Assembly: GCA_976226885.1 (NCBI GenBank)
Contig: OZ320316.1
Location: forward strand, 68,138,001 to 68,202,000
Length of the DNA stretch: 64,000 bases
Source of the DNA: Iphione sp. A-MEVVRFRX5
Lineage: Eukaryota
Direction of reading: 5' to 3'
The notes below the pieces were generated by a model. It saw only the letters and a list, made by a program, of their open reading frames with translations, was not told where the DNA came from and ran no database searches. Shown here in pieces: positions 1-64,000 of the stretch. Numbering within the stretch: the stretch's first letter is position 1; the number at the start of each line of letters is the position of its first letter. The position numbers and the translations under genes are program-made.

Positions 1-1294
1 TCAGCACCCGCAAATGAGGAGACATACAGGCCCCAGGTAACACAATATAATCCTTGTTCTTTATTTGAATGCAAGCATAATTCTTCCATTGACTTTCACA
101 CTTGTGTATTTACAATTTCATGCAGATGAAATAAAAGTAATGCACTCTTTATCATTTGATTAAGTACAGTGTAAAAACGTCATTATCTTTGCTTTGTTTC
201 GTGAGCTTGCACTAAAAGCTACTCTACATGTATATGTATGCATTCGACACCAAAGGACTTTTCTGTTAGGTTGTTGCAGTTTTTTTATGTGATATAAATT
301 TCTTCAAGTAAGAGAATTTGTGACAATTTCTTGACACTGATAAGTCTGAGGTCTGTTTCATTATCATTGAAACCGAAAAAAAACATTGGTTATTCACGAT
401 CTTCTTTTTAAAATGGGAGATCTGTTCTGGACCAATCGCCTCCAGTTGTCTAAGCACAGTCTGTATAGTTGAAATTTACAACAACAGAAATGGATCATTT
501 TCAGATTTCTATATTTGAAGATGCTGCCCAGGTAGTTCTTGCCGTAATTGCCCTGCCCGCATAAAATTGCCGTAATTGCCCTGCCCTCATAAATTGATTA
601 AATTCTTACCACCTCGCTTAGCAATATACTATCATGACTTCCTAAAGCTGCAGACACATGCTAACATATTCTTTAAGATAGCTAATAATGACAGTTTAAC
701 AAGACCTCTAAAATAGAGGAGATGTAAATACATGTATATTCATATGAATGTGGCTGTAACAATTATTATAATATTATTATTAAATTATTATTGCTTGAGA
801 ATAGCAATTGTACACATGATCGTATGCGGATAACATATTTCGTTTGTCCATTTTTATCTACTTCCCTGCTTTCACATATGAAGCCAGTTATTAAAATTTT
901 CATCAGAGTGAGTACTAATTTCCGTGTGCATATATGTAACACCCATTCAATATTGTTTTTCTCATACAGATAGTGGCATTCAATTACTGTCTATTCAAAA
1001 TACATGGCATATTGCTTGATATTTCCATAACCAGTAAAGGACAACATAACGCACTGACCTGTACATTCTTTCTTATGTTTCAGCTAAAGCAATGTACGTA
1101 TATAGAGGCCTGCATAAGGCACAAAGGAGTCTATTCCACTGTATATAAAATTCATTTGCAACACTTGAATATATGACTAAATTTTGCTGTACCTTTCTCG
1201 GATGAGCTGTCCTATCCTGTGCACGGACTCTTACTGTTATCGAAAGCATCCTTATGAACGTTTTGCCTTGAAGGCACCTACCCCGGATGCTGCC

Positions 1295-1487
1295 ATGAAA
1301 GGTCGACGATCGTCTGGTGTCGGCCCGCCTCCTCCAATGGAAACAGTACTTCTCCCTCGAAGAAAGCCCCAGCCACTCCCACATGTCTTCAACCCGCTCT
1401 CGAAGGCCTTCGAGGCCACTGTCGACATACCTGGGTCGGCAGCGCCATCAGAGAGTAGTGGGACAAAGTTCCAACTCCTGTCGCGAG
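1295..1487 (+). CDS. IQCM: IQCM-like coding exon 1 (5' boundary uncertain)
   Basis: GCC-ATG at 1295 in ORF 1184-1495: MKGRRSSGVGPPPPMETVLL...FQLLSR; donor G|GTAAAT, phase 1. Coding may extend upstream to acceptors near 1246 or 1273. Confidence 0.6.
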
Positions 1488-4400
1488 GTAAATGAGTCAA
1501 AATACGTATTACACGTCTGAAAATACAGGGGAAGTCCAAATTGTGGTCAGCTCAGATGTTAAATGATGTCACATATCAAAAAAAACCAAAGTATATTTTT
1601 AACTAAATCTGGCTCTCAGGAATAATATATTCCTTTTAGGGTAGAATTTCAAGAGAGCTGAAGGTGTATCTGGGACTTTAATTACTACATGCATATATTT
1701 TTATCGAAATTAGAATTGATATGGCCATAGATTTCTCGTATAGGATGGTATGTGCATATTCATTTGTATCTATATTTCTATAAATGGGAAATGATTGTAG
1801 ATTAGTTTTGAAGTAACACAAAAATATTATTAGCGTGAGTGACTGGTATATCTACCATGTGTCTTATTTGAAAACAAAGAAAGAAAGATAAGTATATGGA
1901 ATCATTTTCAATAAATAAGAGTTCATGTGTAACTAATTCAGAAACTACACCGCGCGACCAACAGTCAAATTCTGGTAAGGATCTCTGGTGCAATAAGCAT
2001 GATTGATTATTGAAGTAAATTCGGATGGAATGTAGTTAGCCACCAAACACTTCTGTTCCCATTTGTACACCACGTGTGGCACTCACCATGGTATTTTTCT
2101 GTCTCATCCGCACTTCAGTTAAATAGTTTTAATCGATACAAATGTCCTAGAGTTAGCAGGACTCCAAGCATATGAAAACATAAAGCACTGGTAAATAACA
2201 TATGACAAAAAATTGTTCCCTTCCTTTTTAACCTGTTCAAATAAAATGCTCACAGTCTAGATATGCATGATTGTACTTATCCAAACGCACCTTTTTATAT
2301 ATTGTGTTCACCTAGAATTAATAGTAGGCTAATAAAATTAATTGCATTCTGCTTCCCTGAAACAATTTCTACTGCACATTGTACTGATAAGATCATATTA
2401 AATTTCTAGGCAACGATATATACGACGAAGCAGGAGGTTTGTATCATGATAGAATGCAGCTTTGCTCATAGTGCTGTACATTGCTCTTAGTAAGGTGTAC
2501 AATAATTGTATTATAGAATGAGTGGCCAATAGTGATATCAGATAGTCCCTCGTTATTCTGAAGAATAGTCATCACAACTTTTTAGGTATTGAGTGATAGG
2601 CTCCACTATCGCATATAGACAGGAAAAGTATGTTTTCATACTGCCTGCTATATATATATATATTATATATATACAGTCGAATGCTGCTATGCAACCAACC
2701 TTCTGTACATCACCAAAGTGGTTACAGTACTTGTTTGGGTCACATTATTATCTGACTTTGTATTAAATAATTTATTCAATGGTGGGATTATGTCTGTACG
2801 TCTGATCAAGTCGGATGTAACAACTATCAAAGGCAAAACCCTCACACCTATAACAGTGCATATTTTGCACGTACCTGCTACTACATGCTAAAGTGTGATG
2901 TAAAGGCCTCTAAGGGCATCAGGATGGCCAAGGATGGGGGTAACAGGTAGACAAGGTCTGGGAACGACCTCTCCACTTTGAGACATTCAAAACATATGAA
3001 TATTACTTTGAGATATGTAGTTGCAGGGTGATTTGGTCACTGTATGGTCTGGTCACGTTAGTGTGTTAAGCACATAGGTTAACAAAATTATGCTATAGAT
3101 TCGGTTCTGGAGAAATTTGCCTGGTATAGAGGTTTTGGTCACATTGTGGTGTACGTGGTTTCATCATAGCATTCGACTGTGCCTGTATTTGAAGCATTGA
3201 TCTTGTCAGCATCAATGGTTGTGCTCTAACTGTTCAGTTTGCCACACCTTTTTTTAAAAATATGGATCTCTGTAAATGCAGAGTGACAATTACTCTGTTA
3301 TTTTACCAGGTGGCTCAGTATATAAGGATCCAGCAGGAGGCGTCATCAGCCTGCGCATGACTCACCTTCAGAAGTGGGGTGACTTCCAGAAACGGCAGAA
3401 CAATGGACAGGAGATGCTTGGTAGGTCAACTTGATTATGCCCCTTAGTTCTTAACACTTAAAAGCAGGTTTATACAGCCTGACATATCAAAAGAAAAGCA
3501 AGACATTGTGGCATGTTAGCAGTAGTATAAGGGTCTGTTGCATCCAAACAAACCTGACCTACTTATTCCATTTGCTTCACTTTTGTTATCAGTAGTTTGT
3601 CTGATAAAGATGTAAACAATGTCTGAATATATGTGTACTTTCTTGATAAAGATGTCTGGGGCTGTAGGTGACCTATTTTCTGGTAAACAACTTTTCTGAT
3701 CCTATAGATTATCCGATCAGGTCACCCGAAGCAGTATTTCATCAATGGTTATATTTCCTAGTGGGGGGAGGGTTGTTGACATAGGAGTTTATGATGTTGT
3801 CAAGCTACGCCACGTTGGCGGCACATTCCTGATAAGGATGTCTAGGGTCAACATCCTGGGATAGGGTTCATCAAATTAGCAGGAGATGACGTCCCTGGAC
3901 AGGACTATGGATTCATCAAATTACCAGGAGATGACTTCCCAGGACAGGACTGTACGGATTCATCAAATTAGCAGGAGATGATTGCGGGAGAGTAGATTCA
4001 CAGGGGTACGTGGATAAGTTATGTAGGGATGAACGAGTTGGTGTGCAGAGCATGTATATAATGTGGGAGGTGGAGTGCAGTCACACCATCATCTCTCCAG
4101 TGCCACCGAACTATGACACCATCATCTCTCCAATGCCGCCAAACTTCAACACTGTCATCCCTCTAATACTGCCAAACTCTGACACTGTCATCTCTTGGAA
4201 ACCTACAGGTAGGTTCTTTCATGTTAAAATTAGGCATACCGTATGTAATATGTCATGTATTTTTTACCTAGTGTATCCCTTTTGAATGGTATATGTAAAG
4301 AAATTTTGTCTACTTTTTGCAGAATGAAACATGCAATGTCAACTGAATCTGTGATGGGTGACAATGTGGTGAACATCCCTAAGAACTCCTATGATGTGGT

Positions 4401-7400
4401 CAATACTCCCCTGAGTGTCAACATTGGAAAGAATCCATGGATCCCAGTGTCCTGTCATGACGGTATGTTGACCATACTACTATGGGAGATGGATAACAAG
4501 GACATATGGAGACTGTGTGAGAGGAAAGTTATGCCTCTTTCCTTAAAAACTGATTGAACGTGGAGCCGCAAATGAACGAGATAGACAACATCATGGTAAG
4601 ATTCAAGGAGGGTGAACATGGCCTTGAGAGAATGGCGTCTCTCAAAGGGGACATGTACATCTCTCTGAATAAACACTACAACCTAGTGACCATTTGGGAG
4701 TTTGTACCAAGGATGTTTGATTGTAAGGGGGGGTCACATACCTACGTGACATGGCATTGCTTGGAAGTTCAGTGAGTGGCACCACTTGAAGGACTTTCGC
4801 CAAAGGATACCACCATGTGAAAGAGTCATGAAGGAGGACGGCAAGCCTCCTTCTGGTGACACTGAGAAAAAGAAGTGTGAGGAGGAGATCATACCCTCTG
4901 TTGATGGACAAGGTCAAGACAATTTGATGTTAGAGTGTGTGTATCATATGTTGTATACTGGTTTTACACATTTGTCTAATGCATCATGTCCAGGATGTGA
5001 CATGTTTAAACCAGGGTAGATCATAAAGGAAATGGTGGTTGGTTGGCAGAATGGGAGAAAAAGGTATAGTTTCAGTTCCACAATGTTAAGAGAAGAATGT
5101 GTATTTCATATCTTGCTTCTATGTGTAAAGAATGCAGGAAATTATTAAACTGGGGACCCAACCTATATACAGGTCAAATGATCAGTAGGGTTATCTAGCA
5201 AGATGATATGTTGAAAGGGATGTTATCGAGGGGGTCACCTCCAAAACAGTACTCTGACATGATCAAAAAGTTAAAAGACAGAAGTCGTACTGAAGACGAT
5301 ATGAGTCCCTTTAAGGTAAAAGCTTCATTGTGCATTTTGCAGGTTGAAGGAAACCTCAAAAGGTTGAGCCGTGAAACGTGTGCTGGTTGTGAAATCTATG
5401 CTCCAGGGCAAGATGCTCACATGAGTGATGGAGGTTATCTGGATGAATGGAAAACTAAAATCTGTCATCATCTAGGTGTATCCCAATGGGAGGTTAGTAA
5501 ATCAGTCGCTATGTCTAGTTGAGACCCCTGAAGAGGTAGTGAAGGCACTCCAGTCCATTTTGGCAGAAGGTAGCACACCACAATCCATTAGGACCGATGG
5601 TGTGATAATTTCAAAACAAGACAGTCAGAACTTTCCTGGACAAACAAGGTATACTTCGAGTCGACATTGTATCGCTAATTCATCAGTAGGAATAAACTAT
5701 GCTATATAGACGTACTCCAAGATTTAGTGAAGAGTTACAACCACACGATGCACTCTAGTTTAGGCCCAACATCTGCATCAGTGAACAAGGAAAACGAAAG
5801 TGAAATGAGACTAGGCCAGTATATGCTGACAAGGAAGAAGAAGAAGACTCTTTCTCCTCAAAGAATGTGGTTTAATGTTGGCAATGAAGTCCATGTGTCC
5901 TTCAGAAGAGAACCGTTTGACTGAGAGTATGGTCAGAAGTGGTCAGGCAAAGTCTTCATCATCTCAGAAAGGAGGAGACGAAATAGTATTCCCATCTGTA
6001 AGTTAAAAGACTGGTATGGAGAACCTATTAAAGGAACATTCTACCAACAGCAGCTTCAGAAAGTGAATGTCAGTGACAAAGACAGTTTCAAATCGAAAAG
6101 ATTTTGAAGCGAAGAAAATGCAATGGAAAGAATCAAGTCTTGGTCAAGTGGTTACATTGGCCCAAGAAATTCAACCAGTTGATCGACAAGGATAACATCA
6201 CCACACTGTAAACATGGAGGATATATTTTTTTCTGTCTAGCAACAATTCATTGGAGTATACCAGAGGCTATGAACCTGAAAGGAGAAAAACAATGGGGGT
6301 GTGCTCCAGAAGACTTTCAGTATAGGACTCTGGTGGCAACAAATCTCTTTGTGTTCTGTGATGTAATAGAAGACAGTTATGTATGAAACAGGAAACTCCC
6401 CATCATACGATGTGTAAAACGTGATTTCCTTACAAGACATGTTGTACAGAATTACACTTTGTTAATCAGTTTTCCTATCACCAGAATGGAAATTAATATC
6501 ATCACAATACATATAACGGAAGAGGACTTCGAATTTGGAACATTACCAACCAACAAGGTGTACACTTCATTTCTTTAAAAAGTAAGTGCCAACATATGGA
6601 AGAAACATTTCAAAGCCATGTTAGAAGGGAAGATACGTCCAGGCAAACAGGGAATGTGACAAGTAATGGATACTCCTGAAGAAGATAGTAAACCACCAGC
6701 AACCATCAAAGTAGTCAGTAATACTCAACAGGTGGTGGAACAAGCCAAGAACTAGACAAATAAACATAATCAAAAGAGGAAACGAGTCACATTTTATTCA
6801 CAGAACAACAACCAATCAAAACAAGAGAAAATCTACTACAAAACAATATGTGCCCATCAGAAACTGACAGTCTACTCTGACACATCAGTCAAGAAAGGCA
6901 ACGACAAGAAAAACAAAACCACCACCACAGAGGAGGAGGAGATGTCAGTCAGCTGTAAAATGAGTCACCCCTAAAAATCCCTCAGATGCACACCTAAATG
7001 TGTGATGATGAGACCTGACTAACACTAGTCCCAACCAAAACCTTAATTTTTTTTAAAACAAGGACATAGACTTGAATAATTTCTCACCAAAATATTCCCA
7101 AACAAATGCATACAATGAAAAAAACTATAATTTCAAGCCAGCTACAAGGCATGATGGAATGACACAGGTGGACACTTGCACCAATGAAAACGTCTGTTCA
7201 TATGTGCAGAAAAGTCTATCTTAAGGGGTGGATAAGAGCTATGGAATTGTTTCCTAGTTGGTAGCGCACATCACAAGTCGTCGTTCTCAACAACAGAGAT
7301 GTGAAAAACACATGCATACACACATGGCAACCCATACCCCCAAGAAGTGGGGTGGGGTGCCACCCTTCTTGGACAGTCTGAGACCACTTTCTAAGAGGAC

Positions 7401-10400
7401 GTATTCAACCATGCTGCATTTCCATTTTCCTGCCATTCCTCTCCTTCGAGAGAATATCCGCCTATCCATATGGGACATGTGAATACATACCCCAGCGCAA
7501 GCATGTGATATGCACAGGGAGGAACCTGAGGCATTACCCTCGTTTGATCGGCATCAGAGTTTACACCTATGTGGACTTGCACAGGAATCGTATCACCCAT
7601 GTGCCACCCATTGACATGATGCCTTTCACAGTGGTGGACTTGAGGGACAACCCTCTGAATTGTTCAGCGGTTGCTGCATTTTCCCCTGCTAGGATCGTCC
7701 AGAATGCTTTTAATTTTACCACTGCTACTACCAACTCGTCTTCCTCTTCTTCTTTGGATACAAACAAAGGGGTGTACCACAGGAGAATAGTCCGACAGTG
7801 ACTGTTGCCTATCAACCTGAGGGTCTATGGGACTGTGTGTCTGTGTGAGTGTTGCAATCACATTCCTTGTTAAGAAATGGTTTTATGCTCAGAGCAGGAG
7901 GAGTGATCTGCAATTGAGAAAAAGAGAGTTAAGAATGAAGGATGATCGTCTTAGCATTACCAGTTCCAACATATTTGACACTCCTGTGGACACGGCCACC
8001 ACCGTTCATGTTGTGGAAGTCCATTCCACACCCACAGAAAAAGAAATGGATACTGCACCTATATGCCACCACCACGACAACCAACACTACCAGATCAAGC
8101 ACCACTGTGCCATTTAAGCTCAGTGGGGTTGTACTCCCTCACTCCTCCTTTGTTTGTGAGTACCTCCTCACATAGCAGTGCAGGTAACTTTCCTCCCTTG
8201 GTAAATCCCTGTTTAGGATTCACTCAAAACTTGTTCCAGTGATGCTCCTGATGTTTATCCTCATCGCCATTGTAATATTCCCTTGCTTGGTAATAATAAG
8301 ACAAGATTTAACTTAGTTTTCTACTCCTTTACTGCACTGCACATGTGGTGTTACTCCATGGCTCCTGTGTGGTGGTCCCTCACTGAATATTCCTGCCTAG
8401 CATGTTACCTGGTGGTACTGGTACACTACATCCCTTCCTTTCTTCAGAAAACAAAACTTCCTACCTCTCTTCCCTGACTTCAGTTCTTCTTCAATATAAA
8501 GTCATGATGTTTAAAAGACCGAGTGTTCCTATAATACTGAGTTCATGGCCTTCCTTTGATTTCACTGAGTATTGCTCGCTGTTGAAGTTAGATGTGCTCT
8601 GTGGATCCTTTTTCTTCCCTTTCACATACATGAATTTTGCCACTGCTGTTCCATCTTCTGTCTTCACCTTTTCACCTCCATCTTTCTTGTTCTCTCCTCC
8701 CTTGTCACTGATCTGTACTCTGTCTTCACAGTTGCATCCTCCAAGTTCTTTTTCATATTTTTCTTTAGCTTCCTCTTCACCTTCTTTTTCACATCTTTCT
8801 TCTCATTTGCACCAGAATGTTGTTGTCTGATGATGGCTTCCCTCTCACTGTTGATGTTACCACTTATGTAGATATCCTTGATTAATAGTTTGTGTTTTCC
8901 ATCACCTTTATCATGTTGGCAACATGGTAGCCTCCTCACTAATTTGGCTTCCAGCCTAGTTTCCTCATTCACATGAGATTTCCTCCGGCCCTCTTTCCAG
9001 TTCCCAATGCTAGTCGATACATTGGAGTCCTTTTGTCAGTGTTATTCCCCTCTACAGTAATGGAATGCACTCTTGGTGACTTGGGTGGTCCCATCCATAG
9101 CAAATTCAATTTGTCTGCAGTCTGTTTACCAAGAAGAATCTGTCCAGTCCCCTAGATAACAGTAAACTCATCTCGACAATGTTTCTTACTGGCTGGACAC
9201 ACTATCACGGCCTCAAATATTCCCAAGACTTCTATGGGTTTTGCTTACCCATATGTGAAAAGCTTCTTGTTGGACAGTCAGGACACACACTTCACTTTGT
9301 TATATTTCATCATGTTCAAGGTTGCCTTGTCCATGATGTTACAGGATGCACCTGAGTCGATCAACACAGATCTCAGGTCAACTTCTTCAACTTCCAGGTC
9401 AACCATACCAGTTCATCTTCTCTGCCCCTACTGCAAAGATGTAGTCTCCATAACCTCCAACCTGTCCACCATGATTCACCTGTTATGTTTTTCCCTCTTC
9501 TTGGTACTTCTCCCTTTGTTGCTTCTGTTGAGTGTCTTTGCCCTTGGTGTGACAGCATACCACAAAATGTCCCATTTTCCCACATTTGCTGCATTCCTTA
9601 CCTCGGGCAGGGCATTCCTGATCCTTTGACAAGTGATCCTTCTTGTTGCAGTGGAAACATCTCTTCCCACTGCCATGCCCACTGTTTCTTTCTCTGGTTG
9701 CACCTCCCGCTCCCTCTTGTTCCTCCTTATTCCCCTTTGGGACATTACCCTTCCTCTGTACTGCATTCACTTCAGTTGATGCCTCGGTCCTGGTCATCAA
9801 CTTCATTTGTGCCTTGACTGCTTCATAGGCACATGTGATATCCTCTAAGTCCTTTAATGTGGCATTTACCATGCCCACCACGTCCACTGCCGCCACAGCA
9901 TTCACCATCACCATCACCACCCTCACAGGAAGTACCACCACCACCACTACCACAGCCACCAGTTCCACCAACCCGACCTTCTAGAGCAAAACTTGGCAGA
10001 GGGACGAAGAGACTGTAGCCATATCCATCTTTCAGGAGATCAAGGTGGCTGTCCAGGAAAGGAAGAAATCTGCTGAATATCGTAATAAGAAAGCAAGAAA
10101 GTGAGCATATAAACATTTTCAGTATTACTTATTTTTTAGCAGAAAACCTATTCATTTTGCTGTAGCCAGGTGACCTTATATATCATTTTTAAAACATTGT
10201 GTGCTGCCTGAGTGGGTATAGTAAAATCAGTGTCTGCTGTAGTCAGGTGTCCGTGTATATCATTTTTAAAACATGGTGTGTTTCCTCAGCAGGCAAAGTA
10301 GAATCAGTGTCTGCTGTAGTCAGGTGTCCTTACATCATTTTTAAAACATTGTGTGTTGCCTCTGTAGAAATAGGAAAATCAGTGACTGTTATGTAGTCAG

Positions 10401-12084
10401 ATGTCCTTATATATCTTTATATCATTTTAAATCGTTGTGGGCTGTGGCCACAAGTGTTCATAATCACTGTACTGTAAACAGGCATTAAAACATCAAATAA
10501 AGTTTGATGAACTTTTTGCATTCTGTTTTATTCTATGTGCAGTTCAATATAGAAGTAACATTTTATGGTAATAAAGTATTAAAAAATGTTCTACCATGCC
10601 TACACCAGTCTGCGGTACACCACTTTTAAACAAAAACAATATAACTACTATGAACAGACTAAACCAGGTAGCCAAGGTTTTAACACAGGGCCAGAACTCA
10701 TGCACGACTTCCTCTTCAAAATGCAATACAGACAGCACTATGGCCCCAGACATCCTTATCAGGAAAGTACACATGTACTTAGACATTGTTTAGATCCTTA
10801 TCAGACAAACTACTGATAATAAAAGTGAACCAAACAGAAAAAGAAGGTAAGGTTTGTTTGGGATGCAAGAGACCCTTATACTACTACTGTTAGCTACCAA
10901 AAAATAACAGTGGTCAGATGTGGGGTGGGGCAAGGGGTGAAAACATGTACATGGGATGTTTTCTGCCCATGAATACGTTTGTGTGTTAGTTGATCATAAG
11001 TCATAAGGGAAATGTACATGATGTAGAGTTCAGAAGTTGTATTCACTTTTTATTACTTCTATTACCTCTTGAGGACTCATTTATACTTTCCTTATCCAAT
11101 TAACCCAATTGTAGATATACTACTTTTTTCCTAGGACCTTATCACCACTTTGATAATGTAAACTAGAGTGTATCTTCAGACACAAAAATAGGCCTGATGA
11201 GCGAAATCCTGTTTACTCATTTTAAAGTCAATGTTTTCCACTGACATTCTTATCTTATTGTGCCATTTCACAATATAAATTATTTAAGACCTCCTACACA
11301 GGCTTTTCATCCAGCACTATTTGTTCTGTGGAGGGACATTCAATGATAAGGCGTATCATGGGCAAGGAGACATGGCACTCACATTTCATTTGTCATAGCA
11401 GGGTAGCCATTGGTTAACTGACAGCTCATTCAATTCGTTTTTTCTTCCTGGAGAAGTTGTATTCACCTTGACAGTGGACTATTACAAAAACTCGTCTTTT
11501 ACTCGTTTGTTTGAGCATAACTTTCACCATGAACCTGTCTTCCTGCATGTTGCAAGTAAAATATCGACATTGCGTTCATTTATGATAATGCTTAACCATA
11601 GCTCCTCTATACTTCAGTGTTAGAAATCAAAATAACATTATGTTGATCCTATCGTCCTTTCCCTAGCCAAACTGCAACATGTTGGACGTTCGGGTGTCCC
11701 TGGAAGTACCCGCTACGCGGCGCATGAGCATGGAGTAATGACTGAAGAGATGACACGTGACATCATCGCTAATTATGCTCTTCTGGACGAGTACAGGAGG
11801 TTGCAGGAAGGTACGTGTTGGAAATATATCCAGAAAGGTACTTTATGGAAAGTGTTGACCTTTCACACATACCCAAAATTAAAAGCATCGGTGAAGCCAT
11901 CAACTTTAGCAAACCGAGATAGACACTAGGTGTCTCCCTCAGAATAGTCCAGGTGGTGCTACCATCGGCTGCAATTCCCAAAGGCGCTTTAATACAGTTA
12001 TCGCTGTGGTTAGACGTATCCATAGACGCTTCACCTTTTCACTGAAGTGCCTGAGGGTATTGCAGTTGACAGCAGCATCACCTA

Positions 12085-12121
<37 letters not shown>

Positions 12122-15100
12122 TAATGTCTTTGTTTTATAATAGCATGTTTTGTTGCTCATAATTATGGGGTGACTGCAGCATGTAATCATGAGGTACATT
12201 ACGATATTAGGGTTCTCTTTGACCCTTGATAATTTCGGGAAAAACTAGGTTTTGAACGGTATAATGTCGTAATGAAGTGGAGGGGAAAGGACAGGCGTAC
12301 TTCCTCCAGCATGGTCACTTCTAGGCAGGAGTGTAGAGGCAGGGGCGAGGATACTTTTGAGTATGTTTGTGTATATTTGGGCGTTGTGGCCACCCCTTCA
12401 AACTTACATGGGCAGATTGAGAGATTAACCCTTCAAATTTACAGATTGAGTCAGCAGTTTTCCCACATGGTTTGAACCTAGGTGGTACCTCAGTCACTTT
12501 TGGCGGGAGTTTGGATGCACCTCCTAGCTACATACCTGTAGATGCAAATGCATACATGTATATCGAGATAATCTGGACAGTTTGTAAAACAAAAATCAAG
12601 GTTTTACGCCAGTGATAAAGCTTTAAAGTCTCCTCTATTTACGTAAGTAGTTTACATACTCGGTCCATCGCTCGCAGGTATCAAGCCGTGGGCAGAGGAC
12701 AGATTTAAGTTGCTGGAAAAAGACTTGGAAGAGTTCTATGCATCAACTGAAGCACACTATCCAGCCAAACGAGACAAGTACCCGAGTTTCAAGGAAAAGC
12801 TTGTCGACAAGTCGCAAAAATCCGAAGTAAAAGCCTCCAATTCTTCCCTAGCGTAAGTCTGTAGGAAACGAATTTTCTCATATCTCAGTTGACATACAGT
12901 ATCGCCTCCAAAACCCTTAAAAATCTATTTCACCTAAGATTTTAAAAACTGTTATATTATATTGAGAGTATTATCTTCCAGCTAGTTAAATGCTTTTTCT
13001 CTTTTCTCAACGTTCTTCCATGTCAAACTAATTCTTACGCTCGGATATCATCGTATCTAAAATGTATTCAAAGTAGGCACATTAATTTCTCTTTTCTGAA
13101 AACGCTTTTTCTCTTTAGGTCCGTGACCAGAGACTCAGATGTTCGACTTGATACACTTGTCAATATGATCGACACTGTAACTGATGAAATGACGATCCAT
13201 AAGGAGAAGGTACATAGATATATTATCAAAGAGATTCAAAATTTGTACTTAATGGCGCTAGAACCGTGTTGTGCCACTGAAAACACAATTAACACTGTAA
13301 ATAACTTCTGTCAGACCGAACACCATGATATATAGAAATAGAGGAAGCATCATGACCTAATGATGTGGTATAATTATTCTTGTTCAAATGAAAATCCAGT
13401 TAGCCACTTCCAAGTCTAAAAATAACCTCTACTCGTTTATACACAAGCAATGCACACAAACTGATAACACACAGCACACATGAATTAGCAATGTGCACAG
13501 AACAGTTTTGTGAGAGGAAATTATGGTCCCAAACTGAAGAGTACACAGTAACTTTGGCTAAAAAGCCTTACTCTTTTCCATGCAATGATCTTTTTGAAAA
13601 TTTGCAGTCTAGGAGATAAAACTTTGCATTTCCTACAAAGTCTGAACTAAGTTTCTATATTAGATATTTCCATTTTTACAAATCTTTCAAGTTCAAGTTC
13701 AAGTTCAAGTTCTTTATTGACGTCTTTGCAGCAATCAAAGATTTAATACATAAGCATTCAGTTAGAATATTAGATAATGTGAAGGAACATACACCATAAA
13801 GAGGCCTGATCTGTCAGCTTTAATTTGATGTATAATATGTATATATTGTGTATGAATTAGGTATGAAAGAAATCAAGCAAAAGTAGCTACCCCCCCACTA
13901 CCTAAATATCCTCTGTTCATATTCATACTGCTTGATTGTAATGTAAGCCTAATATAGTTCATGAAAATGCATTTTGAATGTTACTAATGAATTTGTCATA
14001 TCTAAAAACCTTTGTATATGAAGGTTTATAAGTAAGAAAAATGTTTTGCAAAATCTATCATGGTGTCATATTTAAGCCAGATTTCATTCCTATGGGACTT
14101 TATTTCACCCAATTCTTCCCATTTTGTAGCATGAAACCTTTTGTAATTCAATAACCACTTGTGCAATTTGCAAAATTCAAAAAGCAAAATAAATGAGAGG
14201 GTGTGCCCCATCTACTAGATATGGTGTTAATGCCATAGAAGAGATTTCACAAAATGGTGTCACATTGCTACATGAATGCAAATGTCCCTCAGGTGGCACC
14301 CAACCCTATGGCAAGCTTTCGCCAACCAACTGTCATCGTCGAGCCAGGCTCTCGTCCACAGACAGCACCCCCTGGTGCCAGAGCAAGACCACCTTCCCCA
14401 GACAAGTAAGCTTCTAAAGACCTCCTTAACTCTCTGGTCCTTCATATATGTGCCACTGTTTTCACACTGTAATGCAATTTTTTTTATCTCCGCCTACCAA
14501 GATTGACTCCAGATATGCTTTTTTAGTATAAAGTGTAACGCACATTGCCACGTTTTCATGTATTAGAAGGTCAGTTCACTTGAAGTATTAGACTTTAGTA
14601 CCAGGGGTAGACACAAGGTGTCTACCTGATATATGACAGAGGTGGTGCCACTGCAGGAGAACCTCACACACAGCTCACTTTTAGTGGAGCAGTCACTGTG
14701 GTTAGACTCATCTACACACTTGTGTCTATTTAAACCATTTTGTCTTTATTCCGTCAGCTTAGAATCATTTAGAATCATTGTTTGTGCATCTAGAAGGAGG
14801 GATAGCATTCCTGGATCACTGTAAGTGTAAAATTTGGTATATTTTTGTCATTTCTTTGGCTTTCTTCGACTACGGACATGGCTTCCTTGATGGAAGGAGA
14901 GGGAGATAACCAGATTGAGTTCAGTCCCTCTGCAAAGTGAAAAAGGGATAGTAAGTCATCTCATACAATGACTAAGTTGAAGAAATCACATAACTCCTCC
15001 TCTAGGTGTCTCTCCAACCTTGATGAGTTGAAAGACAGGCTTGGAGGAGTCTCAGGTGTGAGAGGGCCAGGGAAGTCATCTGCTGATGCTTCCATTTAGC

Positions 15101-18100
15101 TGGCGAGGTCATGGGGGTTGTCCTCAGATGCACCAGTTCTACCCGCCTCTGAAAGGTCAATGACCTCATTAAAGGGATTCGCTCAGTTGGCCCAGGCAGT
15201 CAATGTTCCCTTGGGAACAATTAGAGCAATTACCCCAGTGACCTTGATTGCTATCAATCAAGACACTTTGAGGTCGACCTGTGTCAGTCAAGCTGTGGGG
15301 CTGATCTCAATTGCTAATCAGGTTGACCATGCTGCAGGTAGATCATCCCTGGACAATTTGACTTTGAATGTGAATGCTCACATGTTGGGATCGATGTATG
15401 TTGGTCAAGATTCAGGTCAATCGTTGCTGGATAATTCTACTTTGAATTTGAATACTTGTGCATAAGGGTCAATTTAGGTCATCCAAGCTGTAGGAGGTCG
15501 ATCGTCAGTGGATAATTGAACTTTCAATACTCATGCTTTGGTGTTGGCTTAAGCTGGCCAACCTATATTGTCTTTGAATGATTCAGCTAGCAGGCATTCA
15601 AGTTATGTTGGCTTATTGCTCTCAATCCCTAACTTGACTCCAGAAGTCAAAGTGTTGAGTGGGTCATATCCAGAAATTAGTCATAAGTCAAAGCATTGAA
15701 CAGGTCATATCCAGAAATACAGGGTTAGCAGCAGATAACCCTGTTCATATGTGTGTGTAGCCCATTGTCTGCTCCTCTGGTGGCAGTTAGAGTGCTCGAT
15801 TCCAATCTTGTGGATACCTTTGCGAACTTGACAAGTTCTTTTAGTCAAGTTGCAGGAGCAGTTGATGCAGCACTTGGTGCAACATATGGGACAGGCTGTG
15901 CACCCTCATGAGGCACTCATGATATCACAGCAGCAGTTGTTGCAATCTTTTTCTATGGACATGCGACATGGTATTGAGTCTCTGGGGCATAATATAGCCC
16001 AGGGATTAAATATGTAGATTGAACACGAACAGGACAATGAGGATGAGGAAGCTTAGGATGATGTGGCTTTTCAGGTCTCAGCAGTGTCATTGGAGCCAGA
16101 ATCTCTTTCTTTCATGCCCCCTTTTGATAGAATGGACATTGGCAATGAGGTCAGGTCACCTTTGGGTGGGGATGGGGTCCCTTTATCTAAGAAGGTGTTG
16201 CAGCCATTTAAGGCAGAATTTCTGGGGGACATGTGAAAGAGTCATCTCCAGCCTTCCAACCTTGAGCAATTGTAGGTGTGCAGGCTCAATGATATTCTGT
16301 TTATGAACTTGTGAAAGGAGGTGTGAGAGAGGAAGTTTGTACTCCAGAAGGTCAGCAATGACCTCATGTCATGTCTCATCACTTCATGTAGGGCAATAGA
16401 GCTGATTGTTCCCCATGTGGAAGAGAACCATTGGGTGGCAAATGCACAGCAAGCTGTCATAGACTCCTTGGTGTTGGGGGGTTCCAAGGGTTAATCAAGA
16501 CATGTAGGAAAGAGTTGAAACCACTACCTGTCTTCTCCGAGATTCCTTTTGGCAACAATATTCTTTCAGTGGTGAAGGAAGTAAAAGATAACTCTATCCT
16601 GTTGAGTCAATTGGAAAAGAAGGCAGGTGAGTTGTCGCAACCCTCAAAAACCCCTGTTTACAGGGGAAGTGCCAGAGGCAGAGAAGCTAGAGGCAGGGGT
16701 GCTTCATTCCACGCATTCTGTAGGTTCCAGTTTTAACATTATCAGTATCAGCCAAGGCCCCAGTACTACCAGCAGCCACCACCTGTGCCATACCAGACCA
16801 TTCACCAACCCCAAAAATTGCAGCAGCAGCAGCAACAACAGTAACAGCCTCCTCCAGTGAGGAAATACATTTTGTTGCAGGGAACTTAGTTTCCTTCAGA
16901 AAGCAGTAGGCAGGGTGACTTGTGATAGGGAAGTGTTGGAAGCAGTGTCAAACTATAAGCTTGACCTTATGTTCTTGCACTGTTGAGCAGTGACCTGTCC
17001 CATTCTTGGAAGCCAAGTCGAAATTTGTGCAAGAGAAATTGTCTAACCTCTTTTAAAGTAAGGTCCATTTTGGTTTTGGATCCAGTTCTGCCTGATGCTT
17101 TTCTGGGTCACCAAGTACAAACATTTTAAGATGGACACCTTGGAAACTGTGTTGACTCTCATCTTAGAGGGTTTGTTTCATTACATCAGCAGATCTTAAG
17201 AATGTGTATTATATTAATCCCATTTGATTTTTGCATTGGAAGTATTTGGCTTTTGCTTGGCGGGGAGTGGTCGATCGGTGTGACATGTTACCATTCAGTC
17301 TGTCATCTGCCCTTAGAAACTTTATGAAGATCATGGCTCCTCCTGTTGCTCACCTAAGGGAGCAAGGGGTGGTGTTGGCTTCTTACATTGATGACATTAT
17401 TATTATTGACAGAGACACTCAGGAATATTACTTTTTCATCTCTAAGACTGTGAAATTATTGCAGTCTGTTGGCTTAGAACCAGCCCAGTCTGTTATCTTT
17501 CTGGGTTACATTAACTTTGTTGACATGGTGTTCATGTCTACTGAGTCTAGTGTGGCCAACGTCAGTGCTCACACTGAGTCTGTTTTGGTGCAAGGGGTCA
17601 ATGTCATTTGTAGTGTGGCCTTAATTTTGGGAAAGGTTGTTCACCTTACCAGGGCTTCTATGTATGGTAAGAACCACTTCAGGACTTTAGACATTTATAG
17701 ATGTGGTCTCTTGCTCAAGCTGGACAGGCTCAATATGAATGTTATATGACCTTATTTTGTGCTGCTGGGCAAGATATGAGGTAGTGACTTGGAATCTGCC
17801 TTGCATTGGTAAATTAGTTGTTCAGGAGTTCAGCCATGTTTTGTATAGGATGGGGAGTTAGCTCAGTGGTAGAGCACTGGTCCACTGACTGAGAGGTTGC
17901 AGGTTCAATCCTGGGGTTGGGACTCTTGATCAAGACTAGATAGATTTACTGTAGCCCCAACCCAGAGTGGTCTACAACTCATAAAAAGGCTGTGGGTGTA
18001 TAGGATTCTGTCTCCTATGCACAAAAAGACCTCAGAAACCTACTCAAAATAAGAGTAGGGGGCAACCCTGGGTATTCTGGTCTTTTAATTCTCAACAATA

Positions 18101-21100
18101 GATGGTAGTATGCTATCCCAGGAGGATATGGAAGAGCCCAGTCATGTGATCGGGAATATCTAGTTTCTGGTAAAAGATACAATGAAATGAAAAACTGAAA
18201 AATGAAATACTGATGCTTCTGAGTTCAGTTTGGGTGCATGGTTTGATGGTTCTGCCTTTTATGGTAGATGGAAGGTGCATGAGAGTGTTTCAGATTGACA
18301 CACTAGAGGTTAAAGTGGTGGTGTTAGCTTTAAAGAGTTGTTTTCTGATAAGGACAGATTTCACATCAAGTTAATGTGGGATAATACTACTGCTGTTTGT
18401 TATGTGAACAAGATGGGAGGTGGTAAGTGCCCACTGGTGCATATTGTGGCCTATAAGATTTGGTTGTTTTTTTAGGGGAAGGCATCTTTTTGTCACTGCT
18501 TTCTATATTTCAGGTCATTCAAACAAACAGGCTGATTATGACATTTTCAAGATAATTTGGAGTAATGCATTAGCCCCCCTCCCAATGTTTTAGGCAGTGG
18601 TGAGTTCTTAAGGAACTCCTAATATTGATTTGTTTGCCTCTAGGCTTAGCCACAAAATGCCTGAGTATGTCAGTTGGCATCCTGATCCAGGAGCTGTGTT
18701 TATTGATGCTTTTCCAGGTGCATTGCCAAGGTGGTGCAGGATCACCCAAGGTCACCCCTGTTATTGATGCCTGCTGGGCCTCGCAGGACCTGGTACAGCA
18801 GGCTTTTCCAAATTGCCCGGCAACCTCCTCTGTTGTTTAGGAAGTCTGACTCAACACCCTAGTTCATCTAGAAAACCCATCAAATCTTGGGGCCATAAAA
18901 ATTATGGCTCTTATCTATTGAATGCAGCTCTTAATGGGAAAGATTTATCCACTTCTGCAATAGCTATGATGTTGTGCTCTTAGAGGCCTAAGACCAGGTT
19001 GGTCTATGACATGTATCTGAAAGGTGGAATACTTTGTGTTTTGAGAAGAACTGGGATCCCTCAAAACCCACTCTCAAACAGGATATGCACTACCTTATGA
19101 ATTTGTTCAATAGAGGCATCAGGTATAGTGCCCTGAACATTCTAAGGAGCACCTTGTCTGCAGTCCTTGCTTTGTTTAGAGGGGTTGTTTTGGGAAAGCA
19201 TCCATATGTGATCAGGATGTTTACTGGATTCTTTAATGTTAGGCCTCCTGTTGCTTGACCAGACTATACCTAGGCTGTGTCCAAGGTTTGTGACTTTTTT
19301 AAGCTTTAGAACCTTTGTCATTCTTGTCCCTAAAGAAGTTTACACTCAATTGTAACATCCTTTTGCTTCTGGCTAGTAGTGGTAAGATGCAGACTAGCTG
19401 TATCATCTAGTTATCCAACATTCATGAGGTTTGGGATGGTAATCTGCAGATTGTCTCCACCAAGACGCTTAAGCAGTCTAGGAAGGGTAGATATGCTTCC
19501 CAGCTTAAGTTGCTGCCTTTTGTGGCCCAACCAAGTGTCTGTGTTGTTGGATGTCTCAAGGAGTATATTGCTAGGACAGCATCTTTCAGAGCTAAACAAG
19601 AACATGATTCTCATAATTCTGTTTCCACTTCTACTCTAGCTAGGTGGATGAAAGAGGCCATGGTGTTGTCTGGTATTGACACATAGATTTTCTTCATTCA
19701 TTCCACAAGGTCTGTCTCTTTGTATAAGCTGGCATAGATGGGTATGCCATTGTCAGAGATTATGACAAGGGGGATGTGGAGTCATGCGAGTACTTTCAAG
19801 CTTTATTACTGGAAGGACATTGGAGGTTGACAATCAGCAATAGGCTGTTTGCTCAACCACAGATGTCCATGCCGATTTTAAACAAGTCATTCTTAGTGCT
19901 TGAGATGAATCAGCTGATGTCCAGGTTTGTTTGGTCAATCTCCAAGTCTTCTGTTAGTGAAAGTTTTGGATCATTCAGCACTTCTCATGTTGGATCAATT
20001 TATTGGATCAATTTATTGAATTCATTAAAGTCGGCATGGATGTCTGTGGCATCAATGAGTGCAGTTGAACAGAAGGCTTCAAGTTAGGTTCGGCTGGCAC
20101 AGGCAGCAATGATCTTAATTGGCTTTCAGCTGACTCCTCCTGTAAAATTGAGCTTAATTGGCTCATTGAAGGAACCAGGGATCCTGAATGAATCATTGTG
20201 CTTAGTAGTACCCCCCAAGCTCAATAGGTGTGTTCAACTTTTAATGGTTTATCTTCTCTCCCTTCTTAACCAAGGTTGTATATGTGTGTTCCTATAACTG
20301 CTTCAGCTGCTGTCGCTAAACCCCCTGATAGTCACAGTTGGCTGTCAGGGGCCTTGGACAAGCTTACATAGTTCTTGATGAAATTGCAAGAGCATCAGTT
20401 TAACTTACAGCGACAGTTCATACTGGAATTGTCAGAGAATCTCAAGGAAGGTTTTTCAGCCTTTGGACAAAACTTGTCAGCAGGGTTAGATCAACAAGAA
20501 GCCAATAATAATCTTCCTGAGAGGGAAGATGCAGACGCCATGGCCTCTGTGCTTTCTGAGGTAAGGAAGAGGCAAATTCACTGTCTTTATTGGTGGCCCA
20601 GATTGTAAGGCAGGTTTCCAAGTTAGTTAATCTTTATTTCAGCAGAGTAGACACATATAGGTAGCACTGTGGAGCTCTTCGTAAATCAGAGACATTATAT
20701 ACCAAATAGTTCATGACCCTAGTGTCATAGTTTATAACCTTATGTCAAAGTATGTACCCTTTAGGTCATAGGAAACATGAACTCTGACCAGGGTGCATGA
20801 CCTGGGTCATGACCGGTCAATTTTCAAATTAACCCCTGTTCCCACTCTAACACCCTTTCATGATATATGTCTTTTCCAGGTGTCCACTGTCAACACCTTT
20901 TACTGATAACTCCCAAGATCTACATTTCAATGTTCCAATTTGTTATGTCCACATGTCAGCCTTACCTAGATTGTGGGTGTCTGCTCCAGCTAAGACTGTT
21001 GGTGTTCAGACTTCTAGTGGCACCACTTAGTAACATGGTACAGCTGTTGTCTCCACACAGATAGTGCTTAAAGACATATCTGCACACTGTACAAGGAACT

Positions 21101-24100
21101 CGCTTTCATGTCTTAATGCTTTCATAAATAAATATGATGTTTATTTAACCACAATTAAAATCAAAATTAATTATATAACACATTGTGTTACAAGATGGAC
21201 ACGGGGGGGGGGGGGGAAATCAGGTGGGATATGTCCAGGAGAGTTGTTAGCCTCTTCAACAAGGTCCTAAAGCCACGACAGGTGGATTTTCTGGCAGACA
21301 CATGCACGAGCCATTTGAGGCCCTCAGACACTCAAATCATATTAAAACACCCTAAACCATCTGGGTAGTCCCGCAAATATAGAGGCTATAAAGTTTATGG
21401 CCTTTCTCTGTTGAATGCAGTCCCTCAATGACAAGGATTTATCTCTATCCATGAAAGCCAATATATTGTTTTCCTGGGGGCCTAAGACACAGTTAGTTTA
21501 TTTTTCCTGTCTTAAAAGATGGAGTACTTTGTGTTTCCAGAAGGATTGGAATCCTGTGAACCATTCCTTTATACAAACCATGCAGTTTCTCGTTCATTTG
21601 TTCAATACGAGAATCAGATATAGTGATCTCAATAGTGCTAGAAATGCTTTGTCTGCATTTGAGAAGCATCCTGATGTATTCAGGTTGCTCTGCGGTTTCT
21701 TTAACATGAGACCTGCTGTAGCTAGTTAGTAGCTTAACTACACCTGGGATGACCCTAAGGTGTTAGACTTTCTTAAGCTCTGGATGCCCTTGTCTTTGTT
21801 TTCTCTTGAGAGGTTGACTTGGATGTGTAACATGCTTCTTTTGTTGGCCACTACTGACAGGATTCAGACTATCTTTAATATTCAGTTGTCCAATATTCAT
21901 GAGATTGGAGATCAGATAGTTTTTCACAAAGACGTTTTAGGTATAGCAAGTGTGCTTCTAAGATCAAATTGGTACCTTTTGAGGCTCAGCTAGGTATTTG
22001 TGTGATCAAATGTCTGAAGAAATGTATTACTAGGACTGCCTCTCTCTGAGGTAGTTAAGAAAATGATTCTTTGTTTATATTATCTTCTGCCTGTTGTAAG
22101 TCTGTTTCCCCATCCACTTTGGCAAGGTGGACTCAGGCCTGTTTCACATGTGTCCATTATAGAGGAACACATCCATTTGCACTTCTGTTGCTTCACTAAC
22201 CTCAATGGAGCTATTCATATGCCCATGTTAGCATGACTAAAAGAACCATTTGTGTTTCCCTGATCCATCTAGAATAGGTTATCCCATATCATACTCTCTG
22301 GTAGCATAGGAAAGTACTGAAGGAAGCATCTGGTAACCATGTGCAGCTCATAATTTCATGCACACAATAGGGTGTGCATTTTTTATGCACAATTCATTAT
22401 AAAAACATCAATGGATAAATGAGAAACCCCCCTCAGGAAGTCATGTCTTTAGCTTTTATACGCGGGTCTTTTCAATCCATTCATCTAGGTCTGCCTCTTC
22501 TTCTAAGCTGGCCGAGATGGGTATGTCTTTGTCAGAAATTATGAAGAGGGGCATGTGGAGTCCTGCCCATACTTTTAAGTTTTTTCTACTTGAAGGATAT
22601 TCAGCAATAGGCTTTTTGTTCTACCTCAGAGCCTTATGGCTTTGAAGTCTCAGGGAGCTGCCTGGTGTCTGCCACTAGTACTGAGGTTAGTTGCTTACAT
22701 GAACTGACCAGTGAAATGGGTCATGACTTTGTAACATTGGGTAGACACTACCTGCCTCTCCCTCCATTTGGGCATCAATTACCATTAGTTTCTGTGGTTT
22801 CTCTTCTCATCCTATTGCTGTCTATTAAAGTGCCTATGTGTATAGCAGTCTACCATAGTGCCACCTGGATTGCATCTCAGTTAGACACCTGTGTCTGTCC
22901 ACTAGTACAAAGTCATGATCAAGTTTTACTGGTAAGTTCATGTCATCTACTAATTTACTTGGCGCACTAGGCCCTGCATTATGAGGTATTTAGATTATTT
23001 GGTTATAAATCCCTTTATTAGGATCTTGATTTTAAGCAATCAGAATGATTGTTTCAATGCCCCATGGTAAAATGCCTGCTCCGATAGTTGCCTCGAATTA
23101 CCTACATTCTGTGGTGGGTTTATACAGCAGGGATACCCGCAGTGAGTCCCATGCCTACAGTAGAGTGGCTCAAGGGAGGGAGCAGCTCCTCCTACGTCCA
23201 GCCACCGGAAGCTCAGGATCGACGACCGACCTGCAGCGGATACCCGCAGGTGCGCTGGATCTGGTCGATTGGCGCGGCAAAGTTACGCCCGATTCGGCGC
23301 GGAGCAAGTGAGTCTATCAGCAACCATCCTCCACTGTGTATGAAAATCCTATCTGGAGAAAATGCTTATGAAACTTCGACGATCTTAGGTTACCCTCTGG
23401 TTATTTTTCAACGAACGTTTCACAATACTGTTCTACAGAAACTAGTGAAACAGGTTCCAGAGTTGGACCTGGGGGGAGGGCATGATACATGCGTATATAT
23501 CATTGAAGCGACTCAATTTTCATTTGTCCTCTTTGAATCACTGTAGATGGAGTCAGAACTTTGGCGGTCATTCGTACATTCAGAAGATGGCCCGCCCGCG
23601 CTCCTCATTACGCACGGGTACTGCTTCGTCGCACAATGCGCCTTCCTCCAGGAGACCGAAGACGTCGAACACACCACAACCGGTCGAGGACAGGTACTTG
23701 TGGACGCCCGAGTCGGTAAGCTCCGTAATATAGATGCATACATATTATTATATAGAGAGATATGTGCGTATTTGTGTATGTGTAGCATAAACTGTTTATA
23801 GCAGTACTGTATAACTTAGACTGCCTCACGCACTCCTTAGGTTAGTTGGTTGGGGAGTTTTCTGGTCACCTGGCAGCAAATCACCCGACCACAGTTTAAC
23901 TTGCCGGGTAGTACTGCCGGGAGGTTATAACTTTTTTGTTGAGGATATCCACATGTCAATCCTTTTTACACGTATATCATATAATCACGTATACGTAGTT
24001 ACACCTTTGCATGAGTAAATAGGATTAATTTAGAAGAAAGTTTGAGCCATTCATAGGTAGATTGAATGTTATTAATGTATGACACAGTGCACATATGTAA

Positions 24101-27100
24101 TGCACATGTAATTTTGAGAGGGTGATTTTTATAAAGTCCGATTCGGTTTAATAAGAAGAATGGAATGTTATTTCCTTTCTCAACGGAATTTTACCGATAT
24201 CAATTTCCATGTTTAAATATACCTATGTACATGTACATGTATACATCTATGTACGTGTATTCTTCCAGTACACCGCTGACAATAAGCGCCCTGCCGTGGC
24301 TGCCAGCCACACTACGACAGAGGTGGACGGAGAGGTTGTGTCTTCCCTGCTCACTACAACCAAGTTTAACAGTGCAAAGATGCGCATTAGGTGAGGTGCA
24401 ACTCACGAAATGACTTTCTATTAAATGGAACTGTATTGCATAGTCTACCTTCCGCTTTGATTATTATCATATGTGTGTAACGAATGGACCATCTTTTAAT
24501 AATTTTACTGAAACCTTAGTTCTCCTTGTTCGCAGACCTGAAATGGCTGAAGATGACGAATACGAAGATGGCTTCGACCTGGTAAATATTGCAAAAGATA
24601 TTTCAGTAGAATGCGAGCAGTTCTCCTTGAAAATTAACCCTTTTAAAGAAAGGCAAAATCCATCACATTTGTACAGACAGTAGAACCTGATGTGTAGTGA
24701 CTCTCAAAACAGGGAACATTCTTTGACTTGGGACACATTTGGCCGGAACAGCATCATATTTTGGCTATACATGTACATGGTGCTACTCAATGTACAGGTA
24801 ATGTTTTCAGTCTGCAAGAACATGCTAGGATCTCTATACTAATTTTCCGTTTCTTTTTCTGTTTCTTTTTCAGCGAGATTTTGAACGTCAATTGTCTCGG
24901 GGTCACGATGGTGCTTCCCAACAGAAGGCCTATCTGACATTCTGTTCCAGTCTGGGAGGAAAAGGTCAACCTACATTTTCTTACATGTCCATGTTCCTAA
25001 CAGATATGTAATTTTAATACATGTATTTTGCAATATTCACTATCGTATCATTAAAAGCTTTACTTTTCTCTTGTAGCCCATCAACATCAAAATGTATCAC
25101 CAGATGAGAAGAGTTCTTCAGGAAATAGACAATTGTAAGTAGCAGATATTTGTTACTCGATATGTTGGCATATGTTGTAATGCTTATTCTAAAGTAATCT
25201 ACACTCTTGCGATTTCACTGACCATTACTTTGCTCCATTTGTGCTGTTTCTGTTCACCCCGAGTAAAGCCTTTAGTTGGAGGGAAATTAAGGGGGAAAAT
25301 GGTTATTACTAAAACACGGAGTTATTATTTATTCACGCGCGTTTAGTTCTCTCACAAGAATATTATTGTCGTCACACAAATGTTGATATTAGTTGCATTT
25401 TTCATTTTTTAGAAATCAAGACAAGTCATCACAGGTTTGTGTTTGACTCATCAGAACAAATGGTCCATTTTACACAAAAAATGTTATTTACTCATCCAAA
25501 AGATGGTATATAGACTGATCGCTTGTTAAGTGTACGTTTTGGGGTTGTCATTCATTATATATATAGATTGAATACACAGGACTTTGCTTTTTTGTGCGTC
25601 TCATTATCCATTATCAAACATATAGTGGGAAGTAAAGTTTGTTTATGTATTGAGAAATGATTATTATCCCCTGGGAAATCATGGTGTTTACTTAGATGTA
25701 GATTGATGTATATGTAATATCATGTAGAAATTAAACTTCATCGTAACCCAAACAAATCCTTTTCTCTATCCCTTTTCATGTCTACATAAATTGAACTTAG
25801 GGTACATGAGGTCTTTTGAAACCCTAGATCTTGTTACTTCAGGATCCAATCCAGAATAACCGTGCCAACGGCGCGGAGATTCCGACGGAAAGTCGTAACT
25901 TCTTAGAAGAGGTGCAGCGCTTAATAAACAATAGTACAGCAACAGACACCGAGAACACGAACGGGCCCGAGATATCGGCAGAGATGGAACAGATCCATGA
26001 AAATCAAGCAGACGAAACTCAGCAGGACAGCGCGCGAAAGGGACCTTCAAAACGCCCCTCCTTCCTCATTGATGGACAGATCGTGGGACCTGGCGGTGAC
26101 CGAGTGGCCCCTGTAAACAAAGATGCCGAAGTGGGCTTTGGACTCAACGCCGAGGAGGCAGAGATCATGAACATGGATGTCGACTCCTACATCAGAAACC
26201 ACTCGCCGACGCGGCGCTCGACGCAGGCCGCCGGGAGTGATAAGAAATTTGGACAAACCTACAAGCAACGCATCTTCCAGCACTCCTTCCCACACCAAAG
26301 GCCCGACACGGCCCCTACCGTCGACGGTGGGGTGGCCGTTGAGGGCAGCCCGCAGGCCGAGTTATCGATTGAAGGGCAGAGTACAAGAAGGAGGTTTGCC
26401 AAGCCGCCCGTGGAGGAGACCGGTAAGGCTAATAGGAGTGCTCGGACGGCCTGTATGGGGCGGGCCGCCAGCGCGGCTCTGCCAAGAAGTCGTCCCAAGC
26501 GGAAGGTACAGCCACAAGCGGAACTGCTGGCCCGCGCGCCCATCGATCCACCGCGCACGGCGCCGTCGATACCGACCCCGTGGAGCCAGTTCGGTACGCG
26601 ATCGCCGCGGCCACCGACGGTGCCGTCGGATACCGGACAGCAAACTGGACATCCGGTGTACATGGCCGAACTAGAGTCACACTCGCACAAGACAAAGACT
26701 CCAAAGGAGTATGTTCACAGAGGTGAGCTATAGCGCACAGGGGAATGACAAACTTACAAACTTACTACGTATAGGTGGTGTTAAATGAGCAAAAAGAAAA
26801 AGAAAAAAAAATGTTAAAAGCGAGGCATATGAGTAACACTTCCAGGAGGACATCCATCGGGGTTAACTTAGCCTTTAGTTCGGCATTTGTTGTAGAGTGT
26901 ATAAATGTAGGCCCTACTTGCGCATTTGTGCAAAGGTATTTGGATATTCCTTATGTCTAGACTTTGTACACGTACATAGATATGTAATTTTCAATGCTGT
27001 TATATTGATATTTATTCCGATCATTAGCCGACTGTGTTGGATCTCCAGTTGTTTACTGTAAGCTATGACTCCCAATTATGCACACATAGTTTCATGTTAT

Positions 27101-30100
27101 ACCTTAAACCAAAACGGTCATCCTTCGTTCATTTCTAATTAATTTAATGCTTTCATTATAAACATGTCTTTCGAGCACTTTACCTAGTAAGAGGGATCAA
27201 ATACACCTTATTGACATGTTTATCGTACTTCCTTTTGTTCATTGTAGTATCATTTCACACAGAACATGTAGTTACCGTGCTCCTCACAGAAGTGCATGCA
27301 TGTAGATATTCATGTACATGTACACACATTTTACACACTATCCAGACGTCAAAATATAAAAGCAAATCCCACCATGGTTGCGGCCACAAGATGGTTTGAA
27401 ACCTTTCCGAAAACATTTAAATACATGTACATTTCTATTGCCTACAGAATAAGTCAGATCTGTATCGGCGAAGTTAACTTTACCTTAGCAAGACTTACTG
27501 GTTTCAAGACACTGCTGTGAGGAACAGTCAATGTATATATATACATACATGTACACGTACATGCATTTCTTTCTTCAAATTTTAACAGTTGAAAAGGGTT
27601 TTAGAGCTAATATTTCCATTAATACAACATTCATCATAACAAATATATGTTACGGCGAAGCATTTATATCATTTGTATGCGCGTTCTCACATATATTTAA
27701 GTTTAGTCTTATGTATTATGGCTAGAACTATGTTCCTTAAAAATCACACAACAGAAAGATCTAGGCATAGCCTAATTTACATTTGAGTGAGCAATCTAAT
27801 AGATATGCTTAACCAAATTTTCATCGGTTTATGAGATAATACAACCTGTGCATTTACCTTAAAAATATTAAACGTTATCTATATATAATTTTTATAAGGA
27901 GACAAAACTCTTTGCCTGTATGTAATTTGTTTAATGCTACACTTTCTTAAAGCAACGACCTTGCGGAAACCTGACATTGAACCTCTGGATCGCGTGCCAC
28001 GCCTACCTCCTCCGTCTGTGATGACAGAGGAGGAACAACATCTCGTTCAGCCATTAAAAGGTACATTAGCATTCCTTGAATCTGCTATTTATTTGTTACG
28101 CAGCATTCTCTCTAATGAATAAAATATGTACAGGTGAATCTTTGTAACCTTAGATCCACATGGAACTCTGTTTGTGCCTGTATTTCAGTTCAATAATATA
28201 ATAAATCATTTTCTCTTCATTCCTCCTTTATACACAAGTGTTCCGTATGAAGCATGAAGACGGTACCCCGATCACCATATCATGTGAACCAGTGAAGAGA
28301 AAACATCACAACACAGATAAAAACGGGCAACACACGAGGTACGACTTTCAAAGATCTGACTTGAACATTAACACTTAAATATCTTTTAAGGGTTTCACAA
28401 GTTCGCGTATTTTCACAAGGACATTATGTTGCATGTACGTGTAGTGCTCGGCATATGTTTACATTGTTTTGAACATGCACCTCGATGATTCTTGTGTTTG
28501 TAGTGATACTGGACGTGACGAAGCCTGTGCAGCTTGTCTGCAAGAACAGCAAGAGAATCCGAGAAACAAACAAGTCATAGAAGAGTTTGCTGGCCAGAAA
28601 CTATTGGACATGGGGAGACCCATCAGCCAATATCTACCAGCTTGTGATCCTGTGAGTTAATCAATTTGCTCCTTTTTTATTTGAAGTGGTCTTTTTCATT
28701 TTTGTATTTGATGTACATTGTATATCATTACCTCTCTTGTACGTAGTGTGGTGGTGTAGAAGTCGAATATAAGAAAATATGCTTTAAATTATGTGATTTT
28801 TGAGTAAAGGAAATGAAAATTCTGTTTCCATGTATGTCCACCAGATGCCAGCACTGAGACTGGTAGCACTGCAACTGACGTAACAGACCTCAGTTCTTTG
28901 CCTGTGGCCGAGGTGAACAGATTGTTTTGTATGGGCTCAGGGATTTGCTATCCACGTGCCAGGTCGTATTTCTCTTCTCTTTTTACTTCTACATTTAGTT
29001 TTTTCTATTCTTTCCTTTACTTTACTCATTAATTTCTCTTTGTTTCTTTTTTCTGTTATTTACATCTGCCACAAGGCTTTTCAGGTGTACACTTGGTGTT
29101 ACATGTGATTTTTCACTGCTCAGTTGTTTGAGAGGAGAATTTTCATTATGGCGCCTCCATTCAATGCGGGTTGTTTCTTGGATGGTCACTCTGATATTCC
29201 AAAGAAAGAAGAAAGAAGTCTGGTAAAACTTCTAAAAAATGAGCTGCAGTTGTTGATTCTGCAGATGTCACCCCTGCAAAGCAACAGAAACCAGGTACTT
29301 CAGATACGGCTGGTCAAATACACCCTCCCACTTTGGCTCCTAATCAAATTGTTAGTGCTTGTGGTGACGATTCACTCCCTGCTCACAGTTCAGTTCATTC
29401 TATTTCTCCTGATCCTGATCCTCCAACTGACCCTTTGTTGTTGGCTTTGCAAAACATGACCAGCACTTTGAATACTTCTATTACCCAATTGTGGCCGGTT
29501 TTTAGATCCGTGGAAAAGTTAGTCCAGGGACTAGCTATTCCCTGGACTAATCAGGGGAATAGCTAGTCTCTCTAGAGGGATTAGTGCCTGCCGACTTTGT
29601 CCAGGGACTAACTCAGTCATATTTACCACATTCCCTCACTTAGTGTAATCCAAGGCATAAAACACCCACTTCTATAGTTGTATAATATTTTAATAATTCT
29701 TTTATCAAAGTAAAGCCAAAGATCTAAGGAAGAAGTTGGTATACAGATTGTCTTTCTATCTTAACTTACAAGGAAGTTACAGCCACGTAAAGTTTCACTG
29801 CTGACTCGCAGTAAAATTTACATCATGTTTGCAGTAAAATGATGTAAATTTTATTGTGAGTCGGTGGCAAACCTTTAAATGGCTGTACAATTGTATCTCA
29901 TGGTCACAGAAGACCATACTATGGCTCAAATGAAAGCTATGGTCAAAAAGGAGACAATGAGCCAAAGTTGCTGAAGGCCACCCTCAGGAGGGTCAAGCCC
30001 CAGATGAAGGTCATGTGGCCGAAGAGTTTGATATTTTGGATGTGGCTGCGTCACAGTGCTCTGCAGATCCTAATGTTCGAGCCCCAGTGTCAGAAAAAGT

Positions 30101-33100
30101 TATGCATTTTGTGGATGAGCGTTATGGCTCCCCAATTTCCTTAGAGGGGTCTGCGAATAATAAAAAACATTACCCTACTTTTTCAAACTCAGAATGGTTG
30201 AAATCTACTAAAGTCAACGAACGTGTTTTGTTCGTCTTGACTAAAGATACAAAAATGAAGGATAACGTTTCTCAAAAGTTTCTGACAAAGTGTCTTCTTT
30301 TTATCCATGATAATGTAGTTTTGTTCAGGAGGAGTTTTGTAATTTGCTCTAAGTAGGGTCTGTTTCTGTTGTTTCTAGTCCTCCTTCAGATTCTTTTTAT
30401 TCAGATATTTTCCTCAGGCCCAAAACCAGTGGGTTCATTTTTTTTTTATAAATCTTGATCTTTCAAAGCTTATTTTTCCATTCATTACAGACATTTCAAA
30501 ATGGAAACTTTGGAATCGGTTCTTCCTAAAATTTCTTCGGGCTGTTATATGGCTTCATTAGATATCTAAAATGCTTGTCATTCCATTCTTATTTGGTCCC
30601 CGCATGCTAAGTATTTGTCTTTTAGATGGGGAGGTCTTACTTTTGCTTATAAGGCTTTCACCTTTTTTGGTTTGTCTTCAGGCCCTAGGCTGCTCCCCTG
30701 GCGCACCTTAGGTCTAGAGGGGCTGTTATTGTCTCTTATATTGCCGACATCCTTATCGTTGCTAGGACTATTGGTGAATGTGTTGATAATGTTAAAACTA
30801 CTATTTCTTTGTTGACTTCACTGGGTTTCCTTATAAATTATGAGAAATCTGCTTTGACTCCAATATATTTTTGGGCTATGTTGTTGATTCAGTTGCCCTT
30901 ACTGTGTACCCTACTTGGGCTAAAGTTGAAACAATTTCTCATTTGAATGTTAATTCCCCCTTTTGTACAGTAATGTTTATTCGCTCTGTGCCTTCCCTCC
31001 TGGGTAAGTTAGTTGATCTGTGCTGGGCATCTACTTATGGGAGGAATCATGTCAGAATTAATGAGGAGAAAAATTTAGCTTTAAAGTACAGTCATCTTTT
31101 AATTATAAGGCCCCTATGCTTTTGTCGTTTGAAGCTTTGGAGGAATTGTCCCGGTGATTTTCAAATGTTCCCTGTCTTGCTTAGTCTGTGTTCACATATG
31201 ACTGGATTTTTCCAGTCTACGTCTACACACATGGGGACGGATATTTCTCCAGCCCTCCTTGACTATTGAAGCCATTCATATACATACAGATGTTTCCACA
31301 TCCTGGATGTCAAACTGTCTGAGATGGGTTTGGTCCAGACACGTATGTGGATTCCATAGGAGCCTATAGTGAAATACATCTGGTGATCACCTGGAAGCAA
31401 TTAACTGATGTTCTCTGCAGGGCAGTTGTGTGCATCCGTGTCTGGGGATGGATTTTTTGTCAGGATGAATGTGAACAGCACCTAAGCCTATTCATCCACC
31501 ACCTCCGACACGTTTTGTTTACTGATGCTTCAAAGTTGGGAGGGCTTCTCTGGCGTTTACCTCCATTGGGGATCGGTGGATATTAGCTGAGTCTGGTTCT
31601 GATATTAATTTTCTTGAGTTGAGAGTGATTGTTTTGGCCTTGAGGAGTTATTTCATAACTTCTAAGAACATAAGAGAGCATGTTCAGTCAGATAACGCTA
31701 TGGCTATTTCTTATGTGAATCATATAGGGGGTTTCAGATCCTGATTGTGCTTTTGTTGATGCTTTCTCCATTTCTTGGTCTCACTTTGACTTATGTCATA
31801 TATCCTCCTTTCTATTTGATTCCTAGGTGACTATCAAAATTTCAGTCCGATCAGGCTTCAGTGATTCTGGTAGTGCCAGATTGGCCTCACAGAAGCCGGT
31901 ACAGCAGGGCTCTTCAGTTGTCTCTTTAGCCTCCTCTCATGTTAAGGAAGCAGCCACCTGAACCTTGTCAATCACAAAAATGTGTCTGCCATGGGGCCTA
32001 TATTAATTATGGGCCTTCTCTTCTGACTGCATCCCCGAATATTAGGGATTTGTCTGCTAAAATGAATGCTATTATGCCCTGGTCTTGGAGGGGAAGGACT
32101 TGTGCTTTATATGATTCATATCTTAGTAGGTGGAACACTTTATGTTTTGTTGAGAAATGAGATCCTTTGCATCCTACCTTGAGGCAGGCTATGCAGTTTT
32201 TAATTAATCTTTTTAATGCTGGTGTCAGATGCAGTGCTTTAAACACTGCATGTGGTGCTCTTTCTGCTATTCTCCCCTTGTATGATTGGATGGCTTTTGG
32301 TAGGCATCCTAATGTGGCTAGGATGCTTACTGGTTTCTTTAATCTTTGTCCTCCTGTGGCCAGAGTTTCTTTGTGTGGGATGTTAATAAGGTGTTGGATT
32401 TAATAAGACTTTGCAAGCCTAATGATTCTCTGTCTCTCAAACATTTTTCTTTTAAGTATAATATACTTCTTTTGTTGGCTTCTTGTGGCAGGTTGCAAAT
32501 TACACATAGTTCTGTTCCTAATATTGATTTTATTCCGGATGGTTCTCTTCATATTAATTTTTCTATAATGCTTAAGCATTCTAGGAAGGGCAGACCTTCT
32601 TTAAAATTGTCTTTTGTTCCATTCAAGAAGCCTCCGTCCTTGCATGTGTGTTATTAAATGTCTTAAGTCTTATTTTTCTAAGACTTCCTCTTTGAGAGGC
32701 TCGCATTCTCAACTAATGTTTAGTCATAATGTCTCCTCACTTTCCTGTTTCAACATCTACTTTGGCTAGATTGACCAAACATGTTATGGCCTTGGCAGGT
32801 ATGGATGTGGTGGCAATTCTCTGCTCGTTCCACATGTTCTGCTTCTGCCTCTAAGCTGCCCGGGCAGGTATGTCTCTTAATAAAATTCTTAAGAGGGGTA
32901 TGTGGTCTAATGCTCGAACATTCAAGACCTTTTATTTAAAGGATGTTCAGAGTTAGGTTTGTCTATGTTTGTCCTCAGCCTGCTCATTCACTGTGAATTA
33001 TGGCCTGGAAGTCTCAGTGCTGGCATCCGGTGGACATACATGGAACCAGAATAATTGATGGGAGACCTGAACTTACCAGTGAAGTGTGTCCATAATTCTG

Positions 33101-36100
33101 GTTTATGTATGGATATCTAAGATGTCTGCACTGACCCTTCCCTTTTATTTCCCTTCCCTTCAGTGTTTTTCTTGTTTCCATAATTCTTGCTCTTTCGCAG
33201 GCTGTCTTTGAAATCCCTGAGCTGTATGGTCTGTTATGTCAGTTGCAACGCCACCACTCTAAGCGCAGATCCCACCAATTTCACACTGCATACACGTACA
33301 TAGTTAGAAATATTTATTTAGTCTTCCGTGGCACCAGTGTCAACATATATGTACATGTTTGCATTATGTTCATTAGTTGGAAGTGGCTGCAGCCACTCGT
33401 CGTTTGAAGGAAGCACAGGCAGCAGTGGACATCCAGAGGTAAGTTGATCATGAATTAATACACATACTTTGATGTAATAACACATGGTTCAAGAAGACAG
33501 AATATCCAAGACTTACTACGTCTGCTACCACAATAATCGATATACATTAATGAATGCCGTATCGATTTACTCATTGTTACGATATCTTTACTTTTAATAT
33601 GCCAAATTTTATTTTGATTTTACTTACATTTTCTTCTAAATTTCGTTTTACACATTTCCAAGAGTATATGGGGAAAAGGAATAAACGTGATATAACACGG
33701 ATTGAAATAGAGAAATGTGTTCTCTGTTACTAGCTCTAAGTCCTACTACTTACTATAAGCTTTTCACATATCGGTCTTCAAAAGGCAGACTTTAAAGGTG
33801 AACACTATTTTAAAACGTTTCCAAACAATGTGATGATTGCTAAAACATAAATTACCAACATATGTAGATTACTAGGCCGAAAAATAGGTGTGTTTCTGGT
33901 TGTGAACAGCCCAAACCTAGGTATTGAGGGGCGATGCTTTTTTTATTTTATTTTTTTGTTGCCTCCCTCCTCTGGTTTTCAACAGTAATAACGAAAATAT
34001 GAAAAAGGCCTTGAATAGGTCAGTTTTGTCAGTACATGTCTTGTACATAGGATACATAGACTAACACTTCTCCAAAAGAGATTGACTTCTTTCTGCATTC
34101 AAGCCATTAGAACCAGTAATAAATATCATATCAGCCAATGAAAGAGCCATCCCATGGGGTTTCTATGGGGCCTTAACAAGTAATAGGCTAAAGAAATCAC
34201 TTGTACTCTATGCAAACAATTCACATTCATCATGCAAGAGTGTCTAAGACACCTCAACAACTATAGATCTAATGATCACAAAAATAAAATATGACATTGC
34301 ACTGTATGGACTAATTAAAAATAATATGAGTGACCATTACGGGATGTATATGAAAGTAAAAGCTAAAGGTATTAAACATGAGAAGCAAAGAGTACGCTAT
34401 AGAAAGTATAAGGCAATTGACAAAGAAGAATTGGAAAAAGATTGGAGAGAAATAATTACAATCACAAAATGGGAGCCGGTAAACACAGACGCACGGTATT
34501 ACACAAATTAATCATAGTATCAGACAGTGCATTGACAAAGAAGCAAAATTTATTGACAAAATAGATAAAAAAGAACTATCCCTAGATGGGTAGATCAAGA
34601 AGTAGTACGTTGTGTTACAAGAAAAAAAATATGTATAACAAGGCTAAACGAACAAAAACTGAATTGGACCGGAGGAAGGCAAAGGAACATTAACTACATA
34701 GAGTCAGGTGATACTGTAATTACTAACAAACAGGAAATGACTGAGAAATTTAATGAACATTACGCTACAGTAGCAGAAAAAAATCTGTAGTACAATTAAA
34801 CAGCCAACTGATTACAAACCTGTAAAAATTCAAAACACAGGAAGATTCTCCTATAGACAAATTCTCCCTATTTATGTAGAGAAAATTGTTAGTGCCTTGA
34901 AAAACAAAAAGAGCACTAACAGTGATTATCTAACAATTGGACTCTTGAAAGAACATAAGAAAACAATATTGATATTGATAGCAATTTTGTGTAATAGTAT
35001 AACACAAAACAATGTGGTCCCGACAAAAATGTAAGAAACCATCATAGTGCCAATTCACAAGGGAGCAAGCATGTGCACTGCCATTACACACAGTCCTGAG
35101 CAGGGTAATCCAACAGGTCCTCACCTGTTAACCCAGACGTATATGAACTGGATAAGTCCGTGTTTTCTCTTTTATTAAAGGGACACCCTCTTAGGCAGTG
35201 TCATAAACTTGACACAAGAATTGTCTTCAGTGGAGTTTACAAAGGGGACTCACCATGCTGGTACCCCTTATCATTGGAGGTACCTGGCTTTCTCATGGAA
35301 CAGCCAGTCATACCAATTTTTAGTCAGGCCCTTTGGGTTCTGTTGACCTCCAAGGCATTTTACTAAATTGCCTCAGTGGCAGCTGGTTATGCTGCATGAA
35401 CAGAGACAATGCATTAACCTATTTGATTATCTACAGATCTTCAAGCTTTCAGTGAAGACATGCTCTGCCTTCGGTCAAACTAGTTTGGTCTTATAATTGA
35501 CACCCATGGGACAAAGTCTCTCCTCTTCCAATGCAACATCAAATTTTTCTAGGCTATTGCTTAGATTCAGAGTCCACAATGGTCTCATCCCCTTGCTCTA
35601 AATTGGACTAGGTCAGTCTACATATGGATAAAGTTGTAGAGGGGTTCCATCCCTGTTAAGCATTTCACAACCTTACAGGGAACTCTGATGGACCTAACAA
35701 ATCGACCTAACTTTGATGAGTCCTACAAGGTGGTTGAAACAAACACCTTGGGGAGACATGACAAGGTCTCAAGACTCTGATCATTGTTTTTCCTCACTCA
35801 GCTGATATGCTTTATTTATGTGCCTTACCAAGCTAAGCCATTTCAGGCCTACTTGATTTTATATGCTCTTGCAAGGTGCATGAAAGTTGACTTTTGGAAC
35901 AATAACCAAGTCAGGTTTAACAGGGAAATGGTTGCCTAGTGCATGATGTCAGTTTATCAGTACATTCATGTTGGAAGCTTTTTGGCTAGGCCTTAGAATT
36001 TTAGTTCTGATTAGGCAGATGAAGCTACAACTGTAGCATATGCCAAAAAGCAAATTGGAATCCAAATCCCTAAGGAAAGCCTTGAAGGAGTGTTAAATTC

Positions 36101-39100
36101 CCAGTGAAATCAGGGGTTCCTGGTTGACTGTCAGCTTTAACCTATTATAACACTTTTCCAAGGCATACTAAATTCAGAGGCTAATTGCTGGTCACTAGAC
36201 TTTATAAAGAGACTGAAAAACAACTCCTTCACTCATGCTTTAAAGAGATCACAGAGGCTTAAGGATTACAGATATACAGTCGAACAGACACATCTACAAA
36301 GCGGACACATCCAGAATGCAGACGATTTGTGAAAGAACCTACTTGTTCCAAAACTTAACCATTACACTAACACGTCTACAATAAATACAGCTAATTTTAC
36401 AAAGCATCCCCCTATGGACAGTTCCAAATTCTTGTGACAACTCCTTGTCCACAGTCTTGAGGACAAGGAGTTGAGAGGGGTGTTAGTGCGAATTGGAGCA
36501 GCGGTTGCTGCAATGGCAGTGGCCAGGAAGGCAGGCAGGCCAGGGGGACTTGAGAGGGGTGTTAGCGCGAATTGTAGCAATGGTTGCGCTGGTGATGGCA
36601 GCTAGGGAGCTTCAGAGGGGTGCGGGCAGTAGCAAGGAGGACAAGAAGTCACAGTGGGGTCACTATTAGCTGTCTAAACCCGCCAATTCGCAGTCTAAAC
36701 CCACTAGAGAATACCCCCTATTTGGGGCTGCAGAGAGACTCTAGGCCTCTCATTGGTCAAAATTANNNNNNNNNNNNNNNNNNNNNNNNNNNNNNNNNNN
36801 NNNNNNNNNNNNNNNNNNNNNNNNNNNNNNNNNNNNNNNNNNNNNNNNNNNNNNNNNNNNNNNNNNNNNNNNNNNNNNNNNNNNNNNNNNNNNTACATTT
36901 CCAGGTTAGTCCCCCATTCCATATCCTACTAACAGATCTACAAAGTGGCCATGTCTGAAATGTGGACAGTTTGGATAAGAACCAAGGGTGTCCAGAATTG
37001 AGATGTTGCACTGTAACTCCTTCTCTGAACATAATACTCCTTCACGTCTAAGACTACCACATAAGTCTAGTTCTTCATCAGTTGGGAGACCAGCTCTGAA
37101 TATAAAGTTTGTAGAGACTGTCTCCTGTGATAAGAAGCAATTGCATATATGCCTCTCTCCCTTCTTTGTTAAGATCCACGATCATTGAGAAGCTGAGATA
37201 GTAAACAGGAAGATGATACTGGTGGGCCCACCATCACAAGCATAGCGATGACATGGTGGACTTTGTCTAGATGGTTTTCAAGCCATGATCCAGTTCCTGC
37301 TCAAGTTGAACAGCTTTCAACATATACAAGAATGAGGATATTCAAAACATCCATTCACCACCTTGGATGACAGCTTCCTCCTTAAGCAACGCTCCACAAG
37401 CTTCTCACTACAATCTTATCGAGGACATGCCGGAAACATTCTTGGACAAGAACAACCAGATTCCTATGTTTCTTACCAAGATTGCAGCATGAGTGTTAAT
37501 GTTTCTAGGCCACTTGATTAAGTCTCGGCTTAGGCTTAGTATGTTCAAGACAACTTGAAGGGCTTTCCCTGCCTCTCTTATGAAGCCTAAGGAAGTGTTC
37601 TTTGGTGGCTTCCCTTACAAGTAAAAGTTTGGCAGGAGTGTTCAACCCGTCATCCCTCTTAAGCCTGTTTCCTTACTGCAGGGAGATTGGGAGTTCTTAG
37701 TTACTTAAGATCATGGAAGACCATTGCTTAGATTCCCTGTAGGAGAATGTAAGGATAGTCACCCTTGGGTTGTCTGCTCTCGGTGGTAGGTCACAGATGA
37801 TCACAACTCAAATCCAACCAGTGTCATTGAAATAAGGGTAACCTTTTGTAGATCAACTTCTGAATTTCTTAGAAATTTAATAGAATAGAGAAGTTGGCTA
37901 GTTGCTCTGTCCTAAGCAGCTCAGGAGCTGTTTATTTGTTGGTTACTTATGTTAGAAGATATTTGTCCTGTACTAACACGTTCATACATTTATCAGCATT
38001 TATAGAAGCACCTCATCGAAAAGATCTGGCTTCTAAATGGAGTTGGTATTGTGTGATTCCTTAGGAAATGCAGGTCCTAAACATGTTCTCTCCTAGCAGA
38101 CAGATGGCAAGTTAGAGTTTTATAATTACCCTAGCTTTAACGCAGGCTCGTTAGAGTTTAAGTCACCCTACACTAAAGCAAGGGTTACTACAAAATTATA
38201 CCAAATCTAACCACCCAAGAAAATATGTTTATGGAAACATAGTACTGTGAAAACATGCGTCCAAGGAAATTTAGGCTTAGGGACTCTTTGGGGCCAAAAA
38301 TGTTTTAGATAGGGTGAGGTTTTCCTAGGTAGGGGTTGGTAACCAGAAACACACCTATTTTTTCCTTTGGCCCTATCTTCACAATCCACAGTAATCGGTT
38401 AGCAATGTTTGCCTCGTTTCCTTAATTTTATGAACAAGGTAGAAAGACCTCCATGATTTCCTTCCCATGCCATTCCAGGATATTCAGAGGTTACATTGCT
38501 CGCACAAACTATAAGTACCTGCTGCGCGAAGAACGGCAGCAGAGAGAAGATAAAAGAAAAGCTGCCATAGAAATTCAGAGGTGAGACATGTAAGATCATG
38601 TAAGTCGTAGTCAGTCTTGTGTACTACAGTTGCGTAGTGCGATCAGTCAGTGTATTTTGCTGTGATATTTTGAAAAGGGACTGCCTTTCGTAGTCCTACA
38701 TAATATCATTTCAAAACTCATTACTTCCTTGTTACTTATAGACATTTGCGTGGCCATCTTTCTCGAAAACATGCCATTTATAACCGGGAACCAAATCGAG
38801 AGACACTTGCCTGGGCCAAAGAATACAAGCAGCATCTCAAGGTTAAAGAACGCGAGAGACAGGTTAAGGCTCTCGAGACAGCAGAGAGGTGAGAGTTTTA
38901 AGAGACAAGACAAACTGTCAGCACTCTAACTAGTAAATGAGAAGTCTCAGAGCTAAGACAAATTTATTTTAGCACCGACTTCCTCATCATTGTGAGTAGG
39001 TGTACAATAGTCTACGCTTGTTATATGCAAGTATTGGCAAGCAAATTAAGAAATGTTTTTATGTTTCTTAGAAATGCACGAAAAAAAGCTGAGGCTGATG

Positions 39101-42100
39101 CCAAAATATCGATTATTGGACCTCATGTTGAAGTATACGCGTAAGTATGCCGTGCACTTGGACTGAAGTAATATTAGTAGGCAGGAGACTCAATTTTCCT
39201 ATGAAATTCATACATTTTGCATATGTGATATGTGTATCCTTCTGTCCTGATAAGTACTAAAGTATGTCCCTAGACGCTGGTTTTGATTGTATCCCCACAG
39301 CCCCTTCCACCCGAAGAAGACGGGACCTGACCGTGCTCTGCTCAACCGTGCAGCAACCATCATTCAGAGGGATGTGCGCCGATGGCTCATCAAACTTCGA
39401 ATGGAGAAACTCAAGAGAAAGGTATGAACCTGGCAACACATGGGCGTTAATGTATGTACGTGTGTCGGAAGCCAAAGTCTCCTAGTACTGGAAGCAGTTG
39501 AATACGTTAGATGTGGGCATAGTAGAGCAGTGCATCTGATTATCGCACAAGCTGCTGGTCACAGGGGGGGACAGGGGGGGTCCCAATAACACTTCACCAA
39601 GAATTCAAAACACTCATAACGCCTAAAGATGGAGTAGATAACGCTTCACCAAGAATTAATTTCTCCATCTCCCATCACCAGGAAATGTTGTATAATGCTT
39701 CACCATGATTTGGAAGAGCAAATAATGCATCACCAAGAATTAAATAGCAACGATAAAGCTTCACCAAAATAGGTGTCCCCCCCCTGTCTCGTCATGCACA
39801 CCATGTGCTCACAGGCATGTGGCACTGGCTTCAGTCATGCAGTTTTTAGTGATCTTTTGCTGTTCTCTATATGTACTTTTTATAGGTTTCATATACACAG
39901 TTTGAACTCTGAACAGCAGTTACCTTGATGCAGTCTTACTGTCCCCCACCTCAAAGAGAGGGGCACCTTAGGAATACTACTGTCCGACTGTCTGACCTTC
40001 CATCACACTCTTGTGGGTCTTATAACTCTAAAACCCTTCAGTCAAATGAATTGTTTTGATGTATCATATTTATGCATTTAAACCCATGGCAATGGATAAT
40101 TTTGGAAGTAATGCAAGTATTCTAAAGGTGAAATTTTGTTAATATACTCGTTTGTTAGCATCTCCACAACATACAGTCGACATTCCCAAATGCAGAGACC
40201 ATCCGTTCTTCTCCAAACTATCAGCATGTCAGCCACATCTGGTTTACAGATCTGTGGGGGTATATTGTAGAGTAAGTGCAGTTCATCAGCTACTCTTTGG
40301 GGTGATACTTGAGGTCAGTGGGTGCATTTGCATGGCACCGCAGAAAAGGAAAGGGTTCACTGAGTGCACTACCGGAGTAGCTCAGTGGTGCATGTGTACT
40401 TAATTGGGGTCATTAGGTGCAAATCTGTAGCACCACCATATAAGACATTACTGTAGCAGTAGAAGCCATTAAGTGCAAACTGTTGTGGTGCCACTGGGAG
40501 CCACCTGTACTACCATATTAGGAGGTGTACTTACATGTTATGAGATGTTCTATAATCCAGTGGTATCCTGGAAAATCACCTGATGTTGGGAAGATACATT
40601 GTAGCATTTTGGCCTAACCTGATTGGCTAAGGATATTCTATCTGACTTTAGAGTGATACATTGTATCAGAAACATTCCATGCTTGTACAGTAGGACTTCC
40701 CTTTGTGGACACCTCTGGGATAAGGACACCTCCCAAATGTGGACGATTTGGAGAAGAACCAAAATGTTTCCTATAGTTAAGCATTGTAAGAGGACCTCCC
40801 TAATCAGGACACCCATTTTAGAAGAGCTTCTCCTTGTGGACACCCTCAAAGGGTAGACCTTCAAGCCTCTGTACATGTTTTGTGTGAATTCGCACCTTGA
40901 AATGCGAATTCACAGCTTGAAATCAGTCTAAACCCACCTATTCGCAGTTTAAACTCCCCAATTCACAGTCTAAACCTGCCAATTAGCGGTCTATACCCAC
41001 CAGGGTGTCAACAGCAACATGTATTTGTTCTAATTTATTGTGATATTCCATTATTTAACTGTGTTTTGAATAATAGTTTATATATAAACTGTGTTTTGAC
41101 AAATATCTGTATATTAAAGTCTGTTGTTATTTCATTTCCTATACTACTGACTGCTTCTCCTAACAGGACACCTCTACAATGAGGACGAATTGAGGAAGAA
41201 CCCAGGGTGTCCTGATTAGAGAGGTCTCACTGTATTTGATTGGTTACACCTGCATTTGGTCATGTGGCCATTACTCCCTATATATAAAAGTGCTGTGTGA
41301 GCATTAAAGAGACTTGAACCTGGGCTTGGTTGTGGAACTTGTTTATTCATGCACCCACAAAATTACAATATGAAATGGAGTAGGAGGGTTAAATCTGGCA
41401 ATGTTATCCCTTTCAACCCCTCTCTCTACCAAGTGAATACAGACAAGAGTAAGGAACATAGTCCGTGTCATTTTGATGAGTAAAAATGAAAAAAAGTGCT
41501 TAATTTGACAAGTAAGAGTCCCAAAAGTGCTGAATTTGACGATTTGAAGTTGCAAATGTGCTGAATTTGATGAGTAAAAGTTCAAAAAAGTCCCAAAAGT
41601 TCTAAATTTGATGATTATGTTCTCTGGCTACCATTGAAATATGTGGATGGTCACCTGTCAATTCCCTCTCTGTTAGGAAGGAGTGGTTGCTCTGACATCT
41701 CTACTACCCCAAATCAGACCGACAAAATGCTCTCCACGGGATACAAAGTCCATTCTTTTTTAAATCATTTGCATTTGGGATGTGTCCAGTTTGTAGAGGT
41801 GTCCATAAGGGGAGAGTTGACTGTATACAATGTACTTGTTTGGGGATTTCTAGGTCAGACAATGCACTCATATGTATACACACACACTCACCAATACCCC
41901 CCTGCTGCCTATACCACCTTGTAGCAGTATGACAAAGAGAGATGCGCTCAAGCATGAAATGGCCACTAAACAGCAGGGGACAATAGACCTCTCAGGTCCA
42001 CACTCTTGTTAAAATAGTATCTGTGCAATAACCTTTCAACTGTCATTTCCTTCTTTCTTTTTTGTTGCTAGGCTAAATACCATGCCAATTCATGGACCAA

Positions 42101-45100
42101 GTTCATGACCAATTATCAGGAGCTTCTGAGGAGAATCCAGCTGCGAGCTGGCGTCGACAAGCCGCAGACACCATTTGACTTCAATGACATCAGCCAATTC
42201 ATGGATCTGAAAAAGCGTCTGTATCAGATCGTGTCAAGTCCTAATTGATGAGGCCCCATTATGTATTTTATATACAATACTTGGCAGTGTCCCATATTGC
42301 CAGCCAAGCAACACTTTTTATACATTCTTTTAATTGACAACTAGATTTTCCTTTCATAACCGGATACAATTGCACATTCATTCACACTACATAGAGACTA
42401 GCAAAGTGTGCTAAGTGGTTTTGTGGGGGGAAATTCCCACCATTGACAGCCAGCCTGTTTCCTGTCTGAAACATGGTCCCAAACTGAAGCATACACAGTT
42501 ACACTGACTTAAAAAGTCTCACTATTCCCCATGCCATGATCTTTTCTAGTGTAGTTGAAACCTTACTCTTTCCCATAAAGTTTAAACCAAGGTTTCTATC
42601 TTATATATTTTCATTTTAAAAAATACTTTAAACATCTAATTCATTTACATTCAGTGAGACTATTAGATAACAGAAAGCACCATATACCATGATAAAGCCT
42701 GATCTTTCAGCTTTAATTTGATGTATAACATGTATATATTGTGTATAAATTAGGTATGAGGGAAATTAAGTGAAAGTAGCTACCTCCCACTCTTCACATA
42801 ACCTCTGTTCATAATCAGGCTGCATGTTTTGTAATCTAAGCTTAATATAGTTCATGAAAATACTTTTTTAAATGCTACCAATGAATGTGTCATATCTGAA
42901 AATCTTTGTGTATGAAGTTTCATAAGTAAGGAAAAGATTTAAGAAAATCTGTCATACTACATATACCACATTTTAGTCAGTGTTCTACATTGTTCCTATG
43001 GGACAACATTTCACCAAATTCTTCCCTTTTTGTGGCATGAAACCTTGTATGATTTAACTACCATGTGTGCAATTTTAAAATTCAAAAAGCAAAATGGAGG
43101 TGTCCTCCATCTACTAGATACATTGTTAATGTCATAAAAGGGATTTTTAAAATGGTTTACGTTGCTATATAGACTCGTACCATCTGTATTATTTACAATG
43201 TATATTGCCAAGCATCTTTGTCCTATTAACTGTCCACTATACAAGGAGTAGCCAAATGGTTCTTGTTGACACTGTTGCACCTGGAGAAGCGGAATAGACT
43301 TTCTGAAAGCTTTTGCCTTTAATTAAATGTTCATAAAATTGTAGCCAATGAAGCCGACTTTAATGTAATGAACTGGTTTCTCTTTAGACTTGTATAGATT
43401 ATCATCCTAATTATCTTTTTGAGTTTTAACCACATATTTCAACAACATGTGTGATCTCTTCCAAAAATAGGTTACGAAAGTGTCTTCGAGAAAAGAGCTT
43501 TCAGTGGAGAGATGGAGATAGAGGAGCTGCCGGCTTACTTCCACGAGTGTGATCTGTATCCTGCCAAGTCGGAGATCGAGGAGGCCATGTCATCCGTCTT
43601 TAGAGGTATACTGATTCTCATACAGAAAACTTAAAATTATTAACATCATAACAATCACGGAACTTGCATATTATTTAGCGTAGTAATAATCAAGTAGTTG
43701 GGGTCAAAATGCGGTTCAACTTGACCTAATCTTCAATGCTGAAATGTATCGAAATACTTGCACGTAATATTGTAAACATACTGCACCCGAAGATTTCATT
43801 TAGTTGTATAAAACGTGAAAAAAATCAACTAGAATACCTAAATGCCAGGAATCTCTACATGTTGTTAAATTTATAACTACGACTTTCTATCAAGTGTAAC
43901 GTGGCATTCCAGAAAGCCTCACTCATTGCAGATTTTGTTGCAGAGACAACAGAGAATTCAGACGATGGTAATTTTATTGTCTGTCTCTATGAAGCCGCAA
44001 ATTCCTCCTCCTCGCATCCTATATACCAGTGTGAACCTCTCCATGTCGCATTGAGCAATGTTATACATTTCTTCGTCTCTATATGATTCCTCCTCTAGCA
44101 AGGATGGTACAGCGCGCTGTCTTAGTGTACACAACAATGTACATGTATATAAAGAAACCAGTTACATGTATAGTCTAAATATATAGATTTTAATTTCTTA
44201 GATAATAGTATATTCAACTCTAGAAAGATTCTTTCGTAGTTTTTATATATTTACCTTATCGCACTTTCAATGTTAAGTTGCAATACGTGCCCAACTTAAC
44301 GTTCCATATCCTAATTTAAAAAAGGCTCTTTAAACTCTATATAGCGCGAATTAAGCGTAAAAGAAAATAGCTGATACATTAAGGAATAGTGTCCTTTCCT
44401 CCTAGAAACTGTAGATACAATAAGCGCTTGAAGATCTGGAGTTTAAAGTTCCTTACTTACCGCCCGATAAATATAGCAAAAAAACAAACAAACGCAACTA
44501 AAGCTATATCTCTAGTCCTGTAATGGCCATATATGTGATAGATTTAGGATGATATAAAAATGTGAAAGTACTTATTTCAATTTCCTTTTTCAACTTTTAA
44601 AAGCAGACAGAAAAGTGAATGTTACTCGCTTTCCACACCAAACGAGTTTCCGTAATATTTTATCTGCATAAAACTATTTTTCACTCCGGTTTTATACTAA
44701 TCAACCTCACTGAACTGATTAGGGCGTATTTCATACGAAGCTATACAGATAATCAGGTAGCAACTCTTTCTAGCAACTAAATATCTATTAGTCAATTTGC
44801 TACAGGTAGATCAGTTTTTTGATCGCGGACTATATCTATTCACTGCATCCAAACCACTTATATTCTATACCACTCTCGCCCCCTTATCATTGTAACAGAA
44901 AACCACAGATCACTTAGAGGCAGATGACCACAGATCAAGTTGTTATAGTTATCATACGTTACCTTTCCTCAAACTTTTCTTGTTTTACATTGTTGATGCC
45001 ATGGATGCTGATGAAAGGACAGCATGGATATGGAATGTATGATGTTCTAGATGATAATCGAGAGGGATTGGGTCTATATTTAATAGATAACGTTTTAATA

Positions 45101-48100
45101 GATAAGATACATTGTATGTGAAAGCTTTTTGGCATGATACACAAAATGATCAGCATAGTTGTTTTCTTCAAAATTGTAAATTTCGCTTCATGGTGTTGCT
45201 ATAATTAAGGAAACAACTAGAAAGAACACGAATATGTTTTCTTTTTTCAATACAAAAAGCCAGTGTTAATATGGTCATTATAGGGATACTACTGATACAT
45301 CTATATGTAGTGTTGTATATTCTTTGGCCCTAATAGAACCACCCAGATCTTTGAGACGTTGTATTCAGTTCAACCATAATCACCATTCTAGGAAATATCT
45401 ATGTCACACTTCTTTTTATTAAGCATAAAAACTAAGAGTCACCCACAAATACCTTCTCGGTTAAATTCATTTATAATATCCATAATATTCTCAGCACAAT
45501 CGCTTGGTTTTCTTATTACCCTTTAATATTTTCCGGCACCAGTCACCATATTACACTCACGTTTTTATTCTAATGCACCAAGATAATACTGCGCTTTTCA
45601 ATGCGTAATGAAGCAAGATGAATACGAAGTAGCTTCTACACGATAAACAAAACATTCCACGAATAACGTTAAGGTTTCTATTTCATATATGACATCTAGT
45701 TGTATCTTTCTGAACCACTAGAAAGGTATATGTCCGATAATGGTTTTGAATTACAACCATGCCATTTTCCATATCAGAGATATTATTAGCAAACTGCAGA
45801 ATAAAATGTGTCTCAGTTGATCTCCATCTGTATATTCATATATAGTCAATATTATAATCTACTGAAAGCAGACAATTAATTACTACAGAAAGAGCAAACT
45901 CGGCCTATCGTAAGGCACACTCATCCAGATATTGAAACTTTAATCACTTTTAAAACCGATAGACCATAAATTTGAATATTTCCAAAACTTGATATTTAGA
46001 TTTATTTTGTGTATTTATTCATTTAAGTAAACTTAGGGCTTGGCTTTCAAAAGACATGAATGCAGTACATCTCAGCAATGATTTGTCAACAGGCCAACCA
46101 GCAAAGAGGACGCGTGGTCTCTACCGCCAGGAGGTGCTTGAGGTGACGTTTCAGATTTACCCACCACGTGGCGCTGGCCTCGTCGACGGCCGTCGTTCCA
46201 CCTGGCTTAATCCTATCGTTGACGGCGAAGAGGCCATCAAACTAAGTGGTATACATGTGTTACTTTATGTCCATAATGAAAAACGATGTGAGACAATAGT
46301 AGAGTGTGACTTCCGATAAACAAAATCACTTTATGTACAATGAAACCTTTCTATATTGGACATCGTTTGAACTTCACTAAAAGCGTCCATAGTAGGGGGT
46401 GTCCGCTGTAGCCAAGCTACTCCTTTTCCCTCTTTCTTACCTTAGACAGTAGAGGGGCCAACTTGGAAATTATATCCCTTTCTCCCTCTCTCTCACTAAA
46501 GTTCCTTAGACAATCGTGCTCGTCCTCCCCACCTGTCCCTGCCCGTCCGTCACACCCTCCTCATGTGTTCGTAGATCTAAGGGTGTGCCCAGCACTGTCC
46601 CCCCCCCCCCGCTTCTCTGGGGCTCTCCCAGCTTTAAGCCTAATTCACACTTCATCCAGGGTGTTGGGAAGACCTAGTGTGTCTCTGCGGTGTTAAATCA
46701 CTAAAAAGTGCGGGTGGTCGTGTCTCCTTCAGGGTGTTGGGCCTGACCTCCCACCTCTCCCACCTGTGAATACTCTTCAAAGGAGTGGTGCTCTCACCTC
46801 CTCCAGGGTATTGTCTGCTGTAGACATTGTAAAATAAACTTTTGGGACTGTAAAAGGAGTGTCAAGAATTGGGTTTCCACTGTCACGGAGTGTCCACAGT
46901 GGCCGGGATCCATTAAATTAGATATACAGGGATTTGTTTGCAGCTGGAGGAAATGCGTCCGTAGTAAGTGTTGTCCGCAGTGGCGGGGCATCTGTAGACA
47001 GAGGTTCCACTGTATTGTCTCTAAAAGCCTATCTAGCACGGCTATAGAATAAATGACAAATTATGTCTTTGATTTTATACATATACAACATGAATTGTTA
47101 TTTCAGATATTCTTGAGGAAGAAGGTATATCATTGTTTGGCCCATGAAAACGGCCCAAGTTTTGGTGTGTGCTGGAAATAGATGTAATTCGGGATAAATG
47201 GCCGCAATGTTGATAACTAACTTAATAGGCAAAAGGCAGTTAGATTTTCATTTTGTCTCGTTTTATTTTCATTTAGGAATAACCTGCAATTGGTTTGGCT
47301 TGGCTTAATTTGTCACCGTAGGTGTAGATTATACAAGTTGGTTTGCATTTCGTTGATATTTTGGGGATTGGATAGACGGTAGTAGCAACTAGTTCCAATA
47401 GCTTTATGTGAAGACTGTTAGATCTGTGGATCTATAGGCTTTATTATACGTGAAATTCTGCTTTTTGTATGCCCTTGAAGTGAAGCGTAATTACATGTTC
47501 ATGTCTATGTTTAATTCACACCTACATGAATAAATATAACTAGTTGATATTTCAGTTATCAGCTGGATAGTGAAGATCTAAATGTTCATGTGCTTATCGC
47601 AATTTTGCCATTAGAGTCTTGCAACTACAATCGCAATTTTTGTCATGATTGAAATTTTGCCTCTAAAATTTCAATTTTTCACATTATGAATATGTGCACA
47701 CATACATATATCCACACAGGCAAACACAAACACACCGTTCCTTTACTCTCTCTGCTACTTTACATAGCATGGGTCCTTGACTGGCCATGCTGCCTCGTAG
47801 TTTTCTCTCCCGTTCTACGGCAGTCACTGTCGCCATGCTAGCACATACAGCACTATGGCGTCTTAGCACCATCTATAGGCTGTCTAATTGTGGCTTGGTC
47901 TCCTTTCCCCTTGTAGCCACTGACATTTCCCCTCCCTTTTCTTCCAAATCATTGCCACATGCCTCGCACACTTATTTCCCCCGGTCTGTAGTGGAAGTTT
48001 ATTGACCTAGGACTTCACACCAATTACTTTGGTCTTACCTCTACTGATGAACTTCTTGTTACTATTTGATTTTGTGGGCAATACTGTCCCTATCCACAAT

Positions 48101-48773
48101 AATGTTCAACTTCTTTATGTATCATAGATCAGTACTTGCCTCCATTGCATAACTTTTTAATCTTCGAGCGGTGACCTCTGCATGGTTTAGGATCTGTTCA
48201 CGTATCCACTCACTGTGATGCCCTCTCGATCCAGGCACTGATAATGTAGAGCCAACCGACTTCGCGACCTGCTGGAAGCTGGTTTCGTCTACAGCGCGCA
48301 ACCGAAGGGAGGAGGCGGCCAGGTTGGTGCAGCTTGCCCAGGAGGAAGAAGAGCAGCGAATGCTGGGGGCACGGCGCCAGGCTGAGCTTAAGACCCAGGG
48401 TAAATCAGTGGAAAAGGAAGCCAGTACCGCACGAGCAGCACCGACAGTTCAACCCGCAGTACCTCCAGAGCCACCAAAGGAAACAGCAAGTGAAATGCCT
48501 ACCGCTGAGGTCGAAACAACACAAGAACCAGACAGTACGGCCTGTGTTTCCGAGGCATTAATAGAAGAGACACCACCAGTAACAAAAGAGATGTCTGCTG
48601 AGACGCATATGCAAGAGCCCATGGAAGATAAAACCTTCCTAGAAAAAAAGTTGGCAAAAATAGAAAAGGAAGCACCCGAGTGGAACCCAAAGTTTAGCGA
48701 TCAACCAGCAGACTCTCCTCCCAGGAAAAGTGACAATCTTGAGCCAATATCAGAATTGGCAGAAAAAGAGTAG
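1295..48773 (+). CDS. IQCM: IQ motif-containing protein M-like (IQCM-like); 27 coding exons, about 1,417 aa
   Basis: Exons joined by AG/GT boundaries with consistent phase and no in-frame stop: 1295-1487, 2410-2436, 3310-3420, 11667-11810, 12678-12852, 13119-13209, 14293-14405, 23128-23307, 23547-23715, 24269-24390, 24536-24581, 24874-24964, 25077-25134, 25413-25434, 25843-26722, 27953-28060, 28239-28338, 28504-28651, 33377-33438, 38479-38580, 38742-38888, 39072-39140, 39301-39421, 42072-42216, 43471-43605, 46093-46248, 48235-48773 (4254 nt). Three IQ motifs: AAVDIQRIFRGYIAR, AAIEIQRHLRGHLSR, AATIIQRDVRRWLIK. Segments IIGPHVEVY, DWRG and FQIYPPRGA..STWLNPIVDGEE resemble human IQCM (IGPHIEIF, DWRG, LYPPEGA..STWLRPIVNGEE) as recalled, not searched. 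The start codon is uncertain. Confidence 0.8.
2410..2436 (+). CDS. IQCM: IQCM-like micro-exon 2 (27 nt)
   Basis: TTTCTAG|...|GTTTGT; phase 1-1; GNDIYDEAG. Frame-neutral, so inclusion is not forced by phase. Confidence 0.55.
2674..3179. mobile_element. MITE with CAGTCGAATGCT terminal inverted repeats (Tc1/mariner-pogo-like)
   Basis: Left TA-CAGTCGAATGCTGCTATG in a (TA)n tract; right CATAGCATTCGACTG is its reverse complement; no ORF. Confidence 0.55.
3310..3420 (+). CDS. IQCM: IQCM-like exon 3
   Basis: TTTTACCAG|...|GTAGGT; phase 1-1; GSVYKDPAGGVISLRMTHLQKWGDFQKRQNNGQEML. Confidence 0.75.
3867..3982 (+). repeat. 45-47-bp tandem repeat, about 2.5 copies
   Basis: TTCATCAAATTAGCAGGAGATGA.. at 3867, 3912 and 3959. 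Confidence 0.85.
4082..4196 (+). repeat. 33-bp in-frame tandem repeat (11-aa unit) inside ORF 4010-4285
   Basis: Peptide units TIISPVPPNYD / TIISPMPPNFN / TVIPLILPNSD / TVIS. Confidence 0.75.
5515..6205 (+). pseudogene. Polinton/Maverick-type DDE integrase, C-terminal half with chromodomain; frameshifted
   Basis: EEVVKALQSILAEGSTPQSIRTDG; FQNKTVRTFLDKQG; IDVLQDLVKSYNHTMHSSLG; FNVGNEVHVS; KLKDWYGEPIKGTFYQQQLQKV; IEKILKRR..QVLVKWLHWPKKFN. This is the typical Maverick integrase pattern. Confidence 0.8.
6214..6600 (+). pseudogene. Polinton minor-capsid (penton)-like remnant
   Basis: Directly after the integrase: MEDIFFLSSNNSLEY, NLFVFCDVIEDSYV..KLPIIR. Resembles the LPSNxS...YxYCDIVE..VG..PLLR pattern of the gene that follows the integrase in Mavericks. 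Confidence 0.45.
7411..8117 (+). pseudogene. Intronless LRR + Ser/Thr stalk + transmembrane protein remnant
   Basis: ATG 7411 then a frameshift into LPFLSFERISAYPYGTCEYIPQRKHVICTGRNLRHYP (LRRNT-like), YVDLHRNRITHVP (LRR), VVDLRDNPLNC (LRRCT start), TTATTNSSSSSS stalk, GLCVCVSVAITFLVKKW (TM) and a cytoplasmic tail. Confidence 0.6.
8271..8430 (-). mobile_element. LTR (160 bp) of a Gypsy element
   Basis: Minus strand TGTAGTG...ATTACA; preceded by polypurine tract AAGAAAGGAAGGGA (8444-8431) and followed by PBS-like TGGCGATGAGGAT (8269-8257). Confidence 0.7.
8431..10116 (-). mobile_element. Internally deleted Gypsy/Ty3 retrotransposon (gag, protease, integrase C-terminus; RT/RNase H missing)
   Basis: Gag knuckle CFHCNKKDHLSKDQECPARGKECSKCGKMGHFVVCC (ORF 9483-9971); protease VLIDSGASCNIMD (about 9370-9330); integrase tail MYR..GTGK..MRKLG and STSNFNSEQYSV. 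Confidence 0.85.
10159..10435 (+). repeat. 77-bp tandem repeat, about 3.5 copies
   Basis: GCTGTAGTCAGGTG..CATTTTTAAAACA at 10159, 10236, 10313 and about 10390. Confidence 0.85.
11667..11810 (+). CDS. IQCM: IQCM-like exon 4
   Basis: TTTCCCTAG|...|GTACGT; phase 1-1; KLQHVGRSG...EEMTRDIIANYALLDEYRRLQE. Confidence 0.85.
12090..12120. repeat. (TAA)n microsatellite
   Basis: About 10 perfect TAA units. Confidence 0.95.
12678..12852 (+). CDS. IQCM: IQCM-like exon 5
   Basis: CTCGCAG|...|GTAAGT; phase 1-2; IKPWAEDRFKLLEKDLEEFYASTEAHYPAKRDKYPSFKEKL... Confidence 0.85.
13119..13209 (+). CDS. IQCM: IQCM-like exon 6
   Basis: CTCTTTAG|...|GTACAT; phase 2-0; SVTRDSDVRLDTLVNMIDTVTDEMTIHKEK. Confidence 0.85.
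13520..14250 (-). mobile_element. Non-LTR retrotransposon 3' remnant (L1/Tx1-like), copy 1
   Basis: Colinear with 42470-43200; minus-strand residue FCFLNF.. resembles the L1/Tx1 C-terminal region; contains an extra (TTCAAG)4 tract at about 13686. Confidence 0.45.
14293..14405 (+). CDS. IQCM: IQCM-like exon 7
   Basis: CCCTCAG|...|GTAAGC; phase 0-2, which bridges exons 6 and 8; VAPNPMASFRQPTVIVEPGSRPQTAPPGARARPPSPD. Confidence 0.75.
14590..19850 (+). mobile_element. DIRS1-like tyrosine-recombinase retrotransposon, copy A (left ITR, gag, RT, RNase H, MT, YR), decayed
   Basis: RT APPVAHLREQGVVLASYIDDIII (17231-17749); RH Y|TDAS..DNTTAVCYVNKMGG; MT IDLFASRLSHKMPEYVSWHPDP; YR RYSALNILRSTLS..GKHPYVIRMFTGFFNVRPP, HSTRSVS, GMWS. 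Confidence 0.85.
17847..18208 (+). mobile_element. tRNA-derived SINE inserted into DIRS copy A
   Basis: Box A TAGCTCAGTGGTAGAGC, box B GGTTCAATCC, non-tRNA body and (TGAAA)n tail; splits FSHVLY|TDAS. Confidence 0.85.
19860..22950 (+). mobile_element. DIRS1-like copy B (gag fragment, YR, ICR, right ITR), decayed and interrupted
   Basis: gag LQEHQFNLQRQFILELSENLKEGFSAFGQNLSAGL parallels the copy-A gag near 15900. YR ORFs 21415-21729 and 21760-21993; HSSRSAS, GMWSPAHTFK. ICR 22660-22750. The 22880-22920 segment is the inverted complement of 14590-14620. Confidence 0.8.
23128..23307 (+). CDS. IQCM: IQCM-like exon 8
   Basis: TACAG|CAG tandem acceptor; donor GTGAGT; phase 2-2; RDTRSESHAY...LDLVDWRGKVTPDSARS. 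Confidence 0.85.
23547..23715 (+). CDS. IQCM: IQCM-like exon 9
   Basis: CTGTAG|...|GTAAGC; phase 2-0; WSQNFGGHSYIQKMARPRSS...RYLWTPES. Confidence 0.85.
24269..24390 (+). CDS. IQCM: IQCM-like exon 10
   Basis: TTCTTCCAG|...|GTGAGG; phase 0-2; YTADNKRPAVAASHTTTEVDGEVVSSLLTTTKFNSAKMRI. Confidence 0.8.
24536..24581 (+). CDS. IQCM: IQCM-like exon 11
   Basis: TTCGCAG|...|GTAAAT; phase 2-0; PEMAEDDEYEDGFDL. Confidence 0.8.
24874..24964 (+). CDS. IQCM: IQCM-like exon 12
   Basis: long pyrimidine tract TTTTTCAG|...|GTCAAC; phase 0-1; RDFERQLSRGHDGASQQKAYLTFCSSLGGK. Confidence 0.8.
25077..25134 (+). CDS. IQCM: IQCM-like exon 13
   Basis: CTCTTGTAG|...|GTAAGT; phase 1-2; HQHQNVSPDEKSSSGNRQ. Confidence 0.8.
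25413..25434 (+). CDS. IQCM: IQCM-like micro-exon 14 (22 nt)
   Basis: TTTTTTAG|AAATCAAGACAAGTCATCACAG|GTTTGT; phase 2-0, required to join exon 13 to exon 15 in frame. Confidence 0.6.
25843..26722 (+). CDS. IQCM: IQCM-like exon 15 (large, low-complexity)
   Basis: Lies in the 300-aa ORF 25831-26733; ACTTCAG|GAT ... AGAG|GTGAGC; phase 0-1; GC-rich relative to flanks. Confidence 0.9.
27953..28060 (+). CDS. IQCM: IQCM-like exon 16
   Basis: TTTCTTAAAG|...|GTACAT; phase 1-1; TTLRKPDIEPLDRVPRLPPPSVMTEEEQHLVQPLK. Confidence 0.85.
28239..28338 (+). CDS. IQCM: IQCM-like exon 17
   Basis: ACACAAG|...|GTACGA; phase 1-2; FRMKHEDGTPITISCEPVKRKHHNTDKNGQHT. Confidence 0.85.
28504..28651 (+). CDS. IQCM: IQCM-like exon 18
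   Basis: TTTGTAG|...|GTGAGT; phase 2-0; DTGRDEACAACLQEQQENPRNK...YLPACDP. Confidence 0.85.
28818..33290 (+). mobile_element. DIRS1-like copy C, structurally near-complete (ITR, gag, RT, RH, MT, YR, ICR, ITR), decayed
   Basis: Left ITR 28818-28950 is inverted against the ICR arm 33010-33052 and the right ITR 33201-33275. RT FKMETLESV..MASLDI, FGLSSGPR. RH LFTDASK, QSDNAMAISYVNHIGG. MT VDAFSISW..YPPF. YR ORFs 32167 and 32346. Confidence 0.85.
33377..33438 (+). CDS. IQCM: IQCM-like exon 19 (start of IQ1)
   Basis: TTCATTAG|...|GTAAGT; phase 0-2; LEVAAATRRLKEAQAAVDIQ. Confidence 0.85.
34050..35070 (+). mobile_element. LINE fragment (CR1/L2-like APE C-terminus and RT N-terminus)
   Basis: IDLMITK..NNMSDHYGMY (APE SDH motif); ALKNKKSTNSDYLTIGLLK..IIVPIHKG (RT entry). 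Confidence 0.75.
36277..37013. mobile_element. CAGT-type MITE with TA flanks, inserted in DIRS copy D; spans the assembly gap
   Basis: TA-CAGTCGAACA..GGACAC at left; GTGTCCAGAATTGAGATGTTGCACTG-TA at right. Confidence 0.55.
36766..36893. other. Assembly gap (128 N)
   Basis: Run of N. Confidence 1.
38479..38580 (+). CDS. IQCM: IQCM-like exon 20 (IQ1 end, IQ2 start)
   Basis: ATTCCAG|...|GTGAGA; phase 2-2; IFRGYIARTNYKYLLREERQQREDKRKAAIEIQ. Confidence 0.9.
38742..38888 (+). CDS. IQCM: IQCM-like exon 21
   Basis: ACTTATAG|...|GTGAGA; phase 2-2; HLRGHLSRKHAIYNREPNRETLAWAKEYKQHLKVKERERQ... Confidence 0.9.
39072..39140 (+). CDS. IQCM: IQCM-like exon 22
   Basis: TTTCTTAG|...|GTAAGT; phase 2-2; NARKKAEADAKISIIGPHVEVY. 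Confidence 0.9.
39301..39421 (+). CDS. IQCM: IQCM-like exon 23 (IQ3)
   Basis: CCCCACAG|...|GTATGA; phase 2-0; PFHPKKTGPDRALLNRAATIIQRDVRRWLIKLRMEKLKRK. Confidence 0.9.
39562..39786. mobile_element. Small TIR element (CAGGGGGGGACA...TGTCCCCCCCCTG) with five internal 20-bp direct repeats
   Basis: TIRs visible; ATAAYGCTTCACCAAGAATT-like units at 39586, 39638, 39692, 39722 and 39753. Confidence 0.65.
40688..41232. mobile_element. CAGT-type MITE with TA target duplication
   Basis: TA-CAGTAGGACTTCCC..GGACACC at left; GGTGTCCTGATTAGAGAGGTCTCACTG-TA at right; shares internal sequence with 36277-37013. Confidence 0.65.
42072..42216 (+). CDS. IQCM: IQCM-like exon 24
   Basis: TTGCTAG|...AAGC|GTCTGT; phase 0-1; AKYHANSWTKFMTNYQELLRRIQLRAG...ISQFMDLKK. 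Confidence 0.9.
42470..43300 (-). mobile_element. Non-LTR retrotransposon 3' remnant (L1/Tx1-like), copy 2
   Basis: Colinear with 13520-14250; ORF 43011-43280 contains FCFLNFKIAHMVV. Confidence 0.45.
43471..43605 (+). CDS. IQCM: IQCM-like exon 25
   Basis: AAAATAG|...|GTATAC; phase 1-1; YESVFEKRAFSGEMEIEELPAYFHECDLYPAKSEIEEAMSSVFR. Confidence 0.9.
46093..46248 (+). CDS. IQCM: IQCM-like exon 26
   Basis: GTCAACAG|...|GTATAC; phase 1-1; QPAKRTRGLYRQEVLEVTFQIYPPRGAGLVDGRRSTWLNPIVDGEEAIKLS. Confidence 0.9.
46338..47012. mobile_element. CAGT-type MITE with internal insertion
   Basis: TA-CAATGAAACCTTTC..GGACA at left; CTGTAGACAGAGGTTCCACTG-TA at right. A related solo right end finishes at 41823. 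Confidence 0.5.
48235..48773 (+). CDS. IQCM: IQCM-like terminal coding exon 27
   Basis: GATCCAG|GC ACT GAT...; TDNVEPTDFATCWKLVSSTARNRR followed by a Glu/Pro/Ala-rich tail to TAG at 48771-48773. Confidence 0.9.
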
Positions 48774-51017
48774 CAATAATCTGCAGTAATAACCATCAAA
48801 AGTAAATAATTGATCAACTATTCACAGAAATCTTCGTTTATGTTTGAGTTAATTTCTATTACTTACCTTTGAGTTAATTTCTTATAGTTATTGTAAATAC
48901 AGAGCTGAATACAGATGAAATCTATTTCTATTTCGAAAACCATTAGACTAATATGCAATATTAATCTGCCTAATATAAAAGTGTAGCTTATAGCTTCTAT
49001 GCAAATTTGATTAAATAAAAATATATTAACGGAACGTCATACATGTAGCTAGGTCATTTGAATGTTCGTAACGTACTAGATGCCAGAAAAATAAGGGCGC
49101 GTGATTTAGAGGCGATTTGTATTACTCAACATTGGAAATAAATACTCAAATATATTCTCTGGTGTCATACTTCATAACTTAACCATCTAGTATAAAGTGT
49201 TGCAACTAAATGCTTCTGATATTGTCCAATTAAACATTTTCATTGCCATGTATTGCAACGTACAATGTCCTCAGGGACATTAAAAGTGAAGGCATCAAAA
49301 GCAAAGTGGCTCAATTTGCACTATTCTCCACAAAGGTCTCAGAAGGTAAATTCTGAAAACCTGTGCTGCAAAAGCCAGCAGATCTTTTAGGGAGGGGAGG
49401 GGGGCACAGAAAGCTGCCTTCCTAATTCTAATCCTGCCGTCCTAAAAATTTACCTCTAATCGAGTTTCACGTTATGTCAGGCCTTGTATAGCTACATAGG
49501 ACCAAAGGGTTTTGTGTACCCCCTTCGCATCCCTTAATATAAACTTGGAAGCTTCCGTTTCCTAGGTGCATGTATAGATCTCATGAAAGAATTCAACCCG
49601 CATGGGCTTTGTTCAAACGACATGTGATATTATGGCTACTTTGCTGTATTTCCTGCAGTTGATGCAGTGCGGACCTAGCGCACCTAAAAAAAAATTTTAC
49701 TCTCCTTAGTGAAAAAGCATTCCGTCAAGAGTAACATACAAGGTTCAGATTTCACAACTACCTTTGTGGTGCATTTCCCATTCCTCCTTAAACGCTGGAA
49801 GAGACTGAAGTCGAAAGTGCATTTTTTCTCAGAGACCACAATCCGTCAATGCCCAAATTTCTTTTGTTTTAGTCGCCATGAGATACTATCTGCAATCATC
49901 GAAGAAACATTCACCAGACTAGAACTAACTGTCCTTAGAGGCATTTTTTCATGGCCGCATTTTCACTTCTGTATTTTTACTGTTGTGTCGGCCTGTTTTC
50001 ACGGCAGGAGAAATCTGCACTATATTTTTACCGGCATGAAAGCATCAATTTCAGCCCAAAATCAGCTGGAAAACAGCAGTACTTGGCAAAATTTATGCAA
50101 ATTCAGCCCCAAACGGCAAAATCCATGCAAATTTGGTTGCAGAACTCGTAATTTTTGCTAAAAAAAAGACATAATTCATCCAAATTCGGGCGGCAAAGTC
50201 ACAAAACTGATGAACATATTTGAGGAAATGAGTAAATATGTATTTTTTGGTATGAAACATGGCTATTTCACTCTCACTTTTCATATACTGCTTAGGAAAA
50301 CACAAAAATTGGGAACTTTTCCAATCTAGAAACGCAGCCTCACACCCACGGAAATGTGGTGAAAGGAAACTCTCCTGCCGTTCCTCTATATAACCAAAAA
50401 TACATGCTAACTCGCCAATAAAAACGTCAGGAGATTCAGCGTAGCTCTGCATCTCTACCAGCACCACTTTGCCTCTTGCACATTACCAGTAAAATAGTAA
50501 ACTGACGAATCCCGTCTCAACATTTTTCTAGAACTGATATGTAACCCAGCATATCTGTGTCATAGTGGGATTGTTGACTGAAAACATTAATTGAGTACAT
50601 ACCAAGTAAACCCGCTCAAAGGATTTAACGTTAATGGTGAGGACTGCTATCTGCCTTTCTGCCGCTGAATGTGTGTTAAAGCTAGACAAAACAGCAACGG
50701 AAACACACGCAACTCAGATCAAACAGTTTATTCGGTTTAGATATTTTTATACAGGTACTGAATTGCTGGTCCAAAAATGGTTCGGTCTTCTCCACCTGAA
50801 AAGCTTGCTGGACTCCACGGCTGCGCACCGAAATTAACTTTTTCCTCAGTACAGATGTGAATTCATTAAGGCTGCAAATAAAACATCATGAAGTGAATAA
50901 CAAGATCAAATATGTTTCATATTTTAAACACCATTAATAGTAGTTCGAAAAACTATCAATATAACTACATGTACTACTGAAACAAAACAGCATTTTTCGT
51001 AAAGAGATGGATCACCT

Positions 51018-51792
51018 TCAACTCTCATTCTCATAGTCGACGGGGTTCTTCCTCTCTAGCCTACTGTGTTCTTTCTCTCCCCAGTCATAGATGAGGTACG
51101 CCAATATGAATGCTGTAAAATTGAAAGTATAATTGCATATCAAACAATGTTCACCAAATATCTCTCAATATATTATCTCCAAATCACACTTGCGTGGGTA
51201 TATATACACACACACATATATAAATGATGGTGCATGGACTCCTTACGAAGGGCTTGCTAATAGAAACCTATATACGGTATAGCGAAAAAAACAACCTGCA
51301 ATGGGCAAGAAAATCTACATGGCGAACTTTTTGGAGGTATATTTTAGTATATGCTAAGACCCAAATTCCCCCGAAGACGAATACGGAAAGGAACTTTGTA
51401 CATTTTAAGTAACAGTCTAGGAAGTACATGTAGAAGACATACTGACTTCCTCTTCACTTTGCATGGGTGACCGCTGGTCTTAGCCGTCTATTCTTACTAT
51501 GTATAATCAATTGAAAGACAATAATTTGGAGATTGACAAAACACTATTGGTCTAGTATAATCCAACTAAATGCATATCTGCATATATTTCTTATTGGGTA
51601 TTCAAAAAAAGGGGAGGAAAATATATCCAACGTACGGGGAGCTACTCTGAATACTTGGCTCCTAAATCGTCGAACCAGATTGGGCAACCCTTGGGAGATG
51701 GCACCAGCGAATGCTCTCTGCTCAAGTGGTGACAAACTGTAAGAGATCACACCCCGCACACGGGTGGGCAGTTCTCCAAAGTGCAGACCCAT
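51018..51792 (-). CDS. UQCRQ: Cytochrome b-c1 complex subunit 8 (UQCRQ/QCR8), 83 aa, two coding exons (51792-51636 and 51112-51018)
   Basis: Spliced product MGLHFGELPTRVRGVISYSLSPLEQRAFAGAISQGLPNLVRRFRSQVFRVAP|PFILAYLIYDWGEKEHSRLERKNPVDYENES has the QCR8 hallmarks ISYSLSPxEQRA and RKNPxxYEN. Donor C|GTACGT, acceptor TTTTACAG. An acceptor just upstream of the ATG (about 51803) implies a 5' UTR exon further along. Confidence 0.95.
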
Positions 51793-52365
51793 GCTTGCCC
51801 TACTGAAAGAAGAAGATCAACATGTGATTAAAACTACAAATTATGAGTTCAAATGTGGCGAATATCTCGGTTCTTGAAACTTCTGCGTGTGGAGCCTGTT
51901 TGTTCTTCTCAGGAATTCTCCAAATCATGTAAGCATTCATTAGCATTATAGTAACACTGCATATAAACGCACATGTGCGTAGACACATACATACATACAC
52001 AGAGGTGACAGGGTCAAATTAGAACATAATATCTTAGCCCATCATCCATCCGCATTTAGTGTTAGGTTATACAAAGTCACTATGGTGATTCGAATTATAG
52101 ACTGATTTTTTTTTATGTTACTTGTATGCCACATGCAAAGAATTTATCATAGGCACAGGTTAGAGATATGTAAGAACACTTATCCCATCTATATATGAGA
52201 CGAGAATGGTGCAGTGAATGCTATATATTAAGGTCACACTCTCTTAGTGAGAGCATGAGTGAGAGTATGAGTGACAGTGTGATTGAGAGTAAGACGCTGC
52301 CTTTTTCACTTCTCAGCAGCTGCCTGCTGACTGAAGGGAGGGGGGGGGGGTGGAAGTGGCTGGGG

Positions 52366-52510
52366 GAGGATGGGCTGCTACCAAGGGACCCTGGCGGCCC
52401 CCTGCAGTCTAGCAGCGTAGTCATAAGTGCTAGGTGAGGATGGGCTGCTACCAATGGACCCAGACGGCTGCCTGCAGTCTAGCGGGGGTGTCATAGTGCT
52501 GGGGGATGGC
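52366..52510 (+). repeat. 70-bp GC-rich tandem repeat, about 2 copies
   Basis: GAGGATGGGCTGCTACCAA at 52366 and 52436. Confidence 0.8.
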
Positions 52511-52788
52511 GGGCCGCTACTGCTACACACCTGCTGGCCACGGTGGGTGCTCAGAGGTGGAGGAAGGACCTGTTGCCACTGTGGACCAACCCCTGTAACC
52601 CCTGCTGGGCTATTGCCATGCCACCACCGCACTTCAGCTATACTGCTGGCTTGGTAGGACGCGTTGCATGGGTCGGGGGGGTAGGTTCTAAGAGGCTGGG
52701 AAAAGATGTTTCTCAGTCAGGGTAGGTGATTCATGCTCCCATCTGATTCCCTTCTGCACTGACCCCCAGCAGCTGTCACTCAAATGAC

Positions 52789-53470
52789 CTTCTTCTTCTT
52801 GGGTTTTCGACTGTCCAAGGACAGTTGAAGGTGCCCTGTTCTCTAGAACTGGCACCCCTGGTCTGCAGAAAGGTATTGCTTAGCAAGTCTGCAGTGGGTG
52901 CTTCCATAGGAAGGCAATCAGTTCCTAGTGGTGCCTGAGGGACTGTGATTTTGAAATGTGCAGTGCCAGGTCATCTACTGGGGCTGTGTGTAGCTGCTCA
53001 TTTAAGTGTTCCAGAAGCTTCTGCCGTTCTCTCTGTAGGGCAGGGCAGTTAGCCAGGTAGTGGATGACCATCCGGTTCAATGGGTATGTGCATCTGGGAC
53101 AGGTGTAGTCTCTTGTTATCTCTCGATATGTTCTTGTTCTTGTTCACATCATGGCAAGTGAAGTTCTAAAGGAGACTGAAATGTCTCTCTATGTTGTTTT
53201 GCCATTTGGGAGTTGCTTTTTCCATTTAACAGATGTGCTTGCTTCTATTTGTGTATTCCATGGGTCCTGGTTTTGCTCTATCTTATGCTTATGGGGATGT
53301 TGATGTCGACATATGGTTTCCTGGCACTCATCTTGGCCGCTCTGTCTGCTGCATCATTTCCAGGTATTCCCACATGGCTCGGGATCCAGTTGATGAGGTA
53401 TCTGGGCATTGTTGTTTCTGCTGTTCTATGGATCTGGTTACCCCTGACTAAGGATGTGTAATGGACAAAC
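52789..53470 (-). mobile_element. RNase H-bearing LINE 3' end (I/Nimb/Ingi-like)
   Basis: Minus strand INWIPSHVGIPGNDAADRAAK (RNase H), CPRC..HYLANCP (terminal knuckle) and an (AAG)n tail ending near 52789. Confidence 0.8.
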
Positions 53471-53792
53471 TTGCCATCTCATGATCAAAGAGTGAACTAC
53501 CTCCTCATTGAACTCTGGTGTGGAATTAAACAAGTAACAGGTGCAGCCAGGGCTGCAAATGGAGGTCATATTCTCCCTCTATAATGTTGCATTGTTACAT
53601 ATGAATTAATAGTTGCCAAGATATTGTAGTTTTTCTTTTTACACGCACATATACCGGGTCACCCTGACAACCCCCTATCACCTGTGTTCATTGCACTGGA
53701 GCATTTTGGTTGTCCCATCCTTCTATGTACAATAGTTACCAAGTTCTTACAGTTTTTTCTCTTTACCCACATTTCGACTGGGTCACTCTATT

Positions 53793-54266
53793 TTCATACT
53801 CTCCAATATGTTTTCACTCACACTTGTGTTCTCATTCATATTCCTGCTCTCTTCATGTTCTTACTGACACTCATGTTCTCACTCTTATTCTTAGTTATGT
53901 TCTCACTCACATTCATACTCTTACACACATACTGTCATATTCTCACTCATATTCATGCTCTCATTAACATCCGTGCTGTCTTCATATTCTGACTGAAACT
54001 TGCGGTCTCATTCATACTCTCACTCATGTTCTCACTGATAGTCATGTTCTCAATCCTACTCCTACTCATGTTCATGAAGAAAGCACAAGTATGAATGAGA
54101 GCATAAATGTGAGTGAGAATATAACAGAGTATGCATGTGCAAGTATGGGTATGAGTCAGAACATAACTAAGAATAAGAGTGAGAACATGAATATCAGAAA
54201 GAACATGAAGAGAGCAGGAATATGAATGAGAACACAAGTGAGTGAGAACATATTAGAGAGTATGAA
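53793..54266. repeat. Long inverted repeat (arms 53793-53966 and 54091-54266)
   Basis: Arms are reverse complements over about 175 bp, with roughly 85% identity by eye; loop about 125 bp. Confidence 0.85.
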
Positions 54267-54281
54267 CATAGACAGCCCAGT

Positions 54282-55460
54282 CAAAAGGTGGGTCAAGAGA
54301 AAAACTGTTATAACTAGGAAACTATTGCAAATAGAAGGACAGGACTTGAACAAAAATGCTACTGACCAAATGAGGCAGGTGAAAGAGGCAGCAACAGGTG
54401 ACCTAGTCAAAAGGTGGGTAAAGAGAAAAACTGTCATAGTTGGGAAACTATTGCACATAGAAGGACAGGACTTGAACCAAAATGCTACTGACCAATTGAC
54501 ACAGGGGATACAGACAGCAATAGGTGACCTCGTCAAAAGGTGGGTAAAAGATAAAAACTGTCATAACTGGGAAACTATTGCAAATAGAAGAACAGGACTT
54601 GAACCAAAATGCTATTGACCAAATGACACAGGTGAAAGAAGTGGGAACAGGTGACCTAGTCAAAAGGTGGGTAAAGAGAAAAACTGTCATAACTGAAAAA
54701 CTATTGCACATAGAAGGACAGGACTTGAACCAAAATGCTACCGACCGAATGACGCAGGTTATAGATGTGCTAAAAGGTAGTCAAAAGGTGGGTCAAGAGA
54801 AAAACTGTCATAACTGGGAAACTATTGCACATAAAAGGACAGGACTTGAACGAAAATGCTACCAACCAAATGATGCAGGTGAAAGAGGCAGCAACAGGTG
54901 ACCTAGTCAAAAGGTGGGTAAAGAGAAAAACTGTCATAGTTTGGAAACTATTGCACATAGAAGGACAGGACTTGAACCAAAATGCTACTGACCAATTGAC
55001 ACAGGGGATACAGGTGACCTCGTCAAAAGTTGGGTAAAGAGAAAAACTGTCATAACTGAATAACTATTGCAAATAGAAGAGCAGGACTTGAACCAAAATG
55101 CTATCGACCAAATGACACAGGTGAAAGAAGTGGGAACAGGTGACCTAGTCAAAAGGTGGGTAAAGAGAAAAACTGTCATAACTGAGAAACTATTGCACAT
55201 AGAAGGACAGGACTTGAACAAAAATGCTACCAACCAAATGTCGCAGGTGATAGATGTGGCAACAGGTGACCTCGTCAAAAGTTGGGTAAAGAGAAAAACT
55301 GTCATAACTTGGCAACTATTGCAAATAGAAGAACAGGACTTGAACCAAAATGCTATCGACCAAATGACACAGGTGAAAGAGGTTGCAACAGGTGACCTAG
55401 TCAAAAGGTGGGTAAAGTGAAAAACTGCAATAACTTGGAAACTATTGTACATAGAAGGAT
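54282..55460 (+). repeat. 126-bp satellite, about 9.5 units, with 4-mer higher-order structure
   Basis: Unit starts CAAAAG(G/T)TGGG at 54282, 54408, 54534, 54661, 54782, 54908, 55024, 55150, 55276 and 55402. Confidence 0.95.
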
Positions 55461-55489
55461 GGGCCTTCCAGCAAAATGCACTCCCTCGT

Positions 55490-55740
55490 AGCCTGGCGCG
55501 ACTAAGGCGGTCCAGGGTCTACTCTGGGCTGTGGGGGGGAGGGGGTGCCATTAGCACTGGGGGCGGCCTAGCGCGACTGAGGCGGTCCAGGGTGTACCTC
55601 TGGGCTGTGGCGGGGTGCCATTAGCACTGGGGGCGGCCTAGCGCAACTGAGGCGGTCCAGGGTGTACCTCTGAGATGTGGGGGGGTGCTATTAGCACTGG
55701 GGGTGACCTAACGTGACCGAGGTGGTCCAGGGTGTGCCTG
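55490..55740 (+). repeat. 70-bp GC-rich tandem repeat, about 3.5 copies
   Basis: GGG(C/T)G(G/A)CCTA at 55561, 55631 and 55701. Confidence 0.9.
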
Positions 55741-57604
55741 TGTGTTATGTAATAGGTATGGGCAGCTGAGAGCGGACGAGAGTGTGACACTCCCAACCCA
55801 GTTCCCTCCAGCACACTGAGGAGCTGTCACTCAATCTTATCTGATTCCCTCCAGCTCTGGCCTCCTCCCACCTAGACTCAACTTGAAAGAAAACAGAGAT
55901 CTAATTCCGACATAGGGAATCCCATAGGGCTTCAGATAAAGTGGTACTGGAGGCTCAGCCTCCAATTTGGCTCTAACATCAAAGAAGAGGCTCCTCCCCC
56001 TTTTTCTGGTTTCGTGGCTGCATATAATGGAGGTCCTCCTATCTGCTGACCTAACATTTGCAGAGCAGATATGACCTCCATTGATTAAACAAACTGTGCA
56101 GACTTGACCTCAGAATCATCATCCAAGGGGGACTTGACTGGGATAGGTACCAAGGAAGCATTCTCCTCCTCGTGCGAGCATTGAAAGCTGGAGCAGAGCA
56201 TGTCAGTGAAAGACAAGAACTCCCCATGGAATTCTGACAGCTTTCATGTTAGATAATAACTAAAACCAGGCTCATCCCTTAAACCTGTCTTGGACTGTCT
56301 CAACATCCACAACATAAAGCTAGTGTCTGTGATATGGTTTTGAGGCAGGGTTTTTTTCTCTCTCTGGCAGGTTAACTGGCCTGAACTGAGTTAGCTCTAA
56401 AGGCACCTTTTTTTTTGCTAGGGAGGCTGACCCCTGGCTACCTACATCATGAAAGGAAAATATTGCGATTAGCAAGGCCAGATCAAGGTTAGTAAATGTT
56501 GCCCAAAAAATTACTTAGTTTGCAAAAACAGGACTAAATGTCTGAAATTCACTTTGTGCAACAAGGGAAGTGCCCAATATCTAAACCCTTAGATGCAAAT
56601 AAGGGATCACTCATTAACAACAGCCGGGCATGCAGCCCTTCCATCAGTGCACCAGTGCAGATTGGGGTTCACTTGATGACAGCAGCCAGGGATGCAACAC
56701 ATTCATCAATGCACAACACAGCAGTTGTAACACAACAGGTGTGCAAAAGATAGATTCTTTCTATTGGCAGGCCAGATAAAGCCACACGAAGGCACAAGTG
56801 AACTTTTGCAATTGCCTATAACATAATTCACCAAAATTTGGACATGTAAATACACTGGGTCAAAAGAAATCCTTGGCTAAGCAAACTAGATCACTTTTAG
56901 ACAAAGTCCCACATATTTGGGTCAAATGTAGACAAATAAGACCAGAGTTATGACATGTGAGTCAGTTTTAGACAAACTTGAAACAAAAATGATGCAAGCA
57001 GGTCAGTTTTCAACAAATCATAGCAAAATCATGACATATGGAGATCAGTCTTAGGCAACTGTTTGACAAAAATGATGATGGGGTCAGTTTTTCAACAATC
57101 TGACATATTTGGGTCCAAAATGATAATTCCTGACAATATTTGACATATTTAGGTCAGATTTTCTTTTGCAAAAACATGATGAAAAGACAACTGGTGAACT
57201 AAGGAAGTGCAAAGGAAACATGGAAGCACAAATTGACAAAAAATAGTTTTAAGACAAAACGTTAAATATCGATATCAAATGGATCATAAATGCTTCCTAC
57301 TGATTGATTTTATGCAATACAGTAGAGTCTTAATTTCCAACCACATCGATTTATAACAATTCTTGCTATTACCACCATTACAGCTTGGTACAAAAGTCTA
57401 GATTTATATTATTAATCATTATCTATTTACGACCAAACTTGCTATTACAACCATTTTGGCCTGGACCCAACCACTGGTCAGAAATCAAGATTCTACTGTA
57501 CATATCAACAAAGTTAAATAAATGATGATAGTGGAACAAAATGGTCTAACCTCACCTTAGCCGCTTCATTAAAATCACCACTGATATTGCAGTGTACCAC
57601 ATGA

Positions 57605-58164
57605 CAGGGTTCCCACTCAAATTTCATTTTCAAATTCCCTGTGATTTCCCTCTGTTTTCCCTGTACCATGGCAGTTTTCCCTGTGTTGGTTTCTATACAA
57701 CTTTATATGGCAGGACTTTAAATTTTCAAATTATAATTTAAGTTTGTTGTTCTCTAGCGCGTAATATGTATCCTTTTTGTTTCTTAAGTTACAAAGGTCC
57801 ACTGACAGGTACAGGATCGTGAAAATTAGAACCATAAATTCTTTTATATCCTAAATTCCATGACTTAGACTAATTCTAATGTGAATAGGTCATCATGCTG
57901 TCAGAAAGCCAAAGGAAAATAGAAGCAGTTAATGTTTGTGACTGCCATGAAGTATTTCGGACTATTTGATGATGTATGGATAATTTTCTAACTAATGATG
58001 TTGACCTTGTCTTAAAGGAAAAAAGATGTTTTATTTTTATTTTCAGAATTTTTTTCCCTGTGTTTTCCCTGTGTTTGCCCCAAATTTTCAAATTTCCTGT
58101 GTTTTCCCAGACAGGGAATTTTTTTTGCCATGTTTCCTGTTTTCCCTATGCAGTGGGGACCCCG
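57605..58164. mobile_element. Non-autonomous TIR element (hAT-like termini)
   Basis: CAGGGTTCCCACT...AGTGGGGACCCCG; subterminal TTTTCCCTGT repeats; ACATGA directly flanks both ends. Confidence 0.7.
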
Positions 58165-58911
58165 ACATGAATATCTCAACATAGAGTTAGAGTTAATATG
58201 TAATTTATGACATAAATCTACCCCTGAAGTGAGCTAGTGCCACTTCCAGCCAGCTTTTGTTTTGGTTTTGTCTTGACAAGGCAAAGTGAGTGATATTACG
58301 GGACTCTTATCTTTGCGCCATTCAAAAGTAATGAAATGTAATTCCTATAACCTTCATAGTTGCAGCAAAGGATTCTTATTATATTTTATCAGCACCTTTG
58401 GCACTTGCACTCGCATGCACATACACACACACAATATATATATAACATAGTTCACCCCCCTCCCCCTGTCTCTCACCCTGAGGTGGAGGGATAGCACTTT
58501 ACAACCCTCGGTTATGGTTTACTGCGCATACAGAGGTGTAGCGATAATATTACACCCTACTAAAAAAATAGTGCCACAGTTTTGTTTTTTTTTTTATATA
58601 TTCTACTTTCTACCTCTAAACATATGGTAGGATCTATTAATCTAAAATGATTAGCATAACATGTGAGAGAAAACAAATCATGAAATTTTATAAGGGTGTC
58701 ATACACATAACATCTTCTATGGCTGGACCGTCTTTCTGGCAACATTTTATATAGGTAGTGTAATAAATGTCATTAAAATTATTTTATTATCCAACAAGTA
58801 TTTCTATATTTGGAAGCAATTTTGGAAGAGACAGTCCTCCCTGAAAAATAGGTTCAGTTCAAAGGCATTTCTCTAATGAATAAAAACATCTCACAGACTA
58901 TAATTCAGGAT

Positions 58912-61900
58912 GTAACTTGGGACGCATACTACTTGATAGGTAGGGGGTGTAAATGATGAGACGAGTCCATATTGGTAAAAAAATGGGCACAGACCGTCCC
59001 TTTACTCAGAAAAAGAAAGCAAGCGAGCGAATACAAGTGGTAGCGGCAGTACATGGACCCTTTATAGCTATGCGCGAGGGCCATCTGACGTTTCCTGTGA
59101 ATTATACACACGTACAACATACCTGTTGTATAATTCATGTCGTAACTCGGGATGCATACTACTAGATAGTTAGAGAGTGTAAATGATGAGATGAGTCCAT
59201 ATTGGCAGAAATATGAGCACGGACTGCCCAGAGTCCAAATCAACCAGCAAAGGTAGCTACGATGCGAGCGTCGACGCTGAGACAATGAGCAGGAGGAGCG
59301 ACCAGACAGGCAAGGACCGACATTGAGGCCCAATCACTGGCTGCCCTGATGTCGTTGAAGGCAACACACACACGGTGCATGTGGATGGCCGCCCCTCTCT
59401 GCAGACTGTGGAAGCCGACGTCCTGGCCTGGGCAGCGGACCTGACTGGCCCACCGCTTGAGCCAACGCAGGGCCATCAGGTACGGTAGTTGGCAAACCAT
59501 AAACAGCAGGTCAGAGGGGGTGCTGGTTGTATCACATAGGTACCTCAACAGCCAGTGAGCCACACACAAAGCCTTGAGGTGGCAGCGAGCCAGGGGGATC
59601 TCCAGGACACACTCCTGGAACTGAATCGTCTTCGTAACCTTCATCTTGATGAGAACTCAGCATAACATGAAAGTCAAAACCCCACCTCATTACGGGATGA
59701 AATTCTGCACCCCTGGCCTGGGACACGTTGGACCAGTGCAAGAAGCTTCTGAAGCATAAGCATATAGCAGACCATGTCAGCACCTGTGTCCTATTGGAAA
59801 AGTCAACAAGCGCAAACATGGCCAGCAAGGGTGACGGCAGCAATGGGGCCTTGAACTTTACTTGGCAGCCTAGTTCCCACTTCAAGCCCCGGATAAGGAA
59901 CTGGATGCTGACCACTTGGCGAAAATCACGAGGAAGGTTAGCATGTCTGTGCATCCATATTATCCCCGATAGATAAATGTCAATTGTAGAGAAGGATAGC
60001 TCTGTTGATAGGTGGGCAAGAAACCGAGCCAATGTGAGGGGGGAAGCCGACAGTGCGCACAGATGGTAGGTACTGCAGAAGCCCGAGAACCTGCACCACT
60101 GAGACATCCTAGCCTGGTTCGTGGATGCAGTGAATAGCAGTGACTCCAAGTAGGTACTTCTCCAATCCACCACTGCCAGCCCTGCAACACAGAACAAAGT
60201 CCCTTAAGTGTGCGAGCCCCTGTAATCTGTATCTGGACAGGCAGTTAGCATGAGTTGGAATATGGCGGGCAGTGATATGAAAATCATTAATGGCTTACAC
60301 CCAGAAGATTAATCTCAGAACAGCCATGGCTACTGGGTCATGACATGTTCCTGAGTTCAGGGCGAACTTGAGTCCCATATTGTCCATGTACAGAACAACA
60401 TGATGCAATGACCACGCAGGGCCCCATCGCAGCACCGCCATCATCATGGCAACCATCTCTCTGGTGAACATAGAGTCCTCAGCTGTGTTAGTAATCATGA
60501 CAGCCTGTCAGTGGTTGTGTCCTCCTGCTGAGGGCACTGAATGGGGAGTGATGCCAAAATCCTCCAGCTGCCAGTCAGCCGACCATGTAGCTCCATACGA
60601 CTCCATACTGGCATCTGTTTTCACACAATACGTGAATGGGTCATGCGGAACGATCATCTTGGCCTTGACATTGAAAGTGAAACTCTGAATTCAGGTGGAC
60701 CCTGCCCATACTGCTGGCCTGCTCCGTGGTCAGGATGTTGATGATGTGGCGACAGAAGGTGTGCCCCCCTGACCACTGATGTACAGTGGTTGAGGGTCCC
60801 CACCAGTCTCTGCAGCTGCTTGGTCGTGGCCCTGTGCCAGTCATTAAAGAAGGCCAGGTCTCTATGTATGGCCTGGAGTTTGGCCTTTGGGAGCCTGAAG
60901 CACATCTCTGCTGTGTCAATTTCAATCCCCAGAAACACACATACCTGACTGGGGGAAAGCAATTTGTGCCAACTTTTGTGGAACCCAAAGCTCCACAGGA
61001 GCACAATTGTCACCAGCTGGTGGTCAGCACACTCCCTGAAGGTCGGGGCAACAACAAGGAAGCAGTCTAAGTATTAAGGCATGACACTCCCCTTCAACAA
61101 AGACAATGCTCAATAAAACAACTAATGTGATCAACAAGCAGAGGGCCATCCTTGCCCCAAAATATAGGCAGTTATCCCTGAGGAAATAGTCTAGGCCCCC
61201 CCAGCGCCACCCAGTGTGGAACCCATAGCAGACCCCATCCAAGATGTAGTCACAGTCTGGACTGTCATTCATAATGAACGCATGGTGCCAAGCCGACGGT
61301 CAAAGCTGAGACCTGATGCCCCCAATGTAGTGCTTGGCATTGGGGTCCCATGCCTCCCTCAGCCCTGGGTCAGTGAGGATGGCAGCCACATCAGGTGACG
61401 ACACCACACTCTTGTACCCATCCGACACTACCACCCAGGGCCCACGCAGGCCCCTTACCAGCTGCAGGTGTCCTCGTCCCTCCTTCTGCTCAGGCATTCT
61501 ATCACCTTGTGTGGCTTGTGACATGCAGAGCACACGTGGAAGCGTCTGCAATTTGTGAAGGAGCATTCATGTCTGTTAAACTGCCAACAGACGTCCTGTA
61601 GGAACGAGTCCCACTCCTCCTGCTGGCGCCTGTCCCGATTGTTCCTCTCACTAATAGAGTCTCCCATGAGGTAGTGGGCAACGCTGTCGGTGTCTGCCAC
61701 AATCCAATCTGCCTACTCACCTGTGAGCACCTTGGTGGTTACGGCGTGCTCATAACGGGAGAGGTTTTCTGCAGAGTTACCCCTTTTTGACCCCTACAAA
61801 ACATAGGTGACCCAGGTAGCCAAAGCAGGGAGATTAGACTTCAGAATATGCGTTAGCACACTAGACATGCCATACATTAATTCCCTAAAGAGCAGTTTGC

Positions 61901-62700
61901 CGTGTGAAACCTCCCTAGGAACATGGACCTCAGGGCAGAAACGGCTGGCTGTCTTTTCCTTACCGTCGGTGTGTGCCTCCATATCCACAAGATTCCTGTC
62001 CTCCGCAAACTGCCTGGTCCTTTGCCCTGGCACCGGGAAGTTGAATGTGTCAGTATGGCTCTGTTGACTTGGGCCTGCCGATGTACAAATTAGCTGGCCA
62101 GTGGGGTTGGCTGATGCACTACCCTTTGTCGGCCCCCTCACAACCGTTGTCAGGGACACACTGGAGCTGTTGGAAGTGGCGGCAGGGTTGTTCCTGGTGC
62201 CCGCTGCTCCAGATAGCCCTGATCCCAGCGAGAGGAGGGCCCTCTTAGCCTGCCTGATTTCCTACAGTGGTTGAGCGACCCATTATTCCTCAGATTCCTG
62301 GGTGCTGACCAATTTGGCTTGCTCCCGGTCGATCTGCTCAATGGAGCCACACTATGTACTCTGGTGAGCCTCGCCACGGTTCCTTCTTATGAGTACTCCT
62401 ATCTTCCCAGGACATTTGGAACAGCAGAGCATCACCAGAAAAATCCTTGGTAAGACTGCTAGCACCTAGTAGGCTGTGGTTGGAATGAGCATTGTCAACA
62501 TCTGGGCACAATCCAGCCCAATTGGGGGTTGGTGGCAATCGCCACAGGCGCTACAGTTGACACTCATTGAAGCAAGCAAAGCAAGCAAGCGAATACAAGC
62601 AGTAGCAGCAGTGCAAGGAGCCTTTATAGCTATGTGCAAGCACCATCTGGCGTTTCTTCCAAATTACACATGTGTACAACTTACCCGTTGCATATATTTT
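58912..62700 (-). mobile_element. Ngaro-like tyrosine-recombinase retrotransposon with split direct repeats A1-ORFs-B1-A2-B2
   Basis: Gag CWQFNRHECSFTNCRRFHVCSACHKPHKVIEC; RT FLGIEIDTAEMCFRLPKAKL..LQRLVGTLNH; RH TDAS and DNM; YR ORFs 59532-60197 and 59240-59644 (GFHSLQRG..DWAS). A repeats at about 62575-62700 and 59010-59140; B repeats at 59142-59229 and 58912-58999. Confidence 0.9.
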
Positions 62701-63359
62701 GCTTATTTAAAGTGTTCTTCTTTAGTCCAGTAATATGTGTGGCAAAAGATTTTCCTCTGTCTGTAGTTACACTACCTATATAAAACGTTGCCCGAAAGTA
62801 GTCAGGCCATGGGGGCTGCCATCTCATTCTCATGTGATTATACCAAAATACATTATTTTTGTTTGTACACCATCCATAAAGATATTATAGGATAAAAGAA
62901 GGATGATTATTCATCTTCTGTGTTTGTAATGCTTAAATTACTAAAAGCATATGACATATGTGGCCCTATTTTCTACACAGAGTGGTATATTCCTACTCCC
63001 CCTCTGTTCAGTGAAGCAGAACTGAGGTTGTAAAAGGCCAGATGAGTCTGTACTTTGACCCCTACCCCCTCCATCTCTGACACCCCCCCACCCCTCACCC
63101 CTCACCCCACAAAACTACACACACACTCTTACCAACCAGTGCAGGCGCCGAAGGCGCTTGTATTAGATAAAATACAAGCACTGGAATCAAACATGTTGAC
63201 AACTGTGAACAGAACAGGAAGTACGCTTGAATTGAATAATAGTTGATCTGTACCATGGTCAAGCTCCCTAAGTAAAATTTTACTTTACCGGTCCTGTCGG
63301 AACTACTTATGTGGTGACTGATTGAAGTAGTATTAAAACATGCAGAGTTAAGAGATATA

Positions 63360-63900
63360 TGGTTAACCCCAACCCTAACCCTAAAGTAAAATTGCTAGTT
63401 CTAAACTGTGGGGGGAAATCCCCCACACCCCCCTTACCCTTGGATTTTTAGTAAAATACAATGTAGTACTAAAGAGGTATATGTCTAACACTAACCCTTA
63501 ACCTAACTCTTAACGGTCTATAAATATATACAAAGTTTTTAAAAAAAAAGCAGAACTGATTAACTCAGGTGTGGAACAAATCGACTGGGACAGAATGACG
63601 CCAGGACAAATTGACTCTAACCATCTGCAACCCAAGTGACTACCCCCAATCGGATTCATGGTAAAAACCTGCCGATTTTGCTGACACCTCATGTTTCTAC
63701 CCCTTCTCTGTTGTAAATCTTTGGGCTACAATGCACTTCAGCATTGTACCCCCGAATCAAAGATGACGACCGTGACGTAACCAGGGGGGGGTTGGGGCAA
63801 AGCGCCCAAAATTTAGGGAAATAGAAATTAGGGTTAGCGTTGAATTTATAAAATCAACAAAGGGGTTAGGGTTAGTATTAATACTTAAAATGAGTTTAAA
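63360..63900. repeat. Degenerate telomere-like (TAACCC/GGGTTA) tracts in opposite orientations
   Basis: AACCCCAACCCTAACCCTAA at about 63365, CTAACACTAACCCTTAACCTAAC at about 63485, TTAGGGTTAG at about 63828 and GGGGTTAGGGTTAG at about 63863. Confidence 0.5.
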
Positions 63901-64000
63901 ATGGATTTTAAAGGCTCTTGTCATTGTCAACGTCATTGTGGCATGATTCAAAATGGCAGGGGTAGGCCGCTATACTGCAGTTGCTCCAATCTTTGCAGCT

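What the first reader, a model, noticed from the sequence alone, without database searches (positions are those of the whole stretch)
7411..8117. Intronless mini LRR receptor (signal-LRRNT-LRR-LRRCT-stalk-TM) next to Polinton genes
Seen: a compact, intron-free surface-receptor layout (cap CEYIPQRKHVICTGRNLRHYP, LRR YVDLHRNRITHVP, LRDNPLNC, Ser/Thr stalk, TM GLCVCVSVAITFLVKKW, tail) broken by about two frameshifts. It lies co-oriented within a run of virus-like ORFs, in a host whose genes are highly fragmented by introns. Inference: a host-derived LRR receptor captured as cargo by a Polinton-like virus, potentially an immune decoy or superinfection-exclusion factor. I know of no established role for such cargo in these elements.
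Basis: partly seen in the sequence, partly recalled or inferred. Interest (0 to 1): 0.7.

Follow-up and report, generated by a model that had tools for sequence, protein, structure and literature searches.

The report
Polinton-borne mini-LRR membrane protein pair
This is a broken copy of a gene that one family of virus-like Polinton elements carries and keeps under purifying selection in many copies; it is predicted to make a tiny leucine-rich-repeat surface protein that, with a sister gene, likely alters a host cell-surface protein.

Summary
The layout is real, but this copy is dead. It lies inside a 7.4-kb deleted Polinton (3521-10888, terminal inverted repeats, 6-bp target duplication). The genome holds 55 relatives at E<1e-3, 44 of them beside core Polinton genes. 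31 of 39 putative capsid genes of one clade have it within 40 kb, against 1 of 58 sampled from other clades. Intact copies encode signal peptide, one full LRR between Cys caps, stalk, TM and a Ser/Pro-rich, basic tail. The ectodomain folds as an LRR (pLDDT 86; best Foldseek hits GPIb-IX chains, E 2e-3) and has dN/dS about 0.2. A second, paralogous LRR-TM gene with an NxxY tail usually sits beside it. Both lie in a cassette flanked by ~200-bp repeat arrays, swapped between capsid backbones and absent from a recently spreading subfamily. Best reading (inferred, about 45%): an adenovirus-E3-like accessory pair that binds and re-routes a host membrane protein. Function and expression are untested. 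My searches found no report of such cargo.

The parts
3515..3520 (.). left copy of 6-bp target-site duplication GTTAGC
   Evidence: same hexamer at 10889-10894
3521..3667 (+). left terminal inverted repeat of the Polinton, starting AGTAGT
   Evidence: 146 nt, 88% identical to the right arm
4315..5513 (+). remnant of the PC4-domain ORF
   Evidence: tblastn ~40% to L051 ORF; Pfam PC4 E 1e-7 in the intact relative
5530..6202 (+). remnant of rve integrase with chromodomain, N-part deleted; ATPase gene missing
   Evidence: 75-83% identity in pieces; Pfam rve and Chromo in the intact relative
6258..6545 (+). remnant of the 137-aa ORF (penton-like by size and position; label inferred)
   Evidence: no Pfam or NCBIfam hit
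6579..6806 (+). remnant of the basic 139-153-aa ORF (core-protein-like; label inferred); putative capsid, PolB and LRR-A genes that follow in intact elements are absent
7411..8117 (+). pseudogene of LRR-B: signal peptide, one-LRR ectodomain, stalk, TM, tail
7463..7714 (+). ectodomain (N-cap, one LRR, short C-cap); 3 of 6 conserved Cys replaced
   Evidence: 51% identical to the nearest intact copy
7789..7880 (+). TM segment, split over frames and holding a stop at 7818-7820
7950..7967 (+). conserved cytoplasmic LSITSS motif
8850..10000 (-). Gypsy-like gag (two zinc knuckles) and protease fragment inserted within the Polinton (family label recalled; limits approximate)
   Evidence: zf-CCHC E 0.0095, sub-threshold; DSGAS motif and no match to any fetched Polinton locus
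10743..10888 (-). right terminal inverted repeat, ending ACTACT
10889..10894 (.). right copy of target-site duplication GTTAGC

Best explanation
The window holds a broken copy of an accessory gene (LRR-B) that one clade of Polinton elements carries inside its terminal repeats and keeps under purifying selection; intact copies are predicted to make a one-repeat LRR type I membrane protein that, with a paralogous neighbour (LRR-A), likely binds a host membrane protein in the same cell and re-routes or silences it, much as adenovirus E3 proteins do. Shown: cargo status, clade restriction, selection on the ectodomain, conserved tail motifs, the sister gene, shuffling and loss of the cassette, death of this copy. 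Predicted: signal peptide, TM and LRR fold. Inferred: expression during an active phase; cis binding through the small ectodomain and the conserved Ser/Thr/Gly-rich TM; phosphorylation of the SITSS cluster and adaptor recruitment by the poly-Pro stretch; internalisation through the NxxY tail of LRR-A; an immune or stress receptor as target. Recombination at ~200-bp repeat arrays likely swaps, inverts and deletes the modules.
For: Linkage: 31 of 39 clade-1 putative capsid genes have LRR-B within 40 kb, 1 of 58 in other clades; 0.15 of 55 expected by chance; 45 of 55 LRR-B hits have LRR-A within 5 kb. 44 of 55 lie by a core Polinton gene. Cassette inside TIRs with 6-bp duplications in 4 of 4 elements checked. 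dN/dS median 0.22 for the B ectodomain (25 of 171 pairs in the usable dS range), 0.35 TM, 0.60 tail, 1.0 stalk; A ectodomain 0.21 (15 of 105); capsid 0.14 (120 of 276). Fold: pLDDT 85.6, Foldseek ranks 1-3 and 5 are GPIb-IX family chains (E 2e-3 to 1e-2), VIA Z 8.0, rmsd 2.4 over 83 of 86 residues to a GPIb-IX chain, tied with other LRRs. S-x-T/S-S-S motif in 25 of 28 proteins against 2% of shuffled tails; NxxY in 12 of 13 LRR-A tails. A 15.9-kb subfamily with TIRs and 99% identical copies lacks the cassette, so it is not needed for copying within the genome. Backbones with 97-98% identical capsids carry B ectodomains only 43-47% identical.
Against: No functional, binding or expression data. 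No host target identified. A and B trees disagree (for example e7/e8: B 89%, A 56%; e2/e7: B 48%, A 75%), and in several elements they are separated or on opposite strands, which weakens an obligate A-B complex. Ectodomain dN/dS never exceeded 0.39, so no arms-race signal was seen at whole-domain level. No fold hit reached E 0.001. Motif patterns were chosen after seeing the alignment and the sequences are related. The E3 and GPIb-IX functional analogies are recalled, not tested.
Confidence: 0.45

Rival explanations
1. Superinfection exclusion: the pair removes or masks the entry receptor of related Polintons, and the divergent alleles define exclusion groups.
For: High allelic diversity on near-identical backbones, module swapping, endocytosis-type NxxY tail. 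It is the best explanation with a different target.
Against: Many allele types and cassette-less elements coexist as young insertions in one genome; no receptor is known; alleles do not track capsid type.
Confidence: 0.15
2. Signalling receptor: LRR-B senses an outside cue, its weakly hydrophobic TM is cut, and the tail enters the nucleus to control element activity or host genes.
For: TM hydropathy 1.6-2.3 against 2.6-3.6 for LRR-A; basic end in 23 of 28 and R/K-x(2-5)-PY in 20 of 28 proteins, a recalled PY-NLS pattern.
Against: The PY pattern appears in 18% of shuffled tails; no DNA-binding or enzymatic domain; tail dN/dS 0.6; independent reassortment of A and B argues against a cognate ligand-receptor pair.
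Confidence: 0.12
3. Spread or adhesion factor: the protein builds cell contacts and recruits actin machinery through poly-Pro to help virions pass between cells.
For: Poly-Pro in 25 of 28 proteins (no shuffle control run for this pattern); LRR-TM adhesion proteins among fold hits.
Against: One LRR offers a small surface for trans binding (inference); poly-Pro length varies widely.
Confidence: 0.12
4. Plain ligand decoy that soaks up a host cytokine or pattern ligand.
For: Animal-type LRR caps shared with Toll-like, VLR and Slit ectodomains.
Against: Only one full repeat; a decoy would not need a long tail with a conserved motif.
Confidence: 0.1
5. Neutral hitch-hiker or processed pseudogene of a host gene.
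For: This copy is dead; 2 of 55 hits have no Polinton marker in the flanks fetched and 2 have only a weak integrase hit.
Against: Purifying selection, 37 of 54 other hits in open frames of 288 aa or more, clade linkage, no spliced host parent found.
Confidence: 0.03

Closest known systems
Polintons/Mavericks, adintoviruses (Starrett et al. 2021, PMC8502044; Buck et al. 2024, PMC11071296)
   Same: TIRs, 6-bp duplication, PolB, rve integrase with chromodomain, A32-like ATPase, 19-20 kb.
   Different: The accessory genes named in the passages read are PLA2X, GasderminX, Cupiennin, Oncoid, Bcl2, IAP and unnamed Adintoc groups; no LRR membrane protein is named. No adenain-like gene was noticed among the ORFs listed; this was not searched directly.
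Platelet GPIb-beta and GPIX (GPIb-IX complex)
   Same: Minimal one-repeat LRR ectodomain between Cys caps; top Foldseek hits and VIA Z 8.0 over 83 residues. That they are single-pass subunits acting in cis is recalled.
   Different: C-cap has two Cys only; long Ser/Pro/basic tail; virus-borne; no evidence of orthology.
Vertebrate LRRC25
   Same: Best ESM Atlas look-alike (0.93, 171 of 256 features; 309-326 aa). An abstract start links it to damping RIG-I-like signalling (PMC7108857).
   Different: Feature similarity only, no alignment; more repeats (LRR_8); cellular gene of chordates.
Adenovirus E3 membrane proteins (E3/19K, RID alpha/beta)
   Same: Dispensable cassette of small type I membrane proteins in a related kind of virus; E3/19K retains MHC I in the ER (abstract start, PMC2116308); RID-driven receptor removal is recalled.
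   Different: No sequence or fold relation tested or expected; LRR fold; invertebrate-type host not determined.
LRR proteins of giant viruses and entomopoxviruses
   Same: Viral LRR genes.
   Different: Best BFVD match E 0.14, none at E<=0.001; those are listed as plain multi-repeat LRR proteins.

Membership tests
Polinton/Maverick element | terminal inverted repeats and 6-bp target duplication | tested here: met
   window element; 5 of 5 complete elements checked
Polinton/Maverick element | protein-primed PolB and rve integrase | tested here: met
   intact relatives: DNA_pol_B_2 E 4e-34, rve E 1e-13, Chromo E 2e-7; the window keeps only an integrase remnant
Polinton/Maverick element | packaging ATPase | tested here: met
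   Pox_A32 E 7e-7 in an intact relative; deleted in the window
Polinton/Maverick element | double jelly-roll major capsid and penton | tested here: inconclusive
   432-aa and 137-aa ORFs have no Pfam, NCBIfam or PDB sequence hit; labels rest on size, position and recall; not folded
Adintovirus (Starrett 2021) | adenain protease and OTU-like domain at the PolB N-terminus | tested here: inconclusive
   no Pfam hit in the PolB N-terminal parts scanned; no direct search for adenain
Extracellular LRR type I membrane protein | LxxLxLxxN repeat with Cys-rich N- and C-caps | tested here: met
   alignment, AlphaFold pLDDT 85.6 and LRR fold hits, 211 PDB sequences at E<=0.01 with the best 60 all LRR-type; Pfam below cut-off
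Extracellular LRR type I membrane protein | signal peptide and one TM helix | tested here: met
   hydropathy scan only, in 17 LRR-B and 13 LRR-A proteins; one B row (L075) is truncated; SignalP not available
GPIb-beta/GPIX orthologue | four-Cys C-cap and membership of a GPIb-IX complex | tested here: not met
   two-Cys C-cap; four-Cys cap in GPIb-IX is recalled; complex not testable
Toll-like receptor | many LRRs and a cytoplasmic TIR domain | tested here: not met
   one LRR; no TIR hit in Pfam
Viral immune modulator (E3-like) | binds or removes a host immune protein | not testable with these tools
   no binding or expression data

The most novel reading that the evidence does not exclude
Animal Polintons encode their own cell-surface signalling system: LRR-B is a receptor whose tail is cut from the membrane and goes to the nucleus, LRR-A is its co-receptor or ligand, and the swappable alleles let integrated elements sense host state or neighbouring infected cells and decide between latency and activation.
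Probability: 0.1. Interest if true: 0.9.

Novelty: new variant of a known kind. Interest (0 to 1): 0.62.

Why it matters
Whether animal Polintons act as infectious viruses or only as transposons is open (my knowledge; PMC8502044 abstract frames it so). A selected pair of secretory-pathway membrane proteins, dispensable for copying within the genome, makes most sense if these elements deal with host cells at the surface. It gives concrete proteins with which to find host targets, and shows a repeat-bounded, exchangeable accessory region in these elements. The one-repeat ectodomain is also among the smallest LRR folds. The window copy itself is a fossil.

Tried and rejected
No RNA holder was listed for the cassette. 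DNA search with the window gene found only itself; protein searches were needed. IMG/VR scan: no pattern match. Metagenome scan: 7 loci, none shown to be Polinton-linked; 4 of 7 inspected. BFVD: no match at E<=0.001. Word-index searches are insensitive here: 1 hit and 2 hits, against 12 single-domain hits among the best 150 of the profile search. IQ-TREE omega values could not be read out. No LRR-A remnant in the window (best iE 0.036, wrong strand). The ~200-bp repeat has no special fold (z -0.1) and is absent from the window element. A pLxIS-like reading of the tail motif (recalled) was dropped because the Leu is missing in several members. Earlier findings of this scan: none. Literature searches: searches listed no paper whose title or abstract start describes LRR membrane cargo in Polintons; most were seen as listings only; subscription papers are not covered; the gene maps in the supplementary figures of PMC8502044 could not be seen (one text file searched, 0 hits) and may label these genes under another name.

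Full report
Observation. The ectodomain lies in the open frame 7382-7801 and the TM and tail in 7821-8117. Against natural relatives the window copy changes frame near 7412-7420, 7770, 7808 and probably 8060, holds a stop at 7818-7820 and has lost 3 of 6 conserved cysteines. It is a pseudogene.

Setting. The gene sits in a deleted Polinton at 3521-10888: 146-nt inverted repeats 88% alike, and GTTAGC on both sides. Upstream are remnants of the PC4-domain ORF, integrase and two small ORFs. ATPase, putative capsid, PolB and the sister gene are gone. A Gypsy-like gag-protease fragment lies inside the element on the minus strand. The host is an animal-sized genome of 1.18 Gb; I did not determine the species.

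Family. The window ectodomain finds 65 matches at E<=1 among 75 candidates, 55 at E<1e-3 including itself; 37 of the other 54 lie in stop-free frames of 288 aa or more, a few with shifted tails. Intact proteins of 300-380 aa read signal peptide, Cys cap, one LRR, short two-Cys cap, stalk, TM, tail. Complete elements are 19-20 kb with TIRs and 6-bp duplications, and the gene is inside them in 4 of 4 checked. They encode PolB, integrase with chromodomain and an A32-like ATPase. The 432-aa putative capsid gene has no database hit; its label is inferred.

Linkage. The capsid search scored 97 of 1430 candidates: 39 at 66-100% identity and 58 at 34-38%, so the distant set is a sample. LRR-B lies within 40 kb of 31 of the 39 and 1 of the 58; chance would give 0.15 of 55. 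Of the 55 hits, 31 are near a clade-1 capsid gene, the window copy is near an integrase, 12 are near other core remnants, 7 have only a cassette partner, 2 a weak integrase hit and 2 nothing in the 9-30 kb fetched. No spliced host parent appeared with two different queries.

Sister gene. A second intronless gene, LRR-A (about 197 aa), gives 68 matches at E<=0.1 (59 distinct stronger places were used) and lies within 5 kb of 45 of 55 LRR-B hits. It has signal peptide, LRR-like ectodomain (pLDDT 81.6, weak LRR fold hits), a strongly hydrophobic TM and a short tail with NxxY in 12 of 13 copies. The two ectodomains are homologous (hhalign probability 84%, E 8e-6).

Fold. The LRR-B ectodomain of a natural intact copy gave pLDDT 85.6, pTM 0.77. 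Foldseek ranks GPIb-IX family chains first (E 2e-3, TM-score 0.64; none at E<=0.001). VIA gives Z 8.5 fibromodulin, 8.0 GPIb-IX (rmsd 2.4, 83 residues), 8.0 TLR3, all tied. The ESM Atlas look-alike is LRRC25-like (0.93).

Selection. Pairwise NG86, keeping pairs with 0.05<dS<1.2, gave medians of 0.22 (B ectodomain, 25 of 171 pairs, max 0.39), 0.35 (TM, 39), 0.60 (tail, 51), 1.0 (stalk, 33), 0.21 (A ectodomain, 15 of 105) and 0.14 (capsid, 120 of 276). Pairs are not independent. The window piece differs from four intact copies at 76-85% of synonymous but 29-38% of non-synonymous sites, so its lineage was constrained before it decayed; its nearest intact relative is 51% identical. In 28 proteins a Ser cluster (SITSS type) occurs in 25 (2% in shuffled tails), poly-Pro in 25, a basic end in 23 and an R/K..PY pattern in 20 (18% in shuffles); the patterns were chosen after seeing the alignment.

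Mosaic cassette. A, B and a third gene of unknown function occur in at least five orders and orientations, separated by arrays of a ~203-bp unit 70-85% alike. Modules of 0.95-1.5 kb are shared at 89-92% between otherwise different cassettes. Backbones with 97-98% identical capsids carry B ectodomains 43-47% identical, while backbones at 90% share 91% identical ones. A and B reassort independently. Six of the 8 capsid genes without LRR-B nearby were inspected downstream and showed neither gene; one was delimited at 15.9 kb with TIRs and keeps the repeat arrays, and two others are 99% identical to it. One further element has LRR-B split by an insertion (L098); the eighth was not inspected. Repeat-driven recombination is inferred.

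Other genomes. A profile search of 1.84 billion representatives returned, among its best 150, 12 single-domain hits, at least 10 with the same stalk-TM-tail plan. They are unnamed and nearly all from ENA assemblies. Their context could not be read. One A relative and one B relative share a longest-contig length of 1,562,601, which hints at one contig.

Mechanism. A non-essential, selected, allele-swapping pair of small type I membrane proteins points to host interaction. One repeat is a small surface for catching soluble ligands; minimal LRR-TM proteins such as GPIb-beta, GPIX and LRRC26 act as subunits in cis (recalled). With an endocytosis-type tail on A and a phosphorylatable, Pro-rich tail on B, re-routing of a host membrane protein is my best reading (0.45). 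Superinfection exclusion (0.15), nuclear signalling (0.12), spread or adhesion (0.12) and plain decoy (0.10) remain. None was tested directly.

Literature. PMC8502044: one 10,000-character part of the results read, term passages and one supplementary text file searched; no LRR gene named. PMC11071296: term passages; LRR proteins are mentioned only for large DNA viruses. 10.64898/2026.10.13.758929: term passages; no 'leucine' or 'LRR', but repeats bracketing replication modules are described. PMC7108857 and PMC2116308: listing and abstract start only. Searches listed nothing on this cargo.

Verdict. Real Polinton accessory gene family, dead copy in this window; new variant of a known kind; interest 0.62.

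Noticed in passing
L055:5459-5983, 8445-9413; L091:2228-4516; L052, L058, L068, L076, L084, L087: Arrays of a ~203-bp unit flank each accessory module in both orientations and persist in cassette-less elements; no stable fold.
   Followed up: partly
L056:512-1411, L084:5587-6468, L072:2726-3409: Two alternative accessory genes (~300 aa and ~225 aa) occupy the third cassette slot in the two subclades; no Pfam hit above cut-off.
   Followed up: partly
L060-L062 (G000:C2:7.91-7.94 Mb) and L063-L065 (G000:C15:45.79-45.82 Mb): Palindromic derivatives holding two inverted copies of the cassette around PolB scraps; the C2 one also has tandem ~2-kb amplifications.
   Followed up: partly
L098:6097-8150 and L097:4002-6018: Transposase-like ORFs (piggyBac-like by recall) inserted in or beside Polintons; in L098 the insertion splits LRR-B.
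   Followed up: no
L131:2152-2895 and L133:813-1385: Other intronless one-repeat LRR genes (33-35% identity) on short metagenome contigs, L131 with TM and short tail; no Polinton gene seen beside them.
   Followed up: partly
window 3864-3998, 4083-4181, 10158-10418: Short subterminal tandem repeats (45-47, 33 and 77 bp periods) inside the element.
   Followed up: no
window 17228-22650: Decayed reverse-transcriptase and recombinase-like pieces, DIRS-like by recall; RVT_1 E 0.075 only.
   Followed up: no
L066 and L070 (20 kb upstream of the window): Tandem copies of a LINE-like element with a 509-aa ORF, a 213-aa ORF and an endonuclease-RT ORF.
   Followed up: no
G000: At least 58 further putative capsid genes at 34-38% identity, many in identical sets, show several other young Polinton clades in this genome.
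   Followed up: partly
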